A stretch of DNA of 64,000 bases from Eledone cirrhosa (Eukaryota). Below are positions 1 through 64,000 of this stretch, piece by piece. The notes under the pieces were generated by a model. The model was not told where the DNA came from. It searched no databases and saw nothing but the letters and a program-made list of their open reading frames with translations. Position 1 is the first letter of the stretch. Every line of letters starts with the position of its first letter. The position numbers and the translations under genes were made by a program. Location of the stretch: contig OZ024744.1 of assembly GCA_964016885.1 (NCBI GenBank), positions 104,098,001 through 104,162,000 of the forward strand. The letters are read 5' to 3'.

Positions 1-126
1 GTGTGTGTATATATTATATATATGTGTATGTGTGATGTAATATTTATGTATGTAATCATATACATATGTAATATGTATGTATATACGCGTACATGTTAGT
101 ATCTATGCATATATATAGACGGTAGC

Positions 127-636
127 CACGGAATAGGCAGACCTAGAAAAACATGGGATGAGCTGATAAACTCCGACCTCACACACTTACACCTCTCCAA
201 GACAATGTCACTGGACCGTGACCTTTGGCGGTACTCAGTAACAGAGAAGACCCGCCTTGCCAGTAGGCATCTCTAACAAACTACACCCCGTCCCACCACC
301 ACCACCCCCACCCCATCCACACCACCCCGTTCTATGTAAAGTTATGTTGGTGCCGCGCCATCCAGGCCGAAACAAATGAGATCGTGTAGGTGTCACGACA
401 AAAAAACACACAGTCCACGCTGTAATGTGGCCGTGCAGGCAACACGGTAAAAACCTCCCAGCCCCACACTGTAAATGTGGTTGGTGTTAGGAAGGGCATC
501 CAACTGTAGAAAACCTGCCAGACAGTCCTATGCGAGCAAGACAACCACTCTTGCCTCAAGTGGGACTACCCCCGTCCAAACCCACGCAAGCGTGGAACAC
601 GGACGTTAAACGTTGATGATGATGATGATGATGATA
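127..636 (+). mobile_element. 5'-truncated RTE-clade LINE fragment (ORF C-terminus, 3'UTR, (GAT)n tail)
   Basis: Translates as [43 protein letters not shown], a typical RTE C-terminal GRPRKTW...DRxxWR motif. Ends GGACGTTAAACGTT(GAT)n. A near-identical copy lies at 21384-22028. Confidence 0.8.
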
Positions 637-893
637 TATAAGGAAAAAAAGATGAAATCGAAAATGCAACTGGAGTCTGATTTTAAAAAAAATATATATA
701 ACTATTTGGTTCCTTTACCGGTTTCGCAGTTCTTCTGCTTTTCAAAAGTAGAGTTGAGATGGAGGGTCTGTCTCAACTCTACTTTTGAAAAGCAGAAGAA
801 CTGCGAAAGCGGTAAAGGAACCAAATAAATATAGATATTTAAAAAAAATAAGACTCCAGTTGCATTTTTGATTTCATCTTTTTTTTCTTTATA
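637..893. repeat. Long hairpin/inverted repeat (~127-bp arms, 3-nt loop at 764-766); probable Penelope-like pseudo-LTR remnant
   Basis: The left arm GATGAAATCGAAAATGCAACTGGAGTCT...CAAAAGTAGAGTTGAGA is the reverse complement of the right arm TCTCAACTCTACTTTTG...AGACTCCAGTTGCATTTTTGATTTCATC, with few mismatches. Confidence 0.85.
713..748 (-). ncRNA. Putative minimal type I hammerhead ribozyme, U3-A8 core variant (mirror copy on + at 782-817)
   Basis: Minus strand reads CTT-TTGAAAA-GCAG-aagaa-CTGC-GAAA-CCGG-TA-AAG. The core is UUGAAAA instead of CUGANGA. Stem II is GCAG/CUGC, helix III is the palindrome ACCGGU, the site is GUA, and stem I is short (CUU/AAG). Confidence 0.5.
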
Positions 894-954
894 CTTTCAC
901 TTGTGTAGGACACCTTGGTTATTTTTCATTTTGTAAAAAAAACCTCACTTTCTA

Positions 955-1233
955 ATATATATATATATTTATATATATATATATATCACAATACCCATAC
1001 ATATTATATGCATATATATATATATATATATCACAATACCCATACATATTATATGCATATATATATATATATATATCACAATACCCATACATATTATATG
1101 CATATATATATATATATATATCACAATACCCATACATATTATATGCATATATATATATATATATATCACAATACCCATACATATTATATGCATATATATA
1201 TATATATATATCACAATACCCATATATATTATA

Positions 1234-1294
<61 letters not shown>

Positions 1295-1375
1295 ATATGT
1301 ATGCATATATATATATATTTATGTATATATGTATATATATATGTATACATATATATATATATATATATATATATG
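955..1375. repeat. 45-bp minisatellite (6 copies, CACAATACCCATACATATTATATGCA+(TA)n) embedded in (TA)n
   Basis: The unit recurs at 987, 1032, 1077, 1122, 1167 and 1212. Confidence 0.95.
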
Positions 1376-1548
1376 TAGGAGGTGAGTTTTATTGTAGTAC
1401 AATAAAGCAATGCAGATATCGGATAATAAGCACTCTACAATTTGTAGGACTGGAGTATACATAATATATAAGAACAAAAGATGGTTAATATATGTTGATT
1501 TAAAACTGAACTATCCACAAGTGTTTTTTAACCTTCATATCATGTCTT

Positions 1549-1625
1549 CATGTTTTATCTGATGAAAACACAAATATTATTGCATGATGATATTTGTTTT
1601 TGAAATGCGCATAATAAAATACATG
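1549..1625 (+). ncRNA. Putative type I hammerhead ribozyme (Penelope/retrozyme-like minimal form)
   Basis: CATGTTTTAT, then CTGATGA (1559-1565), then stem II AAACACAAATATTATT/gcat/GATGATATTTGTTTTT, then GAAA (1602-1605), TGCGCA, TA (1612-1613) and ATAAAATACATG. Helix III is the palindrome AUGCGCAU, stem I is UGUUUUAU/AUAAAAUA, and cleavage is predicted after A1613. Confidence 0.7.
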
Positions 1626-1650
1626 GAACACTTTTAACCATCTTTTGTTC

Positions 1651-1847
<197 letters not shown>

Positions 1848-2089
1848 GATATTAATAAATGGAAACTATATTTATAAAACCATATTTATACATATTTCAG
1901 GGATACCAAATTAAATTATGGTATGCCTTCATCAGACAAAATACAATATATAACAGTTTTACAAATAAGCTTTGATGTACCCTATTAAAATGCAACCATT
2001 GTTTTTGGAAGTCATCCGGATAGTATCCCTGAAATATGTATAATGAAATAAATATGGTTTTATAAATATAGTTTCCATTTATTAATATC
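1848..2089. repeat. Inverted repeat, 1848-1906 vs 2023-2089 (Penelope-like terminal structure)
   Basis: GATATTAATAAATGGAAACTATATTTATAAAACCATATTTA...CATATTTCAGGGATAC is reverse-complemented at 2023-2089, with one 8-nt indel. Confidence 0.8.
1880..1945 (-). ncRNA. Degenerate hammerhead ribozyme in an inverted pseudo-LTR
   Basis: Minus strand reads TATTTTGT-CTGATGA-AGGCATACCA-taatttaatt-TGGTATCCCT-GAAA-TATGTA-TA. The 3' strand of stem I (ATGAAATA) is missing here but present in the inverted copy at 2023-2089. Confidence 0.55.
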
Positions 2090-2183
2090 GTATCGTATAT
2101 CTACTCCAAATATTTGTCGAGTGCTTTATATCAGTTATAAAAATATTTACTTGTTGTATCCCAACAATTTTAAATACAACTTT

Positions 2184-2235
<52 letters not shown>

Positions 2236-2321
2236 TATAATATGTATGGGTATTGTGATATTCATTGCTATTAAAAACAATTCTAACAACATCAAGATAT
2301 TAAGCATCTCCTATATTTCAG

Positions 2322-2414
2322 GGCTATGCCAGATGATCAGTGTGTGATAATCTTTGGTGATATGGATGGCCAAATTAACATTTTATCAATAAAGTCAGTT
2401 GGGGAATGTTTAAG
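2322..2414 (+). CDS. WD40-repeat protein (WDR49/WDR95/WDY-like), internal exon A
   Basis: TTTCAG acceptor and GTTGTA donor. Encodes AMPDDQCVIIFGDMDGQINILSIKSVGECL-R; the phase-2 end matches exon B. Confidence 0.75.
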
Positions 2415-2494
2415 GTTGTAATAAAATATTCTTGATTTATTTCATTTTTTTAATTGATTTGATTGATTTTATTGGTTATTTGAAGTTTAAATAT

Positions 2495-2935
2495 CTGGTA
2501 CCACAATAAAACACACCCAGTACTTGCTGTAAGGTGTTAGGTGTTAGGTCTGGTGTCACAATAAAACACACCCAGTACTTGCTGTAAGGTGTTAGGTGTT
2601 AGGTCTGGTGTCACAATAAAACACACCCAGTACTTGCTATAAGGTGTTAGGTGTTAGGTCTGGTGTCACAATAAAACACACCCAGTACTTGCTGTAAGGT
2701 GGTTGGTGTTAGGAAGGTCATCCAGTGAAACAAAGTGTAGGTTTATGTCAAAGTCATGATAACATCCATAGTTGGAGTTCCATGATAAAATAAGTGGTGT
2801 ACTCTGTAGAATATAAGAACATATGTAAACAAGATGAGGTCTTGGCCCATCTGAGAGACCAGTGTCTCTGTGATGTCCTGCCCAACCCTTACTAGTAGGG
2901 AAATGGACATTAAATGATGATGATGATGATGATGA
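2495..2935 (+). repeat. 55-bp minisatellite (~3.7 copies, 2495-2700) inside an RTE-tail/SINE 3' fragment ending in (GAT)n
   Basis: CACAATAAAACACACCCAGTACTTGCTGTAAGGTG recurs at 2502, 2557, 2612 and 2667. The last copy continues GGTTGGTGTTAGGAAGGTCATCCAG...GGACATTAAA(TGA)n. Confidence 0.8.
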
Positions 2936-3075
2936 CCCAAAACATTATAGTTGACACCACATTCATGATCAAACAGTTTTAAAATAGATACCATTTTTAC
3001 TGAACCTATATATGTAATGCCACAATAAAATACATCCAGCTCACTTTTTAAAGCAGCAGTATTGGTGCCATGATA

Positions 3076-3271
3076 TGACGGTGGGCTGAAAATTTCATAG
3101 GTTGGCTATGAGGGAGTGATGCTAGAGCTGTGAAATCTTATATGCATTAATTTTAACTCTTATTAATAACTGCATTGTTTCTTTCAAGGGACTATGTTGA
3201 AAAAATAAACCTCATTTGGTCATTCCATGAGAGTATCTTGGTCAGCCTATGAACTTTTCAGTCAACTCTCC
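3076..3271. mobile_element. Tc1/mariner-type MITE
   Basis: Imperfect TIRs GGGCTGAAAATTTCATAGGTTGGC / GTCAGCCTATGAACTTTTCAGTC, flanked by TA on both sides. It interrupts an RTE-tail repeat (GGTGCCATGA|AAATACACCCAG). Confidence 0.65.
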
Positions 3272-3734
3272 TAAAATACACCCAGTAGAGGCTGTAAAGT
3301 TGTTGGTATTAGGGAGGCCATCCAGCCATAGAAACCATGTCAGAAATGGAACATTGTCAAGACGTCATCTGACCTGTCTAATAGCAGAACATAATAACAG
3401 AACATAATAACTTGTCCAACTCATGACAGCATGGAGCCCTGACATAAAATATTATGATGATGCTGATGGTATCTTTAGTGTAAGCTGGAACATGAAATAT
3501 TTCTACTCTTTCTGATGATTGTTATATCTAAACCACAATGCCTCTCCATCAGTTTTCATGATGAGTGTTCCAGTTGGAACAGCCTAGTCATGAAATCAAT
3601 GTGTAAGTGACTGAGCATTCCACAGTATTGTGAACCCTTAATGTAATTCTCAAACAGGAATGCCTTTCATCATATGATCATAGGTCTACTATCAAAGCTG
3701 ACTTGGGGTTAAGCAGCAATAACAATCACTAGTC

Positions 3735-3880
3735 CAGGCATGGGCAAACCTTTTAGAGCAGTGGGTCATATAGGATGTGGTTCTTTTTAAGGTGGGCCTT
3801 GCTACTAAAATATTCAAGGCAATTTTGAAATTAGGCATGCCATTCAGAAAGCCAAATGGGCCACAGTTTGCTTAAGACTG
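3735..3880. mobile_element. hAT-type MITE
   Basis: Ends CAGGCATGGGCAAAC / GTTTGCTTAAGACTG with an 8-bp TSD, CACTAGTC / AACTAGTC. Confidence 0.6.
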
Positions 3881-4002
3881 AACTAGTCTTTATAAGACAA
3901 ATATTTAATGTTATTTCCATGGATGTATATTGGCAAAGTCATTTATTTATAAAATGTTACACAACACATGTTATGCTTATACATCATGTCTTAACCCTTT
4001 AG

Positions 4003-4292
4003 CATTTACATTACTCTATATTTACTATTATATTTTCACATTTACATTACTCTATATTTACTATTATATTTTCACATTTACATTACTCTATATTTACTAT
4101 TATATTTTCACATTTACATTACTCTATATTTACTATTATATTTTCACATTTACATTACTCTATATTTACTATTATATTTTCACATTTACATTACTCTATA
4201 TTTACTATTATATTTTCACATTTACATTACTCTATATTTACTATTATATTTTCACATTTACATTACTCTATATTTACTATTATATTTTCACA
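4003..4292. repeat. 36-bp minisatellite, 8 copies (CATTTACATTACTCTATATTTACTATTATATTTTCA)
   Basis: Perfect tandem copies. The unit occurs once in unexpanded MITE copies (e.g. 9097-9132). Confidence 0.95.
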
Positions 4293-4306
4293 GTTATATT
4301 TTCATA

Positions 4307-4492
4307 GGGTGGTGAATTGGCAGTATCGGTAGAGGGTTGGACGCCATGCTTTCTAGCATAGTTACCTCCCTTTACAGTCTGAGTTCAAATCCCGCCAAGG
4401 TTAACTTTGCCTTTCATGCTTACGGGGTCGATAAAATAAAGTACCAGTAATGTACTGGGTAATTGCTGGCCTTGTGCCTAAAGTAGAAACAA
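4307..4492 (+). mobile_element. tRNA-derived SINE
   Basis: A-box TGGCAGTATCGG, B-box GAGTTCAAATCC, body TTTGCCTTTCAT...GTCGATAAAATAAAGTACCAG. TSD TTATATTTTCA at 4294-4304 and 4493-4503. Confidence 0.85.
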
Positions 4493-4764
4493 TTATATTT
4501 TCACAGTAAAGGCTTTATCTTACATAATTACCTCACATGATATCTAATTTATGAGATTTTGATGTTATTTATTTTGAGAACAATATCTTAACATGAGTAT
4601 AAGCGGCCAGTTAGAGCCGATTTGAACTGAAAGAGTCAAGAGAATTCTAGCCGGATATGGCTGGTTTGAATGCTAAAGGGTTAAGCAGTACATACACTAT
4701 ATACTTACCTTATTGATATACATCCTAATATATTTTTACCTGATATTTACTGATTTCTCTACAG

Positions 4765-4885
4765 GTTATGGAAGAAAAAGCCTAAACACGAGAACTTTAT
4801 TGCAAGTGTGTCTCTGCGGAGTATTATATCGAACCCTAATATAAGATTTGTTTGTTGGTCTGTACATGAGGATTGGGTACAGCAG
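4765..4885 (+). CDS. WD40-repeat protein, exon B
   Basis: TTTCTCTACAG acceptor and CAG|GTAAGA donor. Encodes LWKKKPKHENFIASVSLRSIISNPNIRFVCWSVHEDWVQQ. Confidence 0.85.
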
Positions 4886-5094
4886 GTAAGACAGTACCTA
4901 TACATCATAATTAGTGGAGCAGCACGTAAAATAATAATTGTCATCACAACTGCCAGAAACAGTTCTGAACGAGAGAGACACGGTCACCCAACCAGTCTTG
5001 CCTCAAATGTGACAAAACTTTAATAACTACATTATGCTAGCATGGAAGATGGACATTAAACGATAATGATGATGATGAACTGAAGTTTTAACTC

Positions 5095-5308
5095 TTAACC
5101 CTTTAGCATTTAAACCGGCTGTGTCCGGCCAAAAATCTCTCCTCTTTCTCTTCAAACCGGCTGTAACTGGCCACTCATACCGACATTAAGGTATTGTTCT
5201 CAAAGTAAATAATATCAAAATCTCAAAGGTTTGATATTATGTGAGGTAAAACGTTTACTGTGAAAATACAATAGTATATATAGAGTAATATGAATGGTAA
5301 AGGGTTAA
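5095..5308. mobile_element. piggyBac-like MITE, opposite orientation to 3991-4684
   Basis: Ends TTAACCCTTTAGCATTT...AATGGTAAAGGGTTAA. The body is the reverse complement of the 3991-4684 copy. Confidence 0.75.
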
Positions 5309-5552
5309 GCGTCCTGTACTACCTGAAGCCACATTAACAAGACATTGTTCTAAACTACAAACGACTGCATCACATTTAAAACTAAAGTCTTTACTCTTAA
5401 TACTGCAAATTTTCCCAACAATCTTTCCACAAGTAAAGATACTATAAATATTTGAATTAAAAAGTTTCTAGATATTTTTTACTAAATCATCTTTAGATTA
5501 TTGACATCCTTAACAACTTAGTCACTGGTATATACACAATTAGTTCTGTAAT

Positions 5553-5862
5553 TTAACCCTTAACATCCTGTACCACATGAAACCACATTAACAAGACATT
5601 GTTGAAAAGTACAAAACAGTACTATGACTGTATCACATTAAATATTAACATCCTGTACCACATGAAACCACATTAACAAGACATTCTTGAAAAGTACAAA
5701 ACAGTACTTTGACTGTATCACATTACATATTAAAGTATTTACGCTAATACTGTAAAATGTTCACAGCAATCTGTCCACCAGTAAAGATACTATAAACATT
5801 TCAATTAACAAACCTGTTTTTAGATATTTTCTGTTAAATCATTATGGGATGCTAAGAGTTAA
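5553..5862. mobile_element. Second TTAA-flanked MITE family
   Basis: Ends TTAACCCTTAACATCC ... GGATGCTAAGAGTTAA. Related copies lie at about 5305-5500 and 6990-7722. Confidence 0.6.
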
Positions 5863-6033
5863 TATTGACACCTGTAAATAGTAATCTGGGTGTTCAGGTG
5901 AGACAATGACATACCCCTTTCACTTCATGAAGGTGGTATTATCTTAGTAACAGTTCTACAAATATGGTAAGCCAGTTTAATATTTTAATAACTTAGGTAG
6001 AGTTATATTAATAAGGTAGAGCTATATTAACAA

Positions 6034-6379
6034 TCATCATCATCATCATTTCATTTTACGTCCGCTTTTTCCCTGCTTGCAAGGGTGGGACGGGAACTGA
6101 TTCTGGTTTGATTTCTATAGCTGGATGCCCTTCCTAACACCAACCTCATTTACAGTGAGTGTTGGGTGCTTTTTTTCCATGGCGCCTACACGACCACTTT
6201 GCAGTGGAATGATAGGGACGCCAGTCCCTATCATCTCATTTCTACAGCTGAGTAAACTGGAGCAATGTGAAATAAAGTGTCTTGCTCAAGGAAACAACAC
6301 ATCACCCGGTCTGAGAATTGAACTCACAACCTTTCGATTGCAAAGCCAATGCTCTAACCACTAAGCCATGTACCTCCAT
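6034..6379 (-). mobile_element. tRNA-derived SINE with CORE-like central domain and RTE-type (GAT)n tail
   Basis: Minus strand has A-box TGGCTTAGTGG, B-box GAGTTCAATTC, TGTTTCCTTGAGCAAGACACTTTATTTCAC, then GGTGTTAGGAAGGGCATCCAGC...GGACGTAAAATGAAA(TGA)n. Confidence 0.75.
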
Positions 6380-6527
6380 AACAATGTAGATTTATATTAA
6401 TGAGGCAGTTATATTAATGAAGTAGAGCTTTAATTTTGGGGAAAGGAAACTAGACTTTTTAAATCTTAACCACTTATATAAAGCAATTGTTATACATTTC
6501 ATAATCTGTTTTTTATTTATTTTTCAG

Positions 6528-6597
6528 GTTAAATACTGTCCCCCAATTAAACAAGTTATATCATGTTCTAATGATCCTAATTCAGCTTTAGTTATAG
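6528..6597 (+). CDS. WD40-repeat protein, exon C
   Basis: TTTTTCAG acceptor and AG|GTATGA donor. Encodes VKYCPPIKQVISCSNDPNSALVI-G; phase 0 to 1. Confidence 0.85.
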
Positions 6598-7140
6598 GTA
6601 TGAACCATTTCCCTTTACTTAACTGATTTGCTTTCATAAATGATATACTTGTATGTAATTTTGTCAGGTTTCGGCCAGTATTGGCCCAGGCCATGTTTTG
6701 GACACATTAATCCATTCCAGTAAAGAGTTATTATTGCTGAAGATATATCCGGGTGTAGGGGGTTTATCTAGAATTTCTTGGAATAATTTGTACAGGGACA
6801 TTTTTAATTTTATGTTGCAATTGTACTCTGAATTGTGGGCAGAATGTCCCAAACTAAAGTATCTTTTAGTTATAAACAACAATAACAAAAATATGTAGTT
6901 ATTAAAGTTTGGCAGACACAATATCCTGTGCCAATACTGACAAAATTACATACAAGTATAACATTTATGAAAGCAAGAACAAATAACTACTAATCCTGTA
7001 CCACATGAAACCACATTAACAGACTTATTTGAAAAGTACAAAACAGTACTATGACTACATCACATTAAACATCGAAGTCTTTACTCTAATACTGCAAACG
7101 TTCACAACAATCTGTCCATTAGCAAGGATATTATTATTAA

Positions 7141-7590
7141 CAGTACTATGACTGTATCACATTAACTGTTAACATCCTGTACCACATGAAACCACATTAA
7201 CAAGACATTCTTGAAAAGTACAAAACAGTACAATGACTATATCACATTAACTCTTAACATCCTGTACCATATGAAACCACATTAACAAGACATTCTTGAA
7301 AAGTACAAAACAGTACAATGACTATATCACATTAACTCTTAACATCCTGTACCATATGAAACCACATTAACAAGACATTCTTGAAAAGTACAAAACAGTA
7401 CTATGACTGTATCACATTAACTCTTAACATCCTGTACCATATGAAACCACATTAACAAGACATTGTTGAAAAGTACAAAACAGTACTATGACTGTATCAC
7501 ATTAACTGTTAACATCCTGTACCACATGAAACCACATTAACAAGACATTGTTGAAAAGTACAAAACAACACTATGACTGTATCACATTAA
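7141..7590. repeat. 85-bp minisatellite (~5 copies) derived from the left end of MITE family 2
   Basis: TTAACATCCTGTACCA recurs at 7169, 7254, 7339, 7424 and 7509. Confidence 0.9.
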
Positions 7591-8575
7591 ATATTAAAAT
7601 CTTTACTCTAATACTGTAAATTTTCAAATGATCCACCCACCAGTAAAGATACTATAAACATTTGGATTAGCAAACCTGTTTTTACCTATTTTCTGCCAAA
7701 TCATTCCAGGATGTTAAGAGATGAAATATACTAATGTCCTCAAATCTGGCAGAGAACATTTGCTAACAGAAATATTCTAGACTGTTTCCAAAAATAGGTT
7801 GTCCTTGCCCTCCCTCCCGTCTAAAATATTCTTTTGTTTATTTGTTTTCTTTCTAATCTTCTAGGTGTGTTTTTCGACACAGTTTTGTTAATTCACTTCA
7901 TATCAAAGTTTTTTTTTATTTGTTTAAATCTTAACAAACATGTCATAACTCCACGCTAGCTGCTACATCTTCACAAAATGCTCCCTCTATCTAAGATCAC
8001 CTCATCTTATCCTTCCCTCTCATCATCTTGTCACATTCCACAACAATTGCCATACACGCCTGACACCCCTCCACCTATTGTCAATTATCCATGTCACGCT
8101 TAGCATCCTTCCTACCTCCCCTAGCCAATTCACCCTAATCCATTCTTTCCCCTCCTCCATAGAGAAGCAAGGGCCCTTCAGTGCTGGTGCCATGTTTAAA
8201 TGCACCCAGTACACCCTGTAAGGAATTGATGTTAGGAAGGGTTTCTAGCCATAGAATCCATGTCAAAAAGGGTTGAGAGGATCTTTAGATCACAATACAA
8301 CAACCTCCCTAGTGTTGGTGCTGCGGAAATGCTCCCAGTACACTCTGTAAGATGGCTAGTAAAAGGAAAGGCATCCAGCTGTAGAAAACAAAGACATGGC
8401 AACCTCCTTAGTGCTGGTGCCATGATAAAATACAGCAATTGTACTTTGTAATGCATGGGAATATATGTAAGCATGATGCAGACCCCAGCAGCATTTTAAA
8501 GGTTTGCATCTCCACATAATCTGTAACAACCTGACCAATACTTGCTATCAGGGAAAACAGGGAAAAATTGTCATC

Positions 8576-8622
<47 letters not shown>

Positions 8623-8859
8623 TGTCATCATCATCGTCATGATCATCATCATCATCACCATCATCACTACTTTTACATTCACTTTTCCATGCAGGTGTGA
8701 GTTGGATGGGATGTTTTGAGACAATGTTTGTACAACTAGATGCCCCTCTTGACACCAACCCTTTCAGTTGTTTCTTACAGCTATACATTCTTGTACACAT
8801 AGTCTGTCATTTGTTCACAGACTAAACCATTTTTGTTTCCATTTGCTACTCATACACCA

Positions 8860-9300
8860 TTAACCCTTTAACATTAAAACCAGCTGTATATGGCCAGAAT
8901 TCTCTCCCCTCTTTCTGTTCAAACCGGCCATAACTGGCTGCTCATACTTATAGTAAGGTATTGTTCTCAAAATAAATAATATTAAAATCTCGTAGCTTCA
9001 ACATTTTGTAAGGTAAAGCCTTTATCATGAAAATATGATAGTATATATATTGTAAATGCTGAAGGGTTAAATGAATTTTCATTTTTAACCCTTTAGCATT
9101 TATATTACTCTCTATATACTATTGTATTTTTGTGGTAAAGACTTTACCTGACAGAATTATCTCACATAATATCAAATCTATAAGATTTTGATGTTATTTA
9201 TTTTGAGAACAATACCTTAACATTGGTTTGAGCAGCCTGTTACCAGTTTGAACAGAAAGAGGGGAGAGAATTCTGGCCGGTTTAAATGCTAAAGGGTTAA
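8860..9300. mobile_element. Two adjacent piggyBac-like MITEs in inverted orientation (8860-9070, 9085-9300)
   Basis: Both have TTAACCCTTTA...AAGGGTTAA ends. The bodies are mutually reverse-complementary with a 14-nt spacer. Confidence 0.75.
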
Positions 9301-9329
9301 AGCATGAATCTCTTGATTTTACTTTATAG

Positions 9330-9844
9330 ACATTGTCATTTCATTGTTATTTCATTGTTATTTCATTGTTATTTCATTGCTAGTTCATTGCTATTTCATT
9401 GCTATTTCATTGCTATTTCATTGTTATTTCATTGTTATTTCATTGCTAGTTCATTGCTATTTCATTGCTATTTCATTGTTATTTCATTGCTAGTTCATTG
9501 CTATTTCATTGCTAGTTCATTGCTATTTCATTGTTATTTCATTGTTATTTCATTGCTATTTCATTGTTTTTTCATTGCTAGTTCATTGCTATTTCATTGC
9601 TATTTCATTGTTATTTCATTGTTTTTTCATTGCTATTTCATTGTTATTTCATTGTTTTTCATTGTTATTTCATTGCTATTTCATTGCTATTTCATTGCTA
9701 TTTCATTGTTATTTCATTGCTATTTCATTGCTATTTCATTGCTATTTCATTGTTATTTCATTGTTTTTTCATTGCTATTTCATTGCTAGTTCATTGCTAG
9801 TTCATTGCTATTTCATTGTTATTTCATTGCTATTTCATTGCTAT
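9330..9844. repeat. 11-bp minisatellite (TTTCATTGCTA / TTTCATTGTTA)
   Basis: About 46 tandem copies ending about 14 nt before exon D. Confidence 0.95.
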
Positions 9845-9858
9845 CTTCACCCCCTCAG

Positions 9859-10056
9859 GCTGTACTATCAGCAGTGTTGATGTTGAGCAGCAGATGAAGT
9901 TTGTCAAAGAAAACTGCAGTTTTTCTAAAAATAGTTTCATGGGAGAATTAGATTCTCCAAAACAAAGATCCGAACATGACCAGACAACATTCAAAGTTTA
10001 TAAAGGAGTGAAATGCTTTGATTTTAACAAGAAAAAGAACATGCTTGTGACTGGAG
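9859..10056 (+). CDS. WD40-repeat protein, exon D
   Basis: CCCCTCAG acceptor and AG|GTAAGA donor. Encodes CTISSVDVEQQMK...DQTTFKVYKGVKCFDFNKKKNMLVTG-G; phase 1 to 1. Confidence 0.9.
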
Positions 10057-10069
10057 GTAAGAATTAAAC

Positions 10070-11004
10070 TATCATCATCAATATTACCATCACCATCAAC
10101 ACCAACACCACCACCACCATCGTTATCATCATCATTGTCATCGTTGTCATCACCACCACCACCACCACCACCACTACTATCATCATCATCATCATCAGTC
10201 ATCATTGTCATCATCTTTGTCATCGTCATCATCATCATCACCACTGCCATCATCACCACCACCACCACCATCAATCATCACCACCACCACCACCACCATC
10301 ACCACCATCATCATCACCACCACCACTGCTATCATCATCACCACCACCACCACCACCACCACCACCACCACTACTATCATCATCATCATCATCAGTCATC
10401 ATTGTCATCATCTTTGTCATCGTCATCATCATCATCACCACTGCCATCATCACCACCACCACCAACACCATCATCACCACCACCACCTCCACCACCACCA
10501 CTACTATAATCATCATCAGTCATCATTGTCATCATCATTGTCATCGTCATCACCACTGCTATCATCATCATCACCACCACCACCATCATCACCACCACCA
10601 CCACCACCACCACCACCACCATCATCACCACCACCACCACCACCACCACCACCACCACCACCATCATCACCACCACCACCTCCACCACCACCACCACTAC
10701 TATCGTCATCATCATCAGTCATCATTGTCATCATCTTTGTCATCGTCATCACCACTGCTATCATCATCACCACCACCACCATCACCACCACCACCATCAC
10801 CACCACCACCACCACCACCACCACCACCACCACCACCACCACCACCACCACCACCACCACCACCACCATCACCACCACCACCACCACCATCACCACCACC
10901 ACCACCACCATCACCACCACCACCACCACCATCACCACCACCACCACCACCACCACCACCACCACCACCACCACCACCACCACTATCATTATCATCATCA
11001 TCAT
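10070..11004. repeat. Compound (CAC)n/(CAT)n trinucleotide repeat
   Basis: Recurring blocks CAGTCATCATTGTCATCATCTTTGTCATCGTC separated by (CAC)n runs. Confidence 0.95.
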
Positions 11005-11154
11005 TTAATGTTTATTTTTAATAGCCCTGTAATATCATGTTGAAATATTCTGGGTAAAACATTAATTTGTTTTGTTTTATTTGTCATCTTTTGCCCTTCA
11101 TATATTTCTACCACATTCTACCTCATCAACTATTTACATTATGTTATGTTAAGA

Positions 11155-11680
11155 TTGTTGGATTAGCAGAATAGGTAGAGCGTCAAACAAAATACTTTGC
11201 AATATTTGTTCTGGCTCTTTACATTCTAAGTTCAATATTTGCCGGGGTCAACTTTGCTCTTCACCCTTTGCAAGGTTTATAAAATAAAGTACTAGTCAAG
11301 CACTGGGGTTGATTGCAGAGGTCTTTTGCAAGCGCTGGCATGTGCCATGGCTGCCACATAAAGGGGGCGCCACCTGGACTAAGAGCATGTTCCATTAACG
11401 TCAAATAAGCCTTGTCAGAGAGTGAAAAAAGAAACTCCTTCAGGTATATAATCTGTCTCTATCATGGGTGAGAACACTATGGTGGCTGGATCATTAAACT
11501 ATTTATATAAATTATTAGACCCCTAGGTAAAAAATACAGTGCTGGGCAGGGGCACAATATCACTGCTTGCCATAGGTGCTATTTTCCCCTAGTTATGCCT
11601 CTGGTTGCTTTATTTAACTTTGAAACCCCCCCCCCCCCCCCAATTGCTAGCCTCGTGCCTAGATTAGAAATAATTATTTA
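11155..11680 (+). mobile_element. Degenerate SINE interrupted by a hAT-like MITE (11316-11603)
   Basis: SINE body AAGTTCAA...AACTTTGCTCTTCA...ATAAAATAAAGTACTAG and tail TTGCTAGCCTCGTGCCTAGATTAGAAA. The insert ends CAGAGG...CCTCTG with a degenerate TSD (GTTGATTG / GTTGCTTT). Confidence 0.5.
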
Positions 11681-11776
11681 TTATTTTATTTTTATAAAAC
11701 CATAAACAGACGTTAGCATTTTAAGATAGTTTATTAAAATATCCAGTTTCTTGTATTTCCAATTATTCTATTTTAG

Positions 11777-11819
11777 GAATGGATCGTCTCATCAGAATTT
11801 GGAACCCTTATGTACCTGG
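11777..11819 (+). CDS. WD40-repeat protein, exon E (43 nt)
   Basis: TTTTAG acceptor and GG|GTATGT donor. Completes TGGMDRLIRIWNPYVPG, the WD-repeat end characteristic of WDR49/WDR95/WDY-type proteins. Confidence 0.9.
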
Positions 11820-12163
11820 GTATGTAGACTTTATATATCAGAAGAGCTAATTTCCAGCCACTAGTGTAAAACTTAACCCTCTCGTTACCCTATTTCTAAT
11901 TAAATACACTCTATTTCAATTAATAATAAACAACATATATGCCATCAATAGCAAATAAGGAAAAGATACTTGTTATTGAACTATATAGTATATGTTGTGG
12001 TGTTGGTGGTAGTTGTTGTGGTGTTGGTGGTAGTTGTAGATGTTGTAGTGTTGGTTGCAGTTGTTGTAGTGTTGGTTGTAGTTGTTGTTGTGTTGGTGGC
12101 AGTAGTGTTAAGTGAGGGGGGTGAATTTTCGTCTCTGTCTAGCCTGTTCCTGTATGTCAGTTG

Positions 12164-12463
12164 TTGTTGTTAGAGACCTCTGGTGTGTAACTAGCCAGCT
12201 AAATGATTTGATCGGTAGATTCCTTGTTGTTAGAGACCTCTGGTGTGTAACTAACCAACTAAATGATTTGATCGACAGATTCCTTGTTGTTAGAGACCTC
12301 TGGTGTGTAACTAGCCAACTAAATGATTTGATCAACAGATTCCTTGTTGTTAGAGACCTCTGGTGTGTAACTAGCCAACTAAATGATTTGATCAACAGAT
12401 TCCTTGTTGTTAGAGACCTCTGGTATGTAACTAGCCAACTAAATGATTTGATCCACAGATTCC
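12164..12463. repeat. 60-bp minisatellite, 5 copies
   Basis: TTGTTGTTAGAGACCTCTGGTGTGTAACTAGCCAACTAAATGATTTGATCAACAGATTCC repeats with an exact 60-nt period. Confidence 0.95.
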
Positions 12464-12652
12464 TAGCTCTGAATCCCATCTGCTTCACTTCCATATTCTA
12501 CATTCTGATATGGGGTAGTTAATTGTAGGTCCTAACACTTTTGAGTCTTTACATTTTCTCTAATTATTCGTTAAGTTTTGAAGCTTCTGCTTAATCCAAA
12601 ATGGCCTAGTAGAAATAGCAGCTAAATCTCTACCAAACTTCTCTTTACCATC

Positions 12653-13179
12653 TTAACCCTTTACCATTTAAACCGGCTGTATCCAGCCAGAATACTCTCA
12701 CCTCTTTCTGTTCAAACCATCTGTAACCAGCCACTTATACCTGCATTAAGGTATTGTTCTAAAATTAAATAACATCAAAATCTCATAGATTCAATATTAT
12801 GTGAGGTAAAGCCTTTACCATGAAAATACAATAGTAAATATAGAGTAATGTAAATGCTAAAGAGTTAAAATTGGATCAACTGGAGCATCACATACCACTG
12901 TTATGGTGGTATGGGGGTGGTTACAAGGTTACAAGTAGTGGCAGGTTGACAGGTACAACTCTTAACCCATTAGTGTTCAAACCAGCCAGAATTCTCTACC
13001 TCTTTCTGTTGAAACCGGCTGTAACTGGTCGCTCAAACTGATGTTAAGGTATTGTTCTCAAAATAAATACTTTCAAAATCTCATAGATTCGATATTATGT
13101 GAGATAATTATGTGAGGTAAAGCCTTTACCATGAAAATATAATAGTATATATAAAATAATGTGAATGCTAAAGGGTTAA
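12653..13179. mobile_element. Two piggyBac-like MITEs in direct orientation (12653-12868, 12962-13179)
   Basis: TTAACCC...AATGCTAAAG(A/G)GTTAA ends; same body as 5095-5308. Confidence 0.75.
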
Positions 13180-13228
13180 ATAACTCTAAAGTGTTTCAAT
13201 AATTTTCTTTTTATCTTTATATTTTCAG

Positions 13229-13334
13229 AAAACCAACCGATATACTTCATGGTCATTCTGCTCCCATTTTCTACGTCTACTATAGTGAAGAAGACAATTG
13301 GATATTTAGTATATCATCAGATAAATGTATTAAA
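13229..13334 (+). CDS. WD40-repeat protein, exon F
   Basis: TTTTCAG acceptor and AAA|GTAAGA donor. Encodes KPTDILHGHSAPIFYVYYSEEDNWIFSISSDKCIK (GH...S.DK.IK WD40 signature). Confidence 0.9.
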
Positions 13335-13443
13335 GTAAGAAAATTATACTTTCCTATGTATTTGTTTTATACATTTTAAAGTAGAAATCCTCCATATTTT
13401 TCTCATTTTTAGTACGAGGTATATATATATATATATATATATA

Positions 13444-16400
13444 GGCAGTGAATTGGCAGAGTGGTTAGAACGTCAGATAGAATGGCAGAGTGGTTAGAAC
13501 GTCAGATAGAATGGTAGACTGGTTAGAACGTCAGATAGAATGGTAGAGTGGTTAGAACGTCAGATAGAATGGCAGAGTGGTTAGAACGTCAGATAGAATG
13601 GTAGAGTGGTTAGAACGTCAGATAGAATGGCAGAGTGGTTAGAACGTCAGATAGAATGGTAGAGTGGTTAGAACGTCAGATAGAATGGCAGAGTGGTTAG
13701 AACATCAGATAGAATGGCAGAGTAGTTAGAACGTCAGATAGAATGGTAGAGTCGTTAGAACATCAGATAGAATGGCAGAGTGGTTAGAACGTCAGATAGA
13801 ATGGCAGAGTCGTTAGAACGTCAGATAGAATGGTAGAGTGGTTAGAACGTCAGATAGAATGGTAGAGTGGTTAGAACGTCAGATAGAATGGTAGAGTCGT
13901 TAGAACGTCAGATAGAATGGTAGAGTCGTTAGAACATCAGATAGAATGGCAGAGTGGTTAGAACGTCAGATAGAATGGTAGAGTGGTTAGAATGTCAGAT
14001 AGAAGGGTAGAGTGGTTAGAACGTCAGATAGAATGGTAGAGTAGTTAGAACATCAGATAGAATGGTAGAGTGGTTAGAACGTCAGACAGAATGGTAGAGT
14101 GGTTAGAACGTCAGATAGAATGGCAGAGTGGTTAGAACGTCAGATAGAATGGCAGAGTGGTTAGAACGTCAGATAGAATGGCAGAGTCGTATAGAATGTC
14201 AGATAGAATGGCAGAGTGGTTAGAACGTCAGATAGAATGGCAGAGTGGTTAGAACGTCAGATAGAATGGCAGAGTCGTATAGAATGTCAGATAGAATGGC
14301 AGAGTGGTTAGAACGTCAGATAGAATGGCAGAGTGGTTAGAACGTCAGATAGAATGGTAGAGTGGTTAGAACGTCAGATAGAATGGTAGACTGGTTAGAA
14401 CGTCAGATAGAATGGTAGAGTGGTTAGAACGTCAGATAGAATGGTAGAGTGGTTAGAACGTCAGATAGAATGGCAGAGTGGTTAGAACGTCAGATAGAAT
14501 GGCAGAGTGGTTAGAACGTCAGATAGAATGGCAGAGTCGTTAGAATGGCAGAGTGGTTAGAACGTCATATAGAATGGTAGAGTCATTAGAACGTCATATA
14601 GAATGGCAGAGTCGTTAGAACGTCATATAGAATGGTAGAGTCATTAGAACGTAAGATAGAATGGTAGAGTGGTTAGAACGTCAGATAGAATGGTAGAGTC
14701 GTTAGAACATCAGATAGAATGGCAGAGTCGTTAGAACGTCAGATAGAATGGTAGAGTGGTTAGAACGTCAGATAGAATGGTAGAGTGGTTAGAACGTCAG
14801 ATAGAATGGTAGAGTGGTTAGAACGTCAGATAGAATGGTAGAGTGGTTAGAACGTCAGATAGAATGGTAGAGTCGTTAGAACATCAGATAGAATGGCAGA
14901 GTCGTTAGAACGTCAGATAGAATGGTAGAGTGGTTAGAACGTCAGATAGAATGGTAGAGTGGTTAGAACGTCAGATAGAATGGTAGAGTGGTTAGAACGT
15001 CAGATAGAATGGTAGAGTGGTTAGAATGTCAGATAGAATGGCAGAGTGGTTAGAATGTCAGATAGAATGGTAGAGTGGTTAGAACGTCAGATAGAATGGT
15101 ACAGTTGTTAGAACGTCAGATAGAATGGCAGCATCACTAGAACGTCAGATAGAATGGTAGAGTGGTTAGAACATCAGATAGAATGGCAGAGTGGTTAGAA
15201 CGTCAGATAGAATGGCAGAGTCGTTAGAACGTCAGATAGAATGGCAGAGTCGTTAGAACGTCAGATAGAATGGCAGAGTGGTTAGAACGTCAGATAGAAT
15301 GGCAGAGTGGTTAGAACGTCAGATAGAATGGTAGAGTGGTTAGAACGTCAGATAGAATGGCAGAGTTGTTAGAACGTCAGATAGAATGGCAGAGTGGTTA
15401 GAACGTCAGATAGAATGGTAGAGTCGTTAGAACATCAGATAGAATGGTAGAGTGGTTAGAACGTCAGACAGAATGGTAGAGTTGTTAGAACGTCAGATAG
15501 AATGGTAGAGTTGTTAGAACGTCAGATAGAATGGTAGAGTGGTTAGAACGTCAGACAGAATGGTAGAGTGGTTAGAACGTCAGATAGAATGGCAGAGTGG
15601 TTAGAACGTCAGACAGAATGGTAGAGTGGTTAGAACGTCAGACAGAATGGTAGAGTGGTTAGAACGTCAGATAGAATGGCAGAGTGGTTAGAACGTCAGA
15701 TAGAATGGTAGAGTGGTTAGAACGTCAGACAGAATGGTAGAGTGGTTAGAACGTCAGATAGAATGGCAGAGTGGTTAGAACGTCAGATAGAATGGTAGAG
15801 TGGTTAGAACGTCAGATAGAATGGCAGAGTGGTTAGAACGTCAGATAGAAGGGTAGAGTAGTTAGAACATCAGATAGAATGGTAGAGTGGTTAGAACGTC
15901 AGACAGAATGGTAGAGTGGTTAGAACGTCAGATAGAATGGCAGAGTGGTTAGAACGTCAGATAGAATGGTAGAGTGGTTAGAACGTCAGATAGAATGGCA
16001 GAGTGGTTAGAACGTCAGATAGAATGGCAGAGTGGTTAGAACGTCAGATAGAATGGCAGAGTCGTTAGAACGTCATATAGAATGGTAGAGTCATTAGAAC
16101 GTAAGATAGAATGGTAGAGTGGTTAGAACGTCAGATAGAATGGTAGAGTGGTTAGAACGTCAGATAGAATGGTAGAGTCGTTAGAACATCAGATAGAATG
16201 GCAGAGTCGTTAGAACGTCATATAGAATGGTAGAGTCATTAGAACGTAAGATAGAATGGTAGAGTGGTTAGAACGTCAGATAGAATGGTAGAGTGGTTAG
16301 AACGTCAGATAGAATGGTAGAGTCGTTAGAACATCAGATAGAATGGCAGAGTCGTTAGAACGTCATATAGAATGGTAGAGTGGTTAGAACGTCAGATAGA

Positions 16401-19400
16401 ATGGTAGAGTGGTTAGAACGTCAGATAGAATGGTAGAGTGGTTAGAACGTCAGATAGAATGGTAGAGTGGTTAGAACATCAGATAGAATGGCAGAGTGGT
16501 TAGAACGTCAGATAGAATGGCAGAGTGGTTAGAACGTCAGATAGAATGGCAGAGTGGTTAGAATGTCAGATAGAATGGCAGAGTGGTTAGAACATCAGAT
16601 AGAATGGCAGAGTGGTTAGAACGTCAGATAGAATGGTAGAGTGGTTAGAACGTCAGATAGAATGGCAGAGTGGTTAGAACGTCAGATAGAATGGTAGAGT
16701 GGTTAGAACGTCAGATAGAATGGTAGAGTGGTTAGAACATCAGATAGAATGGCAGAGTGGTTAGAACGTCAGATAGAATGGTAGAGTGGTTAGAATGTCA
16801 GATAGAATGGCAGAGTGGTTAGAATGTCAGATAGAATGGTAGAGTGATTAGAACGTCAGATAGAATGGCAGAGTGGTTAGAACGTCAGATAGAATGGCAG
16901 AGTGGTTAGAACATCAGATAGAATGGCAGAGTGGTTAGAACGTCAGATAGAATGGCAGAGTGGTTAGAACGTCAGATAGAATGGCAGAGTCGTTAGAACG
17001 TCAGATAGAATGGTAGAGTCGTTAGAACATCAGATAGAATGGCAGAGTGGTTAGAACGTCAGATAGAATGGTAGAGTGGTTAGAATGTCAGATAGAAGGG
17101 TAGAGTGGTTAGAACGTCAGATAGAATGGTAGAGTAGTTAGAACATCAGATAGAATGGTAGAGTGGTTAGAACGTCAGACAGAATGGTAGAGTGGTTAGA
17201 ACGTCAGATAGAATGGCAGAGTGGTTAGAACGTCAGATAGAATGGCAGAGTGGTTAGAACGTCAGATAGAATGGCAGAGTCGTATAGAATGTCAGATAGA
17301 ATGGCAGAGTGGTTAGAACGTCAGATAGAATGGCAGAGTGGTTAGAACGTCAGATAGAATGGCAGAGTCGTATAGAATGTCAGATAGAATGGCAGAGTGG
17401 TTAGAACGTCAGATAGAATGGCAGAGTGGTTAGAACGTCAGATAGAATGGTAGAGTGGTTAGAACGTCAGATAGAATGGTAGACTGGTTAGAACGTCAGA
17501 TAGAATGGTAGAGTGGTTAGAACGTCAGATAGAATGGTAGAGTGGTTAGAACGTCAGATAGAATGGCAGAGTGGTTAGAACGTCAGATAGAATGGCAGAG
17601 TGGTTAGAACGTCAGATAGAATGGCAGAGTCGTTAGAATGGCAGAGTGGTTAGAACGTCATATAGAATGGTAGAGTCATTAGAACGTCATATAGAATGGC
17701 AGAGTCGTTAGAACGTCATATAGAATGGTAGAGTCATTAGAACGTAAGATAGAATGGTAGAGTGGTTAGAACGTCAGATAGAATGGTAGAGTCGTTAGAA
17801 CATCAGATAGAATGGCAGAGTCGTTAGAACGTCAGATAGAATGGTAGAGTGGTTAGAACGTCAGATAGAATGGTAGAGTGGTTAGAACGTCAGATAGAAT
17901 GGTAGAGTGGTTAGAACGTCAGATAGAATGGTAGAGTGGTTAGAACGTCAGATAGAATGGTAGAGTCGTTAGAACATCAGATAGAATGGCAGAGTCGTTA
18001 GAACGTCAGATAGAATGGTAGAGTGGTTAGAACGTCAGATAGAATGGTAGAGTGGTTAGAACGTCAGATAGAATGGTAGAGTGGTTAGAACGTCAGATAG
18101 AATGGTAGAGTGGTTAGAATGTCAGATAGAATGGCAGAGTGGTTAGAATGTCAGATAGAATGGTAGAGTGGTTAGAACGTCAGATAGAATGGTACAGTTG
18201 TTAGAACGTCAGATAGAATGGCAGCATCACTAGAACGTCAGATAGAATGGTAGAGTGGTTAGAACATCAGATAGAATGGCAGAGTGGTTAGAACGTCAGA
18301 TAGAATGGCAGAGTCGTTAGAACGTCAGATAGAATGGCAGAGTCGTTAGAACGTCAGATAGAATGGCAGAGTGGTTAGAACGTCAGATAGAATGGCAGAG
18401 TGGTTAGAACGTCAGATAGAATGGTAGAGTGGTTAGAACGTCAGATAGAATGGCAGAGTTGTTAGAACGTCAGATAGAATGGCAGAGTGGTTAGAACGTC
18501 AGATAGAATGGTAGAGTCGTTAGAACATCAGATAGAATGGTAGAGTGGTTAGAACGTCAGACAGAATGGTAGAGTTGTTAGAACGTCAGATAGAATGGTA
18601 GAGTTGTTAGAACGTCAGATAGAATGGTAGAGTGGTTAGAACGTCAGACAGAATGGTAGAGTGGTTAGAACGTCAGATAGAATGGCAGAGTGGTTAGAAC
18701 GTCAGACAGAATGGTAGAGTGGTTAGAACGTCAGACAGAATGGTAGAGTGGTTAGAACGTCAGATAGAATGGCAGAGTGGTTAGAACGTCAGATAGAATG
18801 GTAGAGTGGTTAGAACGTCAGACAGAATGGTAGAGTGGTTAGAACGTCAGATAGAATGGCAGAGTGGTTAGAACGTCAGATAGAATGGTAGAGTGGTTAG
18901 AACGTCAGATAGAATGGCAGAGTGGTTAGAACGTCAGATAGAAGGGTAGAGTAGTTAGAACATCAGATAGAATGGTAGAGTGGTTAGAACGTCAGACAGA
19001 ATGGTAGAGTGGTTAGAACGTCAGATAGAATGGCAGAGTGGTTAGAACGTCAGATAGAATGGTAGAGTGGTTAGAACGTCAGATAGAATGGCAGAGTGGT
19101 TAGAACGTCAGATAGAATGGCAGAGTGGTTAGAACGTCAGATAGAATGGCAGAGTCGTTAGAACGTCATATAGAATGGTAGAGTCATTAGAACGTAAGAT
19201 AGAATGGTAGAGTGGTTAGAACGTCAGATAGAATGGTAGAGTGGTTAGAACGTCAGATAGAATGGTAGAGTCGTTAGAACATCAGATAGAATGGCAGAGT
19301 CGTTAGAACGTCATATAGAATGGTAGAGTCATTAGAACGTAAGATAGAATGGTAGAGTGGTTAGAACGTCAGATAGAATGGTAGAGTGGTTAGAACGTCA

Positions 19401-20252
19401 GATAGAATGGTAGAGTCGTTAGAACATCAGATAGAATGGCAGAGTCGTTAGAACGTCATATAGAATGGTAGAGTGGTTAGAACGTCAGATAGAATGGTAG
19501 AGTGGTTAGAACGTCAGATAGAATGGTAGAGTGGTTAGAACGTCAGATAGAATGGTAGAGTGGTTAGAACATCAGATAGAATGGCAGAGTGGTTAGAACG
19601 TCAGATAGAATGGCAGAGTGGTTAGAACGTCAGATAGAATGGCAGAGTGGTTAGAATGTCAGATAGAATGGCAGAGTGGTTAGAACATCAGATAGAATGG
19701 CAGAGTGGTTAGAACGTCAGATAGAATGGTAGAGTGGTTAGAACGTCAGATAGAATGGCAGAGTGGTTAGAACGTCAGATAGAATGGTAGAGTGGTTAGA
19801 ACGTCAGATAGAATGGTAGAGTGGTTAGAACATCAGATAGAATGGCAGAGTGGTTAGAACGTCAGATAGAATGGTAGAGTGGTTAGAATGTCAGATAGAA
19901 TGGCAGAGTGGTTAGAATGTCAGATAGAATGGTAGAGTGATTAGAACGTCAGATAGAATGGCAGAGTGGTTAGAACGTCAGATAGAATGGCAGAGTGGTT
20001 AGAACATCAGATAGAATGGCAGAGTGGTTAGAACGTCAGATAGAATGGCAGAGTGGTTAGAACGTCAGATAGAATGGCAGAGTCGTTAGAACGTCAGATA
20101 GAATAGTAGAGTGGTTAGAACGTCAGATAGAATGCTTTATGGTATTCATGCCGGGTCTCTGCTCTCTGAGTTCAAATCCCGTCATGGTCAACTCTGCCTT
20201 TCCTCCTTTCGAGGTCGATAAAAAAAGTACCAGACAAGTACTGGGGTCAATT
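13444..20252 (+). mobile_element. tRNA-derived SINE split by an internal 29-bp satellite expansion
   Basis: Head GGCAGTGAATTGGCAGAGTGG at 13444. After the array come GCTTTATGGTATT..., B-box GAGTTCAAATCC (20168-20179) and AACTCTGCCTTTCCTCCTTTCGAGGTCGATAAAAAAAGTACCAG, as in the SINE at 4307. Confidence 0.85.
13454..20133 (+). repeat. 29-bp satellite, ~230 copies (TGGYAGAGTGGTTAGAACGTCAGATAGAA)
   Basis: Direct tandem periodicity, with an internal 3093-bp duplication. Confidence 0.97.
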
Positions 20253-20857
20253 CTTCCTCTCTCTGGAAGAAATATGCTGTACTCAGGGCTCCGACAGGGT
20301 TAAAATGTCCAAGAAACGCTGTATGTCAATACGGTGTACCTACGACTCTATCATGAGTTACGGGATATAAAATATATAAATTTTGTATATAATCTACTTA
20401 CTTATTAAGTACTGTATATGTCTGTATATATTTTATTGATGCCAGCCCAGGCTTCAGTGCTTGCCAAGCTGAAGAGTACAAACTGTCAAAGTATTGGCCG
20501 CCCCTTGGTAAGTTTTGCGGTTGAGCCTGCAACAGTGGAGACATTTTCGACACTCTTGACCCCCAAAGATCACATCCCTACTAATTTCTATCAGGGCGGA
20601 GTTGGTTGCCCGCATGTGTAAGCCCCACAAGGTGGAGTGGTTGTTCCAATGCATCTCTCTTGCTATCTTCTGTGGCAATGTTTTCTTCACCCTATCGGAC
20701 ATGACCATGAGGCGGACTGACACTGGAACATTAAATGGTAGACACAGATCATATACACACACACACGCACACATATAACATGCACTCACATCTACAGCGA
20801 TCTCCTCTTTTTTTTTTGCTATTTTTTCTTCTCACCTTGTAAGCAGTCAACTATTTT

Positions 20858-21175
20858 AATAATAATATAATAATAATAATAATAATAATATAATAATAAT
20901 AATAATAATAATAATATAATAATAATAATAATGATAATAATAATGAAATTAGTGTGTACAGTGCTCAGGTGCACTACAGCTCATCAAAGGTGCATGTATA
21001 GTACATAGAATAATGTACAAATGTCAGGAAAATGAACAGTGTATGAGTCATGATATAATAACAATAACAATAATGAAATATTGTGTACAGTGCCCAGGTG
21101 CACCACAACTCATCAAAAAAGTGCATGTACAGTACATAGGGCAATGCACAAACATCAGTAAAATGAACAGTTTTT
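20858..21175 (-). mobile_element. Two tandem CR1-type LINE 3'UTR fragments with (ATT)n tail
   Basis: GTGTACAGTGC...CAACTCATCAAA...AGTACATAG...AAAATGAACAG matches 26385-26490. Confidence 0.7.
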
Positions 21176-21296
21176 TTTTTGATATCATATTTCTAATGAA
21201 ATACACTGCCAACAACAATATATCTTTTTTATAAGTACCAAGCACATCTATAACAACAACGATACACAAACACAGCTACATATACATATCTATATA

Positions 21297-21352
<56 letters not shown>

Positions 21353-21383
21353 TATATATATATATCTATATATATATATATAT

Positions 21384-22028
21384 ACACGGAATAGGCAGAC
21401 CCAGAAAAACCTGGGACGAGCTGATAAACTCCGACCTCACACACTTACACCTCTCCAAGACAATGTCACTGGACCGAGACCTTTGGCGGTACTCAGTAAC
21501 AGAGAAGACCCGCCTTACCTAAATACATAGTAAAACCTACTACAGTCAGTAGGCATCTCTAACAAAATACACCCCCGTCCCACCACCCCCACCCCATCCA
21601 CACCGCCCCCTTCTATGTAAAGTTATGTTGGTGCCACAACATCCAGGCCAAAACAAATGAGATCATGTAGGTGTCACGACAAAAAAATACACAGTCCACG
21701 CTGTAATGTGGCCGTGTAGGCAACACGGTAAATACCTCCCAGCCCCACACTGTAAATGTGGTTGGTGTTAGGAAGGGCATCCAGCTGTAGAAAACCCGCC
21801 AGACAGTCCACGCTGTAATGTGGCCGTGTAGGCAACACGGTAAAAACCTCCCAGTCCCACACTGTAAATGTGGTTGGTGTTAGGAAGGGCATCCAGCTGT
21901 AGAAAACCTGCCAGACAGTCCTATACGAGCAAGACAATCACTCTTGCCTCAAGTGGGAAAACCCCCGTCCAAACCCATGCAAGCGTGGAACACGGACGTT
22001 AAACTTTGATGATGATGATGATGATGAT
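21384..22028 (+). mobile_element. 5'-truncated RTE LINE fragment (copy of 127-636) with an internal ~115-bp duplication
   Basis: Starts CACGGAATAGGCAGACCCAGAAAAACCTGGGAC. ACAGTCCACGCTGTAATGTGG occurs twice. Ends in a (GAT)n tail. Confidence 0.8.
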
Positions 22029-22270
22029 ACGACGAAACGCTTCTCTATATTTTCTTCGGAAAGTATATTTATTCCATTTCAGAAACTAATTAGTTGGGAG
22101 TGAAATTTTAGTAAGTAAGTTAATTTTATAATTTTCTTATTTTACGTCTCTCATATTATTGTTCTGCAACCCCATGCATTGAACCACAAAGTTACTAAGA
22201 CAAAACTTATATATTTGCTAGCATTGATATGCATCTGTATGTATATATATGTTACTAGATATTAATTCTT

Positions 22271-22362
<92 letters not shown>

Positions 22363-22545
22363 TGTATATATATATATATATATATATCTGTATATATATA
22401 TATATATATATGTAGATAAATCTACCAAGAGTTTACGGTAGTGTCCAATCCGTATGAAGAACTCAATGTATTCCGGATATCATGGAAGGAAGAGATGTAA
22501 TGAAAAATCACTTTCGGTGAAAGATAAACGGTATACAGAGTCAAG

Positions 22546-22660
22546 ATAAAATATTAAACAAATAATGAATAAACAATGAAACAGTTCCTTATATTAAACA
22601 AAAAAAGTTTTTTTTGTTTAATATAAGGAACTGTTTCATTGTTTATTCATTATTTGTTTA

Positions 22661-22669
<9 letters not shown>
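22546..22669. repeat. Perfect AT-rich palindrome, 61-bp arms, 2-nt centre
   Basis: ATAAAATATTAAACAAATAATGAATAAACAATGAAACAGTTCCTTATATTAAACAAAAAAA, then GT, then the exact reverse complement. Confidence 0.9.
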
Positions 22670-22740
<71 letters not shown>

Positions 22741-22771
22741 TGTATATATATATACATCTGTATATATATAT

Positions 22772-23146
22772 TCTTGGTCAGATGGTGGATGGGTGCTACA
22801 CGAGAATGCTGAGGATGGCTCTGAACATTAATCAGTATACACTGAGGATGAAAAACTCAGAGCTGTATGGGAGCATCCCAAACGTCAGCTCAAAAGTGAC
22901 ACAGAAGAGACTGAGGTTAGCTGGACATGCTCACCGACATCCAGAGTTGACATTGCACTCAGTGCTCCTTTGGGAGCCCCTACATGGACACACTAGAAGA
23001 GGAAGACCAAGGTTAACGTATGTTGATGCCCTAAGGACAGACACTGGTCTGTTGGAGATGCAGGACATGGCAGCGATAATGAGGGACAGAGACTGCTGGT
23101 GAGAACTCGTCCATGGATCTCGGGAATTTTACCCGCCTTAGATAGA
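22772..23146 (+). mobile_element. RTE-like LINE ORF C-terminal fragment inserted in (TA)n
   Basis: DGCYTRMLRMALNI...RLRLAGHAHRHPE...LLWEPLHGHTRRGRPRLTYVD, typical RTE/RTE-X thumb and C-terminal motifs. Confidence 0.75.
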
Positions 23147-23164
23147 TATATATATATATAAGTA

Positions 23165-24160
23165 ATCATCATCATCATCATTTTACGCCCGCTTTTCTGT
23201 GCTTGCAAGAGCAGGACGGGTCCTTTTCAGTACAGCATCTCTCTATTTGTCACGGTCCTTCGTCATTTCCTCTGTGAGATTCAGCGATCTGAGGTCTGTT
23301 CTCACCACCTCCGCCCATGATTTTCATAGTCTTCCTCTACTGCGTCTTCCTTCTACTGGGATTTCTTGACACTTCTTTATCCAGCGGTCATACTCCATGC
23401 ACATCACGTGTCCATACCATCGCAGTCTTTCCTGCACACTATAGCCTATCCCTCTTATACACAGTTTCTCTCTCAACTCGTCTATGCTTGGTCGTTCACG
23501 CACATTGACATTGCACATCCAACGGAGCATGCTTGCTTCATTTCTCTCCAGCCGTCGCATATCCTCCGCAGTTGCTGCCCATGTCTCACTACTATGCAGC
23601 ATCGCACATCTCACACAGGCATCATATAACTGGCCTTTCGTTAGTAGGGAGAAACCCTTCTTTGTCAACAGAGGAAGCAGCTCTCTAAACTTCTTCTAAC
23701 CCAGCCTTATTCTAGATACTATGGCCTCGGAGCACCCACCTCACTTGCTCATCTGATCACCTAGTTATCGGAAGCTGTCAACCACCTCTATAGATCCTAC
23801 CTGCATTTGAAAAATGTGTCTATCACTGCGACTTCTGTCAAATTTCCCTGTACATCTACTGCATATGTAGCTTTCCCTTCCTGTTAGTTTGTCTGCTATC
23901 CCACTATGCCTCTTGTGTACCCAAAATCTGTATTGTGAACATTCTATAGAATTTATGCCAACTCCTTTTCTACATACCTAACATGGCCATTTCCCTCATG
24001 AATCAGAGTTTTGTCCTCTTTCCTACTTATCAACACTTTAGCCTTTGCTAGGTTCACTCTCAGTCCTCTTGATTCCATCTTCTGTTTCAATAGCCAGAAT
24101 TTATTCTCAAGCTCCTCTACTGATTCTGCTATAAGTAGTAGATCATCAGCATAAACTACA
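23165..24160 (-). mobile_element. Decayed RTE (BovB-like) LINE fragment, RT through C-terminus
   Basis: YADDLLLIAES near 24150; KGQLYDACVRCAMLHSSETW...RLERNEASMLRWMC...RLRWYGHV...GRRSRGR; (GAT)n tail at about 23165; stops and frameshifts. Confidence 0.85.
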
Positions 24161-24338
24161 GGGTGGAGAGGGCCCCTGAGTCCAGTAAGACAACCTCTCT
24201 AGTGCTGGTGGCACGAATAAAAGCACTCAGTCCAGCTGTAAAGTGGTGCTCGTGTTAGAAAGGGCATCCAACCAGTATATTAATGCCAAAAAATTATGAG
24301 CACAACAGACACATATATATATATATATATGTGTGTGT

Positions 24339-24756
24339 ATCATCATCATCATCATCATCATCATTGTTTAACGTCCATCTTCCACGCTTGCATGGGTTTG
24401 GACGGAAGTTTTCCCACTTGAGGCAAGATTGGTTGTCTTGCTCATATAGGACTGTCTGGCGGGTTTTCTACGGCTGGATGCCCTTCTTAACACCAACCAC
24501 ATTTACAGTGTGGACTGGGAGGTTTTTACCGTGTTACCTACACGGCCACATTACAGCGTGGACTGTGTGTTTTTTTGCCGTGACACCTACACGTCTGGCG
24601 GGTTTTCTACGGCTGGGTGCCGTTCCCAACACCACCCACGTTTACAGTGTGGACTGGGAGGTTTTTACCGTGTTACTTACACGGCCAAATTATAGTGTGG
24701 ACTGTGTGTTTTTTTGTCGTGACACCTACACGACCTCATTTGTTTCGGACTGGATG
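24339..24756 (-). mobile_element. RTE 3'UTR fragment (same family as 127-636) with internal duplication
   Basis: Reverse complement of about 360-635, with (CAT)n on the left. Confidence 0.75.
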
Positions 24757-25269
24757 TATATATATATATATATATATTTATATATGTGTGTGTGTATATA
24801 TATCTCCTAACCATCACAACTGGTGATATATTTCAGAAACTCACCATCTAAAATACGTTTTTTTTATTTTAAAAAATATAAATATCTTGTTATGGAACAG
24901 GAATATTTCAGTTGGTTTCTAAGCTGGTAATTTTCTTAGAAACTAGATAATTCTATCAGAGGCTGCAGTACATATTACTTTAGTTCCATTATATAATGAA
25001 AAACAGATAACCATATTCTGTGCAATGTGATGATTCCATGTCATGATCCAGCAACTTCTCATTAATAAGAACCTAAGGTTCTTAGAGGATCTAACTATTC
25101 AATTCTAAAGGTTTGTTTGATCAACAGTAGAACCAGGGCCAGCTTCAGAGGAGTTGAGCTTTCTGTCTTCAGTTGAAGTAAATGTATGTCAGTGAGCAAC
25201 TGGCTGATTTAAAAAACGTTGGAAAAGTTTGGAATCTGAAATTTAGATGTCACAACGTAAATAACTAAA

Positions 25270-25459
25270 ATAATAGTTTCTGATATAGGCACAAGGCCAG
25301 CAATTAAATCGACCCCAGTGCATGACTGGTACTTTATTTAATCAACCATATAAAGATGAAAGGCAAAGCTAACCTCAGTGTGATTTGAACTCAGAATGTA
25401 AAGGGACATAACTCTATGCCTCAAAGTATGTTATCCAACACTCTACCAATACTGCCAAT
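25270..25459 (-). mobile_element. tRNA-derived SINE (same family as 4307)
   Basis: Plus strand reads GGCACAAGGCCAGCAATT...CTGGTACTTTATTT...GATGAAAGGCAAAG...GATTTGAACTCAG...ATACTGCCAA. Confidence 0.8.
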
Positions 25460-25773
25460 ACATAGTTGGGAATAGGATAAAGTACCCCTGGCATGGTTTT
25501 ATTCCTTGCAAGCACCTCTGTCCCTTTTTTTTCTGATCCCATGTGTAATTTAGCCAATTTTCTCTACTAATATTTATAGTGATGACTATTATTATTGTAG
25601 TCATTTACACTGGGACAACTACATTTCAAGAATATGTGAGTGCTGTAAATTGTTGGTTGTATATTGAGCTAAAGATAGTGAAAGTCGTTAGAAAGTTGGA
25701 CAGAATGTTTTGTGGATTTCACCTCTCTGAACTCATCCTTTCGAGGTTGATAGATAGAATACTAATCGGGTAT

Positions 25774-25907
<134 letters not shown>

Positions 25908-26089
25908 AAGAAATTGGTTGTGTAATAGCCTGGAGAGAGATGTGTTCTGCCAGGATGTCAAAGATATGGGCTGCAATTCCCAACAGCACCCCAATAATAC
26001 CATCAGAAGTTAAGTGCCCCTGCCCTGGCATAGCAAACATTTTCTGGGGTGTTTCTTTGTTAGATTGAAATTAATTCTTCCAATTGACA

Positions 26090-26371
26090 TCGATACACCT
26101 TAGATTTGTATCAATACACCCTAGATTTGTATCAATACCCCCTAGATTTTTTATCAATATACCCTAGATTTATATCAATACACCATAGATTTATATCAAT
26201 ATACCTTAGATTTATATCAATACACCTTAGATTTGTATCGATACATCCTAGATTTGTATCAATACCCACTAGATTTATATCAATATACCCTAGATTTATA
26301 TCAATATACCCTAGATTTATATCAATATACTTCAGATTTATATCAATATACCTTAGATTTATATAAATATA
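26090..26371. repeat. 21-bp satellite, left remnant (~13 degenerate copies)
   Basis: CCCTAGATTT(A/G)TATCAATATA units. Confidence 0.9.
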
Positions 26372-29300
26372 TATAATAATAATAATGAAAATATTGTGTA
26401 CAGTGCACTACAACTCATCAAAAAGTGTATGTAGAGTACATAGGGTAATGTACAAACGTCAGGAAAATGAACAGTGCATGAGTCATGATATACACATGTG
26501 TGCATGTGTATGGAAGGGGTACATCAAGTGTAGTTTTGGCGAATTTCGGGAAGCATGAGTGTTTTAAAGGATGCAGTGTCTCAGCAGTTAACAACTGACG
26601 CAGGCAGTTTGTTCCATGTTTCAGCAACTCTAAGCATGAAAAAATGTTTCCGAAAGTCATGGGAGCTGTGCTGTTTTCTGACTTTGTAGGCATGTTCACG
26701 TGTGTTAGACACATGGAGATCAAAAAGGTGCTCAGGGTTGTTGTTGGCGAGATGGTTAATAACTTTGTTGGTGTTTACCAAGCCCATTGCCAGACGTCGG
26801 AGCTTCAATGAATCCATGCCCAGGGAAGCAAGGCGTTCAGAGTATGGTAGGTGTCTGATGGAGGGTATGCGCTTGGTTGCATGTGTCTGAACAGTTTCCA
26901 GGAGGTCAATGTTCTGAGCAAGATAGGGGTTCCAGACTGACGATGCGAATTCCAAGTGTGGTCGTACCATAGCTGTATACAGTTTTAAATAGATGGCTGG
27001 AGAGCGGCTAACAAAGGTCTTGCTGAGTGATGCCAAGACACCCTCAGCCTTCTTGACAATCTTAGAGACATGCTTTGTCCAACGCAAAACGCTGCTGACA
27101 GTAATGCCCAGGTCACGTTCACAAGAGGACTTCTTGATATCAGTGTTGTGGAGGGAGTATGTGGACGCTGGAATTTTCCTCCCAAAATGCATGGTGGTAC
27201 ACTTGTCCACAGTCAGCTTCAGTTGCCAGTCTGTGATCCATTGCTGCATTGTGTCCAGGTCTGATTGTAGAAAAGAGTTGTAGATTTCAGGATCAGCCCT
27301 TTTGATTTCAAGGTACAGCTTGATGTCGTCTACATATTTCAGTACCGTGGCATTCTTTAAGTTGGCATCTATGTCATTAATATATGCCACAAACAAAAGG
27401 GGACCAAGAACAGATCCCTGTGGTACACCAGATGACATCTCATAGGGTGAAGAATGCTGTCCTAGAACCGTGACTACTTCCTTTCGGCTGAGAATGAAGG
27501 ATTTCAACCAGTTAAAAAGATCATCCCTCACACCCATTGCAGAGAGTTTCGCCATAAGTCTTTTGTGTGGCACAGAATTAAAAGCCTTAGCGAAGTCAAG
27601 GTAAACAACATCCACTCATGAGCCGCTGTCATTGATCCGGATAATGTCTTCAAGGAACTCGATAAGCTGATCACAGCAGCTGGAGGGCCGGATGAGGCTG
27701 TGAGAGCTCCAGAAGTTCCAAAGTGTTTCTCTGACACAGGATTCCATCAGTTTGGCAATACGGCTAGTAAGACTGACAGGACGATAGTTGACAGGTGACG
27801 TGCGGTCGCCCTTTTTGAACAGGGGAATGACACTGGCAGTTTTCCACTGCTCCGGAGTAGCACCAGTATTGAAAGAAGAAAGAAAGCTGGTGCAAAAGGA
27901 AGTACCTGCCATGTTTGAGAAGCAGGTATGTAACACCATCAAGACCAGGGGAGGCATAATTGCGCTTATTCTTAAGGTGACGTCGCAACATTACAGGTGT
28001 AAATTCCATAGTTGTTATGGAATTTGATGTTAGAGATGGTGGAGATGGTACATTCTGGTTTTCAACAGTAAAAATACTTGCATAGCACTCAGCAATGAGT
28101 TCTACACATTCTTTGGGATCGTCAGTGATCTGGCTTGTGTGGGGATTACGGAGAGGACTAACTGGAGAGTGAGGTCTCTGCTTTGAATGTACATATTTCC
28201 AGAACACCTTACTGTCAGGATTGGTTGCTATGCACTGTTCAAATTCAAGCACTGACTTTTTTGTCACTTGCTTGAGAGGGTTAGAAGATTTATTCCGCTT
28301 TTTTCTATTGGCATCTGATTTATGCAGTTTATATTCCTGTTCAGCATTCCGACGTTCTTTCCTGGCAAGTCGGACCGCTGAAGTTTCCCAAATTGCACTT
28401 TTGGTGTGGGTTCTTTTCTGCTTACGTGGCACCGATGCTGCACACGCTATCCATATTGAGTCCAGGATGCTCTGGAGTATAGTGTTCACATCTCCAGAGT
28501 TATAGAACTCATGCCAGTTTGGGCGCTGTAGCTCAGTGCAGTACAAGTTCCAATCTGCTTTCTTCCAATCAAAGCAAGCAGATTGGAGATGGTTCTGGTT
28601 TTTGTTGCTGCCAACAAGAGCCAGATTGGCAATGATCATAGCATGATCAGAGTTGCCTAGAGGTTCCTCAGTAGTACAACTGATAACCACTTCAGGAGTA
28701 GTGGTGAAGAACAGTTCCAAAGTGTTTGTCACCTCTTGTTGGAGAGGTGACTACTTGTGACCAGTTTGAGTCCAGCAATAGCTCAAGGAAATCGTTTGCA
28801 CTTTGTGGCCAATGAAAGGTTTCCCAATTGATATCAGGATGATTGAAGTCACCTGCAATAAACACATAAGTGGCTGTTTTCCTGGCAGCAGCTCTGAGGA
28901 TATCGCAAAGCTGTGTGTCCTGATGGTAGTTTGGGGGGCGACAAACAACACCAAGCAGAAGTGTTGACATGGTCATACGTATGTCACAGAAAAAAACTTC
29001 TTCCTGTGATTCGTTCAAATCAACGCAAGGAATTACCGAAAAGTTTGAACGAACGTAGACCATCACACCACCACCACGGCGATTAATGCGGTCCTTGTGG
29101 AAAAGGTTGTACCCAATTATGCTGCGAACCCCATCACAGAGTAAAGAATGTGCCCATGTTTCAGTGACTGCGATGAAGTCAGGGTCGATGTTTCTGACGT
29201 AGGAGTTAAACAGATGTATCTTGTTGCATAAACTGTAAGCATTTAAGGACAACAATTTGTACCCTGCTTGCAGTATATGATGGTGTGTAGAGAATGGCAG

Positions 29301-29401
29301 GTTGTTCTGGTTTAGTTTCCCAGAGTTGTAGCAGTTTTTTCATTGCCAGTTATTGTGGGTAGAGCACACTCAGACCAGCTGGTATGTCTCTTCCACGTTT
29401 C
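26372..29401 (-). mobile_element. CR1-type LINE, 5'-truncated, with disrupted ORF2 (APE endonuclease + reverse transcriptase)
   Basis: EN motifs: AVTETW, GGGVMVY, GDFNHPDINW, LGNSDH. RT motifs: NYRPVSLTS, VYLDFAKAF, SGVPQGSVLGPLLF, YVDD, MVRPHLEFASSVWNP. Several frameshifts and stops; (ATT)n 3' tail. Confidence 0.92.
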
Positions 29402-32400
29402 ATTTATATCAATATACCTGAGATTTATATCAATATACCCTAGATTTATATCAATATACCCTAGATTTATATCAATATACCCTAGATATATATCAATATA
29501 CACTAGTTTTATATCAATATACCCTAGATTTATATCAATACACCTTAGATTTATATCAATATACCTTAGATTTATATCAATATACCCTAGATTTATATCA
29601 ATATACCCTAGATTTATATCAATACACCTTAGATTTATATCAATATACCCTAGATTTATATCAATATACCTTAGATTTATATCAATATACCCTAGATTTA
29701 TATCAAAACACATTAGATTTATGTCAATATACCCTAGATTTATATCAATATACCTTAGTTTTATATCAATATACCCTAGATTTATATCAATATACCCTAG
29801 GTTTATATCAATATACCTTAGATTTATATCAATATACCCTAGATTTATATCGATATACCCTAGATATATATCAAAACACATTAGATTTATGTCAATATAC
29901 CCTAGATTTATCTCAATATACCCTATATTTATATCAATATACCCTAGATTTATATCAATATACCCTAGAATCATATCTATATACCCTAGATATATCTCAA
30001 TATACCCTAGATTTATATCAATATACCCTAGATATATATCAATATACCCTAGAATCATATCAATATACCTTAGATATATATCAATGTACCCTAGAGTTAT
30101 ATCAATATACCCTAGATTTATATCAATATACCCGAGATTTATATCAATATACCCTAGATATATATTAATATACCCTAGATTTATATCAATATACCCTAGA
30201 TTTATATCAATATACCCTAGATTTATATTAATATACCCTAGATTTATATCAATATAGCCTAGATTTATATCAATATACCCTAGATTTATACTAATATACC
30301 CTAGATCTATATCAATATACCCTAGATTTATATCAATACACCCTAGTTTAATATCAATATACCCTAGATATATATTAATATACCCTAGATTTATCTCAAT
30401 ATACCCTAGATTTATATCAATATACCCTAGATTTATCTCAATATACCCTATATTTATATCAATATACCCTAGATTTATATCAATATACCCTAGAATCATA
30501 TCTATATACCCTAGATTTATATCAATATACCCTAGATATATATCAATATACCCTAGATTTATATCAATATACCCTAGAATCATATCTATATACCCTAGAT
30601 TTATATCAATATACCCTAGATTTATATCAATATACCCTAGATTTATATCAATATACACTAGATTTATATCAATATACCCTAGATTTATATCAATATACCC
30701 TAGATTTATATCAATATACCCTAGATTTATATCAATATACACTAGATTTATATCAATATACCCTAGATTTATATCAATATACCCTAGATTTATATCAATA
30801 TACCCTAGATATATATCAATATACCCTAGATTTATATCAATATACACTAGATTTATATCAATATACCCTAGATTTATATCAATATACCCTAGATATATAT
30901 CAATATACCCTAGATTTATATCAATATACACTAGATTTATATCAATATACCCTAGATATATATCAATATACCCTAGATTTATATCAATATACCCTAGATA
31001 TATATCAATATACCCTAGATTTATATCAATATACACTAGATTTATATCAATATACCCTAGATTTATATTAATATACCCTAGATATATATCAATATACCCT
31101 AGATTTATATCAATATACCCTAGATTTATATCAATATACCCTAGATTTATATCAATACTCCCTAGAGTTATATCAATATACCCTAGATTTATATCAATAT
31201 ACCCTAGATTTATATTAATATACCCTAGATTTATATCAATATAACAATGATTTCTATTAATATACCCTAGATTTATATCAATATACCCTAGATTTATATT
31301 AATATACCCTAGATTTATATCAATATAACAATGATTTATATCAATATACCCTAGATTTATATCAATATACCCTAGATATATATCAATATACCCTAGATTT
31401 ATATCAATATAACAATGATTTCTATTAATATACCCTAGAGTTATATCAATATACCCTAGATTTATATCAATATACCCTAGATTTATATCAATATAACAAT
31501 GATTTCTATTAATATACCCTAGATTTATATCAATATAACCTAGACTTATATCAATATAACCTAGATTTATATCAATATACCAATGATTTATATCAATATA
31601 GCCTAGATTTATATCAATATACCCTACATTTATAGCAATATACCCTACATTTATAGCAATATACCCTAGATATATATCAATATACCTTATATTTATATAA
31701 ATATACCCTAGATTTATATTAATATACCCTAGATTTATATCAATACCCCCTAGTTTTATATCAATATACCCTAGATTTATATCAATATACCCTAGATTTA
31801 TATCAATATACCCTAGATTTATATCAATATAACAATGATTTATATCAATATACCCTAGATTTATATCAATATAACAATGATTTATATCAATATACCCTAG
31901 ATTTATATCAATATAACAATGATTTATATCAATACACCCTAGATTTATATCAATACACCCTAGATTTATATCAATATACCTTAGATTGATATCAATATAC
32001 CCTAGATTTATATCAATATACCCTAGATTTATATCAATATACACTAGATTTATATCAATACACCCTAGATTTATATCAATATCCCCTAGATTTATATCAA
32101 TATACCCTAGATATATATCAATATACCCTAGATTTATATCAATATACCCTAGATTTATATCAATATACCTCAGATATATATCAATATACGCTAGATTTAT
32201 ATCAATATACCCTATATTTATATCAATATACCCTAGATATATATCAATATACCCTAGATTTATATGAATATACCCTAGATATATATTAATATACCTTATA
32301 TTTATATCAATACCCCCTAGTTTTATATCAATACACCCTAGATTTATATCAATATACCCCAGATTTATATCAATATACCTTAGTTTTATATCAATATACT

Positions 32401-35400
32401 CTAGATTTATAACAATATACCCTAGATATATATCAATATACCCCAGATTTATATCAATATACCCTAGATTTATATCAATACACTTAGATTTATATCAATA
32501 CCTCCGAGATTTATAGCAATATACCCTAGATTTATATCAATATACCCTAGATATATATCAATATACCCTAGATTTACATCAATGTACCCTAGATTTATAT
32601 CAATATACCCTAGATTTCTATCAATATACCCTAGTTATATATCAATATCGCCTAGATTTATATCAATACACCCTAGATTTATATCAATATACCCTAGACT
32701 TATATCAATATACCCTAGATTTATATCAATATACCCTAGACTTATATCAATATACCCTAGATTTATATCAATATACCTTAAATTTATATCAATATACCCT
32801 AGATATATATCAATATACCCTAGATTTATATCAATATAGCCTAGATTTCTATTAATATACCCTAGATTTATATCAGTACAACCTAGATTTATATCAATAT
32901 ACCCTAGATATATATCAATATACGCTAGATTTATATCAATATACCCTAGATTTATATCAATATACCCTAGATTTATATCAATATACCCTAGATTTATATC
33001 AATATACCTCAGATTTATATCAATATACCCTAGATTTATATCAATATACACTAGATTTATATCAATATACCTTAGATTTATATCAATATACTTTAGTTTT
33101 ATTTTAATATATCCTAGAGTTATATCAATAAACCCTAGATTTATATCAATATACCTTAGATATATATCAATATACCCTAGATTTATATCAATATAGCGTA
33201 GTTGTATATCAATATACCCTAGATTTATATCAATATACCCTAGATATATATCAATATACCCTAGATTTATATCAATATAGCCTAGATTTCTATTAATATA
33301 CCCTAGATTTATATCAATACAACCTAGATTTATCTCAATATACCCTAGATTTATAGCAATATACCCTAGATTTATATCAATACAACCTAGATTTATATCA
33401 ATATACCCTAGATATATATCAATATACGCTAGATTTATATCAATATACCCTAGATTTATATCGATATACCCTAGATATATATCAAAACACATTAGATTTA
33501 TGTCAATATACCCTAGATTTATCTCAATATACCCTATATTTATATCAATATACCCTAGATTTATATCAATATACCCTAGAATCATATCTATATACCCTAG
33601 ATATATCTCAATATACCCTAGATTTATATCAATATACCCTAGATATATATCAATATACCCTAGAATCATATCAATATACCTTAGATATATATCAATGTAC
33701 CCTAGAGTTATATCAATATACCCTAGATTTATATCAATATACCCGAGATTTATATCAATATACCCTAGATATATATTAATATACCCTAGATTTATATCAA
33801 TATACCCTAGATTTATATCAATATACCCTAGATTTATATTAATATACCCTAGATTTATATCAATATAGCCTAGATTTATATCAATATACCCTAGATTTAT
33901 ACTAATATACCCTAGATCTATATCAATATACCCTAGATTTATATCAATACACCCTAGTTTAATATCAATATACCCTAGATATATATTAATATACCCTAGA
34001 TTTATCTCAATATACCCTAGATTTATATCAATATACCCTAGATTTATCTCAATATACCCTATATTTATATCAATATACCCTAGATTTATATCAATATACC
34101 CTAGAATCATATCTATATACCCTAGATTTATATCAATATACCCTAGATATATATCAATATACCCTAGATTTATATCAATATACCCTAGAATCATATCTAT
34201 ATACCCTAGATTTATATCAATATACCCTAGATTTATATCAATATACCCTAGATTTATATCAATATACACTAGATTTATATCAATATACCCTAGATTTATA
34301 TCAATATACCCTAGATTTATATCAATATACCCTAGATTTATATCAATATACACTAGATTTATATCAATATACCCTAGATATATATCAATATACCCTAGAT
34401 TTATATCAATATACCCTAGATATATATCAATATACCCTAGATTTATATCAATATACACTAGATTTATATCAATATACCCTAGATTTATATTAATATACCC
34501 TAGATATATATCAATATACCCTAGATTTATATCAATATACCCTAGATTTATATCAATATACCCTAGATTTATATCAATACTCCCTAGAGTTATATCAATA
34601 TACCCTAGATTTATATCAATATACCCTAGATTTATATTAATATACCCTAGATTTATATCAATATAACAATGATTTCTATTAATATACCCTAGATTTATAT
34701 CAATATACCCTAGATTTATATTAATATACCCTAGATTTATATCAATATAACAATGATTTATATCAATATACCCTAGATTTATATCAATATACCCTAGATA
34801 TATATCAATATACCCTAGATTTATATCAATATAACAATGATTTCTATTAATATACCCTAGAGTTATATCAATATACCCTAGATTTATATCAATATACCCT
34901 AGATTTATATCAATATAACAATGATTTCTATTAATGTACCCTAGATTTATATCAATATACCCTAGACTTATATCAATATAACCTAGATTTATATCAATAT
35001 ACCAATGATTTATATCAATATACCCTAGATTTATATCAATATACCCTACATTTATAGCAATATACCCTAGATTTATATCAATATACCCTAGATTTATATC
35101 AATATATCCTAGATTTATATCAATATACCCTAGATTTATATCAATATACCCTAGATATATATCAATATACCCTAGATATATATCAATATACCCTAGATAT
35201 ATATCAATATACCCTAGATATATATCAATATACCTCAGATATATATCAATATACCCTAGATTTATATCAATATACCCTAGATTTATATCAATATACCTCA
35301 GATATATATCAATATACCCTAGATTTATATCAATATACCCTATATTTATATCAATATACCCTAGATATATATCAATATACCCTAGATTTATATGAATATA

Positions 35401-38400
35401 CCCTAGATATATATTAATATACCTTATATTTATATCAATACCCCCTAGTTTTATATCAATACACCCTAGATTTATATCAATATACCCCAGATTTATATCA
35501 ATATACCTTAGTTTTATATCAATATACTCTAGATTTATAACAATATACCCTAGATATATATCAATATACCCCAGATTTATATCAATATACCCTAGATTTA
35601 TATCAATATACCCTAGATATATATCAATATACCTTATATTTATATAAATATACCCTAGATTTATATTAATATACCCTAGATTTATATCAATACCCCCTAG
35701 TTTTATATCAATATACCCTAGATTTATATCAATATACCCTAGATTTATATCAATATACCCTAGATTTATATCAATATAACAATGATTTATATCAATATAC
35801 CCTAGATTTATATCAATATAACAATGATTTATATCAATATACCCTAGATTTATATCAATATAACAATGATTTATATCAATACACCCTAGATTTATATCAA
35901 TACACCCTAGATTTATATCAATATACCTTAGATTGATATCAATATACCCTAGATTTATATCAATATACCCTAGATTTATATCAATATACACTAGATTTAT
36001 ATCAATACACCCTAGATTTATATCAATATCCCCTAGATTTATATCAATATACCCTAGATATATATCAATATACCCTAGATTTATATCAATATACCCTAGA
36101 TTTATATCAATATACCTCAGATATATATCAATATACGCTAGATTTATATCAATATACCCTATATTTATATCAATATACCCTAGATATATATCAATATACC
36201 CTAGATTTATATGAATATACCCTAGATATATATTAATATACCTTATATTTATATCAATACCCCCTAGTTTTATATCAATACACCCTAGATTTATATCAAT
36301 ATACCCCAGATTTATATCAATATACCTTAGTTTTATATCAATATACTCTAGATTTATAACAATATACCCTAGATATATATCAATATACCCCAGATTTATA
36401 TGAATATACCCTAGATTTATATCAATACACTTAGATTTATATCAATACCTCCGAGATTTATAGCAATATACCCTAGATTTATCTCAATATACCCTATATT
36501 TATATCAATATACCCTAGATTTATATCAATATACCCTAGAATCATATCTATATACCCTAGATATATCTCAATATACCCTAGATTTATATCAATATACCCT
36601 AGATATATATCAATATACCCTAGAATCATATCAATATACCTTAGATATATATCAATGTACCCTAGAGTTATATCAATATACCCTAGATTTATATCAATAT
36701 ACCCGAGATTTATATCAATATACCCTAGATATATATTAATATACCCTAGATTTATATCAATATACCCTAGATTTATATCAATATACCCTAGATTTATATT
36801 AATATACCCTAGATTTATATCAATATAGCCTAGATTTATATCAATATACCCTAGATTTATACTAATATACCCTAGATCTATATCAATATACCCTAGATTT
36901 ATATCAATACACCCTAGTTTAATATCAATATACCCTAGATATATATTAATATACCCTAGATTTATCTCAATATACCCTAGATTTATATCAATATACCCTA
37001 GATTTATCTCAATATACCCTATATTTATATCAATATACCCTAGATTTATATCAATATACCCTAGAATCATATCTATATACCCTAGATTTATATCAATATA
37101 CCCTAGATATATATCAATATACCCTAGATTTATATCAATATACCCTAGAATCATATCTATATACCCTAGATTTATATCAATATACCCTAGATTTATATCA
37201 ATATACCCTAGATTTATATCAATATACACTAGATTTATATCAATATACCCTAGATTTATATCAATATACCCTAGATTTATATCAATATACCCTAGATTTA
37301 TATCAATATACACTAGATTTATATCAATATACCCTAGATATATATCAATATACCCTAGATTTATATCAATATACCCTAGATATATATCAATATACCCTAG
37401 ATTTATATCAATATACACTAGATTTATATCAATATACCCTAGATTTATATTAATATACCCTAGATATATATCAATATACCCTAGATTTATATCAATATAC
37501 CCTAGATTTATATCAATATACCCTAGATTTATATCAATACTCCCTAGAGTTATATCAATATACCCTAGATTTATATCAATATACCCTAGATTTATATTAA
37601 TATACCCTAGATTTATATCAATATAACAATGATTTCTATTAATATACCCTAGATTTATATCAATATACCCTAGATTTATATTAATATACCCTAGATTTAT
37701 ATCAATATAACAATGATTTATATCAATATACCCTAGATTTATATCAATATACCCTAGATATATATCAATATACCCTAGATTTATATCAATATAACAATGA
37801 TTTCTATTAATATACCCTAGAGTTATATCAATATACCCTAGATTTATATCAATATACCCTAGATTTATATCAATATAACAATGATTTCTATTAATGTACC
37901 CTAGATTTATATCAATATACCCTAGACTTATATCAATATAACCTAGATTTATATCAATATACCAATGATTTATATCAATATACCCTAGATTTATATCAAT
38001 ATACCCTACATTTATAGCAATATACCCTAGATTTATATCAATATACCCTAGATTTATATCAATATATCCTAGATTTATATCAATATACCCTAGATTTATA
38101 TCAATATACCCTAGATATATATCAATATACCCTAGATATATATCAATATACCCTAGATATATATCAATATACCCTAGATATATATCAATATACCTCAGAT
38201 ATATATCAATATACCCTAGATTTATATCAATATACCCTAGATTTATATCAATATACCTCAGATATATATCAATATACCCTAGATTTATATCAATATACCC
38301 TATATTTATATCAATATACCCTAGATATATATCAATATACCCTAGATTTATATGAATATACCCTAGATATATATTAATATACCTTATATTTATATCAATA

Positions 38401-41400
38401 CCCCCTAGTTTTATATCAATACACCCTAGATTTATATCAATATACCCCAGATTTATATCAATATACCTTAGTTTTATATCAATATACTCTAGATTTATAA
38501 CAATATACCCTAGATATATATCAATATACCCCAGATTTATATCAATATACCCTAGATTTATATCAATATACCCTAGATATATATCAATATACCTTATATT
38601 TATATAAATATACCCTAGATTTATATTAATATACCCTAGATTTATATCAATACCCCCTAGTTTTATATCAATATACCCTAGATTTATATCAATATACCCT
38701 AGATTTATATCAATATACCCTAGATTTATATCAATATAACAATGATTTATATCAATATACCCTAGATTTATATCAATATAACAATGATTTATATCAATAT
38801 ACCCTAGATTTATATCAATATAACAATGATTTATATCAATACACCCTAGATTTATATCAATACACCCTAGATTTATATCAATATACCTTAGATTGATATC
38901 AATATACCCTAGATTTATATCAATATACCCTAGATTTATATCAATATACACTAGATTTATATCAATACACCCTAGATTTATATCAATATCCCCTAGATTT
39001 ATATCAATATACCCTAGATATATATCAATATACCCTAGATTTATATCAATATACCCTAGATTTATATCAATATACCTCAGATATATATCAATATACGCTA
39101 GATTTATATCAATATACCCTATATTTATATCAATATACCCTAGATATATATCAATATACCCTAGATTTATATGAATATACCCTAGATATATATTAATATA
39201 CCTTATATTTATATCAATACCCCCTAGTTTTATATCAATACACCCTAGATTTATATCAATATACCCCAGATTTATATCAATATACCTTAGTTTTATATCA
39301 ATATACTCTAGATTTATAACAATATACCCTAGATATATATCAATATACCCCAGATTTATATCAATATACCCTAGATTTATATCAATACACTTAGATTTAT
39401 ATCAATACCTCCGAGATTTATAGCAATATACCCTAGATTTATATCAATATACCCTAGATATATATCAATATACCCTAGATTTACATCAATGTACCCTAGA
39501 TTTATATCAATATACCCTAGATTTCTATCAATATACCCTAGTTATATATCAATATCGCCTAGATTTATATCAATACACCCTAGATTTATATCAATATACC
39601 CTAGACTTATATCAATATACCCTAGATTTATATCAATATACCCTAGACTTATATCAATATACCCTAGATTTATATCAATATACCTTAAATTTATATCAAT
39701 ATACCCTAGATATATATCAATATACCCTAGATTTATATCAATATAGCCTAGATTTCTATTAATATACCCTAGATTTATATCAGTACAACCTAGATTTATA
39801 TCAATATACCCTAGATATATATCAATATACGCTAGATTTATATCAATATACCCTAGATTTATATCAATATACCCTAGATTTATATCAATATACCCTAGAT
39901 TTATATCAATATACCTCAGATTTATATCAATATACCCTAGATTTATATCAATATACACTAGATTTATATCAATATACCTTAGATTTATATCAATATACTT
40001 TAGTTTTATTTTAATATATCCTAGAGTTATATCAATAAACCCTAGATTTATATCAATATACCTTAGATATATATCAATATACCCTAGATTTATATCAATA
40101 TAGCGTAGTTGTATATCAATATACCCTAGATTTATATCAATATACCCTAGATATATATCAATATACCCTAGATTTATATCAATATAGCCTAGATTTCTAT
40201 TAATATACCCTAGATTTATATCAATACAACCTAGATTTATCTCAATATACCCTAGATTTATAGCAATATACCCTAGATTTATATCAATACAACCTAGATT
40301 TATATCAATATACCCTAGATATATATCAATATACGCTAGATTTATATCAATATACCCTAGATTTATATCGATATACCCTAGATATATATCAAAACACATT
40401 AGATTTATGTCAATATACCCTAGATTTATCTCAATATACCCTATATTTATATCAATATACCCTAGATTTATATCAATATACCCTAGAATCATATCTATAT
40501 ACCCTAGATATATCTCAATATACCCTAGATTTATATCAATATACCCTAGATATATATCAATATACCCTAGAATCATATCAATATACCTTAGATATATATC
40601 AATGTACCCTAGAGTTATATCAATATACCCTAGATTTATATCAATATACCCGAGATTTATATCAATATACCCTAGATATATATTAATATACCCTAGATTT
40701 ATATCAATATACCCTAGATTTATATCAATATACCCTAGATTTATATTAATATACCCTAGATTTATATCAATATAGCCTAGATTTATATCAATATACCCTA
40801 GATTTATACTAATATACCCTAGATCTATATCAATATACCCTAGATTTATATCAATACACCCTAGTTTAATATCAATATACCCTAGATATATATTAATATA
40901 CCCTAGATTTATCTCAATATACCCTAGATTTATATCAATATACCCTAGATTTATCTCAATATACCCTATATTTATATCAATATACCCTAGATTTATATCA
41001 ATATACCCTAGAATCATATCTATATACCCTAGATTTATATCAATATACCCTAGATATATATCAATATACCCTAGATTTATATCAATATACCCTAGAATCA
41101 TATCTATATACCCTAGATTTATATCAATATACCCTAGATTTATATCAATATACCCTAGATTTATATCAATATACACTAGATTTATATCAATATACCCTAG
41201 ATTTATATCAATATACCCTAGATTTATATCAATATACACTAGATTTATATCAATATACCCTAGATATATATCAATATACCCTAGATTTATATCAATATAC
41301 CCTAGATATATATCAATATACCCTAGATTTATATCAATATACACTAGATTTATATCAATATACCCTAGATTTATATTAATATACCCTAGATATATATCAA

Positions 41401-44400
41401 TATACCCTAGATTTATATCAATATACCCTAGATTTATATCAATATACCCTAGATTTATATCAATACTCCCTAGAGTTATATCAATATACCCTAGATTTAT
41501 ATCAATATACCCTAGATTTATATTAATATACCCTAGATTTATATCAATATAACAATGATTTCTATTAATATACCCTAGATTTATATCAATATACCCTAGA
41601 TTTATATTAATATACCCTAGATTTATATCAATATAACAATGATTTATATCAATATACCCTAGATTTATATCAATATACCCTAGATATATATCAATATACC
41701 CTAGATTTATATCAATATAACAATGATTTCTATTAATATACCCTAGAGTTATATCAATATACCCTAGATTTATATCAATATACCCTAGATTTATATCAAT
41801 ATAACAATGATTTCTATTAATGTACCCTAGATTTATATCAATATACCCTAGACTTATATCAATATAACCTAGATTTATATCAATATACCAATGATTTATA
41901 TCAATATACCCTAGATTTATATCAATATACCCTACATTTATAGCAATATACCCTAGATTTATATCAATATACCCTAGATTTATATCAATATATCCTAGAT
42001 TTATATCAATATACCCTAGATTTATATCAATATACCCTAGATATATATCAATATACCCTAGATATATATCAATATACCCTAGATATATATCAATATACCC
42101 TAGATATATATCAATATACCTCAGATATATATCAATATACCCTAGATTTATATCAATATACCCTAGATTTATATCAATATACCTCAGATATATATCAATA
42201 TACCCTAGATTTATATCAATATACCCTATATTTATATCAATATACCCTAGATATATATCAATATACCCTAGATTTATATGAATATACCCTAGATATATAT
42301 TAATATACCTTATATTTATATCAATACCCCCTAGTTTTATATCAATACACCCTAGATTTATATCAATATACCCCAGATTTATATCAATATACCTTAGTTT
42401 TATATCAATATACTCTAGATTTACAATATACCCTAGATATATATCAATATACCCCAGATTTATATCAATATACCCTAGATTTATATCAATATACCCTAGA
42501 TATATATCAATATACCTTATATTTATATAAATATACCCTAGATTTATATTAATATACCCTAGATTTATATCAATACCCCCTAGTTTTATATCAATATACC
42601 CTAGATTTATATCAATATAACAATGATTTATATCAATATACCCTAGATTTATATCAATATGACAATGATTTATATCAATATACCCTAGATTTATATCAAT
42701 ATAACAATGATTTATATCAATACACCCTAGATTTATATCAATACACCCTAGATTTATATCAATATACCTTAGATTGATATCAATATACCCTAGATTTATA
42801 TCAATATACCCTAGATATATATCAATATACACTAGATTTATATCAATACACCCTAGATTTATATCAATATCCCCTAGATTTATATCAATATACCCTAGAT
42901 ATATATCAATATACCCTAGATTTATATCAATATACCCTAGATTTATATCAATATACCTCAGATATATATCAATATACGCTAGATTTATATCAATATACCC
43001 TATATTTATATCAATATACCCTAGATATATATCAATATACCCTAGATTTATATGAATATACCCTAGATATATATTAATATACCTTATATTTATATCAATA
43101 CCCCCTAGTTTTATATCAATACACCCTAGATTTATATCAATATACCCCAGATTTATATCAATATACCTTAGTTTTATATCAATATACTCTAGATTTATAA
43201 CAATATACCCTAGATATATATCAATATACCCCAGATTTATATCAATATACCCTAGATTTATATCAATACACTTAGATTTATATCAATACCTCCGAGATTT
43301 ATAGCAATATACCCTAGATTTATATCAATATACCCTAGATATATATCAATATACCCTAGATTTACATCAATGTACCCTAGATTTATATCAATATACCCTA
43401 GATTTCTATCAATATACCCTAGTTATATATCAATATCGCCTAGATTTATATCAATACACCCTAGATTTATATCAATATACCCTAGACTTATATCAATATA
43501 CCCTAGATTTATATCAATATACCCTAGACTTATATCAATATACCCTAGATTTATATCAATATACCTTAAATTTATATCAATATACCCTAGATATATATCA
43601 ATATACCCTAGATTTATATCAATATAGCCTAGATTTCTATTAATATACCCTAGATTTATATCAGTACAACCTAGATTTATATCAATATACCCTAGATATA
43701 TATCAATATACGCTAGATTTATATCAATATACCCTAGATTTATATCAATATACCCTAGATTTATATCAATATACCCTAGATTTATATCAATATACCTCAG
43801 ATTTATATCAATATACCCTAGATTTATATCAATATACACTTGATTTATATCAATATACCTTAGATTTATATCAATATACTTTAGTTTTATTTTAATATAT
43901 CCTAGAGTTATATCAATAAACCCTAGATTTATATCAATATACCTTAGATATATATCAATATACCCTAGATTTATATCAATATAGCGTAGTTGTATATCAA
44001 TATACCCTAGATTTATATCAATATACCCTAGATATATATCAATATACCCTAGATTTATATCAATATAGCCTAGATTTCTATTAATATACCCTAGATTTAT
44101 ATCAATACAACCTAGATTTATCTCAATATACCCTAGATTTATAGCAATATACCCTAGATTTATATCAATACAACCTAGATTTATATCAATATACCCTAGA
44201 TATATATCAATATACGCTAGATTTATATCAATATACCCTAGATTTATATCAATATACCCTAGATTTATATCAATATACCCTAGATTTATATCAATATACC
44301 TTAGATTTATATCAATATACCCTAGATTTATATCAATATACCCTAGATTTATATCAATATACCTTAGATTTATATAAATATACCCTAGATTTATATCAAT

Positions 44401-47400
44401 ATACACTAGATTTATATCAATACACCCTAGATTTATATCAATATACCTTAGATATATATCAATATACCCTAGATTTATATCAATATACCCAAGATTTATA
44501 TCAATATAACCTAGATATATAACAATATACCCTAGATTTATACTAATATACCCTAGATCTATATCAATATTCCCTAGATTTATATCAATATACCCTTGAT
44601 TGATATCAGTATACCCTATATTTATATCAATATACCTTAGATTTATATCAATATACCCTAGAATCATATCAATATACCTTAGATTTATATCAATATACCC
44701 TAGATTTATATCAATATACCCTAGATTTATATCAATATACCCTAGATTTATATCAATATACCTTAGTTTTATATCAATATAGCCTAGTTTTATATCAATA
44801 TACCCTAGATTTATATCAATATACCCTAAATTTATATCAATACACCCTAGTTTTGTATTAATATACCCTAGATTTCTATCAATATACCCTAGATTTATAT
44901 CAATATACCTTAGATATAAATCAATATACCCTAGATTTATATCAATATACCCTAGATTTATAACAATATACCCTAGATTTATATCAATATACCCTAGAAT
45001 TATATTAAAACACCCTAGATTTATATCAATATACCCTAGATTTATATCAATATACACTAGATTTATATCAATATACCTTAGATTTATATCAATATACTTT
45101 AGTTTTATTTTAATATATCCTAGAGTTATATCAATAAACCCTAGATTTATATCAATATACCTTAGATATATATCAATATACCCTAGATTTATATCAATAT
45201 AACGTAGTTGTATATCAATATACCCTAGATTTATATCAATATACCCTAGATATATATCAATATACCCTAGATTTATATCAATATAGCCTAGATTTCTATT
45301 AATATACCCTAGATTTATATCAATACAACCTAGATTTATCTCAATATACCCTAGATTTATAGCAATATACCCTAGATTTATATCAATACAACCTAGATTT
45401 ATATCAATATACCCTAGATATATATCAATATACGCTAGATTTATATCAATATACCCTAGATTTATATCAATATACCCTAGATTTATATCAATATACCCTA
45501 GATTTATATCAATATACCTTAGATTTATATCAATATACCCTAGATTTATATCAATATACCCTAGATTTATATCAATATACCTTAGATTTATATAAATATA
45601 CCCTAGATTTATATCAATATACACTAGATTTATATCAATACACCCTAGATTTATATCAATATACCTTAGATATATATCAATATACCCTAGATTTATATCA
45701 ATATACCCAAGATTTATATCAATATAACCTAGATATATAACAATATACCCTAGATTTATACTAATATACCCTAGATCTATATCAATATTCCCTAGATTTA
45801 TATCAATATACCCTTGATTGATATCAGTATACCCTATATTTATATCAATATACCTTAGATTTATATCAATATACCCTAGAATCATATCAATATACCTTAG
45901 ATTTATATCAATATACCCTAGATTTATATCAATATACCCTAGATTTATATCAATATACCCTAGATTTATATCAATATACCTTAGTTTTATATCAATATAG
46001 CCTAGTTTTATATCAATATACCCTAGATTTATATCAATATACCCTAAATTTATATCAATACACCCTAGTTTTGTATCAATATACCCTAGATTTCTATCAA
46101 TATACCCTAGATTTATATCAATATACCTTAGATATAAATCAATATACCCTAGATTTATATCAATATACCCTAGATTTATAACAATATACCCTAGATTTAT
46201 ATCAATATACCCTAGAATTATATTAAAACACCCTAGATTTATATCAATATACCCTAGATTTATATCAATATACCTTAGATTTATATCAAAACACCCTAGA
46301 TTTATAACAATATACCTTAGATTTATATCAATATACCCTAAATTTATATCAATACACCCTAGATTTATATCAATATACCCTAGATTTATATCAATATACC
46401 CTAAATTTATATCAATACACCCTAGTTTTGTATCAATATACCCTAGATTTATATCAATATACCCTAGATTTATATCAATATACCCTAGATTTATATCAAC
46501 ATACCTTAGCTTATATGAATATACCCTAGATTTATACCAATATACCATAGATTCATATCAATATACCCTAGATTTATATCAATATACCTTAGCTTATATC
46601 AATATACCCTAGATTTATACCAATATACCATAGATTCATATCAATACACCCTAGATTTATATCAATATACCCTAGATTCATATCAATATACCTTAGATAT
46701 AAATCAATATACCCTAGATTTATATCAATATTCCCTAGATTTATATCAATATACCCTAGATTTATATCAATATACCCTAGATTTATTACAATATACCTTA
46801 GATTTATATCAATATACCCTAGATTTATATCAATATTCCCTAGATATATATAAGTATACCCTAGTTGTAAATCAATATACCCTATATTTATATCAATATA
46901 CCTTAGATATATATCAATATACCTTAAGATTTTATCAATATACCCTAGTTTTATATCAATATACCCTAGATTTATATCAATATACCAATGATTTATATCA
47001 ATATACCCTAGATTTATATCAATATACCCTAGATTTATATCAATATAGCCTAGATTTATATCAATACACCCTAGATTTATATCAATACACCCTAGATTTA
47101 TATCAATACCCCCTAGTTTTATATCAATATACCCTAGATTTATATCAATACAACCTAGATTTATATCAATATACACTAGATTTATATCAATATACCCTAG
47201 ATTTATATCAATATACCCTAGATTTATATCAATATACCCTAGATTTATATCAATATACCCTAGATTTATATCAATATACCCTAGATTTATGTCAATATAC
47301 CCTAGATTTATACCAATATACCTTAGATTTATATCTATATACCTTAGATTGATATCAATATACCCTAGATTTATATCTATATCCCCTAGATTTATATCAA

Positions 47401-50400
47401 TATACCCTAGATTTATATCAATATACCCTAGATTTATATCAATATACCCTACATTTATATCAATATACCCTAGATTTATATCAATATACCCTAGATTTAT
47501 GTCAATATACCCTAGAATTATATCAATATACCCTAGATTTATACCAATATACCTTAGATTTATATCTATATACCCTAGATTTATATCTATATCCCCTAGA
47601 TTTATATCAATATACCCTAGATTTATATCAATATACCCTAGATTTATATCAATATACCCTAGATTTATATCAATATACCCTAGATTTATATCAATATAAC
47701 CTAGATATATATCAATATACCCTAGATTTATATCAATATACCCTAGATTTATATCAATATACCCTAGATTTATATCAATATATCCTAGATATATATCAAT
47801 ATACCCTAGATATATATCAATATACCCTAGATTTATATCAATATACCCTAGATATATATCAATATACCCTAGATTTATATCAATATACCCTAGATATATA
47901 TCAATATACCCTAGATTTATATCAATATACCCTAGATTTATATCAATATACCCTAGATTTATATCAATATATCCTAGATATATATCAATATACCCTAGAT
48001 ATATATCAATATACCCTAGATATATATCAATATACCCTAGATTTATATCAATATACCCTAGATTTATGTCAATATACCCTAGATTTATACCAATATACCT
48101 TAGATTTATATCTATATACCTTAGATTGATATCAATATACCCTAGATTTATATCTATATCCCCTAGATTTATATCAATATACCCTAGATTTATATCAATA
48201 TACCCTACATTTATATCAATATACCCTAGATTTATATCAATATACCCTAGATTTATATCAATATACCCTAGATTTATACCAATATACCTTAGATTTATAT
48301 CTATATACCCTAGATTTATATCTATATCCCCTAGATTTATATCAATATACCCTAGATTTATATCAATATACCCTAGATATATATCAATATACCCTAGATT
48401 TATATCAATATACCCTAGATTTATATCAATATACCCTAGATATATATCAATATACCCTAGATTTATATCAATATACCCTAGATATATATCAATATACCCT
48501 AGATTTATATCAATATACCCTAGATTTATATCAATATACCCTAGATTTATTACAATATACCTTAGATTTATATCAATATACCCTAGATTTATATCAATAT
48601 TCCCTAGATATATATAGGTATACCCTAGTTGTAAATCAATATACCCTATATTTATATCAATATACCTTAGATATATATCAATATACCTTAGATATATATC
48701 AATATACCTTAAGATTTTATCAATATACCCTAGTTTTATATCAATATACCCTAGATTTATATCAATATACCAATGATTTATATCAATATACCCTAGATTT
48801 ATATCAATATACCCTAGATTTATATCAATATAGCCTAGATTTATATCAATACACCCTAGATTTATATCAATACACCCTAGATTTATATCAATACCCCCTA
48901 GTTTTATATCAATATACCCTAGATTTATATCAATACAACCTAGATTTATATCAATATACACTAGATTTATATCAATATACCCTAGATTTATATCAATATA
49001 CCCTAGATTTATATCAATATACCCTAGATTTATATCAATATACCCTAGATTTATATCAATATACCCTAGATTTATGTCAATATACCCTAGATTTATACCA
49101 ATATACCTTAGATTTATATCTATATACCTTAGATTGATATCAATATACCCTAGATTTATATCTATATCCCCTAGATTTATATCAATATACCCTAGATTTA
49201 TATCAATATACCCTAGATTTATATCAATATACCCTACATTTATATCAATATACCCTAGATTTATATCAATATACCCTAGATTTATGTCAATATACCCTAG
49301 ATTTATATCAATATACCCTAGATTTATACCAATATACCTTAGATTTATATCTATATACCCTAGATTTATATCTATATCCCCTAGATTTATATCAATATAC
49401 CCTAGATTTATATCAATATACCCTAGATTTATATCAATATACCCTAGATATATATCAATATACCCTAGATTTATATCAATATATCCTAGATATATATCAA
49501 TATACCCTAGATATATATCAATATACCCTAGATTTATATCAATATACCCTAGATATATATCAATATACCCTAGATTTATATCAATATACCCTAGATTTAT
49601 ATCAATATATCCTAGATATATATCAATATACCCTAGATATATATCAATATACCCTAGATTTATATCAATATACCCTAGATATATATCAATATACCCTAGA
49701 TTTATATCAATATACCCTAGATATATATCAATATACCCTAGATTTATATCAATATACCCTACATTTATATCAATATACCCTAGATTTATATCAATATACC
49801 CTAGATTTATGTCAATATACCCTAGATTTATATCAATATACCCTAGATTTATACCAATATACCTTAGATTTATATCTATATACCCTAGATTTATATCTAT
49901 ATCCCCTAGATTTATATCAATATACCCTAGATTTATATCAATATACCCTAGATTTATATCAATATACCCTACATATATATCAATATACCCTAGATTTATA
50001 TCAATATATCCTAGATATATATCAATATACCCTAGATATATATCAATATACCCTAGATTTATATCAATATACCCTAGATATATATCAATATACCCTAGAT
50101 TTATATCAATATACCCTAGATTTATATCAATATATCCTAGATATATATCAATATACCCTAGATATATATCAATATACCCTAGATTTATATCAATATACCC
50201 TAGATATATATCAATATACCCTAGATTTATATCAATATACCCTAGATTTATATCAATATATCCTAGATATATATCAATATACCCTAGATATATATCAATA
50301 TACCCTAGATTTATATCAATATACCCTAGATATATATCAATATACCCTAGATTTATATCAATATACCCTAGATATATATCAATATAACCTAGATTTATAT

Positions 50401-50457
50401 CAATATACCCTAGATTTATATCAATATACCCTAGTTGTATATCAATATTCTTTAGTT
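29402..50457. repeat. 21-bp satellite, ~1000 copies (CCCTAGATTTATATCAATATA), with multi-kb higher-order repeats
   Basis: Continuous 21-nt periodicity. Identical variant blocks recur at offsets of 3947, 2960, 3881, 1218 and 1785 bp, as seen from identical ORF-track peptides. Confidence 0.98.
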
Positions 50458-50527
50458 TTAAAATTCTTTTATTTCACTTACGATTTTTTATAATTTTAAC
50501 TTTTTGTTATACATTTTACCTTTGCAG

Positions 50528-50685
50528 GTGTGGAATGCTACAGACTATAGTTGTATTAATACTGTGAGACCGAAATCTCACCTGATCCACGGAGATCTGA
50601 GCACCGTATATTACTCGAATATTTCGAAGACGTTTGCCTTTACAACAAATGTTCTGGCCACTCTCAGCATGAAGATTAAGTCAAA
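50528..50685 (+). CDS. WD40-repeat protein, exon G
   Basis: TTTGCAG acceptor. VWNATDYSC... completes DKCIK|VWN across a 37-kb intron. Donor is AA|GTATAT; an in-phase alternative after 50679 is possible. Confidence 0.85.
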
Positions 50686-50736
50686 GTATATTTCTTGGTT
50701 CCTAAATCACATTGCAAAGTATTTTATGTAACTTAT

Positions 50737-51341
50737 ACACACACACACACACTCAGATAGACAGGCACATCATAGATACACATGCACATCATACACACAC
50801 ACGCGCACACACACACACATACACACACACATATATGCACACACACACACATCACACACACACAGAGATACACACACACACACACACACACATAGATACA
50901 CACAGACATCACACACACCCATCACACATCCAACACACACACACACCCACACCCAACACACACACACCCACACCCAACACACACCCGGCACACACCCACA
51001 CATACACCCAACACCCACACCCACACCCAACACACACACGCAACACACACCAACATACACTCCCGACGCACACACACATACACACACGCACACACCCAAC
51101 ACACACGCAACACACACACTCCCAACATCCACACCCAACGCACACACACACCCAACACACACCCACACACGCAACACATACATACACACACACCAACACA
51201 TACACACACACAACAAAACAGTCACACCCGCCCAACACACACTCCCAATAAACGCACCCAACACACACCCACACACCTAACACACACTCACACACCCAAC
51301 ACATACACACCCAACACATACACACACACCCAACACACACT
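50737..51341. repeat. Degenerate (CA)n low-complexity repeat
   Basis: CA/CCCA-rich run. Confidence 0.9.
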
Positions 51342-51532
51342 CAGCCATTGCCTTTCCCTTGGACAATATCAGTGGCATGGAGAGGGGAGACTGGTATACA
51401 GGGGAGACTACTGGTCTTCCACAAACAACCTTGCATCGACTTGTGTCTTGGAGCGGAAACTTTCTAGGTTCCCATCGTGACTGAAGGAGGTCATGACATA
51501 GTCTGTAGTGTAATGTGTGTGTGTAGTGATTA

Positions 51533-53237
51533 TACTTTCAGAAACATTCTTTCCTGCTCAGAGTTCCTGAATCATGGAACAAACTACCTGCATCAGTTGT
51601 TAGCTGTCGAGACACTGCATCCTTTAAAACCTCCATGGAACAAACTACCTGCATCAGTTGTTAGCTGTCGAGACACTGCATCCTTTAAAACCTCCATGGA
51701 ACAAACTACGTGCATCAGTTGTTAGCTGTCGAGACACTGCATCCTTTAAAACCTCCATGGAACAAACTACCTGCATCAGTTGTTAGCTGTCGAGACACTG
51801 CATCCTTTAAAGTCTCCATGAAACAAACTACCTGCATCAGTTGTTAGCTGTCGAGACACTGCATCCTTTAAGGCCTCCATGGAACAAACTACCTGCATCA
51901 GTTGTTAGCTGTCGAGACATTGCATCCTTTAAAACCTCCATGGAACAAACTACCTGCATCAGTTGTTAGCTGTCGAGACACTGCATCCTTTAAAACCTCC
52001 ATGGAACAAACTACCTGCATCAGTTGTTAGCTGTCGAGACACTGCATCCTTTAAAACCTCCATGGAACAAACTACCTGCATCAGTTGTTAGCTGTCGAGA
52101 CACTGCATCCTTTAAAACCTCCATGGAACAAACTACCTGCATCAGTTGTTAGCTGTCGAGACACTGCATCCTTTAAAACCTCCATGGAACAAACTACGTG
52201 CATCAGTTGTTAGCTGTCGAGACACTGCATCCTTTAAAACCTCCATGGAACAAACTACCTGCATCAGTTGTTAGCTGTCGAGACACTGCATCCTTTAAAA
52301 CCTCCATGAAACAAACTACCTGCATCAGTTGTTAGCTGTCGAGACACTGCATCCTTTAAAACCTCCATGGAACAAACTACCTGCATCAGTTGTTAGCTGT
52401 CGAGACACTGCATCCTTTAAAACCTCCATGGAACAAACTACGTGCATCAGTTGTTAGCTGTCGAGACACTGCATCCTTTAAAACCTCCATGGAACAAACT
52501 ACCTGCATCAGTTGTTAGCTGTCGAGACACTGCATCCTTTAAAGTCTCCATGAAACAAACTACCTGCATCAGTTGTTAGCTGTCGAGACACTGCATCCTT
52601 TAAGGCCTCCATGGAACAAACTACCTGCATCAGTTGTTAGCTGTCGAGACATTGCATCCTTTAAAACCTCCATGGAACAAACTACGTGCATCAGTTGTTA
52701 GCTGTCGAGACACTGCATCCTTTAAAACCTCCATGGAACAAACTACCTGCATCAGTTGTTAGCTGTCGAGACACTGCATCCTTTAAAACCTCCATGGAAC
52801 AAACTACGTGCATCAGTTGTTAGCTGTCGAGACACTGCATCCTTTAAAACCTCCATGGAACAAACTACCTGCATCAGTTGTTAGCTGTCGAGACACTGCA
52901 TCCTTTAAAGTCTCCATGAAACAAACTACCTGCATCAGTTGTTAGCTGTCGAGACACTGCATCCTTTAAAACCTCCATGGAACAAACTACCTGCATCAGT
53001 TGTTAGCTGTCGAGACACTGCTTCCTGTAAAGCCTCCATGCTTCCTGAGATTTACCAACACTACACTTGATAACCCCTCTCCTCCCCTCCATACATAAAC
53101 ATGAACACATGTATATCATGACTCATACACTGTTCACTTTCCTTGCATTTGTACATTATTCTATGTACGATACATGCACATTTGATGAATTGTAGTGCAC
53201 CTGAGCACTACTCAATAATTTCATTATTATTATTATA
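51533..53237 (+). mobile_element. CR1-type LINE 3' fragment containing a 61-bp tandem expansion
   Basis: Flanks CTTTCAGAAACATTCTTTCCTGCTCAGAGTT and CATGCTTCCTGAGATTTACCAACACTACACTTGA...GTAGTGCAC...(ATT)n align with the reverse complement of 26375-26655. Confidence 0.85.
51574..53040 (+). repeat. 61-bp minisatellite, ~24 copies
   Basis: ATGGAACAAACTACCTGCATCAGTTGTTAGCTGTCGAGACACTGCATCCTTTAAAACCTCC at 51574, 51635 and onward. Confidence 0.97.
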
Positions 53238-53240
53238 TAT

Positions 53241-53438
53241 GCGGTGGATCGGCAGTATCGGTAAAGGGTCGGACGCTATGCTATGCTTTTCAGCAAAAAG
53301 TTACGGCCCTTTATGGTCTGAGTTCAAATCCCGCCGAGGTGAACTTTGCCTTTCATCCTTACGGGGTCGATAAAATAAAGTACCATTAATGCACTGGGAT
53401 AATAGCTGGCCTTGTGCTAAAAGTAGAAACAAGTATTA
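53241..53438 (+). mobile_element. tRNA-derived SINE
   Basis: CGGCAGTATCGG, GAGTTCAAATCCCGCCGAGG, GTCGATAAAATAAAGTACC, GGCCTTGTGC...GTAGAAAC. Confidence 0.85.
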
Positions 53439-53477
53439 TGTATGTGTGTGTGAAATGTTCTATTATCTCTCTTTCAG

Positions 53478-53586
53478 GCCGAGTTACCAGTCTGTTTTCG
53501 ATATCCCTGTAACCCATTCAGATCCTGTCACCAGCGTCAAATACAACAAGATTTTCAAGCATATTGTTTCTTGCTCTGAAGGATCT
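53478..53586 (+). CDS. WD40-repeat protein, exon H
   Basis: CTCTCTTTCAG acceptor and TCT|GTAAGT donor. Encodes PSYQSVFDIPVTHSDPVTSVKYNKIFKHIVSCSEGS (TH..PV...YN..F...VSCS WD repeat). Confidence 0.85.
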
Positions 53587-53699
53587 GTAAGTAAATATTT
53601 CTCATAGCAAAACAGGTTGATACTGAATAGTATTACTAAGTTAAATATTAGCATGATTCACAACAGAGTTGTATATGGGGGTATATAATGATACATTTA

Positions 53700-53883
53700 T
53701 TAATAATTGTTTCTACATTAGGCACAAGGCCAGCAATTACCCAGTGCATTACTGGTACTTTATTTTATCGACCTCGTAAGGATGAAAGGCAAAGTTAACC
53801 TCGGCGGGATTTGAACTCAGACTGTAAAGGGACGTAACTATGCTAGAAAGCATGGCATCCAACCCTCTACCGATACTGCCAAT
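53700..53883 (-). mobile_element. tRNA-derived SINE, inverted relative to 53241-53438
   Basis: The reverse complement is nearly identical to 4317-4492. Confidence 0.85.
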
Positions 53884-54147
53884 ATAATGAACTTACATAA
53901 GTCTCACTGTGGCTATTTTAAGCTGTGATCAAGACACAGATACCTCAGTTACTGTGTTAAAACACTAAACAGTAATGTTTCAGGAATTTTATCAATCATC
54001 AATGATGTTTATGCACTCAGTAAAAAGGTAGATAAACTGATAGCATATATATATAGAATGTTGCAAATAAAACATTGGCTGGTGATGTTCACTTACATAT
54101 AGTATGAACCTGACTGGTTAGGATTAATTAGCAGTAGCACTATCCTA

Positions 54148-57100
54148 ATATGGTTTATAACAGAGATGTATAGGAAGGGATAGCTGACAGAATTTGGTTT
54201 ATAACAGTTGAAGGTAGACTATCTAGAGATATATAGGCAGGGATAGCTCACAGAATATGGTTTATAACAGCTGAAGGTAGACTATCTAGAGGTATATAGG
54301 ATGGGATAGCTCACAGAATGTAGTTTATAACAGTTGAAGGTAGACTGTCTAGAGATGTATAGGAAGGGATAGCTCACAGAATATGGTTTATAACAGTTGA
54401 AGGTAGACTGTCTAGAGATATATAGGAAGGGATAGCTCACAGAATGTGGTTTATAACAGTTGAAGGTAGACTGTCTAGAGATGTATAGGAAGGGATAGCT
54501 CACAGAATATGGTTTATAACAGTTGAAGGTAGACTGTCTACAGATATATAGGAAGGAATAGCTTACAGAATATGGGTTATAACAGTTGAAGGTAGACTGT
54601 TTAGAGATGTATAGGAAGAGATAGCTCACAGAATATGGTTTATAACAGTTGAAGGTAGACTGTCTAGAGGTATATAGGAAGGGATAGCTCACAGAATTTG
54701 GTTTATAACAGTTGAAGGTAGACTATCTAGAGATGTATAGGAAGGGATAGCTCACAGAATATGGTTTATAACAGTTGAAGGTAGACTGTCTAGAGGTATA
54801 TAGGAAGGGATAGCTTAGAGAATATGGCTTATAACAGTTGAAGGTAGACTGTCTAGAGGTGTTAGGAAGGGATAGCTTACAGAATATGGTTTATAACAGT
54901 TCGAGGTAGACTCTGTCTAGAGCTGTACAGGAAGGGATAGCTCACAGAATATGGTTTATAACAGTTGAAGGTAGACTGTCTAGAGATATTTAGGAAGGGA
55001 TAGCTCACAGAATATGGTTTATAACAGTTGAAGGTAGACGCTGTCTAGAGATGTAGAGCAAGGGATAGCTTACAGAATATGGTTTATAACAGTTGAAGGT
55101 AGACTGTCTAGAGATATATAGGAAGGGATAGCTTACAGAATATGGTTCATAACTGTTGAAGGTAGACTGTCTAGAGATGTATAGGAAGGGATAGCTCACA
55201 GAATATGGTTTATAACAGATGAGGTAGACTGTCTAGAGATATATAGGATGGGATAGCTCACAGAATATGGTTTATAACAGTTGAAGGTAGACTGTCTAGA
55301 GATGTATATGAAGGGATAGCTCACAGAATATGGTTTATAACAGTTGAATGTAGATTGTCTATAGATATATAGGCAGGGATAGCTGACAGAATATGGTTTA
55401 TAACAGTTGAAGGTAGACTCTGTCTAGAGATATATAGGAAGGGATAGCTCACAGAATATGGTTTATAACAGTTGAAAGTAGACTGTCTAGAGATATATAG
55501 GAAGGGATAGCTGACAGAATATGGTTTATAACAGTTGAAGGTAAACTGTCTAGGGATATATAGGAAGGGATAGCTCACAGAATATGGTTTATAACAGTTG
55601 AAGGTAGACTGTCCAAAGGTATATAGGATGGGATAGCTCACAGAATATGGTTTATAACAGTTGAAGGTAGACTGTCTAGAGATGTATAGGAAGGGATAGC
55701 TCACAGAATATGGTTTATAACAGTTGAAGGTAGACTGTCTAGTGGTATATAGGAAGGGATAGCTCACAGATTATGGTTTATAACAGTTGAAGGTAGACTG
55801 TCTAGAGGTATATAGGAAGGGATAGCTCAGAGAATATGGCTTATAACAGTTGAAGGTAGACTGTCTAGAGGTGTTAGGAAGGGATAGCTGACAGAATACG
55901 GTTTATAACAGTTGAAAGTAGACTCTGTCTAGAGATATATAGGAAGGGATAGCTTACAGAATATGGTTTGTAACAGTTGAAGGTAGACTGTCTAGAGGTG
56001 TTAGGAAGGGATAGCTGACAGAATATGGTTTATAACAGTTGAAGGTAGACTTTGTCTAGAGATATATAGGAAGGGATAGCTTACAGAATATGGTTTATAA
56101 CAGTTGAAGGTAGACTGTCTAGAGGTATATAGGAAGGGATAGCTCACAGAATATGGTTTATAACAGTTGAAGCTAGACTGTCTAGAGATATTTAGGAAGG
56201 GATAGCTCACAGAATATGGTTTATAACAGTTGAGGATAGACTGTCTAGAGATATATAGGAAGGGATAGCTCACAGAATATGGTTTATAACGGTTGAAGGT
56301 AGACTGTCTAGAGTTATATAGGAAGGGATAGCTGATAGAATATGGTTTATAACAGTTGAAGATAGACTGTCTAGAGATATATAGGAAGGGATAGCTCACA
56401 GAATATGGTTTATAACAGTTGAAGGTAGACTCTCTCTAGAGATGTAGAGCAAGGGATAGCTTACAGAATATGGTTTATAACAGTTGAAGGTAGACTGTCT
56501 AGAGGTATATAGGAAGGGATAGCTCACAGAATATGGTTTATAACAGTTGAAGGTAGACTCTCTCTAGAGATGTAGAGCAAGGGATAGCTTACAGAATATG
56601 GTTTATAACAGTTGAATGTAGATTGTCTATAGATATATAGGAAGGGATAGCTGACAGAATATGGTTCATAACAGTTGAAGGTAGACTCTGTCTAGAGATA
56701 TATAGGAAGGGATAGCTCACAGAATATGGTTTATAACAGTTGAAAGTAGACTGTCTAGAGATATATAGGAAGGGATAGCTGACAGAATATGGTTTATTAC
56801 AGTTGAAGGTAGACTGTCTAGGGATATATAGGAAGGGATAGCTCCCAGAATATGGTTTATAACAGTTGAAGGTAGACTGTCTAGAGATGTATAGGAAGGG
56901 ATAGCTGATAGAATATGGTTTATAACAGTTGAAGGTAGACTGTCTAGAGGTATATAGGAAGGGATAGCTCACAGAATATGGTTTATAACAGTTGAAGGTA
57001 GACTGTCTAGAGATGTATGGGAAGGGATAGCTTACAGAATATGGTTTATAACAGTTGAAGGTAGAATCTGTCTAGAGATATATAAGAAGGGACATCTCAC

Positions 57101-60100
57101 AGAATATGGTTCATAACAGTTGAAGGTAGACGGTCTAGAGGTGTATAGGAAGGGATAGCTTACAGAATATGGTTTATAACATTTGAAGGTAGAATGTCTA
57201 GATATGTATAGGATGGGATAGCTTACAGAATATGGTTTATAACAGTTGAAGGTAGAATGTCTAGAGATGTATAGGAAGGGCTAGCTGACAGAATATGGTT
57301 TATAACAGTTGAAGGTAGACTGTCTAGAGGTATATAGGGTGGGATAGCTCACAGAATATGGTATATAACAGTTGAACGTAGAATGTCTAGAGATATATAG
57401 GAAGGGATAGCTGACAGAATATGGTTTATCACAGTTGAAGGTAGACTGTCTAGGGATATATAGGAAGGGATAGCTCCCAGAATATGGTTTATAACAGTTG
57501 AAGGTAGACTGTCTAGAGATGTATAGGAAGGGATAGCTGATAGAATATGGTTTATAACAGTTGAAGGTAGACTGTCTAGAGGTATATAGGAAGGGATAGC
57601 TCACAGAATATGGTTTATAACAGTTGAAGGTAGACTGTCTAGAGATGTATGGGAAGGGATAGCTTACAGAATATGGTTTATAACAGTTGAAGGTAGAATC
57701 TGTCTAGAGATATATAAGAAGGGACATCTCACAGAATATGGTTCATAACAGTTGAAGGTAGACGGTCTAGAGGTGTATAGGAAGGGATAGCTTACAGAAT
57801 ATGGTTTATAACATTTGAAGGTAGAATGTCTAGATATGTATAGGATGGGATAGCTTACAGAATATGGTTTATAACAGTTGAAGGTAGAATGTCTAGAGAT
57901 GTATAGGAAGGGCTAGCTGACAGAATATGGTTTATAACAGTTGAAGGTAGACTGTCTAGAGGTATATAGGGTGGGATAGCTCACAGAATATGGTATATAA
58001 CAGTTGAACGTAGAATGTCTAGAGACATATAGGATGGGATAGCTTACAGAATAAGGTTTATAACAGTTGAAGGTAGACTGTCTAGAGATGTATGGGAAGG
58101 GATAGCTTACAGAATATGGTTTATAACAGTTGAAGGTAGAATCTGTCTAGAGATATATAAGAAGGGACATCTCACAGAATATGGTTCATAACAGTTGAAG
58201 GTAGACGGTCTAGAGGTGTATAGGAAGGGATAGCTTACAGAATATGGTTTATAACATTTGAAGGTAGAATGTCTAGATATGTATAGGATGGGATAGCTTA
58301 CAGAATATGGTTTATAACAGTTGAAGGTAGAATGTCTAGAGATGTATAGGAAGGGCTAGCTGACAGAATATGGTTTATAACAGTTGAAAGTAGACTGTCT
58401 AGAGATATATAGGAAGGGATAGCTGACAGGATATGGTTTATAACAGTTGAAGGTAGAATGTCTAGAGATATATAGGAAGGGATAGCTTACAGAATAAGGT
58501 TTATAACAGTTGAAGGTAGACTGTCTAGTGATGTATAGGAAGGGATAGCTCACAGAATATGGTTCATAACAGTTGAAGGTAGACTGTCTAGAGGTGGAGG
58601 GGAAGGGATAACTTACATAATATGGTTTATAACAGTTGAAAGTAGACTGTCTAGAGGTATATAGGAAGGGATAGCTCACAGAATATGGTTTATAACAGTT
58701 GAAGGTAAACTGTCTAGAGGTGTAGGGGAAGGGATAACTTACATAATATGGTTTATAACAGTTGAAGGTAGACTGTCTAGAGATGTATAGGAAGGGATAG
58801 CTTACAGAATATGGTTTATAACAGTTGAAAGTAGACTGTCTAGAGATATATAGGAAGGGATAGCTGACAGGATATGGTTTATAACAGTTGAAGGTAGAAT
58901 GTCTAGTGGTATATAGGAAGGGATAGCTCACAGAATGTGGTTTATAACAGATGAAGGTAGACTGTCTAGAGATATATAGGAAGGGATAGCTGACAGAATA
59001 TGGTTTATAACAGTTGAAGGTAGACTGTCTAGAGATATATAGGAAGGGATAGCTCACAGAATATGGTTTATAACAGTTGAAGGTAGACTGTCTAGAGATA
59101 TGAAGGAAGGGATAGCTCACAGAATATGTTTTATAACAGTTGAAGGTAGACTCTGTCTAGAGGTATATAGGAAGGAATAGCTTACAGAATATGGTTTATA
59201 ACAGTTGAAGGTAGACTGTCTAAAGATATATAGGAAGGGATAGCTGACAGAATATGGTTTATAACAGTTGAAGGTAGACTGTCTAGAGATATATAGGAAG
59301 GGATAGCTCACAGAATGTGGTTTATAACAGTTGAAGGTAGACTGTCTAGAGATGTATAGGTAGGGATAGCTCACAGAATATGGTTTATAACAGTTGAAGG
59401 TAGACTGTCTACAGATATATAGGAAGGGATAGCTTACAGAATATGGGTTATAACAGTTGAAGGTAGACTGTCTAGAGGTGTTAGGAAGGGATAGCTTACA
59501 GAATATGGTTTATAACAGTTCAAGGTAGACTCTGTCTAGAGCTGTACAGGAAGGGATAGCTCACAGAATATGGTTTATAACAGTTGAAGGTAGACTGTCT
59601 AGAGATATTAAGGAAGGGATAGCTCACAGAATATGGTTTATAACAGTTGAAGGTAGACTCTGTCTAGAGATGTAGAGCAAGGGATAGCTTACAGAATATG
59701 GTTTATAACAGTTGAAGGTAGACTGTCTAGAGATATATAGGAAGTGATAGCTTACAGAATATGGTTCATAGCTGTTGAAGGTAGACTGTCTAGAGATGTA
59801 TAGGAAGGGATAGCTCACAGAATATGGTTTATAACAGTTGAGGTAGACTGTCTAGAGATATATAGGATGGGATAGCTCACAGAATATGGTTTATAACAGT
59901 TGAAGGTAGACTGTCTAGAGATGTATATGAAGGGATAGCTCACAGAATATGGTTTATAACAGTTGAATGTAGATTGTCTATAGATATATAGGCAGGGATA
60001 GCTCACAGAATATGGTTTATAACAGTTGAAGGTAGACTCTGTCTAGAGATATATAGGAAGGGATAGCTCACAGAATATGGTTTATAACAGTTGAAAGTAG

Positions 60101-63100
60101 ACTGTCTAGAGATATATAGGAAGGGATAGCTGACAGAATATGGTTTATAACAGTTGAAGGTAAACTGTCTAGAGGTATATAGGATGGGATAGCTCACAGA
60201 ATATGGTTTATAACAGTTGAAGGTAGACTCTGTCTAGAGATATATAGGAAGGGATAGCTCACATAATATGGTTTATAACAGTTGAAGGTAGACTGTAGTT
60301 GTATATAGGAAGGGATAGATTACAGAATATGGTTATTAACAGTTGAAGGTAGACTGTCTAGAGGTATATAGGATGGGATAGCTCACATAATATGGTTTAT
60401 AACAGTTGAAGGTAGACTCTGTCTTGAGGTATATAGGAAGGGATAGCTTACAGTATATGGTTTATAACAGTTCAAAGTAGACTGTCTAGAGATATATAGG
60501 AAGGGATAGCTGACAGAATATGGTTTATAACAGTTGAAGGTAGACTCTCTCTAGAGCTGTACAGGAAGGCATAGCTGACAGAATATGGTTTATAACAGTT
60601 GAAGGTAGACTGTCTAGTGATGTATAGGAAGGGATAGCTCACAGAATATGGTTCATAACAGTTGAAGGTAGACTGTCTAGAGGTGTAGGGGAAGGGATAA
60701 CTTACATAATATGGTTTATAACAGTTGAAAGTAGACTGTCTAGAGGTATATAGGAAGGGATAGCTCACAGAATATGGTTTATAACAGTTGAAGGTAGACT
60801 GTCTAGAGGTGTAGGGGAAGGGATAACTTACATAATATGGTTTATAACAGTTGAAGGTAGACTGTCTAGAGATGTATAGGAAGGGATTGCTTACAGAATA
60901 TGGTTTATAACAGTTGAAAGTAGACTGTCTAGAGATATATAGGAAGGGATAGCTGACAGGATATGGTTTATAACAGTTGAAGGTAGAATGTCTAGAGATC
61001 TATAGGAAGGGATAGCTGACAGAATATGGTTTATAACAGTTGAAGGTAGACCGTCCAGAGATGTATGGGAAGGGATAACTTACAGAATATGGTTTATAAC
61101 AGTTGAAGGCAGACTATCTATAGGTGTATAGGAAGAGATAGCTCACAGAATATGGTTTATAACAGTTGAAGGTAGACTGTCTAGAGATGTATAGGAAGGG
61201 CTAGCTCACATAATATGGTTGATAACAGTTGAAGGTAGACTGTCTAGTGGTATATAGGAAGGGATAGATTACAGAATATGGTTATTAACAGTTGAAGGTA
61301 GACTGTCTAGAAGTATATAGGATCGGATAGCTCACATAATATGTTTTATAACAGTTGAAGGTAGACTCTGTCTTGAGGTATATAGGAAGGGATAGCTGAC
61401 AGAATATGGTTTATAACAGTTGAAAGTAGACTGTCTAGAGATATATAGGAAGGGATAGCTGACAGAATATGGTTTATAACAGTTGAAGGTAGACTGTCGA
61501 GAGATATATAGGAAGAGATAGCTCACAGAATATGGTTTATAACAGTTGAAGGTAGACTGTCTAGAGATGTATAGGAAGGGCTAGCTCACATAATATGGTT
61601 GATAACAGTTGAAGGTAGACTGTCTAGTGGTATATAGGAAGGGATAGATTACAGAATATGGTTATTAACAGTTGAAGGTAGACTGTCTAGAAGTATATAG
61701 GATCGGATAGCTCACATAATATGTTTTATAACAGTTGAAGGTAGACTCTGTCTAGAGGTATATAGGAAGGGATAGATTACAGAATATGGTTTATAACAGT
61801 TGAAGGTAGACTCTCTCTAGAGCTGTACAGGAAGGGATAGCTGACAGAATATGGTTTATAACAGTTGAAGGTAGACTGTCTAGTGGTATATAGGAAGGGA
61901 GAGCTCCCAGAATATAGTTTATAAGAGTTGAAGGTAGACTGTCTACAGGTATATAGGAAGCGATAGCTCACAGAATATGGTTTATAACAGTTGAAGGTAG
62001 ACTGTCTAGAGATATATAGGAAGGGATAGCTGACAGGATATGGTTTATAACAGTTGAAGGTAGAATGTCTAGAGATATATAGGAAGGGATAGCTTACAGA
62101 ATAAGGTTTATAACAGTTGAAGTTAGACTGTCTAGAGATATATAGGAAGGGATAGCTCACAGAATATGTTTTATAACAGTTGAAGGTAGACTCTCCAGAG
62201 ATGTATGGGAAGGGATAACTTACATAATATGGTTTATAACAGTTGAAGGCAGACTATCTATAGGTGTATATGAAGGGATAGCTCACAGAATATGGTTTAT
62301 AACAGTTGAAGGTAGACTGTCTAGAGATGTATAGGAAGGGCTAGCTCACATAATATGGTTTATAACAGTTGAAGGTAGACTGTCTAGAGATGTATAGGAA
62401 GGGCTAGCTCACATAATATGGTTGATAACAGTTGAAGGCAGACTATCTATAGGTGTATATGAAGGGATAGCTCACAGAATATGGTTTATAACAGTTGAAG
62501 GTAGACTATCTATAGGTGTATAGGAAGAGATAGCTCACAGAATATGGTTTATAACAGTTGAAGGTAGACTGTCTAGAGATGTATAGGAAGGGAGAGCTCC
62601 CAGAATATAGTTTATAAGAGTTGAAGGTAGACTGTCTAGAGGTATATAGGAAGCGATAGCTCACAGAATATGGTTTATAACAGTTGAAGGTAGACTGTTT
62701 AGAGATATATAGGAAGGGATAGCTGACAGGATATGTTTTATAACAGTTGAAGGTAGAATGTCTAGAGATATATAGGAAGGGATAGCTTACAGAATAAGGT
62801 TTATAACAGTTGAAGTTAGACTGTCTAGAGATCTATAGGAAGGGATAGCTCACAGAATATGTTTTATAACAGTTGAAGGTAGACTCTCCAGACATGTATG
62901 GGAAGGGATAACTTACATAATATGGTTTATAACAGTTGAAGGCAGACTATCTATAGGTGTATATGAAGGGATAGCTCACAGAATATGGTTTATAGCAGTT
63001 GAAGGTAGACTGTCTAGAGATGTATAGGAAGGGCTAGCTCACATAATATGGTTTATAACAGTTGAAGGTAGACTGTAGTGGTATATAGGAAGGGATAGAT

Positions 63101-64000
63101 TACAGAATATGGTTATTAACAGTTGAAGGTAGACTGTCTAGAGGTATATAGGATGGGATAGCTCACATAATATGGTTCATAACAGTTGAAGGTAGACTCT
63201 GTCTTGAGGTATATAGGAAGGGATAGCTTACAGAATATGGTTTATAACAGTTGAAAGTAGACTGTCTAGAGATATATAGGAAGGGATAGCTGACAGAATA
63301 TGGTTTATAACAGTTGAAGGTAGACTGTCGAGAGATATATAGGAAGGGATAGCTGACAGAATTTGGTTTATAACAGTTGAAGGTAGACTGCCTAGAGATG
63401 TATAGGAAGGGCTAGCTCACATAATATGGTTTATAACAGTTGAAGGTAGACTGTCTAGTGGTATATAGGAAGGGATAGATTACAGAATATGGTTATTAAC
63501 AGTTGAAGGTAGACCGTCTAGAGGTATATAGGATAGGATAGCTCACAGAATATGGTTTATAACAGTTGAAGGTAGACTGTCTAGAGATATATAGGAAGGG
63601 ATAGCTCACATAATATGGTTTATAACAGTTGAAGGTAGACTCTGTCTTGAGGTATATAGGAAGGGGTAGCTGACAGAATATGGTTTATAACAGTTGAAGG
63701 TAGACTCTGTCTAGAGATGTATAGGAAGGGATAGTTTACAGAATATGGTTTATAACAGTTGAAGGTAGACTGTCTAGAGATATATAGGAAGGGATAGCTG
63801 ACAGGATATGGTTTATAACAGTTGAAGGTAGAATGTCTATAGATATATAGGAAGGGATAGCTTACAGAATAAGCTTTATAACAGTTGAATTTAGACTGTC
63901 TAGAGATCTATAGGAAGGGATAGCTGACAGGATATGGTTTATAACAGTTGAAGGTAGAATGTCTAGAGATATATAGGAAGGGATAGCTTACAGAATAAGC
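54148..64000. repeat. 63-bp satellite (65-bp variants), >150 copies, runs off the window
   Basis: GATAGCTCACAGAATATGGTTTATAACAGTTGAAGGTAGACTGTCTAGAGATATATAGGAAGG tandem units. Confidence 0.97.

What the first reader, a model, noticed from the sequence alone, without database searches (positions are those of the whole stretch)
13444..20252. A 6.7-kb satellite of ~230 Pol III A-boxes grown inside a single SINE, ahead of one B-box
Seen: the SINE head runs straight into the array, and the rest of the SINE (B-box GAGTTCAAATCC at 20168, body, tail) resumes after the last unit. Most 29-bp units contain TGG(C/T)AGAGTGG. Established: this matches the type-2 Pol III A-box consensus TRGYNNARYGG. The unit is bounded by GAAT(T)GG / GAATGC microhomology, suggesting a slippage origin. 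Inference: a satellite caught at birth from a tRNA-derived promoter. It could offer staggered Pol III starts near the B-box or act as a TFIIIC-related chromatin element. The + strand consensus unit has no T4 terminator.
Basis: partly seen in the sequence, partly recalled or inferred. Interest (0 to 1): 0.75.

Follow-up and report, generated by a model that had tools for sequence, protein, structure and literature searches.

The report
Satellite spreading between SINE promoter heads
A 29-base piece of a small jumping gene's promoter is repeated 231 times between that element's two ends, inside a likely intron; more than 110 other copies in this genome carry the same kind of repeat, which likely passes from copy to copy during DNA repair and likely has no function.

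Summary
The anatomy is real. There are 231 units (161 with TGGYAGAGTGG) between a SINE head and its B-box and body, and the flanks join into one element 90% identical to its family. The interpretation mostly fails. The array is not unique or newborn: I read 118 such arrays, roughly 240 are estimated, 93 of 101 keep both SINE ends, and some exceed 45 kb. The stated microhomology predicts 30-bp units, yet 29/27-bp junctions outnumber them 13,960 to 24. The 'perfect' A-box is a derived allele. One three-change unit dominates 42 of 98 arrays, across unrelated SINE bodies, but is absent from single copies. Rare variants are shared between neighbouring arrays. The best reading is a SINE-derived minisatellite, seeded by copying between loci and enlarged locally; a 3,093-bp block is doubled without a mismatch. 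No promoter selection is seen, and only the last A-box lies within TFIIIC reach. The kind is known from reptiles (PMC10702118), and this scan noted sibling SINE-head arrays elsewhere in this genome before.

The parts
13229..13334 (+). Exon of a WD40-repeat gene just upstream (host gene; intron starts GT at 13335)
   Evidence: AG/GT borders seen; Pfam WD40 E=7e-4, below the curated cut-off; WD40 proteins in PDB; three substitutions listed for organism B, two of them also for organism C, are all at third codon positions (frame read by hand)
13420..13443 (.). (TA)12 run at the insertion site; target-site duplication not resolvable
13444..13479 (+). SINE head and first (30-bp) unit, with the head-specific TT
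   Evidence: aligns to family 5' end
13450..20129 (+). Tandem array, 231 units of SINE positions ~12-40 (A-box segment)
13893..17011 (+). First copy of the exact 3,119-bp match (107-unit block doubling)
16986..20104 (+). Second copy of the exact match, offset 3,093
20104..20114 (+). Last A-box, the only one 54-66 bp from the B-box
   Evidence: range from PMC11811891
20168..20179 (+). Single B-box (core GWTCRANNC at 20170-20178)
20130..20365 (+). SINE body and 3' end (lacks the 40-bp CT-rich segment and 15 bp of the family)
   Evidence: family 3' end at 20365 also marked by loose contig ends
20381..20384 (+). First T4, a possible Pol III terminator for a transcript from the last unit
50528..50680 (+). 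Likely next exon of the WD40 gene (begins VWN after a pyrimidine tract and CAG); places the array in a ~37-kb intron; end approximate
   Evidence: only such candidate in the window; no PDB match on its own; splicing inferred

Best explanation
This is one member of a genome-wide family of minisatellites that sit inside copies of one tRNA-type SINE, likely seeded by copying from another array during DNA repair, likely enlarged in place by unequal exchange, and likely without function. Step 1 (shown): an ordinary SINE copy, now about 8-10% from its family, lies here, probably in a WD40-gene intron. Step 2 (inferred): a break in or near its head was repaired on another array as template (ectopic conversion, SDSA type); this brought in the standard 29-bp junction and the derived unit, and left the recipient's own head and body. 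Step 3 (pattern shown, mechanism inferred): nested block duplications grew it to about 124 units, and a very recent doubling of 107 units took it to 231. Step 4 (inferred): Pol III could still use the last A-box with the B-box, as in any SINE copy; the other 230 are passengers.
For: Same junction everywhere: 13,960 vs 24 matches; the dominant unit is 29 bp in 106 of 118 arrays, 27 bp in 9, 30 bp in 2, 42 bp in 1. The derived unit T14-G20-A32 is the majority in 42 of 98 arrays and has 2,924 exact copies. It has 0 matches as a single-unit SINE; the three alleles occur in 9, 6 and 20 of 100 listed single copies (counted by eye). It occurs equally on both body variants (15 A46, 14 G46, 1 other; other arrays 26/22/1; singles 24/14/2). 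Bodies of arrays form no group: no diagnostic column beyond chance, 81% pairwise identity vs 80% among singles, 31 label changes vs 29.4 shuffled. The first unit often keeps the family base: C14 in 20 of 36 T-G-A arrays, and in 6 of 10 arrays of 2-4 units with non-T14 heads the second unit already has T14. Rare unit types are shared by neighbours: 6 of 107 pairs within 5 Mb vs 1.4 expected, p=0.004; 27-bp units in 6 of 6 C21 arrays vs 14 of 107 elsewhere. Arrays sit near ends: 18 of 21 vs 10 of 80 singles on C1-C2. The window is 69% tandem DNA, and its 21-bp array shows a similar exact 2.9-kb block repeat.
Against: No event was observed; one haploid assembly cannot order events. Loci were found by exact patterns, which inflates similarity between arrays at fixed positions (95%); only positions 14, 20 and 32 were left free. 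The body tree is a star (6 of 91 inner branches supported), so it cannot exclude a subfamily. The C-then-T pattern of short arrays also fits a dimeric master. T14 and G20 both match the bases 8 nt upstream in the array and 29 nt downstream in the body (read from the consensus), so templated recurrent mutation is possible. The C21 test and the 45-Mb cut-off were chosen after seeing the data.
Confidence: 0.55

Rival explanations
1. Each array arose independently by local slippage at a hotspot, and the shared alleles are recurrent mutations templated by the unit's internal 8-nt near-repeat.
For: The head is internally repetitive; 17-, 21-, 27-, 30-, 37- and 42-bp units occur; two arrays have their own 30/28-bp junction; both non-CpG-type changes copy the segment 8 nt upstream.
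Against: The best microhomology gives 30 bp but is rare. The third change that this templating predicts (G18A) is at 1% and reaches 20% in 0 of 85 arrays, while C14T does in 67 and C20G in 62, and the CpG transition C20T in only 19. It does not explain sharing between neighbours.
Confidence: 0.2
2. A master SINE with an already duplicated head retrotransposed, and its copies later expanded where recombination is high.
For: Explains one junction and first-unit C14 with second-unit T14; the tree is too weak to exclude it.
Against: Only 4 of 103 closed arrays are dimers. Singles fill chromosome interiors (70 of 80) but arrays do not (3 of 21). Both body variants carry arrays in about the same ratio as singles.
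Confidence: 0.15
3. The array is a functional Pol III/TFIIIC element (staggered starts, boundary or fork-pause site), and the perfect A-box is selected or drives expansion.
For: The allele that perfects the A-box is 45% in arrays vs 6 of 100 singles; its share rises weakly with array length (rho 0.29, p=0.005, 93 arrays); this copy keeps a B-box core and has no internal T4.
Against: The A-box is the low-affinity element found from a B-box anchor 30-67 bp away (PMC11811891 passages). B core is intact in 55 of 106 arrays vs 21 of 40 singles; the last unit is perfect in 35 of 93 vs 34.9 expected; there is no link between perfect A-boxes and an intact B-box (18 of 35 vs 30 of 58). Several long arrays have 27-bp units that break the A-box, or no perfect box at all. 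Only 3 of 101 closed arrays lack a recognisable head, plus one open array that starts directly with a unit (L233), so retrocopies from inner starts are at most rare.
Confidence: 0.07
4. The array is real, but its last doubling (3,093 bp) is an assembly error, so the true array is about 124 units (3.6 kb). This is compatible with the best explanation and concerns size only.
For: Zero mismatches in 3,119 bp; no read could be laid across it (skipped the repeat).
Against: Exact kilobase blocks occur in other arrays too (L107 1,289 bp, L125 1,205 bp, the window's 21-mer array 2,898 bp), as recent unequal exchange would give; assemblers more often collapse than invent exact repeats (own knowledge).
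Confidence: 0.2

Closest known systems
SINE-derived satellites (sSat1-3) of squamate reptiles, Vassetzky, Kosushkin and Ryskov 2023, PMC10702118 (read parts 1-4 of 5 of the text; figures and supplements not seen)
   Same: Tandem repeat of part of a tRNA-related SINE at many loci; a few to hundreds of units; one dominant unit; units more alike between loci than the SINEs are; subtelomeric bias.
   Different: Units there are about 70-290 nt, here 29. The snake unit holds box B, this one only box A. Loci with both SINE termini are called uncommon there, but are 93 of 101 here. Invertebrate host. The paper invokes unequal recombination and concerted evolution and, in the parts read, does not test seeding between loci.
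Alu- and B1-derived minisatellites of human and mouse (seen only as passages, table rows and references in the review PMC9659126; the primary papers were not read)
   Same: Short units expanded inside SINE copies at many dispersed loci; 2,663 Alu-associated minisatellites are quoted.
   Different: Those derive from 7SL-type SINEs and various regions; here about one in six strict-head copies of one family carries the same unit.
Pol III-transcribed tRNA-like tandem repeats of amphibians (OAX/satellite I, PolIII/TAN, Rana/polIII, Hy/polIII; as described in PMC10702118, part 1)
   Same: Tandem DNA built from tRNA-like promoter sequence.
   Different: Their 200-360+ nt units can hold a whole promoter; this unit has no B-box and cannot act alone.
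Type-2 Pol III promoter (tRNA genes; PMC11811891, passages read)
   Same: The last A-box and the B-box have consensus sequence and workable spacing.
   Different: 230 further A-boxes lie beyond the 30-67 bp range; no cloverleaf was detected.

Membership tests
SINE-derived satellite (sSat, PMC10702118) | Unit derives from part of a dispersed SINE | tested here: met
   Unit equals positions ~12-40 of a 29-copy consensus; 312 single-unit copies match the head pattern
SINE-derived satellite (sSat, PMC10702118) | At least four middle monomers with terminal SINE sequence attached | tested here: met
   231 units, both ends present
SINE-derived satellite (sSat, PMC10702118) | Many loci with a dominant homogeneous unit | tested here: met
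   118 arrays read, 106 with 29-bp period; exact-pattern ascertainment inflates homogeneity
SINE-derived satellite (sSat, PMC10702118) | Subtelomeric bias | tested here: met
   18 of 21 arrays vs 10 of 80 singles within 45 Mb of an end on C1-C2; this array is 32 Mb from the end of a 136.5-Mb contig
SINE-derived satellite (sSat, PMC10702118) | Unit length in the reported 70-290 nt range (descriptive, not part of their definition) | tested here: not met
   29 bp
tRNA-derived SINE | A and B boxes in the head | tested here: met
   the family A-box has one mismatch to TRGYNNARYGG
tRNA-derived SINE | Dispersed non-coding copies with common 5' end, body and simple-repeat tail | tested here: met
   1,897 candidates, 40 scored, on many contigs; common ends and CATA-type tail
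tRNA-derived SINE | Head traceable to a named tRNA | tested here: inconclusive
   ARAGORN and Rfam found no tRNA match
tRNA-derived SINE | Target-site duplication and partner LINE | not tested
   Insertion lies in a TA run; no LINE tail search was made
MetaSINE superfamily (PMC4824008) | 66-bp Meta domain in the body | tested here: inconclusive
   Resemblance is recalled only; the domain is printed in figures not held; two supplement files gave no hit and one could not be searched
Functional TFIIIC/Pol III element | A-box within 30-67 bp of a B-box | tested here: met
   For 1 of 231 units only
Functional TFIIIC/Pol III element | Promoter boxes kept better than in neutral copies | tested here: not met
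Functional TFIIIC/Pol III element | Occupancy or transcripts | not testable with these tools
   No ChIP data available; no RNA run was listed to lay

The most novel reading that the evidence does not exclude
A contagious minisatellite with a promoter-linked drive. It converts about one in six copies of a SINE family into arrays by ectopic repair. The unit that wins is the one that restores a canonical Pol III A-box, because TFIIIC or Pol III engagement at the array end promotes the breaks or fork pauses that spread and lengthen it.
Probability: 0.12. Interest if true: 0.75.

Novelty: new variant of a known kind. Interest (0 to 1): 0.36.

Why it matters
As a single locus it matters little: it is one of a few hundred siblings in a window that is two-thirds tandem DNA. 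As a family it is a clean natural experiment. Every array keeps its own SINE head and body as an internal record of the pre-expansion state, so the open question of how a satellite spreads to new sites (independent birth, retrotransposition or conversion) can be tested with long reads from a few individuals. It also extends SINE-derived satellites, whose authors were unsure whether they occur outside squamates, to an invertebrate.

Tried and rejected
tRNA gene or known RNA family: none. Unexpanded allele in relatives: unresolved. Contigs of organisms B and C cover the upstream exon region, but the tool skipped 13411-13520 as repeat; on the 3' side no listed contig piece bridged the SINE end into its flank, though the SINE family itself is present in organism B. 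No RNA holder listed. Retrocopies begun at inner A-boxes: looked for among 40 loci anchored on the 3' end; at most 1-3 candidates. Expanded subfamily: two columns at p 0.01-0.02, uncorrected over about 500 tests, so rejected. Naming the SINE family: no hit in supplements or full text. One search was in the wrong frame and is not used. Papers on cephalopod SINE-derived satellites: searches listed none by title or abstract start; subscription journals are not covered. One search gave nothing useful and no nearby notes.

Full report
Observation. The array runs from 13450 to 20129 and has 231 units: 224 of 29 bp, 5 of 30 and 2 of 17. Of these, 161 carry TGG(C/T)AGAGTGG. The B-box is at 20168, and the + strand has no T4 until 20381. 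With the array collapsed to one unit, head and body align without a break to 29 other copies from the genome, at 90.3% over 277 columns. That consensus comes from the best hits to this copy's own body, so it leans towards it. Smaller nested duplications are visible in the unit string.

It is a family. A 24-base pattern across the unit junction has 13,960 genome matches. Head plus junction gave 95 matches at 82 places; all 82 were read, and 76 were arrays and 6 single units. The same head followed by the normal body gave 312 matches. About 60-65 of the 95 are true heads (my tally), so about one in six strict-head copies is expanded; homogenisation may inflate this. A 3'-anchored pattern gave 107 matches, 100 listed, at 59 places. 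Thirteen were ends of arrays already seen; 40 were fetched, giving 39 arrays and 1 single; 6 were left, three inside known large arrays and three unread. The overlap gives roughly 240 arrays (hand estimate, a lower bound). Among 103 arrays read to both ends, the median is 21 units and this one is the longest, but stretches were capped at 10 kb. Match positions imply arrays of about 48 and 54 kb on C1. Of 101 closed arrays, 93 keep both head and body. Arrays lie near contig ends: 18 of 21 against 10 of 80 singles on C1-C2 (cut-off chosen afterwards, rank test p=9e-8).

Origin. The exact GAAT match between head and body gives a 30-bp unit; that junction occurs 24 times at 3 places. Three positions were left free in the patterns. 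In the 100 listed singles T14, G20 and A32 occur 9, 6 and 20 times (by eye); averaged over 113 arrays they are 62%, 45% and 74%. The triple is the majority unit in 42 of 98 arrays, has 2,924 exact copies and has no match as a single-unit SINE. C20G (62 of 85 arrays) beats the CpG transition C20T (19 of 85). The triple sits on both body variants in about the ratio seen in singles. Bodies of 57 arrays and 37 singles are not separated by columns, identity or tree, although the tree is nearly a star. The 40 singles were hand-picked from the C1-C3 list and include all six G20 copies; 3 singles and 13 closed arrays with short body alignments were dropped. First units tend to keep the family base, and even 2-4-unit arrays often show T14 in the second unit only. 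After dropping one probable duplicate and four loci with shared flanks (113 left), rare unit types were shared within 5 Mb in 6 of 107 pairs against 1.4 expected (p=0.004), and 27-bp units occur in all 6 C21 arrays (post hoc). Copying between loci explains all of this at once. Against it, T14 and G20 also equal the bases 8 nt upstream in the array and 29 nt downstream in the body, and a dimeric master would give the same first/second-unit pattern. I give conversion 0.55, local slippage 0.2 and a dimeric master 0.15.

Function. In human TFIIIC the B-box is the high-affinity anchor and the A-box is found at low affinity 30-67 bp away (PMC11811891, passages). Here only the last A-box (20104-20114) is in that range; the next is 29 bp further out. 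B cores are intact in 55 of 106 arrays and 21 of 40 singles. The last unit is perfect in 35 of 93 arrays, against 34.9 expected from inner units. The one result in favour is a weak rise of perfect A-boxes with length (rho 0.29), which spread of a successful haplotype also predicts. Occupancy and transcription could not be tested.

Setting. A 106-bp exon at 13229-13334 encodes part of a WD40 repeat and differs in relatives at third positions. The only plausible next exon starts at 50528, so the array probably lies in a 37-kb intron, in sense. That window is 69% tandem DNA. The genome is 3.0 Gb; an earlier scan note calls it an octopus, which I did not test.

Known systems. PMC10702118 (parts 1-4 of 5) describes SINE-derived satellites in squamates with the same general traits; differences are the short A-box-only unit, the retention of both termini and the invertebrate host. 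Alu- and B1-derived minisatellites are cited in PMC9659126 (passages). Searches listed no paper on this family; figures and supplements of PMC10702118 and PMC4824008 that I could not see may bear on the SINE's name. The scan had already noted SINE-head arrays of 27, 42, about 52 and 70 bp in this genome, with similar readings; these are unchecked AI notes, and my reading was recorded before that look-up.

Verdict. Real, correctly located and SINE-derived, but neither unique nor newborn, and probably inert. New variant of a known kind; interest 0.36.

Noticed in passing
window 29402-50448, 51573-53040, 54162-64000, 26089-26369: Further large arrays (21 bp x ~1,000; 61 bp x 24; 63 bp x >155). 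The 21-bp unit also forms a separate 13-copy array 3 kb upstream, and the big one holds exact repeats of 2,898 and 2,674 bp. The 21-kb array ends about 80 bp before the likely exon at 50528.
   Followed up: partly
window 4308-4459, 11162-11314, 25307-25459, 53317-53398, 53740-53883: Five related SINE copies, 74-89% like the family over its first ~150 bp; the one at 4308 directly follows a 36-bp array.
   Followed up: no
L063, L221 (C1 214-215 Mb), L148 (C4 207.5 Mb), L079/L080 (C3 321 Mb): The few interior arrays on the four 380-440 Mb contigs mostly come in close pairs; they might mark former chromosome ends or local spread (untested).
   Followed up: no
L103 (C11 41.69 Mb); L146 (C1 428.1 Mb): Arrays from the same head with other junctions: a 42-bp unit, and a 30/28-bp mix. 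These show that independent births also happen.
   Followed up: partly
L069 and L070 (C2 35.29 and 35.42 Mb): Two arrays 125 kb apart with different flanks share a distinctive body variant next to the array, as a conversion tract or local copying would give.
   Followed up: partly
L224 and L225 (C1 441.64 and 441.99 Mb): 99% identical 5' flanks but 17 vs 29 units: a segmental duplicate (or haplotype copy) showing fast change in unit number.
   Followed up: partly
window 12650-13190: Two adjacent copies, about 300 bp apart, of a very abundant repeat just before the WD40 exon.
   Followed up: no
window 13400-13421: A pyrimidine tract, TAG, six bases and GT just before the TA run look like a cryptic 6-nt microexon; probably chance.
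   Followed up: no
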